A stretch of DNA of 64,000 bases from Rhodoferax sp. OV413 (GCA_943330915.2 CALQJO020000006.1:4925-68924); one strand, 5' to 3'; numbered from the stretch's first letter, positions 1 to 64,000 are shown. Translations and numbers: made by a program. The notes: generated by a model from the letters alone, not told the origin.

Positions 1-210
1 AGCCTGAGTTTGCCACAACTCGATAACTGCTTTGACTGCAAAAACCGGCATTAGTGCCATCTTCACAAAATCTGGATGTTTTTTTCCGGATTTGATCAGG
101 TTTCCGTACGCATGACAGTCTAGTTTCAAGTCATCGGGAACGCAGGCTGTCTGTACCTTGGAAGCCCGAGTTTCTGTCAGTTGGACACACATACCTGATG
201 GAGGATTGTC

Positions 211-1611
211 ATGATGGCTAGTTTGAATTTCACACAAGCGTTGATTCATAAAAAACATGTTCGCCGGCTCGCCCTTGGTGCCAGCGTGATCATTGCCGCG
301 CTGGCCACCCCTGTACTCAATGCCCAGATCAATGCTGGCGCAAGCAATGCCATGCCCTCGTTGGCACCCATGCTGGAAACAACAACCGCTGCAGTTGTTA
401 ACATTTCTGTGGTCCGCTCTCAACGCATGCCGGATCAACTCAGATTTTTTGGCGGCTCGCAAATGCCACAGCCGCCAGTCGGGCAGTCAAGAGGTGCGGG
501 TTCAGGTGTCGTTGTTGATAGCGATGAAGGACTCATCATTACCAATCACCATGTAGTAGACGGCGCCGACACCATCAGTGTGAGCCTGCAGGATGGCAGG
601 GTGCTTGATGCCACTTTGATAGGCAGTGATCAGAGAACTGATATTGCGTTGCTTCGTATCGAGGCAGAGCGTCTGACCGCTTTGTCGCTGGCCGATGTTG
701 AAAGTTTGCGGGTCGGTGACTATGTGGTTGCAATCGGAAACCCCTTTGGCCTGGGCCAGACTGTCACATCCGGCATTATCAGCGCGCTGGGCCGTGCTGG
801 ATTGAATGATGAAAACTATGAAGATTTTATTCAGACGGATGCCGCTATCAATGTTGGAAACTCCGGTGGCGCTCTGGTCGATCTGCAGGGAAGACTGGTG
901 GGAATCAACACTGCGATTATTTCAGGCTCCGGGACAAACTCAGGAGTCGGATTTGCAGTGCCTGTGGATATGGTTGAAGCGGTGATGGGGCATTTACTGC
1001 GTGACGGTGTGGTTGAACGCGGTCAATTAGGCGTACTGATCAGAGATCACACCGCGCTGGTTGAAGAAACATTGGAGCTGGGTGCGCAGCGCGGGGCATT
1101 GGTAACGCAAGTATTCCCCGGATCGGCAGCTGAGCGGGCAGGGTTACAGGCAACTGATCTGGTGGTCGGTATCAATGATAAAGCTGTCAACAGCAGTCGC
1201 GATTTGCGTAATGCTGTTGGTCTGGCAGGCATTGATCAAGATATGAAGATTGATGTGCTGCGTGACGGTGACCCACTGCTTATCTCAGTAAGGCTGGAAA
1301 ATGCTGCCAGCAATCAATCCGCTGCAGTAGGTGACCGACAGACAAATGAGCGCAGAGCCACAGAATCAAGATTCCTTGGAGCGCAGTTGCGGGATTTGCC
1401 TGATGGTCGTCCCGGTGTGGGTGTCGCTACTGTAGATCCACAAAGCCGCGCTGCTGCCGGCGGTCTGCAGGCGGGAGATATGATCACGGCACTGAACCGC
1501 CAATCAGTTGATGACCTCGCCGAACTCAATAGTTTGCTGAGCGCACAACCTCCCCTGCTGGCGTTGAGTGTGGAGCGTGATGGCCAGAGTTTGCTGCTTA
1601 TCATGCCCTGA
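211..1611 (+). CDS. Do-family (DegP/DegQ/HtrA) periplasmic serine endoprotease with two PDZ domains
   Basis: Signal peptide; catalytic motifs TNHHVV, TDIA, GNSGGAL; GSGSGVV loop; two C-terminal PDZ-like repeats; GGAGG RBS upstream. Confidence 0.95.
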   Translation: MMASLNFTQALIHKKHVRRLALGASVIIAALATPVLNAQINAGASNAMPSLAPMLETTTAAVVNISVVRSQRMPDQLRFFGGSQMPQPPVGQSRGAGSGVVVDSDEGLIITNHHVVDGADTISVSLQDGRVLDATLIGSDQRTDIALLRIEAERLTALSLADVESLRVGDYVVAIGNPFGLGQTVTSGIISALGRAGLNDENYEDFIQTDAAINVGNSGGALVDLQGRLVGINTAIISGSGTNSGVGFAVPVDMVEAVMGHLLRDGVVERGQLGVLIRDHTALVEETLELGAQRGALVTQVFPGSAAERAGLQATDLVVGINDKAVNSSRDLRNAVGLAGIDQDMKIDVLRDGDPLLISVRLENAASNQSAAVGDRQTNERRATESRFLGAQLRDLPDGRPGVGVATVDPQSRAAAGGLQAGDMITALNRQSVDDLAELNSLLSAQPPLLALSVERDGQSLLLIMP

Positions 1612-1702
1612 GTCATGCGCGGCTGCCGTGTTTTTGTTATGCCCGCTGGAAGTGGTTTTGCCCCGAACGTCACGTGACAGGGTGCTCGGAGGTCTGCTCC
1701 GG

Positions 1703-1739
1703 GGCCAGTTTGCTGTTCTGCAAACTGGCCTTTTTTTTT
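1703..1739 (+). terminator. Rho-independent terminator downstream of the Do-family protease
   Basis: Perfect 11-bp stem GGCCAGTTTGC/GCAAACTGGCC, 6-nt loop, followed by T9. Confidence 0.9.
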
Positions 1740-1859
1740 AGAATCAGGCAGAAGAGGTTTGTGTGTGAGCCTGGCTGTCGTGCTTGCAAAATCCCGTTGA
1801 CATGTTATTTTCCGTAGGAAATCTGCAGCGCAATCATTTACCCAAACAGGAAACCGCAA

Positions 1860-3101
1860 TTGACCGGAACTGCATTGAATGCCATTTTTTTTTGTGAAAG
1901 GCGGGTTCTGAAGTTCCTGATACTTTTGATTGCACTCATTCCGCTAGCTGGTTTAGCACAACCTTCTCCGACGACTTCCTTGCAACAGCCTGCATTCAGC
2001 CAGTTGCCCGGCCAGTTACCGCAGCCGGTCTCGCCTCCTGATGCCCATGCATTTGATGAATACACATCTTGGTTGCGTGCTGAGGTTGATGAGGACCAGA
2101 TCCCCGGGCTAGCACTGGCTATTGTCAGTGCAAGCGGCATTGTGCGCGTTGAGACGATGGGGGTTCGCAGTATTGACGATCAACAACCCGTTGTTGAGGA
2201 TACTGTTTTTCGGATTGCCTCGGTGTCAAAAACCTTTGCCGGGACGGTAGCCTCACAGCTGGTTAACCACAACATCGTGGGGTGGGATGAACCAATATCT
2301 GATCTGCTGCCCGGTTACACACTGGGAACAGATTCGGCTGCGGCTGAGCTTATGACCCTTAGACACGTGCTCAGCCATACCACGGGTCTGATGCCTCATG
2401 CTTTTTCCAATTTGTTGGATGCAGGTGTTGATTACCGGGAGATTCAGCAAAAGTTGCATGAGATTCCGGCAGTGTGTGAACCGGGCCGCTGTTATGGGTA
2501 TCAGAACGTCGTGTTTTCACTGGTGGCAGATGTTGTTGAATCCAGTCTGGGCACAAACTATGACGATTTTGTTGAAGAGAATATCTTCTCCCCTCTTGGT
2601 ATGGAAAATGCGTCAATGGGTCTGGATGGATACCAGAATAATCCTGATGCCAGTGAGGCTCATCAGTTCGGAAACGGGCGTTGGCAGGTCAGCAGTCTGA
2701 ACCCTGCGTATTACAGTGTCGGCCCAGCTTCGGGCGTTAATGCCACAATTCTGGATATGGTGCGCTGGGCGCAGGCGCAGTTGGGAGGTTTTCCGGAGGT
2801 GCTGCCAGAGTCTTTGCTGGAAATGCAACATACCCCGATTGTAGAGACCCCTCACGGCAACTACTTCAACCGTTGGCCACGTCTTGATAAAGCCTGGTAT
2901 GGTTTGGGCTGGCGCATTATGGATTACGCGGGCCTGCGGGTGGTCCATCATGGCGGCGGGGTACGTGGCTATCGATCGGAAATGGTATTGATACCCGAGC
3001 ACAATATCGGACTGGTAGTGTTGTTTAATGCATCCACACCCTTGGCCAACGATGTGGTGCCCAAATTCCTTGATGAGCTTCTTGTGGCACTTGCCCGTTG
3101 A
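1860..3101 (+). CDS. Exported serine hydrolase, beta-lactamase/AmpC-like family (start uncertain)
   Basis: Hydrophobic signal region; FRIASVSK (SxxK), YGYQN (YxN) and HHGGG motifs. Confidence 0.9.
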   Translation: MTGTALNAIFFCERRVLKFLILLIALIPLAGLAQPSPTTSLQQPAFSQLPGQLPQPVSPPDAHAFDEYTSWLRAEVDEDQIPGLALAIVSASGIVRVETMGVRSIDDQQPVVEDTVFRIASVSKTFAGTVASQLVNHNIVGWDEPISDLLPGYTLGTDSAAAELMTLRHVLSHTTGLMPHAFSNLLDAGVDYREIQQKLHEIPAVCEPGRCYGYQNVVFSLVADVVESSLGTNYDDFVEENIFSPLGMENASMGLDGYQNNPDASEAHQFGNGRWQVSSLNPAYYSVGPASGVNATILDMVRWAQAQLGGFPEVLPESLLEMQHTPIVETPHGNYFNRWPRLDKAWYGLGWRIMDYAGLRVVHHGGGVRGYRSEMVLIPEHNIGLVVLFNASTPLANDVVPKFLDELLVALAR

Positions 3102-3160
3102 CTGCTCAATATTTTTACATGCCTTCTCTGGCTCATTTCTGTTCTTAACTTGGGGATACA

Positions 3161-3901
3161 GTGACTAACGCAACCATCGATTTACTGCGCTCTCATCGCA
3201 GCATCAGGAAATTCAAAAACCAGCCGGTGACTGAACAGGTACTCGAGCAGATTTTGCTGGCCGGGCAAAGTGCGGCAACATCGAGTTTTCTGCAGGGGGC
3301 AACGGTCATCCGGATTCGCAACCCGGAGAGTCGCCAGAAGTTGGCGGTGTATGCGGGTAACCAACCGTATGTCGCCAGCGCGCCCGAATTTCTGGTGTTT
3401 TGTGCCGATCTGCGTCGTGCAGGAAATTGTTGCACGACGTACGGTAAGTCATTTTCTGGTGAGTACACCGAGCATTTTATTATCGCAACAGTAGATGCGG
3501 CATTGATGGCTCAAAACGCAGTGGTTGCTGCGGAGTCATTGGGTCTGGGCATTTGCTACATCGGTGGCATCCGCAACAATCCCCGGGAAGTATCTGATTT
3601 GCTGCAACTGCCTCAAGGCGTTTATCCGGTGTTCGGTTTATGCCTTGGGTATCCGGACCAAGACCCTGAGGTCAAGCCGCGATTGCCACTGTCAGTGATT
3701 GTTAAAAATGAGATCTATGACGATAGTGGTGATCAGCCTGTTGTGGCTGCATATGATGAACAGGTCCGAGAATACTATCGCACACGGACAGGTGGTGGCC
3801 ACGGCATTAGCTGGAGTGAGCAGGTTGCTGATCTGCTCAGCGAAAAGGCACGCCCGCACATGCGGGGGTTTCTCGCTGAACAGGGCTTTGATTTTAAATG
3901 A
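3161..3901 (+). CDS. nfsA: Oxygen-insensitive NADPH nitroreductase / flavin reductase
   Basis: HRSIRKF, SSFLQ, VDAALMAQN, AESLGLGICYIGGIRN and KPRLP motifs typical of NfsA/Frp. Confidence 0.9.
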   Translation: MTNATIDLLRSHRSIRKFKNQPVTEQVLEQILLAGQSAATSSFLQGATVIRIRNPESRQKLAVYAGNQPYVASAPEFLVFCADLRRAGNCCTTYGKSFSGEYTEHFIIATVDAALMAQNAVVAAESLGLGICYIGGIRNNPREVSDLLQLPQGVYPVFGLCLGYPDQDPEVKPRLPLSVIVKNEIYDDSGDQPVVAAYDEQVREYYRTRTGGGHGISWSEQVADLLSEKARPHMRGFLAEQGFDFK

Positions 3902-5078
3902 TCCGTGCGCTGCGCAGTCGTTGAATCTCTGATTCTGAATATCCAAGCTCAAGCATCAATTGCTGTGTATGTTCCCCCAACGTTGGTGCGCGCCGATGAA
4001 TGTCAGTGGGGTTTGCCGATAAACTGAACGGTGTCTGCATAACAGGGGCTGGTTTGTCGGCGCCTGGGTAAGCAAGCAGTTTAAACACCTTGCGCGCCGC
4101 AGCATGTGGGTCGTCCAGCACCTGTTGTGGGGACATAACAGGTCCTGCAGGGATTCGCGCAACTTCCATGTCCGCCATCACTTGCGCGGTCGTGCGCTCG
4201 GCGCACCAGGTTGCGAGGCGTCCACTGATGAGTTCACCATGATTGCCGCGACTGATGTCATCTTTGAAGCGCGGGTCAGACAGCCAGTGTGGCTCACCCA
4301 TCAATTCAACCCACCGTTCAAAGAGCGGCCCGCCAACAGTTTGAATCAGCACCCACCCATCCTGTGTTTTAAAGGTATCAGCTGGCCCGGAGGTCTGCGA
4401 TCGGTTCAGCGTTGCAGTGCGATTGGGCGCAATCATCGCTTGTTCAATCAGAGAACCATTCATCATGGTCAGCGCGGTATTGAACAAAGACGCCTCAACG
4501 ACCTGACCTTTGCCGGTGCGCTGGCGTTCAAACAAGGCCGCCATGGTGCCCACGGCGCTCAGACTTGCAGTGCCAAAATCAATAAACGGTGCGTAGGCTT
4601 TGACGGGTTGTTCAGGGGTGCCCGACATAAACATAGAGCCCGACATAGCCTGGCCCAGCCCGTCAAATCCGACACGATTGCTATAAGGGCCACCGGTCCC
4701 GAATGCAGAAATCATGGTCAGAATGATGTCAGGTTTGACGGCTTTAAGACTGTCGTAATCCAGTCCCATAGCCTCCAGAGTGTCAGGCGGCAGATTGGCG
4801 ACAACTACGTCAGCTGTCGCGACCAGCTTGCGCACAATCTCCCGGCCTTCGGGTTTCATGGGATTAAGGGTCATGCCAAGCTTGTTGCGACCCATTTGCA
4901 TAAACAACGCACCGTCACCCTGATCAGTGACCGGAGACACAAAGCGGTCTTCACTGCCCTGGACTTTTTCGATACGAATGACTTCAGCTCCCAAGTCGCT
5001 TAACAGACTTGCGCAAAAAGGACCCGCAATATAGCGACCAAAATCCAGTACCCGAATACCTTCCAGAACCTTGCTCAT
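3894..5078 (-). CDS. Family III CoA transferase (CaiB/BaiF)
   Basis: LEGIRVLDF, AGP, LGAEVIRIE, NK..TLN, ADVVVAN motifs; catalytic Asp region PFIDFG; C-terminal APTLGEHT. Confidence 0.92.
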   Translation of the reverse strand: MSKVLEGIRVLDFGRYIAGPFCASLLSDLGAEVIRIEKVQGSEDRFVSPVTDQGDGALFMQMGRNKLGMTLNPMKPEGREIVRKLVATADVVVANLPPDTLEAMGLDYDSLKAVKPDIILTMISAFGTGGPYSNRVGFDGLGQAMSGSMFMSGTPEQPVKAYAPFIDFGTASLSAVGTMAALFERQRTGKGQVVEASLFNTALTMMNGSLIEQAMIAPNRTATLNRSQTSGPADTFKTQDGWVLIQTVGGPLFERWVELMGEPHWLSDPRFKDDISRGNHGELISGRLATWCAERTTAQVMADMEVARIPAGPVMSPQQVLDDPHAAARKVFKLLAYPGADKPAPVMQTPFSLSANPTDIHRRAPTLGEHTQQLMLELGYSESEIQRLRSARII

Positions 5079-5255
5079 GAGCGTGATATCTCCAGCAGTG
5101 CAGATGCATTTTTAGTGACTGCGATCATACCACAGGCTTGAAAATGCGCTGCCGCCAGCCAAACAGAAAGGACTCTGTTGAATCCGAGTCTGATGCATTA
5201 CAATCTTTGTCAATCAATCACTCCTGCATCTGACCTGTGGTCGGGGAAACAGACA

Positions 5256-5993
5256 ATGAAACATTTTCCTGTTCTGAGTACGTTATTAGGCAAGCTTGCC
5301 TTTCTGCTTGTTATGTCAGCCGGCTTGTCAGTACATGCGGCAGAGCATCCGGGGTATGACGTCGATCCTCAGCAAAGCCGCGGCGGTATTGGCAAATTTT
5401 ACATGGGGCGGGAAATTTCAGGCGTGATGGGGCATCAGGGCGCGGGATGGCTGGAGCGACAGGAGCGTACTCATGAGGAAATGCCGGATGAGGTAGTTGC
5501 CAATATGTCGTTGGCGCCAGATGAGGTGGTGGCAGACATAGGTGCCGGTACTGGTTATTTCGCTTTCCGTATTGCCAACGTAGTGCCAGAGGGCAAGGTA
5601 CTGGCAACTGATATTCAGCCGGAGATGCTGGCGTTGATGGAGCAACGCAAACAACAGACAGGGATTACAAATGTCGAAACTTTACTCGGGCAGATTGATA
5701 GTCCGGGCCTGCCAGCCAACAGCGTTGATGCTGTCCTGCTGGTCGATGCATACCATGAATTTTCACATCCTTTTGAAATGATGCAGGGAATCTATGATGC
5801 ACTGACGCCCGGTGGCCGTCTGTTTCTGGTCGAGTACCGCGCTGAGGATGACTCGGTGCCCATTCGTCCTCTGCATAAAATGTCTGTTGAGCAGGTGGTC
5901 AGGGAGATGGACGTATTCGGGTTGATTCTGCAGGAAACGTTAGACTTTCTTCCGTGGCAGCATATGTTTATTTTCACCAAGCCCGCTCAATAG
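5256..5993 (+). CDS. Class I SAM-dependent methyltransferase with N-terminal signal peptide
   Basis: VADIGAGTGY SAM-binding motif, LATDIQ, LTPGG; ATG at 5256 followed by a hydrophobic stretch ending VHA-AE. Confidence 0.88.
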   Translation: MKHFPVLSTLLGKLAFLLVMSAGLSVHAAEHPGYDVDPQQSRGGIGKFYMGREISGVMGHQGAGWLERQERTHEEMPDEVVANMSLAPDEVVADIGAGTGYFAFRIANVVPEGKVLATDIQPEMLALMEQRKQQTGITNVETLLGQIDSPGLPANSVDAVLLVDAYHEFSHPFEMMQGIYDALTPGGRLFLVEYRAEDDSVPIRPLHKMSVEQVVREMDVFGLILQETLDFLPWQHMFIFTKPAQ

Positions 5994-6301
5994 CTGCGGG
6001 CTTGTAAATAAATGTTGCTAATGCCGATGTAGCGATTGCCAGCGACAGTCATTGGTTGTTTTCGAGATTGCCAGTATCACTGGGCAGGCTTCAAAACGGG
6101 GTCAGTTGTTTAACCGGAGAGGCATGGTAAGGGCCAGACTGTTGCGACACATTAACAACTTGGATTTTCTTACTTCAGCACTATCTCCAAAATGCATTAA
6201 TTAAAGTTTTTGTATTAATTCACCGAGCGAAAATTTCTCACGGGTTTCTGAGACAACTTGTGGTGTTTCGCCAACAATCTCATGCTGTTTCGGGCACTAA
6301 T

Positions 6302-7216
6302 ATGGAAAAAAAAAGGCATGTGCTGATTACGGGAGGGACCGGGTTTGTTGGAGTCCCATTGATCGTATTTTTATTGCAGCAAGGCTGGAGGGTTACGGTT
6401 TTTGTCCGTGACTACGCGCGCTCGCGGCAGCTGTTGGGCGCTGCGCCAACGCTTATCAGAAATTTTGATGAGATCGAGAACAGCGAACAAATCGATGTGG
6501 TCATTAATCTGGCTGGCGCAGGAATCGCTGATCAACGCTGGAACCAGGCGCGCAAAAAAATTCTGCTCGACAGTCGGGTGCACACAACGCGTGCACTGCT
6601 GTCATTGGCACAGCGACTGGACACCCGACCGGGAGTGCTGATCAGTGCATCCGCCATTGGGTTTTATGGCAGCGCGGACGGAAGACCGCTAGATGAGTGC
6701 GCTGCCGGGGGGGATGAATTTACAACCGAGTTATGCAAGCGCTGGGAAGAAGAGGCGAGCAAGGCAGAGGCCTTGGGCATGCGCGTTTGTATTATTCGCC
6801 TGGGTGTGGTGCTGGCGCCTGACGGAGGAATGCTGGGTAAGTTATTGCCAATTTTTAAACTGGGCCTGGGCGGGCGCACGGGCCATGGACGGCAATATCT
6901 GTCTTGGATACATCGGGATGATGTGATTGCGGTGATCAACTGGTTGGTCACGTCTGAAGCGCAGGGCGTGTTTAATGTGACGGCCCCCGATGCTGTGACA
7001 AATGCCCGCTTCAGTCAGTTGCTGGCAGACGCACTTCACCGGCCTTGTCTGTTTCAGCAACCTGCTGCGATAGTGCAACTGATGTTTGGTGAAATGGGCG
7101 AGCAGTTGTTGCTCAACGGACAGAATGTGATACCTGCGCGCCTGCTTGCTGAAGGATTTGTTTTTAGATACCCGGGTCTGCACGATGCCTTGGTGGCGAG
7201 TATCTCTGGTCACTAA
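6302..7216 (+). CDS. TIGR01777-family NAD-dependent epimerase/oxidoreductase (YfcH-like)
   Basis: ITGGTGFVG Rossmann motif, NLAGAGIADQRW, SASAIGFYG, SWIHRDD, GQNVIP. Confidence 0.92.
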   Translation: MEKKRHVLITGGTGFVGVPLIVFLLQQGWRVTVFVRDYARSRQLLGAAPTLIRNFDEIENSEQIDVVINLAGAGIADQRWNQARKKILLDSRVHTTRALLSLAQRLDTRPGVLISASAIGFYGSADGRPLDECAAGGDEFTTELCKRWEEEASKAEALGMRVCIIRLGVVLAPDGGMLGKLLPIFKLGLGGRTGHGRQYLSWIHRDDVIAVINWLVTSEAQGVFNVTAPDAVTNARFSQLLADALHRPCLFQQPAAIVQLMFGEMGEQLLLNGQNVIPARLLAEGFVFRYPGLHDALVASISGH

Positions 7217-7387
7217 CAACGTTAAGCCGCAAATCTGGTTGATATCAAGGCAGCCTTGTTTTGCGATTTGTATCGGGAATGAGGATAATACCGGCGTTTT
7301 GAGGTTAGGCGGCTGTCGAGTTCGGCAGTCGTTTAGCAGCCGATTTTTTGCAGTTTGCATCAGCACGTTTCAATGGGAGAAAAGGCC

Positions 7388-9052
7388 ATGCAGCGCGAGT
7401 CTATGGAAGTTGATGTTGTCATCGTGGGCGCGGGTCCAGCGGGGCTGTCGACAGCTTGCCGCCTGCTACAACTGGCCAAAGAGTCTGGCAGGGAGATTTC
7501 TGTCTGTGTGCTGGAGAAGGGCTCGGAAGTGGGTGCCCATATTTTATCCGGCGCTGTGTTTGAGCCTTCTGCGCTAAACGAGCTGTTTCCTGACTGGAAC
7601 GAGCGTGGGGCACCATTGAATACGGCGGTGACAGGCGATGATATCTACTATCTGCCAGGTGCTGAAAACTCCATTCGATTCCCCGATCTGCTAGTTCCCA
7701 AACCCATGCGCAATCATGGCAACTACATCGTCTCACTGGGTAACCTATGTCGCTGGCTGGCGGAGCAGGCGGCGGAACTGGGCGCAGAAATTTTCCCCGG
7801 ATTCGCCGCTGCTGAAATTCTCTATCACGACGATGGTACTGTCAAAGGCGTGGCTACAGGTGATATGGGCGTTGATGCCCATGGCAACAAAAAAGATGCC
7901 TATGAGCCGGGTTTTGAGTTCCACGCCAAGTACACCATTTTGGCTGAGGGTTGCCGCGGGCATCTGGGCAAAGAGTTGATTTCCCGCTTTGAACTGGATA
8001 AAGACAGTGATCCTCAGCATTACGGTATCGGTCTGAAAGAGGTCTGGGAGATTGATCCTGCCAAACACAAGGAAGGATTGGTTGTACATACCGCGGGCTA
8101 TCCGATGATTGGTGACAGCTACGCGGGCTCCAGTGGTGGATTTTTATATCATGCTGAAAATAATCAGGTCTATCTCGGTTTAATTGTGGATCTGGGTTAC
8201 AAGAATCCACATATCAGTCCATTTGATGAATTCCAGAAATTCAAGCTTCACCCGGTCATCAAACAATACATTGAAGGTGGAAAACGTCTCAGTTACGGTG
8301 CCCGTGCGCTGAACAAAGGCGGATTAAACTCACTTCCAAAAATGAGTTTCCCGGGAGGTCTGTTGATCGGTTGTGATGCTGGCACACTTAACGCTGCAAA
8401 GATCAAAGGCAGTCATACTGCCATGCGTTCTGGAATGTTGGCTGCGGAATCCGTGATGGAGTCTCTTAAACAGGAGTCTGTGCCATCAGGCCATGATCTG
8501 ATGGAGTACGGTGAACGATTTGCTAAGTCCAGTCTGCGAGACGAACTGTATAAGACACGTAACTTCAGCGCCGGTTTTCATAATTTCGGATTCTGGATCG
8601 GCAGTAGCCTGAGTTTTGTAGAGCATAATATTTTTGGTGGTCGCTTCCCTCTGACGTTCCACGATAAGTCACCTGACTACGCGCAACTTAAGCCGGCATC
8701 CGCTTGCAACAAAATTGTCTATGCAAAACCAGACGGGAAAATTACTTTTGACAAACTGTCATCGGTGTTTCTGTCCAATACGAATCATGCGGAAGATCAA
8801 CCTTGTCACCTGAAGTTGATCGATGCCTCCATTCCAATTGCTCATAACTTGCCCATGTATGACGAGCCAGCCCAGCGTTATTGTCCTGCGGGCGTGTACG
8901 AAGTGCTTGATGATGGCGCTGGCGGCAAGCGATTTCAGATTAACGCCCAGAACTGCGTGCATTGTAAAACCTGTGACATCAAGGATCCCTCTCAGAACAT
9001 CAAGTGGGTTGTGCCCGAAGGCAGCGGTGGGCCAAGTTACCCGAATATGTGA
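7388..9052 (+). CDS. Electron transfer flavoprotein-ubiquinone oxidoreductase
   Basis: RESMEVDVVIVGAGPAGL FAD motif, GAHILSGA, C-terminal 4Fe-4S CPAGVYE...NCVHCKTCDIKDP. Confidence 0.97.
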   Translation: MQRESMEVDVVIVGAGPAGLSTACRLLQLAKESGREISVCVLEKGSEVGAHILSGAVFEPSALNELFPDWNERGAPLNTAVTGDDIYYLPGAENSIRFPDLLVPKPMRNHGNYIVSLGNLCRWLAEQAAELGAEIFPGFAAAEILYHDDGTVKGVATGDMGVDAHGNKKDAYEPGFEFHAKYTILAEGCRGHLGKELISRFELDKDSDPQHYGIGLKEVWEIDPAKHKEGLVVHTAGYPMIGDSYAGSSGGFLYHAENNQVYLGLIVDLGYKNPHISPFDEFQKFKLHPVIKQYIEGGKRLSYGARALNKGGLNSLPKMSFPGGLLIGCDAGTLNAAKIKGSHTAMRSGMLAAESVMESLKQESVPSGHDLMEYGERFAKSSLRDELYKTRNFSAGFHNFGFWIGSSLSFVEHNIFGGRFPLTFHDKSPDYAQLKPASACNKIVYAKPDGKITFDKLSSVFLSNTNHAEDQPCHLKLIDASIPIAHNLPMYDEPAQRYCPAGVYEVLDDGAGGKRFQINAQNCVHCKTCDIKDPSQNIKWVVPEGSGGPSYPNM

Positions 9053-9112
9053 TGCCCTCCGCGGGCTTCTGGTTTCTGTTGTTCTGGTGCAGAATAGGGT
9101 GAAGGCTTTGGA

Positions 9113-10351
9113 ATGAACTCTAAAGCCCGGCGGTCTTTCTCAGAACGAATTCCTGACTGGGTGGCGCGGATGCTAAAAATTTTTCGGGTAATGTTTCTTC
9201 TGCTGTCACTCTTATTTCTTGGCGCGTGTCAATTTTCTGGGCTGAATCCGGGATTCAGGGAAAGTGAAGAATTTGAGTTGCAGATACTTGGCAACGCTGT
9301 AAACGTGCCGGATATTGATCTGCTGGCTCTGGATCAATCCGTTATAGATTATCTAGATGCCAATATTGAGCCTGGTCTTGGTGGTTGGGACTTGGTGGAG
9401 CGTCTTCAGACGATCTTGTTTGATACTGAATTTTTGAACATCCAGTACGACGATTCCGCTAACTTTACAGCTTCTGAGACTTTCCAGCACCGCCGCGCAA
9501 ATTGCCTATCACTGGTAAATCTTTATATCGGCATGGCAAGGCATCTGGGTTTGCAAGTGAGCTACCAGACCGCGCAGATACGCCCAGTGTGGAACCGTCG
9601 CGGTGAATTGCTTATCCTTAGTGAACACATCAATGCACTGGGTCGCATAGGTCCCGGAAATCAGTATATTATTGATTTTACTCCTGAAATTATGTTGCAA
9701 CAACAGACGGCAGAAACAATCTCCGATATGGAGGCTAAGGCACTTTATTTTAATAATCTGGCAGTTGAGCTGCTGATCGAGGGACAGACTCAACAGGCGC
9801 TTGAATTGTTCAGAATTGCATTGGCACTTGATCCGGGTTTGGCTTTGGCATGGAACAATATAGGCAGTGCGTTAGGCCGTCTAGATAAGCCAGAACTTGC
9901 TGAGTACAGTTTTTTGAAGGCTTCTTTGCTCGACCGGAATAACGCAAGTTCTATAAACAATCTGGCACGTTATTATGCAGAGATAGGCGAGATTGCCAAG
10001 TCACAGCGGTATCGCCGCGCGGTTCAGACATACAACAACCGCAATCCCTATTACCACTACATGTTGGGTAATCTGGCCTTTGAGGGGAAAAATTTCGCGA
10101 CGGCCCGCGAGCATTTTCAGGAGGCTATCCGCCGCAATGAGCTTGAGCCGGATTTTTATCTGGCACTCGGTTTGACCTTGAGGGAGTTAGGGGATTCCAA
10201 GGCCTACGATGATCTTTCAATGATGTCAGTGGCAATCAGAGAGTTGGGTGACCAGACTTATCGCGCCAGCCAAGAGCGTTTGCGCCGTATTGAGACTCGC
10301 TCAATACGGCGCTCTACCAGTGCTGGCCTGACGATCCAGGTTGTTGATTAA
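9113..10351 (+). CDS. Lipoprotein with transglutaminase-like domain and TPR repeats (probable start 9170)
   Basis: Lipobox LGAC; ANCLS / EHIN / IDF putative Cys-His-Asp triad; several TPR-like helices (YFNNLAVELL, AWNNIGSAL, YYHYMLGNL). Confidence 0.8.
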   Translation: MNSKARRSFSERIPDWVARMLKIFRVMFLLLSLLFLGACQFSGLNPGFRESEEFELQILGNAVNVPDIDLLALDQSVIDYLDANIEPGLGGWDLVERLQTILFDTEFLNIQYDDSANFTASETFQHRRANCLSLVNLYIGMARHLGLQVSYQTAQIRPVWNRRGELLILSEHINALGRIGPGNQYIIDFTPEIMLQQQTAETISDMEAKALYFNNLAVELLIEGQTQQALELFRIALALDPGLALAWNNIGSALGRLDKPELAEYSFLKASLLDRNNASSINNLARYYAEIGEIAKSQRYRRAVQTYNNRNPYYHYMLGNLAFEGKNFATAREHFQEAIRRNELEPDFYLALGLTLRELGDSKAYDDLSMMSVAIRELGDQTYRASQERLRRIETRSIRRSTSAGLTIQVVD

Positions 10352-12225
10352 ACTAAAAAATTAACCACGACATTGTAGCTGCTGAGTAACTCTTCGGTTG
10401 CTGCTTTGAGGGATGCATCACGCAATTTTATCGAGGCGGTCAGACCCGTTTTGTTATCCGCTTTGCACGTTACCTCTGCAAAAATACCTTCCTTTACCAA
10501 GTGTTCAGACAGGACAGTTGCGCTGATTAGTTCGCGCAGCACCGGTTTGAAAATTTTTCCAACTGCGGTAATTGGCATAGCGGAAATGATCTCGATACGT
10601 TTGGGTATAGCGGCCCGTTCAGAAACCTCATTTTCACAGTAATTGAGTAATTCTTCGGCCGTTGTGCTGGCGCCTGGTTGCAACACTACAAATGCCATTG
10701 GCAATTCACCTGCGTAAGGATCTGGCATGCCAACTGCGATGGCGCTTAACACGCTTGGGTGACGGTTCAGGGGCTCTTCAATAATCTCCGGATCAATATT
10801 GTGGCCGCCCCGAATGATGAGATCTTTTGCTCTTCCGGTCAGATAGAGAAAACCCTCGTGATCCATGTAACCGAGGTCGCCTGTATTGAACCACTCGCCG
10901 TCTATCCATGCCTGAGCATTGTCATTGGCTGCCTTGTACCCGGCAAACACCTGTGGACCTTTAACCAGTACCACTCCACTTTGCCCGAGAGCGCAATCAG
11001 AGGCGTTATTGTCTGCACCCAGCGTTGCAATACGAATTCTTGAATACGGCAAACGCAAACCTACACTGCCCGAGGGTTGAGTATCCGGTGCCCGAGAGAT
11101 CAACGAGGTTGTCTCGGTCATACCATAACCGTTAGTGACAATCAGTTGGTAGCGCTCTTCGAACCGCTGCTCAAAGGCGGGTGACAGGGGTGCGGCTCCG
11201 GAATTAATGCGCTTCAGGCAACTGACGTCCTCATCACCCACTGGAATCTGCGCAAGGGCGGTCAGCACTGTGGGAACGGCTGCAAAGCTTTTTGCCTTGA
11301 AGCGCGCAACGTGATGCCAGAGATTTTTGATGACCTCCGGATTTCTGAAACCCGACGGGGTCATCAATACAACCCTGTTTCCGGAACTGAATGCTCCTAT
11401 ACCCAGAATAATAACGCCGTAAATGTGAAACAATGGCAGTCCGCACAAGGCTGTTTGTCGGCCAATATGAGAATTCAGTACCCGAGCCAGTTGTCCCAGA
11501 TATGCCATGTTTCCGTGAGTCAGCTGCGCAATTTTTGGTTTGCCCGTAGTTCCTCCGGTGTGGAAACAGGCTGCCAGTGTGTTTGCAGTGATCTTTCTGG
11601 GCTTCACCAGTCTGTCTGCGACTTGCATGGCTTGAGCTGCATTAAAATCAATCACCTTCACATTTGGAAAGGGGAGTTCAAGGCTGGCTGATGCATCGGT
11701 CAAACCTGGCTGGTGTACTGCCAGTATGGTGTGCACTTTAGGTAAGTCAGGGATTATCTTAAGGAGCTTTTGCCAGAGATCACTGTGAGCTGATGGCGCA
11801 AGGCAAGCAATAACACGTGCATCTGTGGCTTGAATGATTTCACTGATGTGTGCCGGTTCCAACAGTGGGTTGATCGGATTAGCTAGGCCAGCAACCTGAC
11901 TGCCCAGAATCAACGGATGCGACTGTGGCAATATGGGTAACAGAATGGAGACGGACTGATCACCTTGCAGGCCCAATGAACTTAGCAGATTAGCTGTCTG
12001 GCGGGTGAGGTTGGCGAGAGCGTTAAAACTCAGGGTGGTTGATTGTTCGTCGCGTCTGCCAGTCAGTAGAAACTCGATTGCCGGTTCCTCGCCATACAAT
12101 TCAGCACTCTTTTCAATCAGCTCAAGCGCGTGTGCAGCAGGAAAGCGTTCAGCAAATGGCGCACTTTCAAATGCTTCTATGTCTGCAACAGTGTCTAGTA
12201 TGGGTCTTGTCTCGGTAAAAAGCAT
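10348..12225 (-). CDS. Acyl-CoA synthetase (AMP-binding, ANL superfamily)
   Basis: FHTGGTTGKPK A3 motif, NGYGMTET, TGDLG, GRAKDLIIRGGHN, GKIFK. Confidence 0.93.
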   Translation of the reverse strand: MLFTETRPILDTVADIEAFESAPFAERFPAAHALELIEKSAELYGEEPAIEFLLTGRRDEQSTTLSFNALANLTRQTANLLSSLGLQGDQSVSILLPILPQSHPLILGSQVAGLANPINPLLEPAHISEIIQATDARVIACLAPSAHSDLWQKLLKIIPDLPKVHTILAVHQPGLTDASASLELPFPNVKVIDFNAAQAMQVADRLVKPRKITANTLAACFHTGGTTGKPKIAQLTHGNMAYLGQLARVLNSHIGRQTALCGLPLFHIYGVIILGIGAFSSGNRVVLMTPSGFRNPEVIKNLWHHVARFKAKSFAAVPTVLTALAQIPVGDEDVSCLKRINSGAAPLSPAFEQRFEERYQLIVTNGYGMTETTSLISRAPDTQPSGSVGLRLPYSRIRIATLGADNNASDCALGQSGVVLVKGPQVFAGYKAANDNAQAWIDGEWFNTGDLGYMDHEGFLYLTGRAKDLIIRGGHNIDPEIIEEPLNRHPSVLSAIAVGMPDPYAGELPMAFVVLQPGASTTAEELLNYCENEVSERAAIPKRIEIISAMPITAVGKIFKPVLRELISATVLSEHLVKEGIFAEVTCKADNKTGLTASIKLRDASLKAATEELLSSYNVVVNFLV

Positions 12226-12355
12226 TGCGTTGGTACTCCGCTCTTCAGGCAAATGTTCGGGGCATGGTCAGTCATCACGAATGAGTTGTTGTCTCATCGA
12301 GTTGTTGCTTTAACATACCTGAAAAGGAAACTCTAGCGATACGGAGTAGTGCAGA

Positions 12356-13321
12356 TTAACTGGCGCGTGAAACAGCCAGTTCACACATTTGTAGCAAGGC
12401 ACTGCGGTAGGTGGACTCAGGGAGTTGCATCAGTTTTGCTACCGCCTCGTCTGCGTGCTGGCGCGCGACTTGTCGAGTGTAGTCAAGAGCACCGCAGCGC
12501 ACAACGATTTCAATGACCTCAGCCAGGCGATCAGTTCCGCCGGTGAGGATGCTCTGGCGGATGATAGCCTGATCTTCATCGCTGGCGTGTTGCATAGCAA
12601 ATATCAGCGGCAATGTAGGCTTGCCCTCTGCCAGATCATCGCCGATGTTTTTGCCCAGTTCGGTTGTGTCGCCGTCATAGTCAAGCGCATCGTCGACTAA
12701 CTGGAATGCGAGCCCGATATGCATGCCGGCCTCTTTAAGAGCGATCTGAAGTACAGTATCCGCGTTAGCTATCAGCGCGCCGCAGTAAGCTGCTGCCTGA
12801 AACAGAACGGCGGTCTTATCACTGATAACGCGCAGGTAATCTGCCTCAGAGGTGTCAACGCGGTGTTTGTTGAGAAGCTGCAGTACTTCGCCTTCGGCAA
12901 TCACATTGGTGGTATCGGCTATGACCTGCATGATACCGATATGGCCTATGCTGACCAGAATCTGGAAAGCGCGCGAGTAGATAAAGTCACCGACCAGCAC
13001 ACTGGATGGATTGTTCCACTGTTCGTTGGCAGTCGGACGTCCTCGACGCATCGTTGACATGTCTACAACATCATCATGAAGCAAGGTGGCGGTGTGGATG
13101 AACTCAATGACTGCCGCGAGTTTGACCGCGTCAGTGCCAGTGGCGCCGCAAGCCCTCGCGCTCAGCAGTACCAGCACCGGCCGCATACGCTTGCCGCCCG
13201 CATTGGTGATGTAATGGCCGATGTTTTCGACCAGATCCACATTGGAATGCAGTTGCTCAATAATAAAAGAGTTGACAGCCTCGAAATCGGTGGCGACTGC
13301 CGCGCGGATATTTTTGTGCAT
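12356..13321 (-). CDS. ispB: Octaprenyl/polyprenyl diphosphate synthase
   Basis: GGKRMRP, HTATLLHDDVVD (FARM), QLVDD, GKNIGDDLAEGKPTLPL; canonical position divergent from rplU. Confidence 0.96.
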   Translation of the reverse strand: MHKNIRAAVATDFEAVNSFIIEQLHSNVDLVENIGHYITNAGGKRMRPVLVLLSARACGATGTDAVKLAAVIEFIHTATLLHDDVVDMSTMRRGRPTANEQWNNPSSVLVGDFIYSRAFQILVSIGHIGIMQVIADTTNVIAEGEVLQLLNKHRVDTSEADYLRVISDKTAVLFQAAAYCGALIANADTVLQIALKEAGMHIGLAFQLVDDALDYDGDTTELGKNIGDDLAEGKPTLPLIFAMQHASDEDQAIIRQSILTGGTDRLAEVIEIVVRCGALDYTRQVARQHADEAVAKLMQLPESTYRSALLQMCELAVSRAS

Positions 13322-13366
13322 GGGTTGACCGGAGCTCAAGTACGCTTAAGAATTGGTGCGCCGGCA

Positions 13367-13395
13367 ATGCTAGGGGGGGAGGCGTCCAGTGTCAA
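13367..13395 (-). promoter_or_regulatory. Sigma70 promoter of ispB
   Basis: On minus strand TTGACA-17 nt-TAGCAT; spacer contains a C7 (G7 on plus) run. Confidence 0.65.
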
Positions 13396-13418
13396 GACGA
13401 TAAATCATTGATAAGTGC

Positions 13419-13447
13419 TTGCCTGCAGCGCTTGCTTCTCGTAAAAT
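13419..13447 (+). promoter_or_regulatory. Sigma70 promoter of rplU-rpmA
   Basis: TTGCCT-17 nt-TAAAAT about 70 nt upstream of the rplU start. Confidence 0.65.
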
Positions 13448-13516
13448 GCCCGCCCTTAAAGCTCATAGCACATCGGCCATTGCCGGGGCTGACGTTACCT
13501 AATACTGGAGTTTGAT

Positions 13517-13828
13517 ATGTACGCGGTTATTGAAAGTGGTGGCAAACAGCACCGTGTTGTTGAAGGCGAAACACTGAAGTTGGAAAAGATCGAAGTTCCA
13601 ATGGGTGAGTTGATTAACTTTGATAAAGTGCTGATGGTAGGCGAAGGCGAATCTGTAAAGATAGGCGCACCTTACGTGGAAGGCAGTACAGTAACCGCGG
13701 AAGTGATTGCCCAGGGCCGTGCTAAAAAGGTCACAATCATCAAGTTTAATCGTCGTAAACACTATCGTAAGCGTCAGGGCCACCGTCAGTGGTTTACTGA
13801 GGTTCGTATTACAGGTATTAACGCCTGA
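13517..13828 (+). CDS. rplU: 50S ribosomal protein L21
   Basis: [14 protein letters not shown]...[16 protein letters not shown], 103 aa. Confidence 0.99.
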
Positions 13829-13852
13829 GTCAGGCTTGGAGTGATATAGGAA

Positions 13853-14110
13853 ATGGCACATAAAAAAGCAGGCGGTAGTACCAGTAACGGTCGTGACTCG
13901 ATAGCCAAACGACTTGGCGTCAAGAAATTTGGTGGTGAACACGCGTTGGCTGGCAACATTATTGTTCGTCAGCGTGGCACACGCTTCCACCCCGGTCGCA
14001 ACGTGGGTATTGGTAAAGACCATACTTTGTTTGCAACAGCGGAAGGCAAAGTGCTGTTTGAAGTTAAAGGTGCAAACAACCGCAAGTACGTCAGCATAGT
14101 GACTGCTTGA
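13853..14110 (+). CDS. rpmA: 50S ribosomal protein L27
   Basis: [16 protein letters not shown]...RLGVKKFGG, 85 aa. Confidence 0.99.
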
Positions 14111-14190
14111 GCGCATCCGGCGCTGTGAGCGGATGGCCTGAGAGATCGTGAATCAGGATTCTGCTGCAGGTGGTGCCAAGGATCAAAATA

Positions 14191-15409
<1,219 letters not shown>

Positions 15410-16510
15410 TTGGCGCGTCGTTGGATAATTAAAATTGGCAGCTCTCTGATCACGAATAATGGCACAGGGCTTGATCGTGCCGGGATTGAAAACTGGGTCA
15501 GACAGCTTGTTGCGTTGCAACAAAGTGGTATCGAAGTGGTTTTGGTGTCGTCAGGAGCGGTAGCTGAAGGTGTGGCGCGGTTGGGATTGAAGTCGCGCCC
15601 CAAGGAGATTCATTTACAGCAGGCTGCTGCTGCTGTAGGTCAGATGGGTTTGATCCAGACCTATGAGACCAGCTTCAAACAATACGGTGTGCATACTGCG
15701 CAGGTGCTGCTCACCCATGATGATCTCTCCAATCGAAGACGATACCTTAATGCCCGCAGCACCCTGGCCGGGCTTGTATCAATGCGCGTAGTACCGGTCA
15801 TTAACGAAAATGATACGGTCGCCACTGCCGAGTTATGTTTTGGTGATAACGATACTTTGGGTGCATTGGTTGCCAATCTTCTCGGTGCTGACACCCTTGT
15901 CATTCTCACTGATCAGAAAGGATTGCACGAAGTTGATCCGCGCTCTAACCCGGACGCGCCATTGATCAGTGAAGCTATGGCAGAGGATAGCAGACTGTTA
16001 CAGATGGCCGGCGGAAGTGGCAGTCTGGGACGTGGCGGCATGATCACAAAAATTACGGCTGCACGCCTTGCTGCAAGGTCTGGTGCTCGCACAATTATTG
16101 CAAACGGCAGAGAAACCGATGTGCTGATTCGGTTGAGCAGCGGTGAGTCAATTGGCACTCTGCTATTACCTGAAAAGCAACCCATGGCGGCCCGGAAGCA
16201 GTGGCTGGCGGGACAGTTAAAGGCTAAAGGTCAATTGGTGATTGATGCTGGGGCGGTCAAGGTGCTTACAGAATCCGGTCGCAGTTTGTTGCCGGTGGGT
16301 GTTGTATCTGTCAAAGGCCCGTTTGATCGTGGCGATGTTGTAGTCTGCAAGGACGAAGCGGGCAAGGAAATTGCGCGGGGTCTGGTCAACTATGATAGCC
16401 GCGAAGCGGAACAATTGGTGCGGCAGCCCAGCCGTATGATCGAAAGTATTCTGGGCTATCTGGGGGATGAAGAGATCATTCACCGTGACAATCTGGTTTT
16501 GACAGAATAA
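15410..16510 (+). CDS. proB: Glutamate 5-kinase with PUA domain
   Basis: [28 protein letters not shown]-terminal IHRDNLVL; TTG start directly after the obg stop. Confidence 0.97.
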
Positions 16511-16620
16511 CGGTAAAGGTTTATTTCTTCAGACATTTGACAGGAATAACACGCACACACTAAAGAGACTGCTCCTGAAAAGAGCGGCCTTTTTTCTTGC
16601 ATGATTCAGGTGATTACAAA

Positions 16621-16644
16621 TGGCGGCTGAGTATGCAGCCGCCA
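16621..16644 (-). terminator. Probable terminator of rpsT
   Basis: Perfect 9-bp stem TGGCGGCTG/CAGCCGCCA 9 nt after the rpsT stop, followed by TTTG on the minus strand. Confidence 0.6.
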
Positions 16645-16652
16645 GGGCCTGA

Positions 16653-16922
16653 TCAGGCCGATTTCAAAGCAAGAATTGCGGTGTTGAGACGGCTTTTATG
16701 CCGGGCAGCCTTGTTCTTGTGGATGATACCTTTGTCCGCCATGCGATCAATGACAGGAACTGCGCGCTGATAAGCGGCTGTTGCATTGTCATAATTACCT
16801 TCCTGGATTGCAGCAACTACCTTTTTAATGTAGGTGCGAACCATGGAACGGAAACTGGCGTTGTGGCGGCGAGCGGTTTCATTTTGACGCGCGCGTTTGC
16901 GTGCTTGTGCAGTGTTGGCCAA
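16653..16922 (-). CDS. rpsT: 30S ribosomal protein S20
   Basis: [13 protein letters not shown]...[13 protein letters not shown]; TTG start as in E. coli rpsT. Confidence 0.99.
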
Positions 16923-16972
16923 CTGATGCTCCTTGAGATACTGTCAACGTGTGGCGAATTTTGAGACGCGGT

Positions 16973-17001
16973 ACTATGCCGGCAATCGATACTGTTGTCA
17001 A
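16973..17001 (-). promoter_or_regulatory. Sigma70 promoter of rpsT
   Basis: TTGACA-17 nt-CATAGT on the minus strand. Confidence 0.65.
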
Positions 17002-17128
17002 GGCTGGAATCCGCGACGTCTGGCTTTTGCGAAAGGTCTCCAGCCTGGTCCGATCGATGCTGGCACCTGTGTTAAGCTCAGGCTCTCAATCTTTGCAGAA
17101 GCCCGTTTTGGTAAATTAAGGAATTTTT

Positions 17129-17599
17129 ATGAGCGCAATTGATATCGGAATCAATGAATCTGATCGTTTGGCTATCTCCGAGGGACTCAAGCATCTTTTG
17201 GCTGATTCTTACACGCTTTACCTGCAAACGCACAACTTTCACTGGAATGTTGAAGGGCCGCAATTCAGAGAATTACATCTGATGTTTGAGGAGCATTACA
17301 CGGAACTGGCTTTAGCGGTGGATGAGGTTGCAGAGCGCATACGCGCGCTTGATGTGCCTGCACCCGGTACTTACAAAGAGCTATCAAGGCTGAGCGCTAT
17401 CAAAGAAATCGATGGGGTACCCGATGGCAGAACCATGGTTGACATACTGACATCCGGTCACGAGCAATTGGTCAAAACCTGTCGTCACGTCCTAAAGCTT
17501 GCGCAGTTCGCCAACGACGAGTCAACGGCTTCGCTCGCTTCAGATCGGATGCGCATCCACGAGAAAACTGCGTGGATGCTTCGCGTACTTAACAAGTAG
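17129..17599 (+). CDS. dps: Dps family ferritin-like DNA-protection protein
   Basis: [41 protein letters not shown]. Confidence 0.96.
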
Positions 17600-17636
17600 C
17601 AATGACGACATGGTTCGGCCTTGGTCCTATGTTCAA

Positions 17637-18869
17637 TCAACGCCAGAACAAGTACCACACAATGTAGAGCAGACTAAATCCTGACAGGTAAACCATGCCA
17701 GCCCATGCCAATCCGTTCATGAATCCGGATATGCCACTGCCACGAATCAGGCTGAAGTTCAGCCAGGCGAAAAATGGTGTGGTAATAAATGCCAGGGTCA
17801 TGGCAAATGTCAGCATTGGGCTCAGAGCCGTCTGAAAGAATAGAATAATGGCCATGCCGGACGCTGCCTGAAGTAGCGTCCATGCGCTGAGCGCCCACGG
17901 CTTTGGAGCGTTCTGGTGTTTGAACATCAGGCTGAAGGACTCGTTCAGGGTTCTTGCATAGCCATCCAGTACGGCCAGGGTTGTTCCAAACATACACATA
18001 AACGCGATAAACGCGATGAACAGCCGTGACCACTCACCAATTGTCGTGGCGTACATCGCTACCAGTTGTTGAGCAAATGCTGCACTGGCCATCGCGATAG
18101 GTTGTTCGGTGCCATGTTGCAGTAGTGCGCCTAATGCCACAAACGCAACGGCCAGCACTACCGCAATCGCATATCCAAGATTGAAGTCAAAAAGTCCGTC
18201 AGACAGCGACACGGTGGTAAGTTTTTGTTTTGATCGTAACCACAGCGAGTTGATGGCAGAAAGTTCAATAGGCACTGGCATCCAGCCCATTGTCGCTACG
18301 ATAAATGCCAACGCAGACAGTTGCCAGGGAGAAGGGCTGACAAAATCTGCTGGTGCCATGGGTCCGTTGCGCCAGGCGATAAACAGCGCCACAAACGTGC
18401 ACACAGTCAGCGTCAGCATCAACAGACGTGATAATCCGTCGAGCACCCGATAATGCCCGGCGAGCAAAATACTCAGGCAGATTCCAAGCAGCAACAGGCA
18501 CAGGATGGTAAGACTGAGGTTCCCGGGTATAAAGTACTGCAATAGGCTGGCGGTCAGCAGTAACACCCCCGCTGTGTTAACGACCGCTGCAATCAGATTC
18601 AGCAGGGTAAATGCGATCAGCCAGCCCTGGCCTTTTTGCTGATAACCTTCAATCAGACTCTTGTTGTTGATCAATGTGTACTGAACACCAAAACGGAAAA
18701 ACGGGTACTTGAACACATTAACGAGGACAATCAGCCACAGCAGTTGCCATCCAAACAAAGCGCCTGATTGGGTAGAGGCCACCAGATGTGAAGCTCCGAC
18801 AGCTGCTGAAGCCATCACCATACCCGGGCCTATCGCCCGCCATCGATTAATGCGTTGTGTCTTGTCCAT
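17637..18869 (-). CDS. Nramp-superfamily divalent metal transporter (YcsG-like)
   Basis: GPGMVMASAAVGASHLV, GWMPVP, MFGTT..VLDGY; about 11 hydrophobic segments. Confidence 0.85.
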   Translation of the reverse strand: MDKTQRINRWRAIGPGMVMASAAVGASHLVASTQSGALFGWQLLWLIVLVNVFKYPFFRFGVQYTLINNKSLIEGYQQKGQGWLIAFTLLNLIAAVVNTAGVLLLTASLLQYFIPGNLSLTILCLLLLGICLSILLAGHYRVLDGLSRLLMLTLTVCTFVALFIAWRNGPMAPADFVSPSPWQLSALAFIVATMGWMPVPIELSAINSLWLRSKQKLTTVSLSDGLFDFNLGYAIAVVLAVAFVALGALLQHGTEQPIAMASAAFAQQLVAMYATTIGEWSRLFIAFIAFMCMFGTTLAVLDGYARTLNESFSLMFKHQNAPKPWALSAWTLLQAASGMAIILFFQTALSPMLTFAMTLAFITTPFFAWLNFSLIRGSGISGFMNGLAWAGMVYLSGFSLLYIVWYLFWR

Positions 18870-18985
18870 GGTTTTATTCTTCTGAAGTTTTAGTGCTTTC
18901 TTGTATCGTTTTTTAGTGTCAGGGTGCCCATAATGCGCACAGCGCAGCATAATGGAATGCTGAAACGAGAGAAAGAGACTTCAAC

Positions 18986-20629
18986 GTGAGCAGTTCCAGT
19001 TCCAATTCACCTGAGCCCGGACAGGACGAGAACCGCCAGAATGGCGATGTATCACCTGTTGCTGACCCGGCGCCGCCTCCAAAAGCTCGTGCGGGATTGC
19101 TGCGCTCAAGTGCAATCACCGGCAGCATGACATTTGTGTCGCGAATGCTCGGGTTGGTGAGAGATGTCGTTCTGGCCCATGTGTTTGGTCCCGGAGATGG
19201 CTCTGACGCATTTTTTCTAGCCTTCAAGATACCCAATTTTCTGCGCAGATTATTTGCAGAGGGCGCCTTCAACCAGGCATTTGTGCCGGTATTGTCAGAG
19301 TATCGAAGCCAGCGAACCCTCGCAGAGGTGCAGACCCTGATCAACGTGGTGGCGGCATATCTTGGTACCATCCTGCTGGTCATTAGCGCCGTGGTAGTAG
19401 CGGCGGCTCCTCTGGTTGCATGGCCAATCGCTTACGGGTTTACCGACGAGCCAGCAAAGTTTGCGTTGTTTGTGGATATGTTGCGGATTACGTTCCCATA
19501 CCTGTTTTTGATTTCCATGACGGCGTTTGCCGGATCAATTCTCAACAGTTATGACCGCTTTGCGGTGCCTGCGTTAACACCTTCGCTGTTGAATATCTCA
19601 TTGATAGGCTCTGCTTTGATATTGAGCCCCTATTTTGATCAGCCTGAAATTGCGTTGGCATGGGGCGTACTGATTGCCGGTATCGGCCAATTCTTGTTTC
19701 AACTGCCATTTCTCGCGCGCATGAGGTTATTGCCAAAGCCGCGATTCGAGCGCGGGCATGAGGGAGTCAGCCGCATACTCAGGTTGATGATGCCGGCGCT
19801 TTTTGGTGTCTCAGTGAGTCAGATCAATCTGTTGCTGGACACGGTTATTGCGTCATTGCTGGTATCTGGCAGTGTCTCATGGTTGTATTTCTCCGAACGG
19901 TTGATGGATCTGCCACTGGGGATTTTTGCTGTGGCGGTGGCCACCGTTGTTCTGCCGAGTTTGTCACGCCGCCACGCAGAGAAATCGTCACACGAGTTTG
20001 CAGCCCTGCTGGATTGGGCATTCAGGCTGATTTTGTTGATCGCCATTCCCGCTTCACTGGCGCTGGTTCTGCTGGCTCAGCCGATGATTATCACTTTGTT
20101 TCAGAATGACAATTTTGATGTCTTTGACGTGACTCAGGTAACACTGAGTCTGCAAGCGTATGCACTTGGATTAACCGCGTTTATGGCTATCAAAGTTTTT
20201 GCACCGGGCTATTACGCCAGGCAGAACACCAGCACGCCGGTGCGCATTGGCATTGTGGCCATGGTTGTGAATATGTTTCTGAATATTCTGCTGGTGTTTG
20301 TGCTGGATTTTGCTCATACCGGACTGGCGTTGGCCACATCCTTGGCTGCGTTTTTGAATGCCGGCCTGCTGCTGTTCGGTTTATGGCGAGGCGGCATTTA
20401 TCAATTTCAGCCAGGCTGGGGTTTGTTTCTGGCAAGGATGCTGTTAGCCAATGTGCTTATGGCGGGTATGTTGGTTTGGGCAGCAGGCGACTGGCGCATG
20501 TGGCTTGAATGGCCGGTGGCTCAGCGTGCGTCCATGCTGGCTGTTGTGTGTGTTGGAGGTCTGGTGACATATCTTGCAGTCTTGTTTCTCACGGGTATGA
20601 GGGCGGCTGATTTTAGGAGACAGGCTTAA
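18986..20629 (+). CDS. murJ: Lipid II flippase MurJ (MviN)
   Basis: SRMLGLVRD, DAFFLAFKIPNFLRRLFAEGAF.QAFVPVL, LYFSERLMDLPLGIF. Confidence 0.97.
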   Translation: MSSSSSNSPEPGQDENRQNGDVSPVADPAPPPKARAGLLRSSAITGSMTFVSRMLGLVRDVVLAHVFGPGDGSDAFFLAFKIPNFLRRLFAEGAFNQAFVPVLSEYRSQRTLAEVQTLINVVAAYLGTILLVISAVVVAAAPLVAWPIAYGFTDEPAKFALFVDMLRITFPYLFLISMTAFAGSILNSYDRFAVPALTPSLLNISLIGSALILSPYFDQPEIALAWGVLIAGIGQFLFQLPFLARMRLLPKPRFERGHEGVSRILRLMMPALFGVSVSQINLLLDTVIASLLVSGSVSWLYFSERLMDLPLGIFAVAVATVVLPSLSRRHAEKSSHEFAALLDWAFRLILLIAIPASLALVLLAQPMIITLFQNDNFDVFDVTQVTLSLQAYALGLTAFMAIKVFAPGYYARQNTSTPVRIGIVAMVVNMFLNILLVFVLDFAHTGLALATSLAAFLNAGLLLFGLWRGGIYQFQPGWGLFLARMLLANVLMAGMLVWAAGDWRMWLEWPVAQRASMLAVVCVGGLVTYLAVLFLTGMRAADFRRQA

Positions 20630-20718
20630 CAAGCGCCGCGTGCTATCAGCCCGACTTGCTTGCAGTGTTCTCGGCCTCCAGAATAGGGCGGAAATTTGGA
20701 AATCTCAGGAAAGCGGTT

Positions 20719-21792
20719 ATGTCAGCTAAAACACGGGAAGTAGACAATTTGCACATTATTTCGCAGGAGGAGCTGCCCACCCCTGCCGAGCTTAAACGGG
20801 AAATGCCCCTCAAGGGCGATGCTCTGGATACAGTTCTGTATGGACACCACAGCGTTAAAGGCATCCTTGACAACAAGGACCATCGATTGTTGGTTGTGGT
20901 TGGCCCCTGCTCGATTCACGATACCGCTCTGGCGATGGACTATGCACGTTTGCTGAAGCCGCTGGCGGATGAGCTCAAAGACACGCTGATGATCATGATG
21001 CGCGTTTATTTTGAGAAACCGCGTACCACGGTCGGTTGGGAGGGCTTGATTTACGATCCCTACCTCGATGGCAGTCACCGCATTGAGCATGGTTTACGCA
21101 TCGGCAGGCAGTTGATGCTGGATATCAACGCGCTGGGACTACCGATTGCCGTCGAGGCGCTGGATCTCATTTCCCCTCAGTATCTTCAGGATCTGGTGAG
21201 CTGGACAGCCATTGGCGCACGGACAACAGAATCGCCGACGCATCGGAAATTATCGAGCGGCATTTCTTCTGCGGTCGGTTTCAAAAACAACGTTGATGGA
21301 AGTTTGTCAGTTGCAGTTAATGCCATTCGGTCCGCCAGCGCCGTCAACACCTTTATCAGTGTCGCTGAAAATGGCCGTGTTGCTGCCTTCAGAACATCGG
21401 GCAACCCGCATTGTCATGTCATTCTGCGCGGCGGTAAGGAGCCGAATTTTCAGGCACCCTTTGTAGCAGCCTGTGAGGCAGAGTTGCGTAAGGCGGCTTT
21501 GCCAGAGAATATTCTGGTGGATTGCAGTCATGGCAATTCTCGCAAGCAATACGAGTTGCAACTGGAGGTGCTGGAGGATGTTGCTCAGCAGATTGTTGCC
21601 GGGAACAAATCAATCATGGGCGTGATGGTGGAGAGCAACATCTGTGCCGGCAACCAGCCCATACCCGCAGACCCGCAGGAAATCCGCTATGGTGTTTCAA
21701 TTACCGATGCCTGCATCGATTGGCCAACGACTGAGACGGCATTGCGGAAACTAGCCGACGAAGTCAAAGATGTCCTTCCGGGGCGGCGTTAA
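20719..21792 (+). CDS. aroG: 3-deoxy-7-phosphoheptulonate (DAHP) synthase, type I-alpha (AroG/AroF family)
   Basis: VVVGPCSIHD, MRVYFEKPRTTVGW, IGARTTES..HR, HVILRGG, VDCSHGNS, YGVSITDACI. Confidence 0.93.
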   Translation: MSAKTREVDNLHIISQEELPTPAELKREMPLKGDALDTVLYGHHSVKGILDNKDHRLLVVVGPCSIHDTALAMDYARLLKPLADELKDTLMIMMRVYFEKPRTTVGWEGLIYDPYLDGSHRIEHGLRIGRQLMLDINALGLPIAVEALDLISPQYLQDLVSWTAIGARTTESPTHRKLSSGISSAVGFKNNVDGSLSVAVNAIRSASAVNTFISVAENGRVAAFRTSGNPHCHVILRGGKEPNFQAPFVAACEAELRKAALPENILVDCSHGNSRKQYELQLEVLEDVAQQIVAGNKSIMGVMVESNICAGNQPIPADPQEIRYGVSITDACIDWPTTETALRKLADEVKDVLPGRR

Positions 21793-21841
21793 GCCCCGGG
21801 AATTTTTGTGGACATGGTTGGCAACGCCACTAGTAAGCTAA

Positions 21842-21949
21842 TCAGAGTGAGTTGCCAATGATGGTAGAGAGCGTGACCAGGCCCAGTGCAACCATCATGA
21901 TGACGCCAACAGTCAGGCCAATGTTTCTTGCGATTATTCTGTCTTCCAT
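21842..21949 (-). CDS. 35-aa single-pass membrane protein of unknown function (MEDRIIARNIGLTVGVIMMVALGLVTLSTIIGNSL)
   Basis: GGAG RBS 8 nt before the ATG at 21949; one clear hydrophobic helix; fills the gap between aroG and usp. Confidence 0.65.
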   Translation of the reverse strand: MEDRIIARNIGLTVGVIMMVALGLVTLSTIIGNSL

Positions 21950-22058
21950 TATCAGTCTCCAGTCACTCAAATGAAGTTGTTTGCAGGATTTTGGCGCCTC
22001 GTCACATCTGAGTGCCGCGCCCGCAAGCAGAGGATTCTGCATAATTGCCCTTCAAATT

Positions 22059-22072
22059 TTGATCTGCATCAA
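22059..22072. promoter_or_regulatory. FNR/Anr-type binding site
   Basis: TTGATCTGCATCAA is a perfect TTGAT-N4-ATCAA, in the divergent intergenic region between the small protein and usp. Confidence 0.8.
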
Positions 22073-22171
22073 ACAGTTAGGACATAGATTTGGCAATGGA
22101 TATGGTTCATTGAGCGATTGCAGGTATTTAACTATGATCCGTTCTCATATCCACAAAGGAAGACTCACCTC

Positions 22172-22603
22172 ATGTCCCATTACAAAAAAGTGCTGGTTGC
22201 GATTGATGGATCGGACGAGTCCGACACGATTGTTAAAAAGGCGGTTGAGATAGCTGCTGCCAATAAAGCCGTGTTGAGTGCGGTGCTGGTATTTGAACCG
22301 TTGTTGGGCAGTTATTCATTTGAGCTGAACATGGCAGATTTTGAGACGCTTCAGAAACAGCACCAGACCATGGTGGCAGACGCGGCGCGTACATCACTGG
22401 CTAAGCATGGCATTGCCGCGGGCAGTGTTCATTTTTTATCGGGCAAAGCCGCCACCGAGATCAAAAAGCTGGTATCACAATCCTCGGCAGACCTTTTGGT
22501 CATTGGCAGTCACGGACACAGCCCGATTCGTGCAGTGCTGGGTTCCACAGCCAACGCCGTATTACACGGCATTGGTTGTGACGTGTTGACCGTTCGCGTT
22601 TAA
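22172..22603 (+). CDS. Universal stress protein (UspA family)
   Basis: YKKVLVAIDGS, DLLVIGSHG, LGSTANAVLHGIGCDVLTVR. Confidence 0.95.
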   Translation: MSHYKKVLVAIDGSDESDTIVKKAVEIAAANKAVLSAVLVFEPLLGSYSFELNMADFETLQKQHQTMVADAARTSLAKHGIAAGSVHFLSGKAATEIKKLVSQSSADLLVIGSHGHSPIRAVLGSTANAVLHGIGCDVLTVRV

Positions 22604-22605
22604 CG

Positions 22606-23805
22606 TCAGGCGGACAGCACCTGCTTGATGCTGTCTGCCAGATAGTCCAGGTTACTGTGGTTGATGCCAGCGATATTGATGCGGCTGGAATCGACCAGAT
22701 AAATACTGTAGTTGTTGATCAGGCTGTGTACCTGATCAACACTCAGGCCCAGGAACGAAAACATGCCTTTTTCACGCTGAATAAAACTGAAGTCCTGGTC
22801 TATGCCTTTTGCTGCCAGGGCGTTAACCAGTTCTGTCCGTAATCCATTGATGCGGTTGCGCACTTCAGTCAGCTCAGTTTCCCAGTCCGCGTTCAGTGTG
22901 CTGTCTCCCAGAATCTCAATCACCACTGCAGCGCCATGATCTGGCGGCATCGAGTAAATACTGCGGGCGATTGAGGCAATCTGACTGCCAGCGGCCTTGG
23001 TGGATGCTGCGTTTGCGCTGATCACCGTCAGTGATCCGGTGCGCTCGCGGTACAAGCCAAAATTTTTGGAGCAGGAGCTGACCACGACCAGTTCGGGCAA
23101 GGTCTCGGCCAATAAGCGGACGCCGTACGTGTCTTCGACGATGCCATCCCCCAATCCTTGGTAGGCGAGATCAATGAAAGGCGTAAAGCCATTTTTCTGC
23201 GCGAGCGCGGCAATTGCCTGCCACTGCTGTTGATCCAGATCGGCTCCGCACGGGTTGTGGCAACAGCCATGCAACAACACCAGGTCACCCTGTCCTGCAG
23301 TGGCCAGGGAATCCATCATGGCATCAAAGCGGATGGCGTGATTCTGGTAGTCGTAGTAAGGGTATTTGCTGATTTGCAGGCCGGCTTCGCCGAGCAAGGG
23401 GATATGATTGGCCCAGGTAGGATCGCTGACCAGAATTTTTGCACCAGGTTTAACTTTTTGCAGAAACTCTGCGCCAAGACGCAAACCGCCGCAACCACCA
23501 GGCGTCTGGAAAGTCACCCGCCGTCCGCCTAGCTGATCACGCAGCGTATCTCCAAAGATCAGGCCGGCAATCAGGTGATTAAAACTGTCCTGTCCAGCGG
23601 GCGCGACGTAGGTCTTGGTTTGCTGATTTGCCAGCAGACGGGTTTCTGCCTGTTTGACGGCGCGCATAACGGGCGTTTGCCCCAGCTCATTTTTATAAAC
23701 GCCCACCCCCAAATCTGTCTTGTGTGCATTGGAGTCAGCCCGGAAGGCTGCCATCAGCCCCAGAATAGGGTCTGCGGGTAAACTGCTGATTGCTTCAAAC
23801 ATCAT
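22606..23805 (-). CDS. Aspartate/aromatic amino acid aminotransferase (AspC/TyrB family)
   Basis: PADPILGL, DLGVGVYK, QTPGG, PTWANH, HGCCHNP, DLAYQG, SCSKNFGLYRER.G, SRINIAG. Confidence 0.95.
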   Translation of the reverse strand: MMFEAISSLPADPILGLMAAFRADSNAHKTDLGVGVYKNELGQTPVMRAVKQAETRLLANQQTKTYVAPAGQDSFNHLIAGLIFGDTLRDQLGGRRVTFQTPGGCGGLRLGAEFLQKVKPGAKILVSDPTWANHIPLLGEAGLQISKYPYYDYQNHAIRFDAMMDSLATAGQGDLVLLHGCCHNPCGADLDQQQWQAIAALAQKNGFTPFIDLAYQGLGDGIVEDTYGVRLLAETLPELVVVSSCSKNFGLYRERTGSLTVISANAASTKAAGSQIASIARSIYSMPPDHGAAVVIEILGDSTLNADWETELTEVRNRINGLRTELVNALAAKGIDQDFSFIQREKGMFSFLGLSVDQVHSLINNYSIYLVDSSRINIAGINHSNLDYLADSIKQVLSA

Positions 23806-23833
23806 GGGTTATCCTTTAAAAAGCGGTAGTTAC

Positions 23834-24715
23834 TCAGAGCTGCTCGCGCAGTGCTTGTGCTTTAAGAGTGTTTTGCAGCAGTGACGCGCGCGTCATTGGG
23901 CCAACGCCGCCCGGGACCGGGGATATAAACGAACATTTGGATTTGACTGACTCGAAGTGCACATCTCCGGTGAGCCTGAAACCGCTGGCCCGCGTTTCAT
24001 CTGGCACCCGGGTGATGCCGACATCAACAACAACCGCGCCTTCCTTGACCATATCCGCGGTGACAAAATCCGGTTTGCCGATGGCTACAATCAGAATATC
24101 GGCAGTCTTACAGATATCTGCCATGTTGGGAGTGCGGCTGTGCACCAGCGTGACGGTGGAGTTGCCGGGAGTGCTGTTGCGGGACATCAGGATAGACATC
24201 GGTGTGCCTACAATATTGCTGCGACCGACCACAACACAATGTTTACCTGAGGTATCAATTTGGTAGCGTTTTAACAATTCCATCACACCATTCGGTGTCG
24301 CGGAGATAAACGTCGGCAGGGCAAGACACATACGGCCTACATTGGCAGGTGAGAATCCATCAACGTCCTTGGTTGGTGAAATCGCCAGCGTTACCCGGGT
24401 TTCATCGATATGCTTGGGAAGGGGTACCTGCACAATAAAACCGTCGATTTCCGGATTGTTGTTCAACTGGCTGATGTGCTCGAGAAGTGCTTTCTCAGAG
24501 ATGTCGGCTGGCAGCCGGATCAAGGTGGAGTCAAAACCTACCTGCTTGCAGTCGAGTACTTTGTTGGCAACGTAGGTCTCACTGGCCCCGTCATTACCCA
24601 CCAGCACTGCAGCCAGATGAGGTACTTTGCCGCCGCGAGCTTTGATACGGATGACTTCTTCGGCGATTTCCGCCTTGATCTGTTCTGCTGTTGCTTTGCC
24701 GTCGAGAATTTGCAT
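23834..24715 (-). CDS. folD: Methylenetetrahydrofolate dehydrogenase/cyclohydrolase
   Basis: ILDGK, YxxxK (YVANK), [27 protein letters not shown]. Confidence 0.97.
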
Positions 24716-24810
24716 GCTGCTACCTTTTGCCAAAACGCGCGATGATAAACGAGCGCGGCGCCTGCCTCAAGAAAACCACCAGAGGACGAAGCGTTCAATT
24801 GTTGATGCCA

Positions 24811-25145
24811 TTACCACTTGCCGGAATTGGGCATGCTGACCCAAGGTTCCGCGGGTGCAAGCGGTGCGCCCCGCTGCAGAAGTTCGATCGAAATGTTATC
24901 GGGAGAGCGCACAACTGATAGGCGATATGACCAAAGTTACGGCCTTCACCACAAACTTCCGGGTCCCAGTTATAGGTCAATTCGATCTGTGCCTGATCAT
25001 CACCGTCCGCCGCCAGAAACACCAGTGTAAAGCGGCCTTGCTCACTGTCCCTGCGCTGCAGTTGTCGCAGGCCCAATTTGTTGCAGTAAAAATCCAGTGA
25101 GGTGTCCAGATCGCTGACCCGCACCATCGTATGCAGATATTTCAA
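24811..25145 (-). pseudogene. gloA: Lactoylglutathione lyase (glyoxalase I, VOC family) with internal deletion and frameshift
   Basis: N-terminal MKYLHTMVRV...ELTYNWD...RNFGHIAYQ in one frame; C-terminal [15 protein letters not shown]...[12 protein letters not shown]-stop (TAA at 24811) in another frame; junction near 24915. Confidence 0.85.
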
Positions 25146-25147
25146 GT

Positions 25148-25588
25148 TCAGTTGCTCCGTTGCAGTCTCAGAGGTACGTACTCGCCAGACTGACTCCAGT
25201 CGCCATTTAAGGCCAATACCTCAGAGCCTTGCTCATCGAAGACGAGAGTGCCGTAAAATTCGGCGTCCAGTGCTGGCATGCTGACCAGCAGGTTCTTGCC
25301 ATTGAGGCTGATTGATGCGACGGGCAAACCGCTTCGAAACTGCGCTGGAATATCCAGCGTGGCTGAATAACCGGAAGCGCTGCCTGCGGGCGAAGATTGA
25401 ATATGTAACACAACTTCCAATGGATCCATTTGCGCGGCGATGAGCGATCCACGCCATGTGCCGGTCAGTTGTGGATCAGCCTGTGCTTGCGCGAAGGTCA
25501 CCCACAGCATGGCCAGGAAAGCGGTCAGCAATCCAATAAATTTAATGCGGGCACTTGTTGCCGGGAGGATTTTTGTTGGATCGGGCAT
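25148..25588 (-). CDS. Exported hypothetical protein, beta-rich domain (146 aa from ATG 25588)
   Basis: Signal peptide ending AQA-QA; LTGTWRGSL...YSATLDIP...LNGDWSQSG...PLRLQR pattern; stop codon 2 nt before the gloA ATG. Confidence 0.7.
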   Translation of the reverse strand: MPDPTKILPATSARIKFIGLLTAFLAMLWVTFAQAQADPQLTGTWRGSLIAAQMDPLEVVLHIQSSPAGSASGYSATLDIPAQFRSGLPVASISLNGKNLLVSMPALDAEFYGTLVFDEQGSEVLALNGDWSQSGEYVPLRLQRSN

Positions 25589-25874
25589 TTGGCTATGATT
25601 CCGGTTTAAAAGCGCGGTATTGTGTAGGCAAGGATAACGCGCAATCCCGCCTGAAAGAAAGGCTGTTGCTCGCGCAGCTGCCCGGCTTTCAGAAGCTTCT
25701 GAACTGGTGGTGGGTTGGCAATTGCGCCAATGAGCAAAGCGCGTCCTTGTGCTTTCAAAAAGAGTCGATGAATCATCTTGTTTTGTAGACCCCCCGATCG
25801 GGTGGCAAGTTTTAAGCGCGTTTAAAGATGTTAAGCTTTTGCTTTGAAACAGCACCTGGTGATCAACAAGTATC

Positions 25875-26744
25875 ATGAACCTGCAACAACGCAACAAGTA
25901 TGTGTTAACCGTCTCCTGCCCCGAAGCTAATGGTATTGTGCGCGCTGTCAGTGATTTTCTGTTTCAGCGTGGCGCAACCATCAGTGATGCGGCTCAGCAT
26001 CGTGATCCGGTCATCGACAGATTTTTTATGCGGGTAGAGTTCGAAGCGGTTGAAGCCGATTTGCCGTCCGCAGAAAAACTGGATGAAGATTTTTTGCTTC
26101 TGGCAAAACAATTCGACATGGAGTGGAATTTCTTTGATGTGCGTAAACGCCCGCGGGTTCTGCTCGCAGTGTCAACACACGGACACTGCCTGACAGACTT
26201 GCTGCACCGATGGAGCAGTGGAGCATTGCCGGCTGACGTCGTGGGAGTTATCTCCAATCACGAAGCGATGCGAGGCATTTCTGAATGGTATGGTCTGGAC
26301 TTCCATTATTTGCCGGTGACACCGGACACCAAAGAGCAACAGGAAGATGCCATGATGGACATCATCAGGGAGAAACAGGTCGACCTCTTGGCGCTTGCCA
26401 GGTACATGCAGATTCTGTCGCCACGCATGTGTGAGATGATGGCCGGGCGGGCGATTAACATTCATCATTCATTTTTGCCCGGGTTCAAAGGTGCCAATCC
26501 TTATCGTCAGGCGTATCTGCGGGGCGTCAAAATCATTGGCGCAACAGCTCACTATGTCACGACTGATCTTGATGAAGGTCCTATCATTGAACAGGCGGTT
26601 GAGCGCATAGATCACAATTTTGATATCGACGAACTGGTGCAGATTGGCCGTGATGCCGAGTGCGCAGCCTTCGCGCGTGCCGTGAAATGGCACTGCGAAC
26701 ACCGCATCATTGTCAACGGTAATAAAACCGTCGTGTTTAAATGA
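25875..26744 (+). CDS. purU: Formyltetrahydrofolate deformylase
   Basis: ACT domain (SCPEANGIV, FFMRVEF), LARYMQILS, INIHHSFLP.FKGANPY, GATAHYVT.DLDEGPII. Confidence 0.97.
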   Translation: MNLQQRNKYVLTVSCPEANGIVRAVSDFLFQRGATISDAAQHRDPVIDRFFMRVEFEAVEADLPSAEKLDEDFLLLAKQFDMEWNFFDVRKRPRVLLAVSTHGHCLTDLLHRWSSGALPADVVGVISNHEAMRGISEWYGLDFHYLPVTPDTKEQQEDAMMDIIREKQVDLLALARYMQILSPRMCEMMAGRAINIHHSFLPGFKGANPYRQAYLRGVKIIGATAHYVTTDLDEGPIIEQAVERIDHNFDIDELVQIGRDAECAAFARAVKWHCEHRIIVNGNKTVVFK

Positions 26745-26763
26745 GTGACAGGAGTTATGCCCC

Positions 26764-28437
26764 ATGCTGGTAGCGTTAGGGACTCTGGCAGGCGGTTTAG
26801 GCTTGTTCCTGCTGGGTGTTTCAATGATTACCGACGGTCTGAAGCTGGCAGCAGGCGGTGCGCTTCGCGACATCCTCGGCCGGTCAACACGAACCACATG
26901 GCACGGGATACGTTCGGGATTCCTGTTGACCAGCCTGGTGCAATCATCCAGTGCCGTCACCATCGCAACGATAGGCTTTGTCAACGCAGGTCTGCTAGGG
27001 ATTCATCAGGCGCTTGGCATTGTCTTGGGTGCAACGCTTGGCACTACGATGACCGGATGGCTTGTCTCGGTAGTTGGTTTTCAGTTCAGCATCAGTGCAT
27101 TTGCCATGCCGATGCTGGGCATCGGTATGATTGTGCGTCTTGCCGGGGCGTCCAGTCGCACGGGCGCCTTCGGTGAGGCGCTGGCCGGTTTCGGATTATT
27201 TTTTGTTGCCATCGATTTTCTCAAAGGCGCATTTGAGGGCGTGGCAGCGTCTGTGGATCTTGCCAGTCTCTCACCTGAAGGTTTCCTGGGGCTGATGTTG
27301 TTTGTCTTGGCTGGCATGATCATCACCATGCTGATTCAGTCCTCCAGTGCAACGATTGCGATCACGCTGACTGCATTATCAAGCGGGCTACTGACATTTC
27401 CGGCAGCGGCCGCGCTGGTCATTGGGGCCACTGTTGGCACAACATCCACATCCGCACTGGCGGTGATCGGAGCGACGCCCAATGCCAGGCGCGTTGCCCT
27501 GGGTCATGTCTTCATCAATAGTTTCAGCGCGCTGGTCGGCATTGTGCTGCTGCCAACTGTGTTGTGGGCGTCAACACATGACACCTGGATTCATGATTAT
27601 CCGGCCTTATCAATTGCATTCTTTCATACATCGCTGAATCTGCTGGGTGTGTTACTGATGCGTCCCTTGATCGGCCGTTTAGGGCATTGGCTGGAGCGTC
27701 GGTTTGTCAGCAAAGCAGAGGAGCTGAGTCGCCCACAGTTTATTGACAGCAATGTCATGGCGTCGCCGTCGCTGGCCATGGATGCCTTTTTGCTGGAGTT
27801 GCAACGCATGGCGGAACTGACAAGAACACATGCCATCCATTCATTTAACAACGAAGGGCCTCCGGGCAAGGCATTACAGTTACAGCATGACGGGCTGCGT
27901 TCGTTAGCGCGCTTTGTAGAGACCTCGGTCACTCAACTCGAGACTGACAGGCTGGAAGCGCGTATCGCGAGGCAATTGCCGATGATTCTCAGGATTGCCA
28001 ACTACATTGACGAAGCCGTCGCGCTGGCGCATGCCAATGCTGAGTCAGATGCAGATGTTGAATTTTTGATTCAAACACCGGTCGGTGAAGAGATCCTTGC
28101 TTATCAGGCAGCGGTGGTAGCGATGATTGGTCGTTGTGATCCCCAGTTATCCAGTTTCAGCGCTGAGTCAATCGAAGCTGAGTACCAAACACTGCGTGCC
28201 CAATTCCGACAGCTGAAGACCCGTTTGCTAGAGGCCAGTGTTCAGGGGGTGATTCCACTGCAGCATATGAACCCCGCAATCGAAAGTTTGCGCATGATGC
28301 TGAGAGTCTCTGAACGTTCCACACGCATCGCAGTGCGCTTGTCTGAACTAGGCCGGGAACAACCCGCTGTCAGCGGTAAAACCAGTGCATCCGCGGGGCC
28401 TGCAAGTCGCGGTATTGACTCTGACGTTAAGCCCTGA
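26764..28437 (+). CDS. Na+/Pi cotransporter family protein (NptA/YjbB-like) with helical C-terminal domain
   Basis: GLGLFLLG, repeated QSSSA motifs (VQSSSAVT, IQSSSATI), GATLGTT/GATVGTT; PhoU-like helical tail. Confidence 0.92.
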   Translation: MLVALGTLAGGLGLFLLGVSMITDGLKLAAGGALRDILGRSTRTTWHGIRSGFLLTSLVQSSSAVTIATIGFVNAGLLGIHQALGIVLGATLGTTMTGWLVSVVGFQFSISAFAMPMLGIGMIVRLAGASSRTGAFGEALAGFGLFFVAIDFLKGAFEGVAASVDLASLSPEGFLGLMLFVLAGMIITMLIQSSSATIAITLTALSSGLLTFPAAAALVIGATVGTTSTSALAVIGATPNARRVALGHVFINSFSALVGIVLLPTVLWASTHDTWIHDYPALSIAFFHTSLNLLGVLLMRPLIGRLGHWLERRFVSKAEELSRPQFIDSNVMASPSLAMDAFLLELQRMAELTRTHAIHSFNNEGPPGKALQLQHDGLRSLARFVETSVTQLETDRLEARIARQLPMILRIANYIDEAVALAHANAESDADVEFLIQTPVGEEILAYQAAVVAMIGRCDPQLSSFSAESIEAEYQTLRAQFRQLKTRLLEASVQGVIPLQHMNPAIESLRMMLRVSERSTRIAVRLSELGREQPAVSGKTSASAGPASRGIDSDVKP

Positions 28438-28470
28438 AGCGCTCAACGGCAGGGCTGTTGTATTACAGTT

Positions 28471-28488
28471 TTGTCATAAATTTGTCAT
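28471..28488 (+). promoter_or_regulatory. Pho box (PhoB site) upstream of pstS
   Basis: TTGTCAT-AAAT-TTGTCAT, 11-bp direct repeat matching CTGTCAT-N4-CTGTCAT, about 70 nt before the pstS ATG. Confidence 0.85.
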
Positions 28489-28559
28489 AAGGGATGGTTA
28501 TATTGCTGACATTGACTCGATGGGGTCACTTTTTTTTGCTTGGCCGGGGAGAATTGCGG

Positions 28560-29537
28560 ATGAACAAATTTAAGCGTCTGATGGCTGCTGTCAGCGTTGC
28601 CACCATTATGGCAGTACCTGCTGTAGCGATAGCCGATGTTGATCCCAATCTTCAGGATTACGTCCGTGCCTCGGGAGTGTCAGGAAATCTGTCCAGTATT
28701 GGTTCTGATACGCTGAATAACCTGATGACCTTGTGGGCGGAAGAATTTGCCAAGTATTACCCGAATGTGAATGTGCAGATTCAAGGGGCTGGTTCTTCGA
28801 CTGCGCCGCCTGCATTGACCGAAGGTACCGCCATGCTGGCACCGATGAGTCGCCCGATGCGTCAGTCCGAAATTCAGGAGTTTGAGGCGCGCCACGGATA
28901 CCAGCCAACCGAGTTGCCGGTGGCCGTGGATATGCTGGCGGTGTATGTGAACCGTGATAACCCTATCGAAAGCCTCAGCCTGCCGCAGGTTGATGCAATT
29001 TTCTCCGCGACACGTCGCTGTGGCGCACCCGCGGATATCCAGCGATGGGGCGATCTGGGTCTGACCGGTGACTGGGAAAATCGCGACTTCACGCTGTATA
29101 GTCGAAATGCAGTGTCTGGCACCTATGGTTTCTTTAAAGACAACGCACTATGTGGCGGTGACTTCAAGTCCAGCATTAATGAGCAGCCCGGTTCGTCATC
29201 CGTTGTGCAGGGTGTAACTGAATCAGCCAATGGTATCGGATACACCGGAATTGGTTATCGCACCTCGGGCGTGCGCGCGGTGCCTTTGGCAGCAACTGAA
29301 GGCGGTATCGCCTATGAGGCGAGTGCTGCCAATGCGGCCACCGGAGATTACCCGCTTGCCCGCTATCTGTTGGTATACATTAACAAGCACCCCAATCGTG
29401 AGCTTGATCCGGTAACCCGTGAGTTTGTGAAGATGTTGTATAGCAAACAAGGTCAAGAGGTCGTTGACCGTGATGGTTATGTACCTTTGCCGGCCACAAT
29501 CGCACAGCGTATGTTGCAGCAGCTTGGCATTAACTAA
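28560..29537 (+). CDS. pstS: Phosphate ABC transporter substrate-binding protein
   Basis: Signal peptide, GSDT, GAGSSTA, MSR, SRNAVSGTYGFF, YPLARYL. Confidence 0.96.
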   Translation: MNKFKRLMAAVSVATIMAVPAVAIADVDPNLQDYVRASGVSGNLSSIGSDTLNNLMTLWAEEFAKYYPNVNVQIQGAGSSTAPPALTEGTAMLAPMSRPMRQSEIQEFEARHGYQPTELPVAVDMLAVYVNRDNPIESLSLPQVDAIFSATRRCGAPADIQRWGDLGLTGDWENRDFTLYSRNAVSGTYGFFKDNALCGGDFKSSINEQPGSSSVVQGVTESANGIGYTGIGYRTSGVRAVPLAATEGGIAYEASAANAATGDYPLARYLLVYINKHPNRELDPVTREFVKMLYSKQGQEVVDRDGYVPLPATIAQRMLQQLGIN

Positions 29538-29624
29538 GCAACGTTACTGATTACTTGGCGACACGACAGTACTTGTTGGTAAACTCTCAGCAAAAGGTAT
29601 TACCCGGCAGGAGCACGCTTTTAC

Positions 29625-31991
29625 ATGACAGACAACACTCCGGGTACGCCGGGCCACGCGCCTGCTGTTGGAAACGCTGATTCAAGCTCTCAGGCCGAGC
29701 CCTCAAGCACGGTTAATTCAATCAGGCGCGGAAACAGCCTGCTTCCCGATCTTGCCAGCCGCAAGATTCTCAGAAAAAAACGCGCAAGACGCGACAGGAT
29801 CGCACATTGGGGCATCACCACGGCAGGTTATGGTGTTGTGGTTGCCCTGTTAACAATATTTGTTTACCTGTTCTACGAGGTCGCGCCAATTTTGCGAGGC
29901 GCTGCCGTCGATGAGCAGCACCAGTTTGCGCTACCGGAACAGCAGTCAGAGACGTTTAGACTGCTTCTGGACCGATATGAAATATTGGGGATTCAGTACA
30001 CACGCAACGCGGAATCAGTCTTTTTTGATACGGAAACGGGTGAGGAACAATTGCGTGTGGCAGTTCCATTGCCTCAGGGTGCTGCGGTCAGTAGTTTTGG
30101 TTACGCAGAAACCATATCCAATACCGTCGTCTACGGTCTTGATAATGGCTCTGCGGTACTAGCCCGTCATGCATTTGATGTGAGTTTTCCGGACAGCCAA
30201 CGGGTTGTATCACCAAAGCTCGATTTCCCGTTGGGTGAGTCTGCGATACAAATTGATCAACAGGGTCAGGCTTTAACCCACATCACCACCGAGGTACTGG
30301 CGCGCGGAGGCGCAACAACGGCAATTGCCGCGGTAACGCAAGACAACCGGTTGTTACTGGCGAGAATGACCTCGCGTGAAAACTTGCTGACCGGGGCTGT
30401 GCAAGTGACCACGGACGTGCAGACCTTGCCGGCCATTCCAGGCAATGCACAGCAGTTGATGCTGGATAAGTCTTTACGCAACCTGTTTGTGCTGGATGAT
30501 CAGGGTCGTATCCATTTTTATGACATTGTGAATCCTGCTCAGGCCCGTCTGGTTGAGTCAGTCGATGTGGGTCGCGGTGAACGCGTCACTGCCGTTGAGT
30601 TCCTGGTCGGTTCTGTGTCTATTGTGGTGGGAACAGAATCCGGCAATCTGAGTCAGTGGTTTCTGGTGCGCGAAAATGACAACGCCAATGACTTTACGTT
30701 GACCTTGATCCGCGAATTCAGAAATCACGGTGCCGCCATTACCGCGATTGCCCCTGAGCACACTCGCAAGGGGTTTATTGTTGTTGATGCCGCAGGGCAG
30801 CTCGGCGTGCACTACGGCAGTTCATCACGTACCCTGTTCCTAGATGAGGTGAGTGACAACAGTCTGTCACACATCGCCATTTCGCAGATTAACGGCCGGG
30901 TTTTGTGGCTCGACAGTGAGCAGCAGGTTAGTTCTGCATCCATGTGGAACGAGCATCCCCAGCTGTCCTGGGCAGCGATGTGGAACAAGGTTTGGTACGA
31001 GGGCCGCGAAGACCCTGAGTACATCTGGCAATCGTCATCAGGTTCGGATGAGTTTGAATCCAAATTCAGCTTGGTGCCTCTGACTATTGGCACGTTAAAA
31101 GCCGCTTTGTACGCCATGTTGTTTGCGACACCGCTGGCAATAGCCGGTGCGATTTACACCGCGTACTTCATGACACCTAAGCAGCGTGGTCTCGTAAAAC
31201 CCGCCATCGAAAGCATGGGGGCGTTGCCAACAGTCATCCTCGGTTTTCTCGCAGGTCTATGGCTGGCTCCTTTTGTCGAAAACAACTTGCCGGCAATATT
31301 CAGCTTTTTCCTGCTAATGCCTGTGGTCCTTTTAGTGTTTGCGCTGATATGGACGAATTTACCTGCCGGATTCAGGTCAAAGATTCCCGAAGGTTGGGAA
31401 GCGGCCATATCTGTGCCAGTCATTTTGACGTTTGGCTTTATCTGTGTGCAGTCAAGCCCATGGGTAGAAGTCTGGTTATTTGATGGCAGCATGCGTCAGT
31501 GGTTCACGGATATTGGCATCAACTACGATCAACGCAACGCATTGATTGTGGGCATTGCCATGGGATTTGCGGTTATCCCGACCGTTTTCTCTATCGCCGA
31601 AGATGCTGTGTTTACGGTGCCCAGGCACCTGACTCAAGGTTCGCTGGCGCTGGGCGCAACGCGCTGGCAAACAGTCATGGGTGTGGTGTTGCCGACGGCA
31701 AGTCCGGGTATTTTTTCGGCGGTGATGATGGGCTTCGGCCGGTCGGTCGGTGAAACCATGATCGTGCTGATGGCCACCGGTAACAGCCCGGTGGTCAACT
31801 TCAATATCTTCGAGGGTATGCGCACCTTATCCGCCAACATTGCAGTTGAGTTGCCTGAAACAGCGGTGGGTTCGTCGCACTTCCGGGTATTGTTCCTGGC
31901 TGCTCTGGTGTTGCTGGCACTGACATTCATTGTGAATACTTTGGCGGAAATCATCCGACAGCGCTTGAGAGAACGTTATAGCAATCTGTAA
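29625..31991 (+). CDS. pstC: Phosphate ABC transporter permease PstC with large periplasmic beta-propeller-like domain
   Basis: GTLKAA, KPAIESMGALPTV, LALGATRWQT, RSVGETMIVLMATGN, RTLSANIAVE. Confidence 0.95.
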   Translation: MTDNTPGTPGHAPAVGNADSSSQAEPSSTVNSIRRGNSLLPDLASRKILRKKRARRDRIAHWGITTAGYGVVVALLTIFVYLFYEVAPILRGAAVDEQHQFALPEQQSETFRLLLDRYEILGIQYTRNAESVFFDTETGEEQLRVAVPLPQGAAVSSFGYAETISNTVVYGLDNGSAVLARHAFDVSFPDSQRVVSPKLDFPLGESAIQIDQQGQALTHITTEVLARGGATTAIAAVTQDNRLLLARMTSRENLLTGAVQVTTDVQTLPAIPGNAQQLMLDKSLRNLFVLDDQGRIHFYDIVNPAQARLVESVDVGRGERVTAVEFLVGSVSIVVGTESGNLSQWFLVRENDNANDFTLTLIREFRNHGAAITAIAPEHTRKGFIVVDAAGQLGVHYGSSSRTLFLDEVSDNSLSHIAISQINGRVLWLDSEQQVSSASMWNEHPQLSWAAMWNKVWYEGREDPEYIWQSSSGSDEFESKFSLVPLTIGTLKAALYAMLFATPLAIAGAIYTAYFMTPKQRGLVKPAIESMGALPTVILGFLAGLWLAPFVENNLPAIFSFFLLMPVVLLVFALIWTNLPAGFRSKIPEGWEAAISVPVILTFGFICVQSSPWVEVWLFDGSMRQWFTDIGINYDQRNALIVGIAMGFAVIPTVFSIAEDAVFTVPRHLTQGSLALGATRWQTVMGVVLPTASPGIFSAVMMGFGRSVGETMIVLMATGNSPVVNFNIFEGMRTLSANIAVELPETAVGSSHFRVLFLAALVLLALTFIVNTLAEIIRQRLRERYSNL

Positions 31992-32006
31992 ATCCAGACA
32001 GTCGAT

Positions 32007-33704
32007 ATGAGGTACGAGCACAACATAATGGGTTACATGCGTCAGTGGTTCAAAAGCGGGACTCCATGGATATGGCTGAATGGCGGTGCGGTTGCCTTCA
32101 GCATGATCATGGTTGTTGGTTTGATAGGATTGATTGCAGTGCGCGGGTTTGGTCATTTCTGGCCATCCGATGTTGCACTGATCAATTTGTCAAATGCAGA
32201 CGCTGAACAAAGCACTCTCATCGGCGAGATTGTGCGCAGTGAAACTGTGCCTGCTGCCATCGCCCGCGATTCAGGCGAAACCGTTCCTGACGACATGGAT
32301 CTTGTCACGCGTCACCTGATCAAGTTGGGCAACCGTGACCAGACCGACCGAGACTTTGCCTGGTACCTGGAGTTGGGCATGCAGCCCTGGCAGTATCCGC
32401 AGGACATTATGGTGGTAGAGCGTCGGGAGTGGGGCAACTTTTACGGCCGTCCCCTGGCGCTGTTGCGTGAAGGAGTGGAGGTCGCTACCCCTGAGTCCGA
32501 CAATTTTATGCAGGAGCTGCAAGCGGCGATAACGCGCAGTCTTGAGCTGCACGAAGAAATTCGTCGACTTGAACGTGGAACCATTGGGCGCATCAATACC
32601 AGTCTGGATGACTTGCGACTCGATGCCAGACGTCTTGAGCTGGATGAAACTCCGGCTGACATCCGTGTGATCGAGCTGGATAGAATTGCTGCTGAAAGAG
32701 CCTCACTGGATGAACAGTATGCGGTGCTGCGCCAAGAGCTTGATGTCATTTATGCAAGTACCCGCCGTGACACGTTGAAAATGGAAATGGCAGACGGCAA
32801 CGCAGTTGACATCTCGTTGGCAGCCATCATGCGGGTAACCGAGCCAAATGCCATGTCAGTTTTTGGCAAAACCGCTCAGTACTTTGAACGTTTGTGGGAG
32901 TTTTTGACCGAAGATCCGCGTGAAGCCAATACCGAAGGCGGTATCTTCCCGGCGATTTTTGGCACGGTCACCATGGTTCTGGTGATGTCAATTATTGTGA
33001 CGCCCTTTGGTATTCTGGCAGCAATCTATCTGCGCGAGTACGCAAAACAAGGAACCATGACACGCATAATCCGTATTTCGGTTTACAACCTCGCGGGTGT
33101 GCCATCGATTGTGTACGGTGTGTTTGGTTTGGGATTTTTTGTGTATTACCTGGGGGGCAGCCTGGATCAGCTGTTTTATGAGACAGCCTTGCCGACTCCT
33201 ACGTTTGGGACGCCCGGCCTGATCTGGGCTTCACTGACACTGGCTTTGTTGACGCTGCCCATTGTGATTGTCTCCACCGAAGAGGGGCTGGCGCGCATAC
33301 CGAGTACCATTCGTCAGGGCAGTCTGGCGCTGGGCGCCACCAAGTCGGAAACGCTCTGGAAAGTAGTTGTTCCCTTGGCAACGCCTGCGATGATGACCGG
33401 TCTGATTCTGGCTATCGCACGCGCGGCCGGTGAAGTTGCACCCTTGATGCTGGTGGGAGTGGTTAAACTCGCGCCGGCGTTGCCTATCGATGCGACCTTC
33501 CCATTTCTGCACCTTGATCGCAAGATCATGCACCTCGGATTTCATATTTACGACGTCGGTTTCCAAAGTCCCAATGTGGAGGCCGCCAGACCCTTGGTTT
33601 ATGCCACCGCGTTGGTTCTGGTGATTCTGATTATGGTGCTTAACCTGGCAGCCATCAGTATTCGTAACCGCTTGCGCGAGCGTTATCGCAGCGCCGGTGA
33701 ATAG
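32007..33704 (+). CDS. pstA: Phosphate ABC transporter permease PstA (long form with periplasmic coiled coil; start may be 32028)
   Basis: PREANTEGGIFPAIFGT, NLAGVPSIVYG, SLALGATK, ARAAGEVAPL. Confidence 0.95.
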   Translation: MRYEHNIMGYMRQWFKSGTPWIWLNGGAVAFSMIMVVGLIGLIAVRGFGHFWPSDVALINLSNADAEQSTLIGEIVRSETVPAAIARDSGETVPDDMDLVTRHLIKLGNRDQTDRDFAWYLELGMQPWQYPQDIMVVERREWGNFYGRPLALLREGVEVATPESDNFMQELQAAITRSLELHEEIRRLERGTIGRINTSLDDLRLDARRLELDETPADIRVIELDRIAAERASLDEQYAVLRQELDVIYASTRRDTLKMEMADGNAVDISLAAIMRVTEPNAMSVFGKTAQYFERLWEFLTEDPREANTEGGIFPAIFGTVTMVLVMSIIVTPFGILAAIYLREYAKQGTMTRIIRISVYNLAGVPSIVYGVFGLGFFVYYLGGSLDQLFYETALPTPTFGTPGLIWASLTLALLTLPIVIVSTEEGLARIPSTIRQGSLALGATKSETLWKVVVPLATPAMMTGLILAIARAAGEVAPLMLVGVVKLAPALPIDATFPFLHLDRKIMHLGFHIYDVGFQSPNVEAARPLVYATALVLVILIMVLNLAAISIRNRLRERYRSAGE

Positions 33705-33747
33705 TAGTAATCTTTAAGAAAATGCCATTGAAACAACAGGATATGAC

Positions 33748-34644
33748 ATGACTGGTGACCAGACAACCACACTGAAAGGTGATGCGGCGACAGCTACGCA
33801 AGACCCTGCAAACCGACGCGACCGCCCGTCGGTTTCCCCTGCTTCTGCACGGAAGATAGGTGAGCGCGAAACCATGTCATTGACAGATGAGGTCGCCAAG
33901 ATACAGGTCAACAACCTTAACCTGTTTTACGATGCAGACCAGGCATTAAGAAATATCAATTTAATGATCCCGGAAAAGCGTGTGACCGCCTTTATCGGGC
34001 CCTCTGGTTGTGGAAAGTCGACTTTGCTGCGCTGCTTTAATCGCATGAACGATCTGGTGGATATCTGCCGTATTGAAGGCGAGATAGTGATGGATGGCAA
34101 AAACATCTACGACCGTGACGTTGATGTTGCTGATTTAAGACGCAGTGTCGGTATGGTGTTTCAGAAGCCAAATCCCTTCCCCAAAACCATCTATGAAAAC
34201 GTTGCTTATGGTTTGCGTCTGCAAGGCGTGACGTCGCGTCGTGTGCTTGACGAGGTTGTAGAAAAATCGCTGCGGGCAGCGGCGCTCTGGGATGAGGTTA
34301 AGGACCGGTTACAGGAAAATGCGTTTCGCATGTCAGGTGGACAACAGCAGCGTCTGGTGATTGCAAGGGCGATAGCCATCGAACCGGAGGTGATCTTGCT
34401 GGACGAGCCAGCCTCGGCTCTGGATCCGATCTCGACACTCAAGATTGAAGAGTTGATCAACGAGCTCAAACAGGATTACACCATTATCATCGTGACCCAC
34501 AACATGCAGCAGGCTGCACGTGTGTCCGATTACACGGCCTTTATGTATATGGGCAACATGGTCGAGTACGGTGACACCGATACCTTGTTTACCAATCCCA
34601 GGAAAAAGCAGACTGAAGACTACATTACCGGTCGATACGGTTAG
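33748..34644 (+). CDS. pstB: Phosphate ABC transporter ATP-binding protein
   Basis: [44 protein letters not shown]. Confidence 0.98.
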
Positions 34645-34655
34645 TATTCAACAGA

Positions 34656-35441
34656 TCAAGGTGGGCCCATGACGCTGCGGATCAGGGGGCCTGCCCCCAG
34701 GTTGCCCGTCAGGTTGTCACGCGCAACCGCTGCGCGGGTGTCTGGATTGGTAGCGTCTCTGGGCTGACCAGCATGACCCGGAGCAGGTGTATTTAAGCCA
34801 GTAAACAATTCAACTGTCGGGTTTTGCTCTGCACTGGACGTGATCAATCGGGCGTTGGCATTCTCCTCGCCGCAGTCCAGCATTTGATTGCGTCGCTGAC
34901 GTTCATCACAGGTTATGCCACCAGTCAGTCGCTGTGTCTCATCCATTTGTGACCGGTTTTGAATCATGTCTCGCAGATCCAGCAACGCTGGAGCAACCAG
35001 TCGCGGGGTCATCGGTTCTGGTTCAGGAGCTTGTTCTGCCGGTGTATCTGGCATGGTTTGCGGGCGGCTGTCGGCTGGTGTGTCAGGCTCTGCGTCCGAT
35101 GTTGCCAGCGGTTCAACCGTTTTAACTTCTTCAACGGCTACAACGGATTCAGGCTCTGGTGGCTGAGGTCGTGGCTGGAAACGGATCTGGATGCTAGGTG
35201 CTTGTGTGACAACTGGCTCCACATTTAAATCGGTGCCGCCCATCAGTTGTCTCGCCATCACCAACAGACTTAGATGAAGCAGAATACTGGCGGTGACCGG
35301 GAGGAATACAGAAGTGCCAGTTTTCTCGGGCTCATGGAGCTGCGATGTTAACCATAGGTCAGTGTCCACGGCCATCTTTAGCCCTGGTGCGAGTAATCGC
35401 CCATCAAACTCATTGAAGTCTTCTGCCTGCGGTTCCTGCAT
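34656..35441 (-). CDS. Hypothetical membrane-anchored protein with Pro/Glu/Thr-rich linker
   Basis: 269-aa ORF; TM segment ASILLHLSLLV, PEPE/PADS-rich spacer, C-terminal region with a Cys pair. Confidence 0.7.
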   Translation of the reverse strand: MQEPQAEDFNEFDGRLLAPGLKMAVDTDLWLTSQLHEPEKTGTSVFLPVTASILLHLSLLVMARQLMGGTDLNVEPVVTQAPSIQIRFQPRPQPPEPESVVAVEEVKTVEPLATSDAEPDTPADSRPQTMPDTPAEQAPEPEPMTPRLVAPALLDLRDMIQNRSQMDETQRLTGGITCDERQRRNQMLDCGEENANARLITSSAEQNPTVELFTGLNTPAPGHAGQPRDATNPDTRAAVARDNLTGNLGAGPLIRSVMGPP

Positions 35442-35522
35442 CACATGCCTGATTGCCAAGATCACTCATAGATTAGAGCCCGATTAGACCACGATCAGCC
35501 AGGGCAGTTCCACAGACTGAGC

Positions 35523-37022
35523 TTACTGCGCCCATGCCCAGCTTAACAAAGCGTCACCCAATTCCTGGCCGGGTCCGGTATCTGCTGCCGCATGATTCAG
35601 CAAGGCAATAACAACGTAATGTTTGCCTGATCGCGCATGAACATAGCCCGCAACGCCGGCGACATCATCCAGCGAGCCGGTCTTGACATGCATGCTGCCG
35701 GCAGGGCCTTGTTGTGTCAGTCGTGTTCGCATGGTGCCATCGAGGCCCGATAAGGGCAGGGATGCAAGATACTCTGGCATTGTGGATATCTGATACGCAT
35801 GTTCCAGTGCGGCCCCTAACATCTCACTGCTGAGCCGTTCCTCCCGCGACAGGCCAGAGCCATTAACCATCACCAGCTGTGTATGGTCGATGCCCAGTGA
35901 GTCCAGGTATTCGCGTATGGCTTTAATGCCGCTGTCCACCGTGGCAGGCGCTCCCGAGTGTTGTAAACCCAGTGCCAGCACAAGGTGCCGGGTCATCATG
36001 TTATTGCTGTACTTGTTAATGGATTTGATGATGTCCGACAGTGGCACAGAGCTCCAGCTGACGATAGGCGCTGATGATTCGGTTGCCTGCAGAGCGCGTT
36101 CACGCAGACTGCCGCTGAATTGCCCGCCCAGCTCCTGCCACAGTTGCATAAACAAACCGTAGGCATAAGCGGGCGCATCCAGCACCGAGCGCGTCAGCAC
36201 ATATTCATCACAACGCGAAGGCAGGCGGCCACTGAAGGTGACGGTATTGCCGGCCTCGTCAACATTGACACTGATACCACGCTGAAAACCACTGCAAGGG
36301 GCGTCACGCTGGCTCAACTGATTATTGATCGCAAGATTGATCAAAGCAGGATCCGCTTTGATCAACACATCACGACCATTGGGGTGCGGATAAAAATAAA
36401 AGTTCACCGTCTGAAAATTGACCATCAGCGCATGTGGCAACACGTTATAGGCACGTCGACTGTCATTATCGATCAGTGGCTCTTGACTCACCGACGGGTG
36501 AAACAGACTGTCGTCAATGATCAGGTCGCCAGTGATGTTGCTGACACCGCGGCGCTGCAGAGATTTCAACAGGCTGCGAAAATGTTCCTCAACCAGAAAC
36601 GGATCACCACCACCGCGTATCAACAGATCACCGTGGAGAGTTCCGTCGCTGATGTCGCCCAACGCGTAGACCTCGGTTGTCCAGGTATAGGCCGGGCCCA
36701 GCAACTCAAGCCCGGCCAGTGTGGTCAGGGTCTTGATCGTGGATGCAGGATTCAGTGGCACCTGTTCGTTAATCGCCAATAACGGCGCTGCAGCGCCTAC
36801 CTCTTTTACATACAGCGTGTAAGTGTCAGCCGGCAGATCATGGCCGTCGATAATAATCTGTAAAGTCGCTGGTACCGTGGACAGGCTGGCCGTGTCCTGA
36901 GCAAGACTGTTAGGCATCCCTGCGCAAAAGCCATACAATGCGGCCCACAGCAGCAGAGCGTGACGCAGTATTGCGCGACGGTTCTCCCTGAAACGATATT
37001 GGGTCGTTGATGTGGCCGTCAT
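35523..37022 (-). CDS. dacB: D-Ala-D-Ala carboxypeptidase/endopeptidase (PBP4, peptidase S13)
   Basis: NPASTIK (SxxK), KYSNN (SxN), KTG motif, GGGDPFL, NGSGLSR; GGAG RBS before ATG 37022. Confidence 0.95.
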   Translation of the reverse strand: MTATSTTQYRFRENRRAILRHALLLWAALYGFCAGMPNSLAQDTASLSTVPATLQIIIDGHDLPADTYTLYVKEVGAAAPLLAINEQVPLNPASTIKTLTTLAGLELLGPAYTWTTEVYALGDISDGTLHGDLLIRGGGDPFLVEEHFRSLLKSLQRRGVSNITGDLIIDDSLFHPSVSQEPLIDNDSRRAYNVLPHALMVNFQTVNFYFYPHPNGRDVLIKADPALINLAINNQLSQRDAPCSGFQRGISVNVDEAGNTVTFSGRLPSRCDEYVLTRSVLDAPAYAYGLFMQLWQELGGQFSGSLRERALQATESSAPIVSWSSVPLSDIIKSINKYSNNMMTRHLVLALGLQHSGAPATVDSGIKAIREYLDSLGIDHTQLVMVNGSGLSREERLSSEMLGAALEHAYQISTMPEYLASLPLSGLDGTMRTRLTQQGPAGSMHVKTGSLDDVAGVAGYVHARSGKHYVVIALLNHAAADTGPGQELGDALLSWAWAQ

Positions 37023-37301
37023 GTGTTTCTCCCCGTTACTGTCCTTCATCAGGCACAGTCTGCCCGATCGCATGATGACACTTTCGCTGTGCGAGTTATG
37101 GCTGTCAAGGCGCTCTGCAGGGTTGGACCCGATGATGATTGGCAGACAAAAACGACAAAGAAAAATCATAAAAAAGACTTAACCTGATTATTGACGCCAG
37201 ATTAAAATGCCAACGCCCTTTAAAACGAACCGAATTCGGTCGGCAAATTTGTCGAATCATCCCTGCTTTATTCAACACCCTACACTACTGGATGGAAAAA
37301 A

Positions 37302-38981
37302 ATGACCAAGATCACTGACAACATGCGTACCTATTCCTCCCAAGTGGTTGACGGCGTTGAGGCCGCGCCCGCGCGTGCCATGTTACGGGCCGTTGGTTTC
37401 ACGGATGATGACTTCAAGAAGCCTCAGATTGGCATTGCTTCGACCTGGGCTAATGTCACGCCATGCAATATGCATATCGACAAACTTGCCGAAGAGGCAG
37501 AAAAGGGTGCTAACTCAGCTGGTGGTAAGGCATTGATATTCAACACCATAACCGTGTCGGATGGTATTGCCAACGGTACTGAGGGCATGAAGTATTCGTT
37601 AGTGTCACGCGAGGTCATCGCTGATTCCATTGAAACGGTTGCCGGCTGCGAAGGTTTTGATGCGGTGGTTGCCGTGGGAGGCTGCGACAAGAATATGCCA
37701 GGCTGCCTGATCGGTATGGCGCGACTGAATCGCCCGGCCATTTTTGTGTATGGCGGGACAATCAAACCGGGCAGTGGTCATACGGACATCATTTCTGTGT
37801 TCGAGGCGGTCGGTCAGCATGCCAAAGGTGATATCAATCTGCTTAAGGTCAAGCAGATCGAGGATACAGCTATCCCGGGTGCAGGTTCTTGTGGCGGGAT
37901 GTACACCGCCAATACCATGGCCTCGGCGATAGAGGCCATGGGCATGTCACTGCCGGGTTCTTCCGCGCAGAACGCGATTTCCAGCGATAAGGCGTCGGAC
38001 AGTTTCCGCGCAGGACAGCAAGTGCTGGAGTTGCTCGCAAAGGATATAAAACCTCGCGATATCATGACCCGCAAGGCTTTTGAAAATGCCATTCGCGTCA
38101 TTATTGCCTTGGCGGGATCCACCAATGGCGTGCTGCATTTGTTGGCGATGGCTCACGCGGTCGATGTAAAGCTGACACTGGATGATTTTATCAAGATTGG
38201 CAAGACCACGCCGGTATTGGCGGATCTGCGACCCAGTGGTCAGTACATGATGTCCGATCTGGTTGCCATTGGCGGCATTCAGCCACTGATGAAGCGCATG
38301 CTGGATGCGGGTCTTTTGCATGGCGACGCATTGACAGTCACCGGAAAAACCTTGGCCGAGAACCTCGCCAATGTGGCCGACTATCCTGCCGGGCAGCAGA
38401 TCATCCGCCCGTTCGACAACCCAATCAAGAAGGATTCGCATCTGGTTATTTTGCACGGCAATCTGTCGCCAACAGGCGCGGTAGCCAAGATCACTGGCAA
38501 GGAAGGTTTGCGTTTTGAAGGCACTGCGCGCGTTTATCATGGCGAAGAGGCGGCATTGGCAGGCATTCTGAATGGCGAAGTAGTCGCCGGTGATGTCATT
38601 GTGATTCGTTATGAAGGACCCAGAGGCGGGCCAGGTATGCGCGAAATGCTGTCACCCACCTCGGCGGTGATGGGCAAAGGGCTGGGTAAAGAGGTAGCGC
38701 TGATAACTGATGGCCGCTTCTCCGGAGGTTCTCATGGATTTGTGGTTGGCCACATCACCCCGGAAGCCTTTGATGGTGGACCTATCGCTCTGCTGGAAAA
38801 CGGCGATCTGATTACCATTGATGCTGATACCCGCGAAATCAACGTTGCAATTGATGATGCTGTGATGGCTGAGCGGCGTGCACGCTGGATACAGCCGGCA
38901 CCTTTGTATACCCGGGGGGTTCTGGCCAAGTATGCCAAGCTGGTCTCCAGCGCGTCTGAAGGCGCTGTGACCGACAAGTAA
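37302..38981 (+). CDS. ilvD: Dihydroxy-acid dehydratase
   Basis: TPCNMH, TVSDG, SLVSREVIADSIE, GGCDKNMPG, GSCGGMYTANTMAS, TDGRFSGG. Confidence 0.97.
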   Translation: MTKITDNMRTYSSQVVDGVEAAPARAMLRAVGFTDDDFKKPQIGIASTWANVTPCNMHIDKLAEEAEKGANSAGGKALIFNTITVSDGIANGTEGMKYSLVSREVIADSIETVAGCEGFDAVVAVGGCDKNMPGCLIGMARLNRPAIFVYGGTIKPGSGHTDIISVFEAVGQHAKGDINLLKVKQIEDTAIPGAGSCGGMYTANTMASAIEAMGMSLPGSSAQNAISSDKASDSFRAGQQVLELLAKDIKPRDIMTRKAFENAIRVIIALAGSTNGVLHLLAMAHAVDVKLTLDDFIKIGKTTPVLADLRPSGQYMMSDLVAIGGIQPLMKRMLDAGLLHGDALTVTGKTLAENLANVADYPAGQQIIRPFDNPIKKDSHLVILHGNLSPTGAVAKITGKEGLRFEGTARVYHGEEAALAGILNGEVVAGDVIVIRYEGPRGGPGMREMLSPTSAVMGKGLGKEVALITDGRFSGGSHGFVVGHITPEAFDGGPIALLENGDLITIDADTREINVAIDDAVMAERRARWIQPAPLYTRGVLAKYAKLVSSASEGAVTDK

Positions 38982-39045
38982 TCAGTTGTGCCTGGCTCAG
39001 TCAGTCTGACGCCGGGCATATGTGCTCATTCACTGGAGTCTGCGT

Positions 39046-40041
39046 ATGCCGCAGTATGGAAGCAGCCCGGACGATATCGCCTTTGCGGTTAACGTGTTAC
39101 GCAGCGGAGGCTTGGTAGCATTCCCCACCGAGACTGTTTATGGTCTGGGTGCTGATGCGGCGAATGAGCGCGCAGTGATGACGGTGTTCAGCACCAAGGG
39201 TCGTCCTGCCGATCACCCGCTGATTGTGCACCTGGCAACAGCCGCAGAAATGACGCGGTGGGCACTTGACATACCCGACGTTGCCTGGCGCATCGCGGAG
39301 CGCTTCTGGCCCGGGCCACTGACACTGATTCTGCGGCGTGCGCCGGGAGTGTCAGACGCGGTGACCGGAGGCCAGGACACTATTGGCCTGCGTGTCCCTG
39401 CTCATCCGGTTGCGCTGGCCTTGCTTAAGGCGTTTGGGGGAGGTATCGCTGCCCCGTCGGCCAATCGCTTTGGCTGTATCAGCCCAACGTCTGCGGCGCA
39501 TGTGCTGGCTGAATTTGGACATTCACTGCCCTGTGTAATCGATGGCGGTCGTTGCGAGATTGGCCTGGAGTCTACCATTCTGGACCTGAGCGGTGGCTCT
39601 CCCAGAGTGCTGCGTCCGGGTGCGATTACGCCCGCCGCACTGAATCAGATATTAAACACAGAATTGGCCACAAGTACGGATAACGTGCCACGTGTCCCTG
39701 GCAGTCTGGCATCGCACTACGCGCCAGAAACCCCACTCAGACTCCTGCCCCGTGCTGAACTGAAAGCGGCCGCGCTGGCGCTGTTGCAGCGCGGCCAAAC
39801 AGTCACAGTTGTATCCAGCCAACCTGCTGAAATTCATCAAAGCGCTTGTCACTGGCTGATGATGCCAGACGATGCTGCTCAGTATGGGCAAAGCCTCTAT
39901 GCGCTGCTGCGGGATATTGACAAGTCTGCTTGTGATTATATTTTGATTGAACTTCCCCCGGCGCAGATGCAGTGGGAGGCCGTGAGTGATCGTCTGACAC
40001 GTGCTGCCGGAAAATTGCAGCGCGAGTCGGACAGTGAGTAA
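39046..40041 (+). CDS. tsaC: L-threonylcarbamoyladenylate synthase, long Sua5 type (YrdC + SUA5 domain)
   Basis: VAFPTETVYGLG, KGRP..HPLIVH, FWPGPLT, APSANR, ESTI, RPG; C-terminal PGSLASHYAP...DRLTRAA. Confidence 0.93.
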   Translation: MPQYGSSPDDIAFAVNVLRSGGLVAFPTETVYGLGADAANERAVMTVFSTKGRPADHPLIVHLATAAEMTRWALDIPDVAWRIAERFWPGPLTLILRRAPGVSDAVTGGQDTIGLRVPAHPVALALLKAFGGGIAAPSANRFGCISPTSAAHVLAEFGHSLPCVIDGGRCEIGLESTILDLSGGSPRVLRPGAITPAALNQILNTELATSTDNVPRVPGSLASHYAPETPLRLLPRAELKAAALALLQRGQTVTVVSSQPAEIHQSACHWLMMPDDAAQYGQSLYALLRDIDKSACDYILIELPPAQMQWEAVSDRLTRAAGKLQRESDSE

Positions 40042-40120
40042 ATCACCCCAATCCCTGAGAAGCATAAGGGTAGACTCACCATAACGCCGATCAACTGGCG
40101 GCAGGCGGATTGGCGAGTGA

Positions 40121-43100
40121 TCAGGAAGCCGTCAGCATCGGCAACAGATATCTTCCTGTATGCGATTTTTTTGTTTTTGACACGGTTAACGGTGCACCCT
40201 GCGCGACCACTTGGCCACCAGCATCACCACCTTCTGGTCCAAGGTCGATGACCCAGTCAGCTTCGGCAATCACATCCAGATTATGCTCAATCACCAGCAC
40301 GGAGTTGCCTGCATCCACCAGTCGATGCAGCACGCGCAATAATTTCTCAACATCCGCCATATGCAGACCCACGGTGGGTTCGTCGAGCACATAAACTTTA
40401 TGCGGTGGTTTGCTGCCGCGCAGACTCAGATGTGGTTTGGCTTTGGCTAGTTCCGCCACCAGTTTGATGCGCTGCGCCTCGCCTCCGGACAGCGTCGGAC
40501 TTTGCTGGCCCAGCGTCAGATAACCCAGACCCACATCCTGCATCAATCGGAGTACATGAAAAATTGATGGTACAGACTCAAAAAACACGACCGCTTCATC
40601 GATATCCATGGCCAGAACTTTGCCGATATGTTTGCCCTTGTATTGTACCGACAGCGTTTCCGGATTAAATCGCCAGCCGCCACAAGCCTCACAATCCACC
40701 CGCACATCAGGCAGAAAATTCATCTCAATTTTCTGCATACCGTTACCGGAACAGGTTTCGCAGCGGCCGCCGGACACGTTAAAGGAAAACCGGCCGGGCA
40801 CATAACCACGCAGTCGTGCATCAACAGTATCCGCAAACAGTTTGCGGATGGTGTCCCAGATACCCACATAACTGGCGGGGCAGGAGCGTGGTGTTTTGCC
40901 AATCGGGGTCTGATCCACCTGCAGAATACTGTCGATGGATTGCCAGCCGTCAAGGTTGTCACAGCCTTGCCATGGGATGGCTGTGCGCGCTGCCTTTTTG
41001 GTAAATCTGCCTGCGGCACTCACAGCGGCCTGAACGTTGTTGAACAAAACCCCGCGAATCAGGGTGCTTTTGCCGCTACCACTGACGCCACTGATTGCAA
41101 CCAGTCGACGCAGAGGAAGGCTGATATCCAGCGTGCGCAGGTTATTCAGACGTGCGCCGCTAATCGTGAGTTGTTCAGTTTCAAACTGATCCCGACTCTG
41201 GCTGTCCCGCACGTCAGCCAGAGGATGACGCATAGGGTTGGCCAGAAATTTCCCGGTCAGGGAACGTTTGTTTTTCTTCAATTGTGCCAAGGTGCCGGTG
41301 GCGACAATTTCACCACCCTTGACGCCGGCGCCAGGTCCCACATCAATCAGAAAATCTGCTTCTGCCATCGTGGCATCGTCATGCTCTACAACCACAACGG
41401 TGTTGCCATGTTGTTGCAATTCGCGCAGGGTTTTGATCAGCAGTGCGTTATCACGCGCGTGCAAGCCGATGGTGGGTTCGTCCAGGATGTAACAGACGCC
41501 CTGCAGATTGGAACCCAGTTGCGAGGCAAGTCGTATACGTTGCGCCTCGCCACCACTGAGTGTGGGTGCCGCCCGATCCAGACTGAGATAACCCAGACCC
41601 ACTTTTTGCAGAAAGCTTAACCGGCCGGTGAGTTCAGGCAGAATGTCACGGGCAATGGTGTTCTGTTTTTTATCCAGTTTGATGGCGTTGATGGTGGAGG
41701 CGGCGAGGTCAACGGACAGTTGTGTGAGCTCGGCGATATTCCACTGTTGAAAGCGCACTGCCAGCGCCACCGGATTCAGGCGTGTGCCTTTGCATTTTTT
41801 GCAGGGTTTACCGATATCGGCATTCTCAGGATCCAGCCAATTCTCTTCTTCGCCGGTCAGTTCTTCACTGAATTCCGGCAGAATTTCTCCGGTGCCATAA
41901 CAGCTCTGGCACCAGCCATGTCTGGAATTAAACGAAAACAGTCGTGGGTCGAGGTCATCAAAACTGTCACCACAGGATGGACAGGCACGGCGGGTTGAAA
42001 ACAGAGCATCCGCCGTGCCGGATGACACCGGGCTGATCATCAACAGTCCGTTGCCGACCGCCAGGGCCTCATCAATCAAGTCGGTCAGCGCTTTTTCGTG
42101 CTTCTTGCTGATGCTGATCTGATTGATCAGCACTTCAATGTTGTGTTCTTTGAATCTGTCCAGCACCGGCCAGTCCTGGGTGGCCAGATAACGACCATCC
42201 ACCCGCAGTTTTTCATAACCCTTGCCGGCGGCCCACGCTGCCAGTTCTTTGTATATGCCTTTTCGTCCGACAACCACAGGGGCCAGGACGTTCACCGTTT
42301 GTCCCTGCCAGTCGCGGAGCAGACGCGACAGAATCATCTCCCGGCTTTGAGGTTCAATAGGTACCTTGCAACCAGGGCAGTATTGCGTCCCAAGTTTTAC
42401 GAAGATCAATCGTAAAAAATGATAAATCTCCGTCAGCGTGGCCACGGTACTTTTGCGTCCACCACGACTGGTGCGCTGCTCGATGGCTACCGTTGGCGGA
42501 ATGCCATGAATGGCATCCACATCCGGCCGTGTGGCGGGCTGCACAAACTGACGCGCATAGGCATTCAGTGATTCAAGATAGCGACGCTGACCCTCGGCAA
42601 AAACGATATCAAAGGCCAATGTGCTTTTGCCACTGCCACTGACGCCGGTGATAACCGTGAACTTGTTCCAGGGAATGCTGACATCGACGTTTTTGAGATT
42701 GTGCTCACGCGCATGATGAATCTGAATGGCAGCCTGGCGTTTTGTGCGGGTGGCTGCGCCCTGTTGCATCACCGGCAGTTTTCCGGCCTTGCTGCGCGTA
42801 AGCGCCTGTTCATATTCACGCAATGCCTCAGCAGTGTGGCCGTTACCGTGGGTGCTGAACCAGCTTGGTGTGCCGCTGCCAATGAGTTGTCCTCCATCCG
42901 CCCCGCCTTCAGGGCCAATGTCTATCAACCAGTCAGCGGCGCGGATGACATCGAGATTGTGTTCGATAACCAGCAGTGAATGACCCGCATCCAGCAGTTT
43001 GCGAAAAGCCTTCAGCAGCACATGGATGTCATGAAAATGCAGCCCGGTAGTCGGTTCGTCAAACAGGAATAAAATACCTTTACCACCGGTAGACGTTTTT

Positions 43101-45694
43101 TTGCCGGCCTTTGCTGCTGAAGGCAATTCTGCCAGATGAGCCGCCAGTTTCAGACGTTGCGATTCGCCGCCGCTTAAGGTAGGAACCGCCTGTCCCAGTT
43201 GCAGATAGTGCAGGCCCACATCAATCAGTGGCTGCAGGCAATGTTCAATGTCTTTATCGCCTTTGAAGAATTCCGTGGCCTCTTCTACCGTCAGTTCCAG
43301 TACATCGGCAATCGATAACGCGCGTGCGTTGTTGGCAGGATCAAGCAAGGTAACGTCGAGAATTTCGCGGCGATATCGTTTGCCATTGCATTCGCTGCAG
43401 CGCAGATACACATCGCTGAGAAACTGCATTTCGACATGTTCAAATCCATTGCCGGAACACAGCGGGCAACGGCCATTGCCGGAGTTGAAACTGAAGATCC
43501 CGGGTGTATATCCGCGCTCCTTGGCCAGTGGCTGATCAACAAAACGTTTACGAATGACATCAAACGCGCCGACATAGGTAGCGGGTATTGAGCGCGTGGT
43601 TTTTCCCAGCGGGCTCTGATCCACAAACACAATGTTGGACAGGTGCTGTTGGCCGCTGATGCTGTTGTGTTCACCGGGTGCTTCTGTGGATACACCAAAA
43701 TGGCGGCAAAGTCCCCGGTACAACACATCACGCATCAGAGTTGATTTGCCTGACCCGCTGACGCCGGTGATGCATACCAGTTTGTGTAAAGGGATATCCG
43801 CATCGATGTTTTTTAGATTGTTTTCGCGCGCTCCGCGGATAGCAACGACCGCATCCATTGCTGCGCTGTTGTTGGATTTGCCGGCATTGGATTCGCTGGC
43901 ATAAGACTCTGCCACCAACAATTCACCGCGAAGATATCGCGCAGTCAGAGAATCCGCGTCACGTAAAAGCTCGGCCGGTGTACCCATAAACCGAACTTCA
44001 CCACCGCGTTTTCCCGGGCCAGGTCCGATATCAATAATCAAATCAGCCGCCAGCATGACCTGCGGGTCATGCTCTACCACAATCAGCGAATTGCCTGCAT
44101 CGCGCAGCCGGTGCAGGATACTGACCATACGCTGCATATCCCGCGTGTGCAGACCTATACTGGGTTCATCCAGCACAAACAGGGTATTGACCAGCGAGGT
44201 CCCCAATGCCGTTGTCAGATTAATACGTTGCACTTCACCACCGCTGAGGGTGCGTGATTGTCGGTCAAGCGTCAGGTATCCCAGTCCAACATCCAGCAGA
44301 TAGTTCAGGCGCGAGCGTATTTCCCCCAACAGCAGGTCAGTGGCAGCATCCAGTTGGCCGGGCAGGCGCAGGTCCGTAAAATAAGCCGCGCACTCTTGCA
44401 GGGATAACAACATCAATTCGTTTATAGGGTAACTGTTAGCAGGCAGCCCCCTATTACCGGCCACCGATGGCTGCTGATGTAGACGCCACCAGAGAGCTTC
44501 AGGTTTCAGGCGTGCGCCATGGCAGGCGTGACATTCGGTATAGGCGCGATATCGCGATAGCAGCACGCGGATATGCATTTTATAGGCGCGGCTCTCCAGC
44601 CAGCCAAAAAAACGGCGAATGCCATACCACACGCCGTCCTGCCAGCCACCTTCTCCTTCCTGTGCCCATGTCTTGTGTGCTGCAGTCAGATCTTTCCAGG
44701 GAGTATCCAATGGGATGCCAGCTTTGCGTGCATATTTTTCCAGATCATCCTGACACTCTTTGTAGCTTGCACTCTGAAAAATTTTTACCGCGCCTTCGCG
44801 CAGGGTTTTATTGTGATCAGGTATGACCAGATCAAAATCCACATCAATGATGCGCCCGAACCCTTTGCAACTGTCACAGGCTCCAAGGGGTGAGTTAAAC
44901 GAGAATAATCCGGGGCCGGGTTCGCTGAACTGTTTGTCGCAGTCCGGGCAGTGCAGGTGGCTGGAGTAGGCCTTGATCTGCTGCTGGTCAGTATCGGGTT
45001 CGCAGTACACAAGCACATGGCCGTTGCCATGATGCAGCGCTGTTTCGATGGCTTCACCCAGGCGTTCCCTATTACCCTGATTCAGGCGCAATCGATCCTG
45101 AACGGCATGCACGTGGTGCTCGTTCTGCGCCTGAATGCGGGTGTAACCCTGTTGATTTAACCACTGCAGAATTTCGCTGCCGGAAAAATTATGTGGAACG
45201 CTCACCGGCAAACACACGTGAATCCGCGTTTCAGCCGGGAAACTAGCCATCAGTTCAGCGACGATGGACTGCGTGTTGTCACGCTTGACTTCACGCTGAC
45301 AACCGGGGCAGTGCAGATGTGACAGTCGCGCATACACCAGTTTGATGTAGTCGTTCAGCTCTGTCATGGTGCCTACGGTAGAGCGAGACGTGCGCACCGG
45401 ATTGCTTTGGTCAATGGCTATCGCGGGTGGGATGCCTTCAATGCTGTCGATGGCAGGTTTGTCCATGCGATCGAGAAACTGGCGTGCATACGCCGAAAAC
45501 GTCTCTACGTAACGGCGCTGACCTTCAGCATAAATGGTGTCAAATGCCAGCGTGGATTTGCCAGAACCACTCACGCCGGTAATGACAATCAGTTTGTTTA
45601 CCGGCAACTCGAGCGACAGATTTTTGAGATTGTTCTGACGCGCCCCGCGCAGCACAATCGATTCAATCGTTGTGTTCTTTTGGCTGCGTTCCAA
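40121..45694 (-). CDS. uvrA: Tandem-duplicated UvrA-family ABC ATPase (1857 aa)
   Basis: Four GVSGSGKST Walker A motifs, four TLSGGE signatures, repeated AEGQRRY and multiple CxxC zinc fingers. Confidence 0.93.
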   Translation of the reverse strand: MERSQKNTTIESIVLRGARQNNLKNLSLELPVNKLIVITGVSGSGKSTLAFDTIYAEGQRRYVETFSAYARQFLDRMDKPAIDSIEGIPPAIAIDQSNPVRTSRSTVGTMTELNDYIKLVYARLSHLHCPGCQREVKRDNTQSIVAELMASFPAETRIHVCLPVSVPHNFSGSEILQWLNQQGYTRIQAQNEHHVHAVQDRLRLNQGNRERLGEAIETALHHGNGHVLVYCEPDTDQQQIKAYSSHLHCPDCDKQFSEPGPGLFSFNSPLGACDSCKGFGRIIDVDFDLVIPDHNKTLREGAVKIFQSASYKECQDDLEKYARKAGIPLDTPWKDLTAAHKTWAQEGEGGWQDGVWYGIRRFFGWLESRAYKMHIRVLLSRYRAYTECHACHGARLKPEALWWRLHQQPSVAGNRGLPANSYPINELMLLSLQECAAYFTDLRLPGQLDAATDLLLGEIRSRLNYLLDVGLGYLTLDRQSRTLSGGEVQRINLTTALGTSLVNTLFVLDEPSIGLHTRDMQRMVSILHRLRDAGNSLIVVEHDPQVMLAADLIIDIGPGPGKRGGEVRFMGTPAELLRDADSLTARYLRGELLVAESYASESNAGKSNNSAAMDAVVAIRGARENNLKNIDADIPLHKLVCITGVSGSGKSTLMRDVLYRGLCRHFGVSTEAPGEHNSISGQQHLSNIVFVDQSPLGKTTRSIPATYVGAFDVIRKRFVDQPLAKERGYTPGIFSFNSGNGRCPLCSGNGFEHVEMQFLSDVYLRCSECNGKRYRREILDVTLLDPANNARALSIADVLELTVEEATEFFKGDKDIEHCLQPLIDVGLHYLQLGQAVPTLSGGESQRLKLAAHLAELPSAAKAGKKTSTGGKGILFLFDEPTTGLHFHDIHVLLKAFRKLLDAGHSLLVIEHNLDVIRAADWLIDIGPEGGADGGQLIGSGTPSWFSTHGNGHTAEALREYEQALTRSKAGKLPVMQQGAATRTKRQAAIQIHHAREHNLKNVDVSIPWNKFTVITGVSGSGKSTLAFDIVFAEGQRRYLESLNAYARQFVQPATRPDVDAIHGIPPTVAIEQRTSRGGRKSTVATLTEIYHFLRLIFVKLGTQYCPGCKVPIEPQSREMILSRLLRDWQGQTVNVLAPVVVGRKGIYKELAAWAAGKGYEKLRVDGRYLATQDWPVLDRFKEHNIEVLINQISISKKHEKALTDLIDEALAVGNGLLMISPVSSGTADALFSTRRACPSCGDSFDDLDPRLFSFNSRHGWCQSCYGTGEILPEFSEELTGEEENWLDPENADIGKPCKKCKGTRLNPVALAVRFQQWNIAELTQLSVDLAASTINAIKLDKKQNTIARDILPELTGRLSFLQKVGLGYLSLDRAAPTLSGGEAQRIRLASQLGSNLQGVCYILDEPTIGLHARDNALLIKTLRELQQHGNTVVVVEHDDATMAEADFLIDVGPGAGVKGGEIVATGTLAQLKKNKRSLTGKFLANPMRHPLADVRDSQSRDQFETEQLTISGARLNNLRTLDISLPLRRLVAISGVSGSGKSTLIRGVLFNNVQAAVSAAGRFTKKAARTAIPWQGCDNLDGWQSIDSILQVDQTPIGKTPRSCPASYVGIWDTIRKLFADTVDARLRGYVPGRFSFNVSGGRCETCSGNGMQKIEMNFLPDVRVDCEACGGWRFNPETLSVQYKGKHIGKVLAMDIDEAVVFFESVPSIFHVLRLMQDVGLGYLTLGQQSPTLSGGEAQRIKLVAELAKAKPHLSLRGSKPPHKVYVLDEPTVGLHMADVEKLLRVLHRLVDAGNSVLVIEHNLDVIAEADWVIDLGPEGGDAGGQVVAQGAPLTVSKTKKSHTGRYLLPMLTAS

Positions 45695-45710
45695 GGATAT
45701 TTCAGTGATT

Positions 45711-46301
45711 TCAGAGATCCTTTATGCCGTTAAAAATAGTCTTGCGCGGACGTGCGAGCAGGTTCTGCACCATGGGTACAAAAAACTCAATGGGTCTGGT
45801 TTTAAATTCAGGATCAAAAGCTTTGCCGTCATAGAGTTCACAAAAACGTTTTGTGTAGTCGAAATAAGGTGAATCGGCATATTTCTCACGCATATCACGA
45901 TCACCACCGAGGTGATGAAAATAATCGTAACCCTGAAAAATCTGGTGATGACGCAGCAACCAATGGTTTGCGTCACTGATAAAAGGTTTAAGGATTGCTG
46001 CGGCAATTTCGCCGTGGTCATAGGTGCCAAGTGTATCGCCAATATCATGAAGCAGAGCAACCACAACGTATTCCTCGTCTTCCCCGCCCTCGAGCGCGCG
46101 GGTCGCAGTCTGCAGGCAGTGCTCAAAACGGTCTACCGGAAAACCACCGCAGTCGCCTTTCAGCAGTTCAAGGTGTTTGAGAATGCGCGCAGGCAGATCT
46201 GATGCAAATTCATTAAACGCTTTGCCAATAATCTGCCAGTCCTCTCGCGTGCTCTCGGAAAAACTTTTGAAGGTGGCCTGAGGCTGTTGATGTTCGGACA
46301 T
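45711..46301 (-). CDS. HD-domain metalloprotein (putative diiron, PhnZ/MIOX-like ligand set)
   Basis: EHCLQ, LLHDIG, DHGE, RHH, YDGKAFD give H...HD...H...H...D. Confidence 0.85.
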   Translation of the reverse strand: MSEHQQPQATFKSFSESTREDWQIIGKAFNEFASDLPARILKHLELLKGDCGGFPVDRFEHCLQTATRALEGGEDEEYVVVALLHDIGDTLGTYDHGEIAAAILKPFISDANHWLLRHHQIFQGYDYFHHLGGDRDMREKYADSPYFDYTKRFCELYDGKAFDPEFKTRPIEFFVPMVQNLLARPRKTIFNGIKDL

Positions 46302-46375
46302 GATGCTTTGCTCCGCGGCTGCAAATGAAGTGTCCGGATTCTAGCATGATTAATCATTGGTGAAAGCGAGGCTGT

Positions 46376-47266
46376 TCACAGACCGCGCTGCCACTCTTCT
46401 CGTAAAGGGATGCGTCCAGGCTGGTGAATCGCCGTGCGGATGATGTTCAGCAGTGACTCTTTATCTTTGCTCAGGACGCCCTTAAGGACCAGGTAGTTGG
46501 AGGCGTGATCACTGCGGAAAATGGTGTTTTTCAGCTCCAGTGCCGTGAGGAATGTCTCCATTTCACGGAACAGTTCCAGCTTGCCTAGTTTGCGCCAGCG
46601 GCCGTCAAATGGGTCGTTGAAGCGCTGTGTACCGTTGGGAAATTCAACCACCAGTGTTGACAGATAATGAGGTTGAGCGGCATTCATCAGGCGTGCGCTC
46701 TCCAGTGCATGACGCTCGCTGAGCTCGGGGCCGCCGAGTCCATTGAGTACCATCACAGAGCTCTTGATGCCTGCTGCATGCATTTTCTGCAGTGCGTCGA
46801 GTGAGCTATCAAAGCTTTCACCTTTGCTGATCAGTGTCAGCAGTTCGTTGTCACCGGTTTCACAACCAACGTACAAAAGGCTGAGACCTTTTTCGCGCAA
46901 TTCGCGCAATTCATCAACGGATTTATTGCGCAGATTACGCGGCAGGCAGTAGGCACTGACGCGCGGTTTGTGGGGCAACCAGCGGTTGAGCAGATCGAGT
47001 ATTTCATGCAAGCGACGCACAGACAGCGTCATTGCATCCCCGTCGGCTAAAAACACCCGATACACCGGATAACCGGCCTCGACAATCTGCTTCAGCTGAG
47101 CCTCTATTGCAGAAAGATCCTGGGGTTGAAAGCGCTTTTGAGGTTGCGTGTACATATCGCAAAACGTGCATTTGTTCCACGAACAGCCGTTGGTGACCTG
47201 CAAGATCAGCGATTTCCACTCACTGGGAGGGCGAAAAATCGGTTCTATATATGAGATTGGGTACAT
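46376..47266 (-). CDS. Radical SAM protein of unknown function
   Basis: GCSWNKCTFCDMY (CxxxCxxC), FLADGDA, GCETG, FRSDHASNY. Confidence 0.92.
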   Translation of the reverse strand: MYPISYIEPIFRPPSEWKSLILQVTNGCSWNKCTFCDMYTQPQKRFQPQDLSAIEAQLKQIVEAGYPVYRVFLADGDAMTLSVRRLHEILDLLNRWLPHKPRVSAYCLPRNLRNKSVDELRELREKGLSLLYVGCETGDNELLTLISKGESFDSSLDALQKMHAAGIKSSVMVLNGLGGPELSERHALESARLMNAAQPHYLSTLVVEFPNGTQRFNDPFDGRWRKLGKLELFREMETFLTALELKNTIFRSDHASNYLVLKGVLSKDKESLLNIIRTAIHQPGRIPLREEWQRGL

Positions 47267-47337
47267 GGGCCGGGAAAATAGCAGTCGCTGTAGACAGAGC
47301 GTAGAATACGCCGTTTTGGCGTGTTGGTTGTCTTTTT

Positions 47338-48048
47338 ATGGAAATGTTTATTGCCGTAGCGCTGGTAACGGTTGGCGCTTATGTGCAAACCGCCACCGGT
47401 TTTGGTCTGGCGGTTATTGCGGCGCCTGTATTGTTTTTTGTAAACCCTGCTCTGGTTCCTGCACCGGTCACTGTGTGTGCGCTGGTGTTATCGTTGATCA
47501 ATGCATGGGTATTTCGTGAGGGTGTTTCACTCAATGGGCTGAAAGCGGCGGTGATAGGTCGTATCCCGGGTTCAATTGCAGGCGCAGCGCTGTTGTTGTG
47601 GATGGATAAAAACATGCTCGCGCTGTGGATCGGTATCTCCGTACTCTTTGCAGTGGGTGTGTCTCTGACCTCTTTGCGCTGGCAGCCAACCAATAAGCGC
47701 ATGATGGCCGCCGGATTTTTATCAGGTTTTATGGGGACCAGCACATCGATTGGCGGCCCACCGATGGCGCTGTTGTGGCAGCATCAGGATTTGGCACTTA
47801 TTCGCGCCAATCTGGCTGCATTTTTTGTGGTCAGCTGTCTCATCTCCCTGATAGTGCTGGCCCCTATCGGTTATTTTGGGGTCACCCAGATGCTGTTGTC
47901 ACTGCCATTACTGCCGGCGACCTATGCCGGTTATTGGCTGGCCAGAAAGACCATGCATCGGATTTCAGCGCGTGCAATACGCATGGGGTCTCTCACTTTG
48001 TGTGCAGGTTCCGGTCTTTATGCGGTGATATCGGCTCTGCTCAATTGA
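47338..48048 (+). CDS. TauE/SafE family membrane exporter
   Basis: QTATGFG, GFMGTSTSIGGPP, about 8 TM segments. Confidence 0.9.
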   Translation: MEMFIAVALVTVGAYVQTATGFGLAVIAAPVLFFVNPALVPAPVTVCALVLSLINAWVFREGVSLNGLKAAVIGRIPGSIAGAALLLWMDKNMLALWIGISVLFAVGVSLTSLRWQPTNKRMMAAGFLSGFMGTSTSIGGPPMALLWQHQDLALIRANLAAFFVVSCLISLIVLAPIGYFGVTQMLLSLPLLPATYAGYWLARKTMHRISARAIRMGSLTLCAGSGLYAVISALLN

Positions 48049-48226
48049 TGATGCGTGCGGGGCTGCCTGTTGTTAGGCACCGTATTGGGTTACACTCCGT
48101 CGACTATCAGCAATAAAAATTATCGCCTGATCGTGCTGCAACACAACAACCAAGCATGGTGGTGTAACAGTTCAACACAGCAAGGTGTGGTCGCTGATTC
48201 TGTTGCCTGGCAAGGAGATACAATCG

Positions 48227-48970
48227 ATGAGTAACAACGCTGTCAAAGTGGAGTGTGAACAGCTTGCCTGGCCACACAACACAGATATGGACGCTTTCAA
48301 ACGTGTATGGATGCTGGAAGGTGAGCCATTGTGGGAACGCGTGTTTGCTGTTCATCACGAGCGCATGCAGATAAAAAACGCTAAAACAGCGCTGAAAAAT
48401 CTTCAGAAGATATTCACGTGCACATTTCGTCTGGCAAACAGCCAGGGTTTTCATTCCATGAGTTTGCGTGATCTGAGTCGCGAAACAGAGATCAGCATGG
48501 GTGGGCTGTACGCCTATATTGGCAGCAAAAATGATTTGGCATCGGCGATTGCGGCTGTGGTACGTCAAACCATCGATGATGTTCTGTCAGACCTGGCACG
48601 TCACAATCTGAATCCGAATGAGCGCCTGAAAGCGCTGATTTATGCAGATATTTATATGAACGATATTCTGCATCAGTGGTACTACTTTTGTTTTCTCGAA
48701 GCTAAAGGTCTGGATAAAGCGCAGCGCGATGAGGCAATTCAGATGGAGTTTCGCTTCGATCAGCGCTTACAGGATATTTTCTCAGAAGGAATTAAAACCG
48801 GCGCCTTCCGGTACGACGGAGACTTGGCGTTACTCGCGGCAAGTACAACTGCTATGTTGCAGCAGTGGTATCTCAAACGTTGGAAATTTCAACACCTGCA
48901 CACTGGCATAGGACAATATGCCGAGTTCATTTTGAAGACCTTGTTAAACAGCCTGGATTGCAAACGATAA
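48227..48970 (+). CDS. TetR/AcrR family transcriptional regulator with N-terminal extension
   Basis: GFHSMSLRDLSRETEISMGGLYAYIGSK helix-turn-helix; GGAG RBS before ATG 48227. Confidence 0.9.
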   Translation: MSNNAVKVECEQLAWPHNTDMDAFKRVWMLEGEPLWERVFAVHHERMQIKNAKTALKNLQKIFTCTFRLANSQGFHSMSLRDLSRETEISMGGLYAYIGSKNDLASAIAAVVRQTIDDVLSDLARHNLNPNERLKALIYADIYMNDILHQWYYFCFLEAKGLDKAQRDEAIQMEFRFDQRLQDIFSEGIKTGAFRYDGDLALLAASTTAMLQQWYLKRWKFQHLHTGIGQYAEFILKTLLNSLDCKR

Positions 48971-49013
48971 ACTGCGTTTCTGCTCAGGCCACAATCTCTC
49001 GCAGACTGGTTTT

Positions 49014-49625
49014 TCAGTCGGCGTTTTCAGGTCTGATGCCACGTTTGTCTTTATAAAATTGTCGGATAGCGCTGATGTCCTGTTCAACGTTTCCGGTAGG
49101 GTAAAAAAAATCTGCTAGCCCGGCTTCTTTTCTGGCAACGTCAAGATATCCCATAAGGATAGGTACACCGGCATTGTTGGCGATGTGGTAAAAGCCGGTT
49201 TTCCATTCCTTGACCTTACTGCGAGTGCCTTCCGGCGGCACCAAAACCACCATGTGTGGATTGTCTTGATACTGCTGAACCACTTGCTCTACGACACCGT
49301 GGTGTTGGCTGCGATCAATCGCAATGCCGCCTAGCCAGCGCATGATGCCGCCAAACGGAAACATAAACAGCGAGCTTTTGCCCATCCAGTGAAGTTTTAG
49401 TTCAAGTTTGAGCACGACCATCAGCATCAAAGGAAAATCCCAGTTGCTGGTGTGTGGCGCCCCTATCAGCACAAATCGCTGATTATCCGTGTGTTTTCCG
49501 ATTGTCCTCCAGCCTCCGAGGCGCAATAGGACCGAGGAAATCATTCTCAGCAGTGGTGTCAGCACAGGTGTGTTAAAGACAGTTCTGTGCATTATTTTTA
49601 TTGTGCTTTTTTTGCTCTCAGACAT
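49014..49625 (-). CDS. Lysophospholipid/1-acyl-glycerol-3-phosphate acyltransferase family
   Basis: APHTSNWD (HxxxxD), PPEGTRS, WKTGFYHIA. Confidence 0.92.
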   Translation of the reverse strand: MSESKKSTIKIMHRTVFNTPVLTPLLRMISSVLLRLGGWRTIGKHTDNQRFVLIGAPHTSNWDFPLMLMVVLKLELKLHWMGKSSLFMFPFGGIMRWLGGIAIDRSQHHGVVEQVVQQYQDNPHMVVLVPPEGTRSKVKEWKTGFYHIANNAGVPILMGYLDVARKEAGLADFFYPTGNVEQDISAIRQFYKDKRGIRPENAD

Positions 49626-50180
49626 TTACCAATCCTGTACAAACATGTTGATGGGTTCTTCCTGTAACTGCCTTACCGGGCCGTCGATAGTGCCCATATA
49701 GAGGTAGCCAATGATGCTTTCTGACTCGTTGACTCCCAGGCCCTGACGCACAATCGGGTGTTCAGCCATCGGGCCCGTTCTCCAGATAGCGCCGACATTC
49801 AACGCGTGTGCTGCTGTCAGCATATTCTGCAGCGCGCCTGCGGTGGATAAATGTTGTTCGGTTACCGGTATCTTGGGGTGCTGTCGGGGGCAGGCGATAC
49901 CAACCAGTACTAACGGGGCGCGCAGGGCTTTACTTCTGATGCTGTCAAGTTCACTTGCACTGATGTCCGGTGTATCGGCGAGACTGGCATCGGCAAACAG
50001 ATTGGCCAGCTTTTCAAGGGATTTATCCCGAATCAGTAAAAATCGCCATGGTCTGAGCAGGCCATGATCTGCGGTGCGCAAACCCGCTTTTATAATCTGC
50101 TCCAGAGTCAGCGGATCAGGACCCGGTGCGCGCACTCTTGAAACCGATACGCGCGTATGCAGCGCAGTTATTGCGTCCAT
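49626..50180 (-). CDS. Nitroreductase family protein (YdjA-like)
   Basis: LHTRVSV, DHGLLRPWRF, RAPLV, IWRTG, IGYLYMGT; stop codon abuts the acyltransferase ATG. Confidence 0.9.
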   Translation of the reverse strand: MDAITALHTRVSVSRVRAPGPDPLTLEQIIKAGLRTADHGLLRPWRFLLIRDKSLEKLANLFADASLADTPDISASELDSIRSKALRAPLVLVGIACPRQHPKIPVTEQHLSTAGALQNMLTAAHALNVGAIWRTGPMAEHPIVRQGLGVNESESIIGYLYMGTIDGPVRQLQEEPINMFVQDW

Positions 50181-50332
50181 GTTGTATTTCCTGGGTGTCG
50201 ATTTAGCAGGTAATCAGCATAAATCAAATATTGGTTTAATAGAATCGCCCGTGTAAGCTGAGTTCCCCTGTTGTATGGTCAGTGGTACTATTTCCCACGC
50301 CCATTTTCCGGATGTGACCTGTTATCGAGGAT

Positions 50333-51934
50333 TTGATGAGTTCAATAGCCAATGTCATTGCGATCAGTCGCGAACGGCCCGTCTATCCACAAGCACTTTC
50401 GCGTTGGTTTGCCAAAACTGCAGGCCGTCCGTTACGGCTGGTGCTGAGTTTTTATTCGCCGGATGGCAACGAAGTGGCGATGCCGCTGGCCAGCATTTCC
50501 GCCTATCTGAAACGTGATTTCCCGTGGGTAGAGCTGCATTTATGTCCTGTCCTGATTCTGCGTGACGAACAAGCATTTCAACCGGAGAATTTCGCTAAAT
50601 CTGTGGCGGCGCTGCAGCCTGATCTGATCGCATTTTCGGTGATGAGTCCGCATTGGTTCCCTATGGAGCCATACTTCGAAGAAATCAAAAAATTACTGCC
50701 GGATGCCGCGATTTGTATTGGTGGTTATCAGGCTATGTTGTCGCAGCAGCAGACCATCGCCAACCGCAACATCGATTTTATCTGTACCGGTGATGGCGAG
50801 TATGCCATGGGTAATCTGGTGCAGTTTATGCGTGGCAGCAAAGATGGCCCGGTTGATGGCATGTGGGAACGCATGACAGATGACACAGTCTTTGAAACCG
50901 AGCCACATCAGATCGGCGATCTTGCGGCATTGCCCTTCCCGGATTACGACATTTTTGAAAAGGCTGATGGTTTTAACAGCGTCAACACGTCAATTTTTGG
51001 TCCCAAGGAAAAGCTGGTATTGCCAGTGATGACCGGACGAGGTTGCCCATACCGTTGCACCTACTGCTGCAACACGCCTTTGCTCGATGGCTGGAAGAAC
51101 AAAAAGGAGTTTCTCAGAAAGTATGAACCTCAGGCCATGGTGGACGAACTCATTCGCCTGCGTGATAAATATGGTGTGGGTTACTTTGAATTCTGGGATG
51201 AGCTGTTCCTGTCAAATCTGAAGTTCGTGAACGCGTTTTTTGAGCTTTATAAAGACCAGGTTGGTTTGCCATTCTCAATCAACTCACGTGTTGAGGTCAT
51301 GAACGAGAAATTCTGCGAGAAAGCCGCAGCGGCAGGTTGTCACACTATCTGGTTTGGTATTGAGAGTGGTGATGAAACATATCGCAGCAAGATGTTGGGG
51401 CGAAAAATGACCAACGAACAGGTCATCGCCGCTGCCGAAAACTGCAAAAAAGCCGGTATCAACCGGCTGACATTCAATATTGTAGGAATGCCGCTGGAAA
51501 CTGCAGAAAATATGCATCAGACGCTGGAGCTCAATCGCATCATTGCTCCGGAGTTTTTCTTCTTTTTCAACTACATTCCTTTGCGCGGAACACCCCTGTA
51601 CGAGGTTGCGGAGCGCGAAGGTTTGCTGATGCATGACAAAAAATCTTTGCACTATCTGTCTGGCGCGCTGAACCGCAGATTTTTCCTGAATCTCAAAGAA
51701 AACCCTGAACTGTTGTCGCAGGATGAGTTTGAGTCCATTTGTTTTGAGATGCTGGATTTCCAGGAAAAAAACAACCGCTTGAGTTTTGCGGATGGAGAAG
51801 ATGCACCACGTATCATCAAGATGGATGAACCTGTGGTGTTAGCCCCGGTTGATACTGTTGCGCTTGAACAATTGGCCAGCAAACCAGAACGGTCATTGAT
51901 GGGCAGCCTCAGGGGATTGTTCCGCAGCCCCTGA
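50333..51934 (+). CDS. Cobalamin-binding radical SAM protein (class B-like)
   Basis: N-terminal B12-binding Rossmann region (DLIAFSV, ICIGG, GDGEY), TGRGCPYRCTYC, DELF, FGIESG, GTPLY. Confidence 0.9.
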   Translation: MMSSIANVIAISRERPVYPQALSRWFAKTAGRPLRLVLSFYSPDGNEVAMPLASISAYLKRDFPWVELHLCPVLILRDEQAFQPENFAKSVAALQPDLIAFSVMSPHWFPMEPYFEEIKKLLPDAAICIGGYQAMLSQQQTIANRNIDFICTGDGEYAMGNLVQFMRGSKDGPVDGMWERMTDDTVFETEPHQIGDLAALPFPDYDIFEKADGFNSVNTSIFGPKEKLVLPVMTGRGCPYRCTYCCNTPLLDGWKNKKEFLRKYEPQAMVDELIRLRDKYGVGYFEFWDELFLSNLKFVNAFFELYKDQVGLPFSINSRVEVMNEKFCEKAAAAGCHTIWFGIESGDETYRSKMLGRKMTNEQVIAAAENCKKAGINRLTFNIVGMPLETAENMHQTLELNRIIAPEFFFFFNYIPLRGTPLYEVAEREGLLMHDKKSLHYLSGALNRRFFLNLKENPELLSQDEFESICFEMLDFQEKNNRLSFADGEDAPRIIKMDEPVVLAPVDTVALEQLASKPERSLMGSLRGLFRSP

Positions 51935-51953
51935 GGCTCATGTATCAAAATAC

Positions 51954-53360
51954 TCAGGCAGCGGGTTGATCAGTGTAATGAGCCCGCTCATGTTTGAGCA
52001 CCCGTCTGAAGGTCATCCACGACAACAACGCCATCAGCAGGTTGCCGGTAAAGGCGCCGATAAAGAAACCCTGCAGGCCGGCGATTTCACTGCCTATCCA
52101 TGCCAGGGGCACAATAAACAGGAAAAAGCGCGCGATACTCAGATACAACGCAATCATGGGTTTGTGCATGGCATTGAGCGCGGAGTTACACAGAATAATG
52201 ACGCCTTGCAGGCCATAACCTAGTGGCATAATCCATAAGTACAGCTTGATTATTTCAGCAACCGAGTCGTCGCGAGTAAACACTGACGCAATCAGACCGG
52301 CGCTTAATGCCAGCAATGCATAAATCAGCAGTTGCCAGCCCAACACAAACCGCATGGAGATACGACAGGCTTCCTCGATGCGATCAATGCGTGCAGCTCC
52401 CAGGTTCTGACTGACAAACGGCGGCAGGGTGCTGGATAGTGCCAGAATAACCAGACAAGCAATCGACTCCAGTCGTGTTCCAACACCAAAGGCGGCGACA
52501 GCAGTTTCTCCGTAACTGGCAACGATAGCCGTCATTACGCCAGCGGCGATGGGTGTCAGCATATTGGAGCCGGAGGCCGGAATACCTATTTTTAACATCT
52601 CAATCGCAGAGCTTTTGAAGACCGGCCCCGAAGGCAGTCCTTTGTAAATCAACTCATGTCGGATGGCCAGGTAGTAAAACAGGAATGCCACACCCGCGAT
52701 CCAGGAAATCATAGTCGCCCAGGCGGCTCCGGCAATACCCATCGCCGGAACCGGGCCCAGACCAAATACCATTAAAGGTGTCAGTACAGCATTGATCAGG
52801 CCCGAACCCGCCATCAAGATACTGGGCGTGCGGGTATCACCATTGGCACGCAACACCGAATTGGCGCAAATGATGGCAACCAGCAATACACTGGTGGGCA
52901 TCCAGATATCCATGTATTCACGAATGACCGGCAACAGCGATGCAGATGCGCCCAGCGCCAGAAATATCTGATCCATAAATACATAGCCAGCGGTTGCCAG
53001 AAAACCCGACAGTAAAATCGCGACATAGTTGGTCACAGTAGAAGCTTGTTTTGCCTTTTCAGCTTCACCCCGGCCAATGTATTTGGCGACAACCGCTGAG
53101 GTGCCGATACTCAGGCCTATGGCAAGGCTCATGATGGTGAAGGTGACCGGAAAGGTAAAACTGATCGCGGACAGGGCTTCGGTGCCCAGCAGGCTGACAA
53201 AAAAAGTATCAACAAGGCTGAAACTGAACATCATGACCATACCCACAATCATGGGGATAGTCATGTTGATCAGAATGGGTGTGATAGGGCCGTCAGTGAG
53301 TTTCTGGCGAGCACTGGCTTTTTTGTTTTTGTTGTTTTCAAGCGCTGCGTTTGCTGCCAT
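51954..53360 (-). CDS. MATE family efflux transporter
   Basis: DTFFVSLLG..ALSAI, LRANGDTRTP, P.MGIAGAAWAT, AAFGVGTRLE, GQNLGA-like SQNLGA. Confidence 0.93.
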   Translation of the reverse strand: MAANAALENNKNKKASARQKLTDGPITPILINMTIPMIVGMVMMFSFSLVDTFFVSLLGTEALSAISFTFPVTFTIMSLAIGLSIGTSAVVAKYIGRGEAEKAKQASTVTNYVAILLSGFLATAGYVFMDQIFLALGASASLLPVIREYMDIWMPTSVLLVAIICANSVLRANGDTRTPSILMAGSGLINAVLTPLMVFGLGPVPAMGIAGAAWATMISWIAGVAFLFYYLAIRHELIYKGLPSGPVFKSSAIEMLKIGIPASGSNMLTPIAAGVMTAIVASYGETAVAAFGVGTRLESIACLVILALSSTLPPFVSQNLGAARIDRIEEACRISMRFVLGWQLLIYALLALSAGLIASVFTRDDSVAEIIKLYLWIMPLGYGLQGVIILCNSALNAMHKPMIALYLSIARFFLFIVPLAWIGSEIAGLQGFFIGAFTGNLLMALLSWMTFRRVLKHERAHYTDQPAA

Positions 53361-53393
53361 ATCAGGCCGTTATTATCTGTTTTAGCAGGGTGA

Positions 53394-54182
53394 TCAGGCC
53401 TGGGTTTTTAAGGTCTGCCGGATCTGTAGCAGATGTTTAAAGCACTTGGGGTTGCCAAACAACATTTCCTTGCTGCCCTGCGTTTGCGGATTACCCTGAG
53501 GGTCGCTGAGCAGCGCACCGGATTCCAGCAGGATCAGCTGTGCAGCCGCCAGCGATGTGTGGTGCTGCTCACGACACCAACCCGCATCAAGACGTCCTGC
53601 CGCAACGTAGACCATATCCAGCGCAGGGCAGCCACTCATGCGTAAATGCACCGGCAGCGCCAGCAACTGCGCTTGTAGTTGCGGTAAAAAATCATCCTCA
53701 AGAGACTGTTCGGGATCCAGTGACACGTAGGCGTTTTCAAGATTCTTCATTTTGCCGATGCGCACACGACTGTCATTTAACTGCGCCCCATCACCGCGGC
53801 TGGCACTGAACTCCTGATTGTTGACCGGGTTCAGCACTACACCGTGGGTGATACCTCTTGGGGTCTTTAATGCCAGGGAAATACAAAACGAACCATACCC
53901 TTTAAAGAAATTGCGGTTGCTGACCAGCGGATCGATCAGCCAGACGTGGTCTTTGTCTGCGCCTTCGGTATATCCACTCAGTCGCGAGTCGATGCTGTAG
54001 TCAGGGTAGGCTTTTTGCAGATGGTAGAGCAGGGTGCGCTCGGCATCCAGATCCATGCTGGTCACCAACGTGCCGTTTTTATCTTCGATTACATTAACCC
54101 GGTCGAGGCGGTCACTGACATGGATGATTTGTTCTGCGGCGCCGCGCGCCGCCCGAAGAGCAATATTGATAACAGGATGCAT
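53394..54182 (-). CDS. suhB: SuhB / inositol monophosphatase-family protein with degenerate active site
   Basis: MHPVINIALRAAR, WLIDPL, FSASRGDGAQLN, ALDMVYVAAGRLD align with SuhB; divergent from trmJ as in other Gammaproteobacteria; DPLDGT reads DPLVSN. Confidence 0.88.
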   Translation of the reverse strand: MHPVINIALRAARGAAEQIIHVSDRLDRVNVIEDKNGTLVTSMDLDAERTLLYHLQKAYPDYSIDSRLSGYTEGADKDHVWLIDPLVSNRNFFKGYGSFCISLALKTPRGITHGVVLNPVNNQEFSASRGDGAQLNDSRVRIGKMKNLENAYVSLDPEQSLEDDFLPQLQAQLLALPVHLRMSGCPALDMVYVAAGRLDAGWCREQHHTSLAAAQLILLESGALLSDPQGNPQTQGSKEMLFGNPKCFKHLLQIRQTLKTQA

Positions 54183-54346
54183 GGTGTCCGCTGTTTGTGA
54201 TCTGGTGGCTGTTAATGCTGCTAGGCTTGTTTTCGAAAACGGCGCGATGATAGCAAAATGCTGGCGGTCAGTCGTTAACTAGTTGTTATAATCCCCGGCC
54301 ACCCAAACCACCTTCCCGGCAAACGCTACCGGACAGTCTCTGGAGT

Positions 54347-55204
54347 TTGATTTTGAACAGTTCCCCGGTGTCAGACGCGCATCCTGATGCGTTACCCGAT
54401 TTTGGCAACATCGCTGTTGTTCTGGTGCAGACTTCGCACCCCGGCAATATCGGTGCTGCCGCCAGAGCTTTAAAGAACATGGGTTTGTCAGATCTTAGGC
54501 TGGTTGCACCAAGAACGCAGTTTCCCAGTGATGATGCCACCTGGCGTGCGGCCTCAGCGACTGACATATTGCATCACACCAAGGTGTTTGGCTCCCTGGA
54601 AGACGCCGTGGCAGATTGCGGGTTGATTATAGGCACCAGTGCTCGCTCGCGTCGCATGCCGTGGCCGGTGCTGACTCCCCGTCAATGTGCCAATCATGTG
54701 GTGGAGGATGCCGGCAAAAACAAGGTTGCGTTGGTGTTTGGTCGCGAAGACACGGGCCTTACCAACGAAGAGTTGCAGTTGTGCCACTATCATGTGCAAA
54801 TCCCGGCCAACGCCGAATACAGTTCATTAAATCTGGCCGCTGCAGTGATGGTGATCTGTTACGAAATTCGTATTGCCATGCTGGAGCGGCTGGCAATTAA
54901 CGGCAGTGACCGCGCGCAGAGCGATCAGCGCTTTGTCCTCGACAGTGTTTACAACCCTGACTATGAACAGGAATTCTGGGATGTGCCCAAAGCCGACGCC
55001 CAGCAAATGGAGCTGTTTTACGAGCACCTGGAAAAAACGCTGACCGACCTGACCTTTCACAATCAGGATAACCCGCGTCTGCTGATGCAACGCATGCGGC
55101 GGCTGTTTATGCGAATACGCCCCGATACCATGGAGATCAATATCCTGCGCGGTGTGCTGAGCTATGTGGATCACCACGTCAAAATTGCCAACAAAAAGGA
55201 TTAG
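54347..55204 (+). CDS. trmJ: tRNA (cytidine/uridine-2'-O)-methyltransferase, SPOUT family
   Basis: VLVQTSHPGNIGAAARALKNMG, GTSAR.R, FGRE..GLTNEEL, YSSLNLAAAV. Confidence 0.93.
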   Translation: MILNSSPVSDAHPDALPDFGNIAVVLVQTSHPGNIGAAARALKNMGLSDLRLVAPRTQFPSDDATWRAASATDILHHTKVFGSLEDAVADCGLIIGTSARSRRMPWPVLTPRQCANHVVEDAGKNKVALVFGREDTGLTNEELQLCHYHVQIPANAEYSSLNLAAAVMVICYEIRIAMLERLAINGSDRAQSDQRFVLDSVYNPDYEQEFWDVPKADAQQMELFYEHLEKTLTDLTFHNQDNPRLLMQRMRRLFMRIRPDTMEINILRGVLSYVDHHVKIANKKD

Positions 55205-55213
55205 AAAAAACGT

Positions 55214-57541
55214 ATGACATTGATGTTTGATCAGATAGCTGAAGAAATTGCTGCACGCCCCGATCAAGTTGCCGCGACCGTTGCCATGCTCGATGACGGC
55301 GCTACCGTGCCCTTCATCGCCCGTTATCGTAAAGAGGTCACCGGAGGGCTGGACGATATTCAACTTCGTAAACTTCAGGAACGCTTGCTGTACCTGCGTG
55401 AACTGGATGACAGACGCGATGCCATCATCAAGAGTATTGCCGAACAGCAAAAGTTAACACCGGAATTGGAAGCACAATTGCGCGCTGCCTCCACAAAAAC
55501 AACACTTGAAGACCTCTACTTGCCCTATAAACCCAAACGCCGCACCCGCGCCCAGATTGCCCGCGAAGCGGGTCTGCAACCACTTGCTGATGCTTTGTTC
55601 GCGAATCCTGCGCTTGATCCGGAGCAGGAGGCTGTTGCTTTTGTTAATAGTGAGTTGGGCGTTGCGGATGTCAAAGCAGCATTGGAAGGCGCGCGATATA
55701 TTCTCATAGAACAGTTTGGTGAAGATGCAACTTTGCTGGGGCGATTGCGTGATTATTTCTGGAACAGTGCACACCTGATGTCGGAACTGATTGCCGGCAA
55801 AGAACAGGAAGGTGCCAAGTATCGCGATTATTTCGAGTTCTCCGAAGCGGTTACCAAAATTCCGTCGCATCGCACAATGGCACTGTTCCGTGCGCGTAAT
55901 GAAGGCATTCTGAATTTAAAAATCGATATTCCAGTCAATCCCGATGCAGCGCCTGTCAAACATCCCTGTGAAGCGATGATTGCCAACCATTGGTTGATCA
56001 GGGAGCAGGGACGTGCGGCTGACAGCTGGCTGCAGGACGTGGTGCGCTGGACGTGGCGGGTCAAGGTGCATAGCCACCTGCAGACCGACTTTCTGACCGA
56101 GCTGCGCGATCAGGCTGAAACTGACGCGATCGAGGTGTTTGCCCGCAATATCAAGGATCTCCTGCTGGCTGCTCCCGCGGGTAAAAAAGTCACCATCGGT
56201 CTGGATCCGGGACTGCGAACAGGAGTCAAGGTAGCCGTGGTCGACGAGACCGGCAAGGTGCTGGATCACCACGCTATTTTTCCGAATGCCCCGCAAAACA
56301 AAATAGAAGAAGCGGCACTGGTGCTGAAAAAACTTTGTGAGAAATACAATGCACAGTTGATCAGTATTGGAAATGGCACGGCATCGCGTGAAACCGACAG
56401 TTTTGTCGGACAATTCTGCAAAGCCTTCCCGCAGTTCAAGGTAAAAAAAGTGATTGTGAATGAATCCGGTGCTTCTGTTTATTCAGCCTCGGAGTTTGCA
56501 TCACAGGAATTGCCGGATCTGGATGTGACTATTCGAGGCGCGGTTTCCATTGCGCGGCGTTTGCAGGACCCTCTGGCTGAATTGGTAAAAATCGAACCCA
56601 AGTCAATCGGCGTGGGGCAGTACCAGCATGATGTCAGTCAAGTCAAACTGTCACGCTCGCTGGACGCTGTGGTCGAGGATTGTGTCAACGCAGTGGGCGT
56701 GGATATCAATACTGCATCTGCACCCTTGTTAAAACGCGTCTCGGGTTTAACACAGACGCTGGTGAATAATATTCTGGAATTTCGTGACAAAAATGGTCAG
56801 TTCCGCACCCGTGAACAGCTGAAAAAAGTGCCGCGTTTTGGCGACAAAACCTTTGAACTGGCTGCCGGTTTTTTACGCGTGCAGGAAAGCGAGAACCCGC
56901 TGGATGCATCAGCGGTACATCCGGAATCTTATGCCTTGGTGGAAGAAATTGCCCAACGTCACGGACGTAACGTCAAATCACTGATCGGTGATGGAGCATT
57001 TGTGCGCAGTCTGAAAGCCAAAGATTACATCAGTGAAAAATATGGTCTGCCAACCGTGCAGGATATTCTGCGTGAGCTTGAAAAACCCGGGCGCGACCCG
57101 CGTGGTGAATTTGTCACCGCGGAGTTAAAAGAAGGTGTGGAAGAGCTGAAGGATCTGGTGCCCGGAATGACGCTGGAAGGCACAGTCACCAACGTGACCA
57201 ATTTTGGCGCATTTGTGGATATTGGTGTGCATCAGGACGGTTTGGTGCACATCTCTGCCTTGTCGGAGAAATTTGTCAAAGATCCGCATGAGGTGGTGAA
57301 GGCTGGGCAAATTGTCAAAGTCAAAGTGTTGGAGGTAGATCGCGAGCGCAAGCGTATTGCGTTGACCATGCGCTTGTCTGATCCATTACCAGGCGAGGGC
57401 GCCCCCAAGGCTGATCGTCCGGCGCCGACCACGGCGGAATCAAGCAAGCGTAAAAAGGATTTTGATGCGGCGGCGCAGAACAAGCGGTCGGCGGGGACAA
57501 TGGCTTCGTTGTTTGAGCAGGCGCTTAAGAATAAAAAGTAG
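55214..57541 (+). CDS. tex: Tex family RNA-binding transcription accessory protein (YqgF/RNase H-like + S1)
   Basis: [44 protein letters not shown]-terminal S1 domain ([20 protein letters not shown]). Confidence 0.97.
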
Positions 57542-57608
57542 TTTGATTGAGTTGAGCTTAATGATACTGAGCTAGATGAATGGGTTCAGCGCGATCAGAC
57601 GATTGGCC

Positions 57609-57789
57609 GCACCGGGCGCCGGGGTGAGACGCGGACCGGTCGCATCCTCTGTGCAAGCGACCGGTGCTGCGCAACTCAACTTCGCGGCCTTGCCGCTCAG
57701 GATTCGGACATTGCTCGCACTTTTCCGGTCGCTTGCACAGAGGATAAGCGCGACCTGATCGGTCCGCATCTCACCCCGGCACCCGGTGC
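57609..57789 (-). repeat. Long imperfect palindromic element, copy 1 (181 bp)
   Basis: 29-bp outer stem, 5-nt bulge, 6-bp stem, 4-nt bulge, perfect 21-bp inner stem, about 60-nt loop; both outer-stem mismatches are G-U on the minus strand. Confidence 0.9.
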
Positions 57790-57834
57790 TCTCTATTCAG
57801 ACTGTATCGCTTGGATTAATAAGTCGTATTTGGC

Positions 57835-57864
57835 TGCCAGTGCCAGTGCCAGTGCCAGTGCCAG
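57835..57864 (+). repeat. (TGCCAG)5 hexamer microsatellite
   Basis: Five perfect tandem copies between the two palindromic elements. Confidence 0.95.
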
Positions 57865-57881
57865 ACGCGACCCATGCAAGA

Positions 57882-58064
57882 GCACCGACGGGGTTGTAAC
57901 AGGTCAGACCAATCAGGCCACGTTTATCCATGCACTGTTCACCGGAAAAAACGCGAGCACTGTTCGACTTCGCAAGGCGCGCAGCGCCTGAGGAGGAGTT
58001 GCGCAGCGTCCGGTGAGCGGTGAATGGATGTGGCCGGTCTGACCTGTTACAACCCCGCCGGTGC
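57882..58064 (+). repeat. Long imperfect palindromic element, copy 2 (183 bp), inverted relative to copy 1
   Basis: Same 29-bp / bulge / 6-bp / bulge / 20-21-bp architecture; shares loop motifs GCGAGCA.TGT.CGA and GAGTTGCGCAGC with the reverse complement of copy 1. Confidence 0.9.
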
Positions 58065-58112
58065 GGGTTAATGTGACAGCACGTGCACGTGTGTACATCA
58101 CCACATCACCCA

Positions 58113-60239
58113 TCAAAAACGATATCGCAACCCCACATCCATACTGCGCTCCGGGCCAATATAAATACCCTGACGCAAGCTGGCGATGTAGTGCTTGTCA
58201 GCAAGGTTTTTTACGTTGGCATTCACAGTCAGCTGATCATTGACGGCGTACACCACAAAAATGTCTGTCAGCGTATAAGACGGCACCTGACCGGTAAAAA
58301 ATCCTGTGATGCTTTCGGTCAGCGGCGTGACGTTTAATACATCGGTGTACTGATCACTGGAGTAGTGCATGCTGATGCCTGTGCGCAGATTGCCTCGCTC
58401 GTACTCCAGCGTCAGATTGGCCGTCAGCTCTGGCGTATAAGGTATGCGGTTGCCATCAGGCGTTGCTATCGCGCCGGCGCGTGTCACACGGTCTCCACGG
58501 AACTCAGCGTCAGAGACATACGTCGCATTGGCGTTCAGATTAAAACCTGCGCCCAGATCAACACCTGTACCGAACTCCAATCCCTGATGCAATGTTTGGC
58601 CTCCATTGGTCACCTGAAATTGAGAGTTGCTGTTGGCCGGAATAATCTGGTTGTCAAAGTTCATCCGGAACCAGGCAAATTCATAAGTCATGTGCTGGTT
58701 AGCGCCGCGTATACCAAGCTCCATGTTCAGCGACCGCTCGGCGTCCAGCTGCTGATCCTGCAGACCATTCAGTGCATCACCGTTTAATGACGGCGAGAAT
58801 GCTTTGTATACGCTTCCAAACAGTTGTGCCTGGGGATTGATCTGCCAGCTCATGCCGATACCGGGCATCACTTCACTGTTAGTGGTGCCGGCGGAATTAC
58901 CTTGTGCGTCATGGCGTCGGCGGTCCAACCGGTATTGCTCGTACTGTTCAACGCGCAAACCTGCGGTTAAGGCCAGTGTTTCGGTGAGCAGGAATCGGTT
59001 CTGAGCGTACAGTGCATAACTTTCTGCACTGTCCAGGGCGTCTCTGCCCAGTGGCCCGGAGCGCGGCAATGCCCGGGTCGCCTGCACCGTTTTATCATCC
59101 ATTTCCTCATCCATGTAGCGCAGGCCGATCTCTGTTTCACTGGTCAGCGCAAACAATTGATGCTCGACATGCAGGCGGGTGTCTATGCCAAATCGCTTAA
59201 AAGCCCGGTTGTTGCCGTTGAGTGTATCGTTGTAGACCCAGCGGCTGGCGGCTGCTGACGCAGCGTTATTGGTGTTAAATCGCCAGTAGTCACGGAACAT
59301 ATCACTGCCAAACACCAAGGTATTCAATCGCGCGGTGGCACTGATATCCCACTCATGGTTCAGGTCAAGAGAACGGCGTTCGGTCAGGTAATAATCATCG
59401 GGTGCCGGATTATTGCTGGCCTCGTCAAGGTACTCCTGCAGAAAGTGACCACGGTAAGAAATATTGGCATCGCTGGCATAGTCCGAGTACTTGATACTGA
59501 CACGCTGATTGTTGCCAATCGCCATGCCGGCCTTGATCATGATATCGGTCGTGTCGTAACCCTTATTGAGAAAGCCATCACTGCTGACCTGACTGGCGAT
59601 GATGCCAAAGCTGGCATCGCCGGAGTCTGAGCTGGCGCCCGCTTCCACAGTGGCTTCGCGGGTATCCCATGTGCCGGTACGCAAGGTAACTTCCACAGCG
59701 TCACGCGGCTGTTTGGTGACATAGTTGATAACGCCGCCAATGGTGCTGGGGCCATAGCGCAGGGACGCCGCGCCTTTGAGCACTTCAATGCCTTCCATGC
59801 GCTGAATACGGGGGTTGTAGTAACGACCGTTGCCAACAAACAGACCCGGAGCCACCGGAACGCCATCCTCAAGAATCAGTGTTTTGTAGTCGCCTGAGCT
59901 AAGGCCGCGCATACCAATGTTGGCAACAATAGCGCTCTCTTCCTCAGGTTTGATGGTGATGCCGGGCACATTGCGCAGCGCTTCTTCTGTTGAGCGTGGC
60001 TGCCGCAGAATCAGTTCTTCCAACTGAACCAGCGACACTGCGCCGGGCTGGCGGGAGACATCTGCGGGATTATTGCCAACAACCAGGATCGTAGGCAGTC
60101 GTAAACCTTCTGTCTCTTCCTGTGCCATCAGCGCGCCGGAATACGGCAGCATGACTGAGGCGCCCAGCAGGGCCATGGCGTTGGCCAGTGCACGACGTTT
60201 GCTGATGCCTGAGAAGACAGATGATAGGGTGTGTTGCAT
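58113..60239 (-). CDS. TonB-dependent outer-membrane receptor, FecA-like
   Basis: Signal peptide, TonB box-like LPTILVVG, plug motifs (LEDGVP, IEVLKGAASLRYGP.TIGGVINYVT), NVKNL.DK.Y, terminal Phe. Confidence 0.95.
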   Translation of the reverse strand: MQHTLSSVFSGISKRRALANAMALLGASVMLPYSGALMAQEETEGLRLPTILVVGNNPADVSRQPGAVSLVQLEELILRQPRSTEEALRNVPGITIKPEEESAIVANIGMRGLSSGDYKTLILEDGVPVAPGLFVGNGRYYNPRIQRMEGIEVLKGAASLRYGPSTIGGVINYVTKQPRDAVEVTLRTGTWDTREATVEAGASSDSGDASFGIIASQVSSDGFLNKGYDTTDIMIKAGMAIGNNQRVSIKYSDYASDANISYRGHFLQEYLDEASNNPAPDDYYLTERRSLDLNHEWDISATARLNTLVFGSDMFRDYWRFNTNNAASAAASRWVYNDTLNGNNRAFKRFGIDTRLHVEHQLFALTSETEIGLRYMDEEMDDKTVQATRALPRSGPLGRDALDSAESYALYAQNRFLLTETLALTAGLRVEQYEQYRLDRRRHDAQGNSAGTTNSEVMPGIGMSWQINPQAQLFGSVYKAFSPSLNGDALNGLQDQQLDAERSLNMELGIRGANQHMTYEFAWFRMNFDNQIIPANSNSQFQVTNGGQTLHQGLEFGTGVDLGAGFNLNANATYVSDAEFRGDRVTRAGAIATPDGNRIPYTPELTANLTLEYERGNLRTGISMHYSSDQYTDVLNVTPLTESITGFFTGQVPSYTLTDIFVVYAVNDQLTVNANVKNLADKHYIASLRQGIYIGPERSMDVGLRYRF

Positions 60240-60322
60240 GGTTTGCGCTCCCGATACTACCCAAAGGATCGTCAGACAGGAGAGCGGCTCTGAACTGGCA
60301 TATGCACCCCTGAACGTGGCGC

Positions 60323-60369
60323 ATAATACAAACGAGAACCATTATCGTCAAGCAATGATTCTCGTTTGA
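60323..60369 (-). promoter_or_regulatory. Sigma70 promoter with overlapping Fur-like boxes upstream of the TBDR
   Basis: TTGACG-17 nt-TATTAT on the minus strand; spacer overlaps GATAATGGTTCTCGTTTGT (13/19 to the Fur consensus); a second inverted Fur-like copy lies just upstream. Confidence 0.75.
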
Positions 60370-60380
60370 CGTATCGATTG

Positions 60381-62615
60381 TTACTTGACGGGTGGCAGTC
60401 GGGCCCCCTGTGAGCGTGCAGCTGCTTTCATGCCAGGACGCTGCTTGAGCGGTTTGACGGGTGGGCGGGTTGGCCCGCGTCCTGGCCTGTCTGGCGGTAC
60501 CAGATGTTGGGGCCCGGTTCCGATCATGTCCTCACGTCCCATCTGTTTCAGCGCGACACGCAGCATCGGCCAGTTTTTAGGATCGTGATAACGCAGGAAG
60601 GCCTTTTGAATGCGCCGCTGCTCGATGTCTTTGCACGATTCAACGGATTCGCTTTTATACGTTACTTTTTTCAGCGGATTCTTTCCGGAATAGTACATAG
60701 CGGTCGCCAGTGCCATCGGTGACGGGTAAAAAGTCTGTACCTGATCAGGCCGGAATTTGTTCTTTTTTAACCACATGCCAAGGTTGAGCATGTCTTCATT
60801 ATCCGACCCCGGGTGAGCGGCGATGAAGTAAGGAATCAAATACTGCTTTTTCCCGGCCTTCGCTGAAAAGTGGTCAAACATTTTTTTGAATTCATCGTAC
60901 GAACTGATGCTGGGTTTCATCATTTTGGACAGCGTGTTTTCTTCGCTGTGTTCCGGGGCGATTTTTAAATAACCGCCCACGTGATGTGTCACCAGTTCTT
61001 CCACATACTCCGGGTCGCGCAATGCCAGGTCGTAACGCAGGCCTGACGCAATCGCCACGGTTTTAACGCCGGGTATGGCGCGCGCTTTGCGGTATAACTG
61101 TGTTGTCGGGCTGTGATCAGTGTTCAGGTGCTGACAGATGGTTGGGAATACACACGACAGACGTTTGCAACTTTTTTGTATTTCGTGTGATTTGCAATTG
61201 AGTTTATACATATTGGCGGTGGGGCCGCCGAGATCCGAAATGGTGCCGGTAAAGCCCGGGACCATATCACGGATTTTTTCGATTTCCTTGAGAATGGATT
61301 CTTCTGAACGGCTCTGGATAATGCGACCTTCATGCTCGGTTATCGAACAGAACGTGCAGCCGCCAAAACAGCCGCGCATGATGTTGACCGAGGTCTTGAT
61401 CATGTCATACGCCGGTATGCGAGCGGTCCCGTACGAGGGGTGAGGCGTGCGCGCATAGGGCAGATCAAACACGCCATCCAGTTCATCGGTTTCCAACGGA
61501 ATCGGTGGCGTGTTCACCCACACTTCCAAGGTGCCGTGTTTTTGTACCAGCACTTTGGCGTTGTAAGGATTGGCTTCCTGATGCAAGACGCGTGAGGCGT
61601 GCGCATACAGTGCCGGGTCTTTCTTCACCTTTTGATAAGAAGGCAGACGGATGTAGGTTTTATCCGGGTCGCTGTCAAATTTACGGTGCAGCGGCAATGG
61701 AATAATGCGAATGGGTGCGACGTCGGGATCTGCAAATTTAGCCTCTGAGGACTCGCGATGTTTGCGGGCGTCGGGTTCGCTGATTTGGTCATGGGGCGCA
61801 TCGTAGGGATTGGCTATCTGGTCGATGCGGCCCGGCCAATCAATGCGCGTGGAGTCAATTTCAGTCCAGCCGGCAGGTATGGAGCGGCGCACAATCGCAG
61901 TTCCGCGCAGATCGGTCAGCTGGTCAATGGATTTGCCAGCAGCGACTTTGTGCGCCAGTTCAACCAGCGCGCGTTCAGCATTGCCGAACAACAGGATGTC
62001 TGCGTTTGAATCAATCAATACAGACTGTCTGACCTGATCGCTCCAGTAATCATATTGGGCAATACGTCGCAGGCTGGCTTCAATACCGCCAATCACAATG
62101 GGGGTATTGTAATAAGCTTCACGGCAGCGCTGGCTGTAGACAATCACCGAGCGGTCCGGACGTTTTCCGGCTTCGGCATTGGGTGTGTAGGCGTCATCGG
62201 TGCGGATGCGCAGGTCTGCGGTATAGCGGTTGATCAACGAGTCCATGTTGCCGCCGGTCACGCCGAAAAACAGGTTAGGTTCTCCCAGTGCCTTAAAAGG
62301 TTCTGCACTATCCCAGGCCGGCTGCGCAATGATGCCGACGCGAAAGCCCTGGGCTTCCAGCAGGCGGCCCACCACCGCCATGCCAAAACTGGGGTGGTCA
62401 ACATAGGCATCCGCCGTGACGATAATAATGTCGCAGCTGTCCCAGCCCAGTTCATCCATCTCCGCCCGCGACATCGGCAGAAAGGGAGCCGTGCCAAAAC
62501 ACTCGGCCCAGTAGCGCTGGTAGGAGAACAGGTGGCGGGGTTTGTCGTTGGCAACCACCTGTTTGGCCTTGAGTTCAGCGCCTTTGTCTCTGGGGTTTGC
62601 TATGTCGGATTTCAT
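60381..62615 (-). CDS. YgiQ family (UPF0313) radical SAM protein
   Basis: [63 protein letters not shown]-like motif, QVQTFYPSP. Confidence 0.95.
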
Positions 62616-62989
62616 AATGTGCTGAACCTCGCGGCAGATGGATAGCGGCCGATGAATAACGCGGGCCATTCTAGCTTACTAAGGCATTGTTACAAATATA
62701 CTTTTGGAGAGTGCCGTACAAACAGTGTGTCGTGGCGATCACGCGCAGTGATAAGGCGCATTTGTCACATGGATTTACGGCAAATTTAACGCGTTCCGTA
62801 TGAAGACGTTTGCATTAGCGCAAGCCTTTGGCTATCGTTGCGGCGCTTTTCTGTAGACGTACCGTGTGTCTTTTTTCTGCCTGCTGCTGGCCGATTCGCA
62901 CGGAGTAGTTACTGTTTTGCAAGACAAATCAGCAGCATGTAACCGAAGTTTTTTGGCATTTTACATAAAAAAATAAAGAGAGGTTTACC

Positions 62990-64000
62990 ATGTCCACTCG
63001 GATTGGGAGTATCAAAAGGACCCGCTTGTTTATCGGGGTCATGACAGCAATCACCTGTCTGCCAGTGTTTGCCCAGAACACGGCGCAGAATGCGGCGCCA
63101 GGCGATATCGAAGAAGTAGTTGTAACCGGATCCTACATCAGGGGCAGCGCACTGGATGCCCCGTCACCGGTGACAACGGTAGACAGAACCAGTATCGAGG
63201 CGCAGGGCGCTGCGCAGGTCTGGGATGTCATCAAGAATCTGGAGATCAACTCAGGTTCATTCACCAATGAGGGAGCAGGCGAGGGAGATGCTCTTTCAGG
63301 AACCGCAAACGTCAATTTAAGAAATCTCGGTGAAAACTCAACACTGACGCTGGTTAACGGTAAACGTCAGGTTTCGGCCGCGACAACAACACGCAGCGGT
63401 GGCGAATTTGTGGACATCAACACCATTCCGCTGGTGATGGTGGAGCGCGTCGAAGTATTGACCGATGGCGGATCTGCGCTCTACGGTTCTGACGCTGTCG
63501 CTGGTGTGGTCAACGTGATCATGCGCACCGATTTTGAAGGTCTGGAGATTTATGGTGATGTCCAGGCGCTTGAATCAGCGACCAGTAAGCAGGACCAGAC
63601 GGTCAGCGCCATCTGGGGCTGGGGCAGTGACAGCGGCGACACGAATTTTGTATTGTCCGCTGAAGCGTTCCGTCGTGACGGTGTGCCCGTTGAATTTGGC
63701 CGTTTTTACGATGAAAACGTTGAGTACTCAGGACAGGTCGGTTCCGTCACCGGCACCATATCAAACACCATGGCCAACCCGGCATTTGGATCGCGGATCA
63801 ATCCCGCTTATCTCAACAACAGCACTACGGCCCGCAACGTCGCTGAGGGCGGCAACGCCACACAAGTGTTGACGGATCCTTTGTGTTCAACACTGACGTC
63901 TGCGGACGGCACGCCGTTTTTCACCGGTACGCGCACTGACCAACGTGGTTCCAATGGCGGTGTGTGCCGCGAGCGCACTGACGAGTGGAACTTTATGCAG
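62990..64000 (+). CDS. TonB-dependent receptor, N-terminal part (runs off the window end)
   Basis: Open frame from ATG 62990 to the end (absent from the ORF track); signal peptide, EEVVVTGSYIR TonB box, NLRNLG..STL.LVNGKR, VEVLTDGGSALYGSDAVAGVVN. Confidence 0.93.
   Translation, partial: MSTRIGSIKRTRLFIGVMTAITCLPVFAQNTAQNAAPGDIEEVVVTGSYIRGSALDAPSPVTTVDRTSIEAQGAAQVWDVIKNLEINSGSFTNEGAGEGDALSGTANVNLRNLGENSTLTLVNGKRQVSAATTTRSGGEFVDINTIPLVMVERVEVLTDGGSALYGSDAVAGVVNVIMRTDFEGLEIYGDVQALESATSKQDQTVSAIWGWGSDSGDTNFVLSAEAFRRDGVPVEFGRFYDENVEYSGQVGSVTGTISNTMANPAFGSRINPAYLNNSTTARNVAEGGNATQVLTDPLCSTLTSADGTPFFTGTRTDQRGSNGGVCRERTDEWNFMQ

Follow-up and report, generated by a model that had tools for sequence, protein, structure and literature searches.

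The window, i.e., the whole stretch of 64,000 nt analysed here, carries a tex gene on the plus strand (55214–57541; Pfam domains Tex_N, Tex central, YqgF, HHH, and S1) and, convergent to it, a gene for a TonB-dependent receptor on the minus strand (58113–60239; Pfam Plug and beta-barrel domains). The deduced Tex protein was 98% identical to Tex from two MAGs, and the window was assigned to a Pseudohongiella-like gammaproteobacterium. The tex stop (57541) is separated from the end of the receptor gene (58113) by a gap of 571 nt, in which repeat search and folding revealed two long hairpins, referred to here as rods, namely copy 1 of 181 nt on the minus strand (57609–57789) and copy 2 of 183 nt on the plus strand (57882–58064), with covariance-model scores of 118.8 and 123.4 bits, respectively. 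They are arranged head-to-head, their 5' ends facing each other across a spacer of 92 nt (57790–57881) that is not conserved between loci and harbors a (TGCCAG)5 microsatellite (57835–57864). On the motif strands, minus for copy 1 and plus for copy 2, conserved 4-nt 5' leaders (GAGA and AAGA) abut the rods. At the 3' side, copy 1 is followed by a conserved, element-borne tail GGCC (57605–57608, minus strand) and copy 2 by GGGU (58065–58068, plus strand), which reads GGCC in the orthologues L123, L125, and L126. Motif searches and the covariance model detected no third copy in the 64-kb window. No T run follows either rod, a terminator scan of 57450–58200 gave 0 terminator-like sites, a promoter scan found no sigma-70-like promoter for either copy, and ARAGORN predicted 0 tRNA genes.

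Read on the motif strand, both rods consist of an outer stem of 29 bp, a bulge of 5 nt, a stem of 6 bp, a bulge of 4 nt, an inner stem of 21 bp, and an apical region of 60–62 nt. In the minus-strand reading of copy 1, the outer stem (57789–57761/57637–57609) is followed by the bulge GAUCA (57760–57756), the 6-bp stem (57755–57750/57643–57638), the bulge GCUU (57749–57746), and the inner stem (57745–57725/57664–57644). Its apical core (57665–57724) begins with the linker AAAAGU and GCGAGCAAUGUCCGA (57718–57704), continues with a closing A-U pair and the tip hairpin GCGGC-AAG-GCCGC, and ends with GAGUUGCGCAGC (57677–57666). Copy 2, on the plus strand, is organized in the same order, with the outer stem (57882–57910/58036–58064), the bulge AAUCA (57911–57915), the 6-bp stem (57916–57921/58030–58035), the bulge GUUU (57922–57925), and the inner stem (57926–57946/58009–58029), while its apical core (57947–58008) comprises the linker AAAAAC, GCGAGCACUGUUCGA (57953–57967), a closing C-G pair, the tip hairpin GGCGC-GCA-GCGCC, and again GAGUUGCGCAGC (57996–58007). 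The repeat search by itself had delimited the arms 57609–57641/57757–57789 and 57644–57664/57725–57745 for copy 1, and 57882–57910/58036–58064 and 57926–57946/58009–58029 for copy 2. Fold energies amounted to -142.2 kcal/mol for copy 1 and -123.9 kcal/mol for copy 2, corresponding to z-scores of -14.5 and -12.7 (0 of 200 shuffles as stable). Sequence common to both copies is restricted to junction, bulge, and apical motifs.

An earlier note, made from the sequence of the window alone, had described this hairpin pair, its architecture, the motifs that the copies share, and the 5-bp triloop hairpins that differ between them, and this observation was confirmed throughout by repeat search and folding. 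In regard to the loop of about 60 nt proposed there, the length was correct, but the loop is not open; it is built from two conserved internal loops, short helices, and a variable end hairpin. Likewise, the resemblance of one motif to a tRNA T-loop exists, but a relation to tRNA could not be maintained, as ARAGORN found no tRNA and the UGUYYGA stretch, which lacks a closing T-stem, varies freely at its two Y positions (UC, CU, UU, or CC).

The same architecture was found in many other genomes. Generally, the element is a rod of about 150–190 nt with two bulges, both on the 5' arm only. Window-type (type A) and Halieaceae-type rods are alike; the rod of Gallionellaceae, Thiobacillus, and Burkholderiales is shorter and forms part of a unit of about 330 nt, and the form in Nitrospira is distinct. 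In every inspected case, a core of about 27 nt, nearly invariant across phyla, forms the tip of a long hairpin, while the stems are copy-specific. Its consensus is NGC[GA]GSA[CUGUYYGA]R-hairpin-Y[GAGU]USC[GCA]GCN', i.e., a helix, a G·A/A·G internal loop with a bulged C, a 3-bp helix, a CUGUYYGA/GAGU internal loop, and the variable hairpin. By our own untested reading of these letters, both internal loops may be closed by tandem G·A pairs.

The structure is conserved and covaries strongly. When 49 rods were aligned with a structure set by hand, 89.0% of cells were paired, compared to 62.0% in shuffles, and 636 cells had changed on both sides compared to 206. The covariation score of 0.622 was reached by 0 of 500 shuffles (0.158 when shuffled) and fell to 0.09–0.20 with slid partners. 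All 12 outer-stem pairs showed changes on both sides, with three or four Watson-Crick types each. Within the core, the N-N' pair was Watson-Crick in 303 of 323 distinct cores (GC 193, UA 47, CG 46, AU 17) and R-Y was paired in 315, while S-S' (GSA/USC) was G-C in 163 and C-G in 160, without any mismatch. The latter count is partly biased by ascertainment, because the two main search patterns each required a matched combination. Triloops formed the tip in 211 of the 323 copies, at least 155 of them (about half of all copies) of the type C-GNA-G, and GNRA or UUCG tetraloops occurred at none of these tips.

Selection acts on one strand, the motif strand. If neither strand mattered, G·U and A·C mismatches should be equally frequent, whereas 104 non-redundant rods contained 177 G·U pairs and 26 single A·C mismatches. 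Furthermore, the motif strand folded more stably than its complement in 87 of the 104 rods under RNA parameters (p about 1e-12) and in 89 under DNA parameters (p about 1e-14). The larger set bore out both the selection on single-stranded structure that the earlier note had inferred from two copies and the strand preference of their wobble pairs.

To what extent the family is distributed was apparent from two genome scans. Across one genome per species, the pattern GCGAGCAMTGTYCGA-N20-45-GAGTTGCGCAGC retrieved at least 118 loci; the variant with a flipped pair retrieved (GAGGA...UUCCGC) at least 120 further ones. Among the matches listed for the first pattern were Pseudohongiella-like bacteria, Halieaceae, other Cellvibrionales, Gallionellaceae, Thiobacillus, Sulfuricella, Burkholderiales, Thauera, and Nitrospira. 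The flipped variant added, among the matches listed, Methylophilaceae, Rhodocyclales, and Marinobacterium, as well as MAGs labelled as Coriobacteriia/Eggerthellaceae, Atopobiaceae, Firmicutes, three CPR lineages, Spirochaetota, Gastranaerophilales, Myxococcota, Phycisphaerae, and Bdellovibrionales. MAG taxonomy labels can mislead, and some are clearly wrong. Simple contamination of the bins is nevertheless disfavored, because the G+C content of the stems tracks that of the host genome; thus, a CPR contig of 46% G+C, which also bears a 23S rRNA gene, harbored A+U-rich stems. As the scans used exact patterns, the conservation of the core letters is partly a matter of ascertainment, while the covarying positions and the stems are unaffected, with the exception of the S-S' flip count mentioned above. 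Overall, the family is multi-copy, intergenic, and patchily spread over phyla. A pattern scan of metagenomes yielded 7 loci; one Pseudohongiella-like metagenome genome had 4 pattern loci in about 440 kb, and local runs reached up to 3 copies per 5 kb.

Further copies, which the earlier note had wished to see sought elsewhere, hence turned out to be numerous in related and unrelated genomes, and its failure to name a family was shared by us. Neither the element in the window nor 31 loci of all types gave a match in Rfam 15 at the gathering score; weak E-value matches to mir-263, SNORA21, and VA RNA were dismissed as chance. The core strings were not found in the searchable literature, where only unrelated primers or general papers came up, so that the family is apparently undescribed as far as such searches can tell. 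Carriage by phages or plasmids found no support, since two core patterns gave just 1 and 3 matches in IMG/VR and the type C unit, the sole query run against plasmids, had no match in PLSDB. Two stem sequences, considered as possible phage guides or spacers, had no exact match in IMG/VR either, which was a limited test.

The head-to-head arrangement of the window is a rule in the family. Among cores within 700 nt of each other, the order (-,+), with 5' ends facing and 3' ends outward, was found 40 times and the order (+,-) only once. The spacers of these doublets measure 30–240 nt, often contain tandem repeats, and share no conserved element. The 3' tails read GGCC in Pseudohongiella and GGTTG in a Halieaceae doublet. 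As the tail is inverted at both outer ends of the doublet, it is element-borne, and GGCC was discarded as a target-site duplication for this reason and for its lineage specificity. The terminal 7–9 nt or so are semi-conserved (GCAYCGG...CCGRTGC), and neither a target-site duplication nor a clean excision was found.

With respect to neighboring genes, doublets lay in convergent (10), tandem (12), and divergent (1) contexts, and single copies in convergent (43), sense-tandem (24), antisense-tandem (35), and divergent (15) contexts, displaying an enrichment between convergent genes; these statistics rest on simple longest-ORF gene calls. Orientation relative to GC skew was only weakly biased (89 versus 66, p about 0.05–0.08), and a replication-strand bias was rejected for lack of significance. 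Most of the type A copies examined in context sit between housekeeping genes. In two syntenic housekeeping regions (L014 and L026), elements occupied the same three intergenic gaps, and in one of these gaps the surviving copy was oppositely oriented in the two genomes, as expected if each had lost a different member of a doublet.

An enzyme gene associated with the element was not identified. No transposase, recombinase, or reverse-transcriptase gene recurred near approximately 240 loci of 8 kb, and an adjoining RAYT/HUH gene, for which the earlier note had suggested a search, was absent from them as well, though with low power, since REP-type families usually have one or few such genes per genome. 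All-against-all clustering of flanking ORFs (3,429 and 3,028) returned only a spurious ORF running through the element and syntenic housekeeping genes. The sole transposase seen between the members of a doublet was of the IS4 family (L227); it has its own inverted repeats and was rejected as an autonomous partner, and no parent IS with the same ends was seen.

In Gallionellaceae and relatives, (-,+) doublets bracket 0.9–3.5 kb with one or two genes, all of them different. The cargo included a DUF4238 protein, a KilA-N/BstA-like protein, an McrBC pair, a protein with a weak HEPN match, an 8xMP membrane protein, and several proteins without a family. Two of these doublets (L071 and L094) sit at one and the same chromosomal position, downstream of hemH, but differ in their cargo. 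Among approximately 45 hemH loci of Gallionellaceae, 3 carried filled doublets, each with its own cargo, and the rest had no intact element; degraded remnants were left in at least two (L314 and L317). A second site, adjoining a shared gene, was also variable. The Gallionella-type (type C) unit is a mosaic that combines a REP-like hairpin with a GTAG head, the rod, another hairpin whose tip reads GCGAAGC, and, at the 3' end on the motif strand, a terminator-like hairpin with a T run.

Comparison of the region downstream of tex among relatives of the window showed how a single doublet has evolved. A full doublet was present in the window, L119, L120, L125, and L128, the latter with a Tex identity of 74%. 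L126 retained an intact plus copy and a remnant of the minus copy, L121 only the minus copy, and L123 only the plus copy, while in L124 both copies were deleted internally, L127 kept a single deletion remnant, and L122 had no element. Thus, the presence of the element differs between orthologous sites, and the spread of the doublet among relatives indicates that the doublet is old and that single copies are decay products. L122 does not qualify as a clean empty site, for it retains TGCGGCCAC and fits a deletion between TGCNGCCA microhomologies, so that the comparison of orthologous tex loci proposed in the earlier note yielded none. In L123, (T/G)TGC precedes both junctions. The plus copy of the window differed from that of L119 at 4 of 183 nt, against an identity of 90% over the final 1200 nt of tex; compared to L123 (tex 82%), 5 pairs had changed on both sides and 0 were broken. 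Because orthologous elements change less than tex, resident copies are under purifying selection on pairing and core, and the idea of fast-evolving stems was abandoned. The best explanation for the pair in the window is a cargo-less doublet that has resided downstream of tex since before the Pseudohongiellaceae diverged, whose copies were presumably kept foldable because they double as transcript-end or insulator hairpins for the host.

By arrangement and behavior, the family is closest to REP/REPIN and BIME-type elements. Like REPs, it is extragenic and multi-copy, folds as a single strand with strand-specific wobbles, has an inverted doublet as a unit, and possesses conserved resident copies mostly at gene 3' ends. 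In contrast, REPs are lineage-specific sequences of 20–40 nt with a GTAG-type head, whereas the units of the family measure 150–190 nt (180–183 nt for the rods in the window) and display a GAGA/AAGA leader, a GGCC tail, two one-sided bulges, and a cross-phylum core, without a RAYT gene near the loci inspected (at the low power stated). BIMEs of E. coli, RIMEs of rhizobia, and NIMEs of Neisseria also consist of palindromic units that alternate in orientation with variable linkers, and the mosaic of the Gallionellaceae rod with GTAG-headed REP-like hairpins and a terminator is reminiscent of them; they have no sequence relationship to the family, however, whose units are far larger, share the cross-phylum core, and bracket cargo as doublets. 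MITEs, MICs, and pdif modules are likewise non-autonomous, can carry passengers between inverted end modules, and exist in "empty" forms. For the family, though, the analysis found neither a target-site duplication nor a parent IS or a dif-like site, its ends are whole rods instead of inverted repeats of 15–40 bp, and conservation is highest in its interior. ERIC/IRU and Correia elements are imperfect palindromes of 100–150 nt that are intergenic, co-transcribed with their neighbors, and moved by an unknown agent, but they are confined to one lineage, conserved over their full length, and devoid of a covarying free stem with an invariant tip. The IS200/IS605-derived PATEs differ in that they have distinct left-end and right-end hairpins on one strand, along with tetranucleotide cleavage sites, while a single rod spans the whole element here. 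Altogether, the family lacks the sequence features that define its closest counterparts and is distinct by its size, its stems of free sequence under selection for pairing, and its core shared across phyla.

Based on the observed structure, strand asymmetry, wide distribution, doublet rule, bracketing of cargo, and purifying selection, we give about even chances to the reading that the two hairpins are a head-to-head doublet of a REP/REPIN/BIME-like family acting as a folded single strand, which is likelier to be DNA. The earlier note had left the choice between a mobile element of the REP/HUH type and a non-coding RNA; its interpretation is supported, each part having held where it could be tested, and the choice between DNA and RNA remains open, with the evidence leaning towards DNA. 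In the proposed mechanism, the acting strand would be DNA of one polarity in its folded form, and the rod would be the substrate of a structure-specific DNA enzyme provided in trans, either one of the HUH/Y1-transposase type, by analogy with REP/REPIN, or a recombinase that recognises hairpins, by analogy with attC. The core together with the one-sided bulges would allow recognition and strand choice, and the doublet with its outward 3' ends may represent the spreading unit, able to carry genes. We lean towards DNA, with moderate confidence, because the orientation of the element relative to neighboring genes is unconstrained (24 sense versus 35 antisense copies in tandem contexts), because the unconserved spacers, down to about 30 nt, leave no room for a promoter, and because the tips are mostly C-GNA-G triloops; d(GCGNAGC) is the classic extra-stable DNA mini-hairpin. 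Several points speak against this reading. Resident copies are more conserved than pure selfishness would require, and the core has the look of a tertiary or protein-binding module of RNA. No enzyme gene recurred near the approximately 240 loci, no insertion signature was found, occurrence on mobile vehicles was rare in the searches described above, and a clear replication bias was missing.

A structured RNA module is a possibility that we regard as less probable but cannot set aside. Its transcription would come from read-through or start in cargo genes, and it would set, stabilise, or insulate transcript ends, with the core as a tertiary or protein-binding site or as a site of processing or self-cleavage, and the covariation and the tolerance of G·U pairs suit it as well as they suit single-stranded DNA. 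The tandem G·A motifs read into the core and its UNNGA stretch are typical of RNA modules, the purifying selection on resident copies also counts in its favor, and the type C unit ends, on the motif strand, with a T run behind a hairpin resembling an intrinsic terminator. Elements also occur in metatranscriptome contigs at a depth above that of the neighboring gene; there, the unique part of copy 1 had a depth of 34–38 compared to 5–18 for tex. In one unitig (depth 10.8), a sequencing adapter was joined directly to window position 57703, which implies a discrete end inside the core between GUCCGA and AUCC. This transcript evidence, however, rests on assembler contigs without strand information. 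A closed cycle of 119 nt, present in four RNA runs and absent from four DNA runs of other studies, is most simply attributed to a partial copy lying in tandem in that strain. Coverage of half hairpins was tried as a sign of processing and given up, being inconsistent between the copies and confounded by strain differences and de Bruijn contigs. Moreover, an RNA function is difficult to reconcile with the free gene orientation (35 of 59 tandem-context copies antisense), and both convergent genes of the window would transcribe the antisense strand first. Conserved promoters are absent, with doublet spacers as short as about 30 nt, perfect helices of 21–29 bp are unusual for functional RNAs, and the tips are GNA triloops of the DNA type instead of GNRA or UNCG loops.

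Somewhat speculatively, and with more doubt than confidence, the invariant two-loop core may constitute a new functional nucleic-acid module across phyla, either as the recognition or cleavage site of a system that moves or exchanges gene cassettes or as a small self-cleaving or processing RNA motif. In the first version, which belongs to the same doubtful proposal, the system would be unrecognised and independent of host range, with inverted rods bracketing cargo that includes anti-phage genes. The second version is hinted at by the end at 57703/57704 and by the 119-nt cycle in four metatranscriptomes.

That the rods are merely generic hairpins, working as bidirectional terminators or 3'-end stabilisers in which the motifs have no further meaning, seems very unlikely. 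Their position mostly downstream of genes in convergent or tandem contexts and the ability of both strands to fold agree with such a role, but the window rods lack a T run and any terminator in the scan, and a plain terminator needs neither a near-invariant core of about 27 nt nor strand asymmetry. Also very unlikely, in our view, is an attC-like site, at which a tyrosine recombinase of the integron or Xer type would act on the folded strand to recombine it, with doublets marking off cassettes in the manner of pdif modules, which are flanked by inverted sites as a rule. The family does share with attC a function that would reside in a folded single strand, the conserved structure with free stem sequence, one-sided bulges that recall the asymmetric extrahelical bases, and an association with orphan and defence cassettes, its doublets bracketing single genes of this kind that vary between strains at one site. 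On inspection of the sequences, though, RYYYAAC/GTTRRRY core sites (R''/R') and dif-like sequence were absent, the conserved part is the tip and not the base, the copies form inverted doublets or scattered singles instead of direct arrays beside intI, most type A copies examined lie between housekeeping genes, and no recombinase gene was found near the approximately 240 loci. A single local inverted duplication or chance palindrome, for which only the restriction to two copies in the 64-kb window could be cited, is already refuted by hundreds of copies in other genomes and by the doublet at the corresponding locus of relatives whose Tex identity is as low as 74%, and can practically be discounted.

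If truly undescribed, the family is, of all structured non-coding elements that the catalogues lack, among those with the widest distribution. Its core of about 27 nt is the same in Proteobacteria, Coriobacteriia, Firmicutes, CPR, and Spirochaetota, on stems that change freely yet always pair. Conservation of the core over distant phyla points to a widely shared partner, either an enzyme or a cellular machine, and finding this partner is now tractable. The doublet rule and the bracketing of McrBC, BstA-like, and further orphan genes at one site in different strains suggest a possible new route for the shuffling of defence genes. In addition, translation through the elements gives long spurious ORFs, which, if they have entered protein databases, could be masked by means of a covariance model.

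Copy 1 of the hairpin element (window 57609-57789, minus strand) was also recovered from metatranscriptomes, where contigs from four lake data sets, with depths of 34-38, formed a closed cycle of 119 nt. This cycle consisted of window positions 57619-57721, which cover the core of copy 1 together with its 3' half, followed by a 16-nt linker (CGGCGAACCGGCCGCA), and was absent from four DNA metagenomes, these originating from other studies. The simplest explanation for the cycle is that this strain carries a partial copy in tandem, although a molecule that is circular or concatemeric remains possible. Furthermore, one RNA unitig (run X26, depth of 10.8) spanned 57661-57703 and then passed directly into the Illumina adapter. 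This single unitig implies a discrete molecule end at 57703/57704, between ...GUCCGA and AUCC... within the core of copy 1.

The spacer separating the two head-to-head copies harbors a (TGCCAG)5 microsatellite (57835-57864), whose unit number differs among relatives, with about two units in L120 and none in L119, while in L123 its position is occupied by TGCAGCCAG. Its k-mers reached a huge depth in metagenomes, since the repeat is generic. In the orthologous spacer of the 98%-related genome L119 (7560-7680), an approximately 33-nt unit, ATTCAGACTGCATCGCTCAAATCGAAGAGTCAC, was found three times in tandem, so that tandem repeats accumulate in the spacers of these doublets. A further doublet spacer has been entered by an ordinary insertion sequence of the IS4 family (DDE_Tnp_1; L227 1940-3445), which carries inverted repeats of its own (about 25-47 nt). 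Single cassettes of anti-phage type were identified between head-to-head elements at three loci, namely an McrBC pair (L244 2222-4977), a gene for a KilA-N/BstA-like protein (L027 941-1732), and a gene for a DUF4238 protein (L071 381-1349). Within one element copy, a 22-nt stretch of the 3' core, CGCGAAGGTCGAGTTGCGCAGC, is present twice as an internal direct duplication (L030 6911-7026).

The Gallionella-type units, in which a shorter rod is embedded, are flanked by GTAG-headed REP-like hairpins, e.g., GTAGGTTGGGTTAGCG...CGCTAACCCAAC and GTAGGGTGGGCA...TGCCCACC, located directly 3' of the hemH stop codon in L308, L309, and L316 and at 1505-1530 in L033. These hairpins are a second repeat family within the mosaics. 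In L309, one of them contains the hemH stop codon.

Contigs with elements also came from MAGs that bear the labels Klebsiella pneumoniae and Bordetella parapertussis (L059, L127, L183 [CAMBPO01], and L209 [CAMDLH01]). Because the tex genes of L127 and L183 are 98-99% identical to that of the window, the label of CAMBPO01, to which these two contigs belong, is almost certainly wrong; this judgement does not extend to L209. In L033, a segment upstream of panC with a length of about 50 nt (1830-1883) showed c. 90% identity to many high-depth metatranscriptome contigs, often with ...CUGAUGAAAC before the match. Probably, this segment resembles an abundant RNA or another repeat merely by chance. 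Translation through the elements gave rise to long spurious ORFs, such as L033 1474-2250 and L264 5645-7546 (e.g., ...FFGYF...KKV..., ...SEFRS...), which made up the largest cluster in both of two ORF clusterings.
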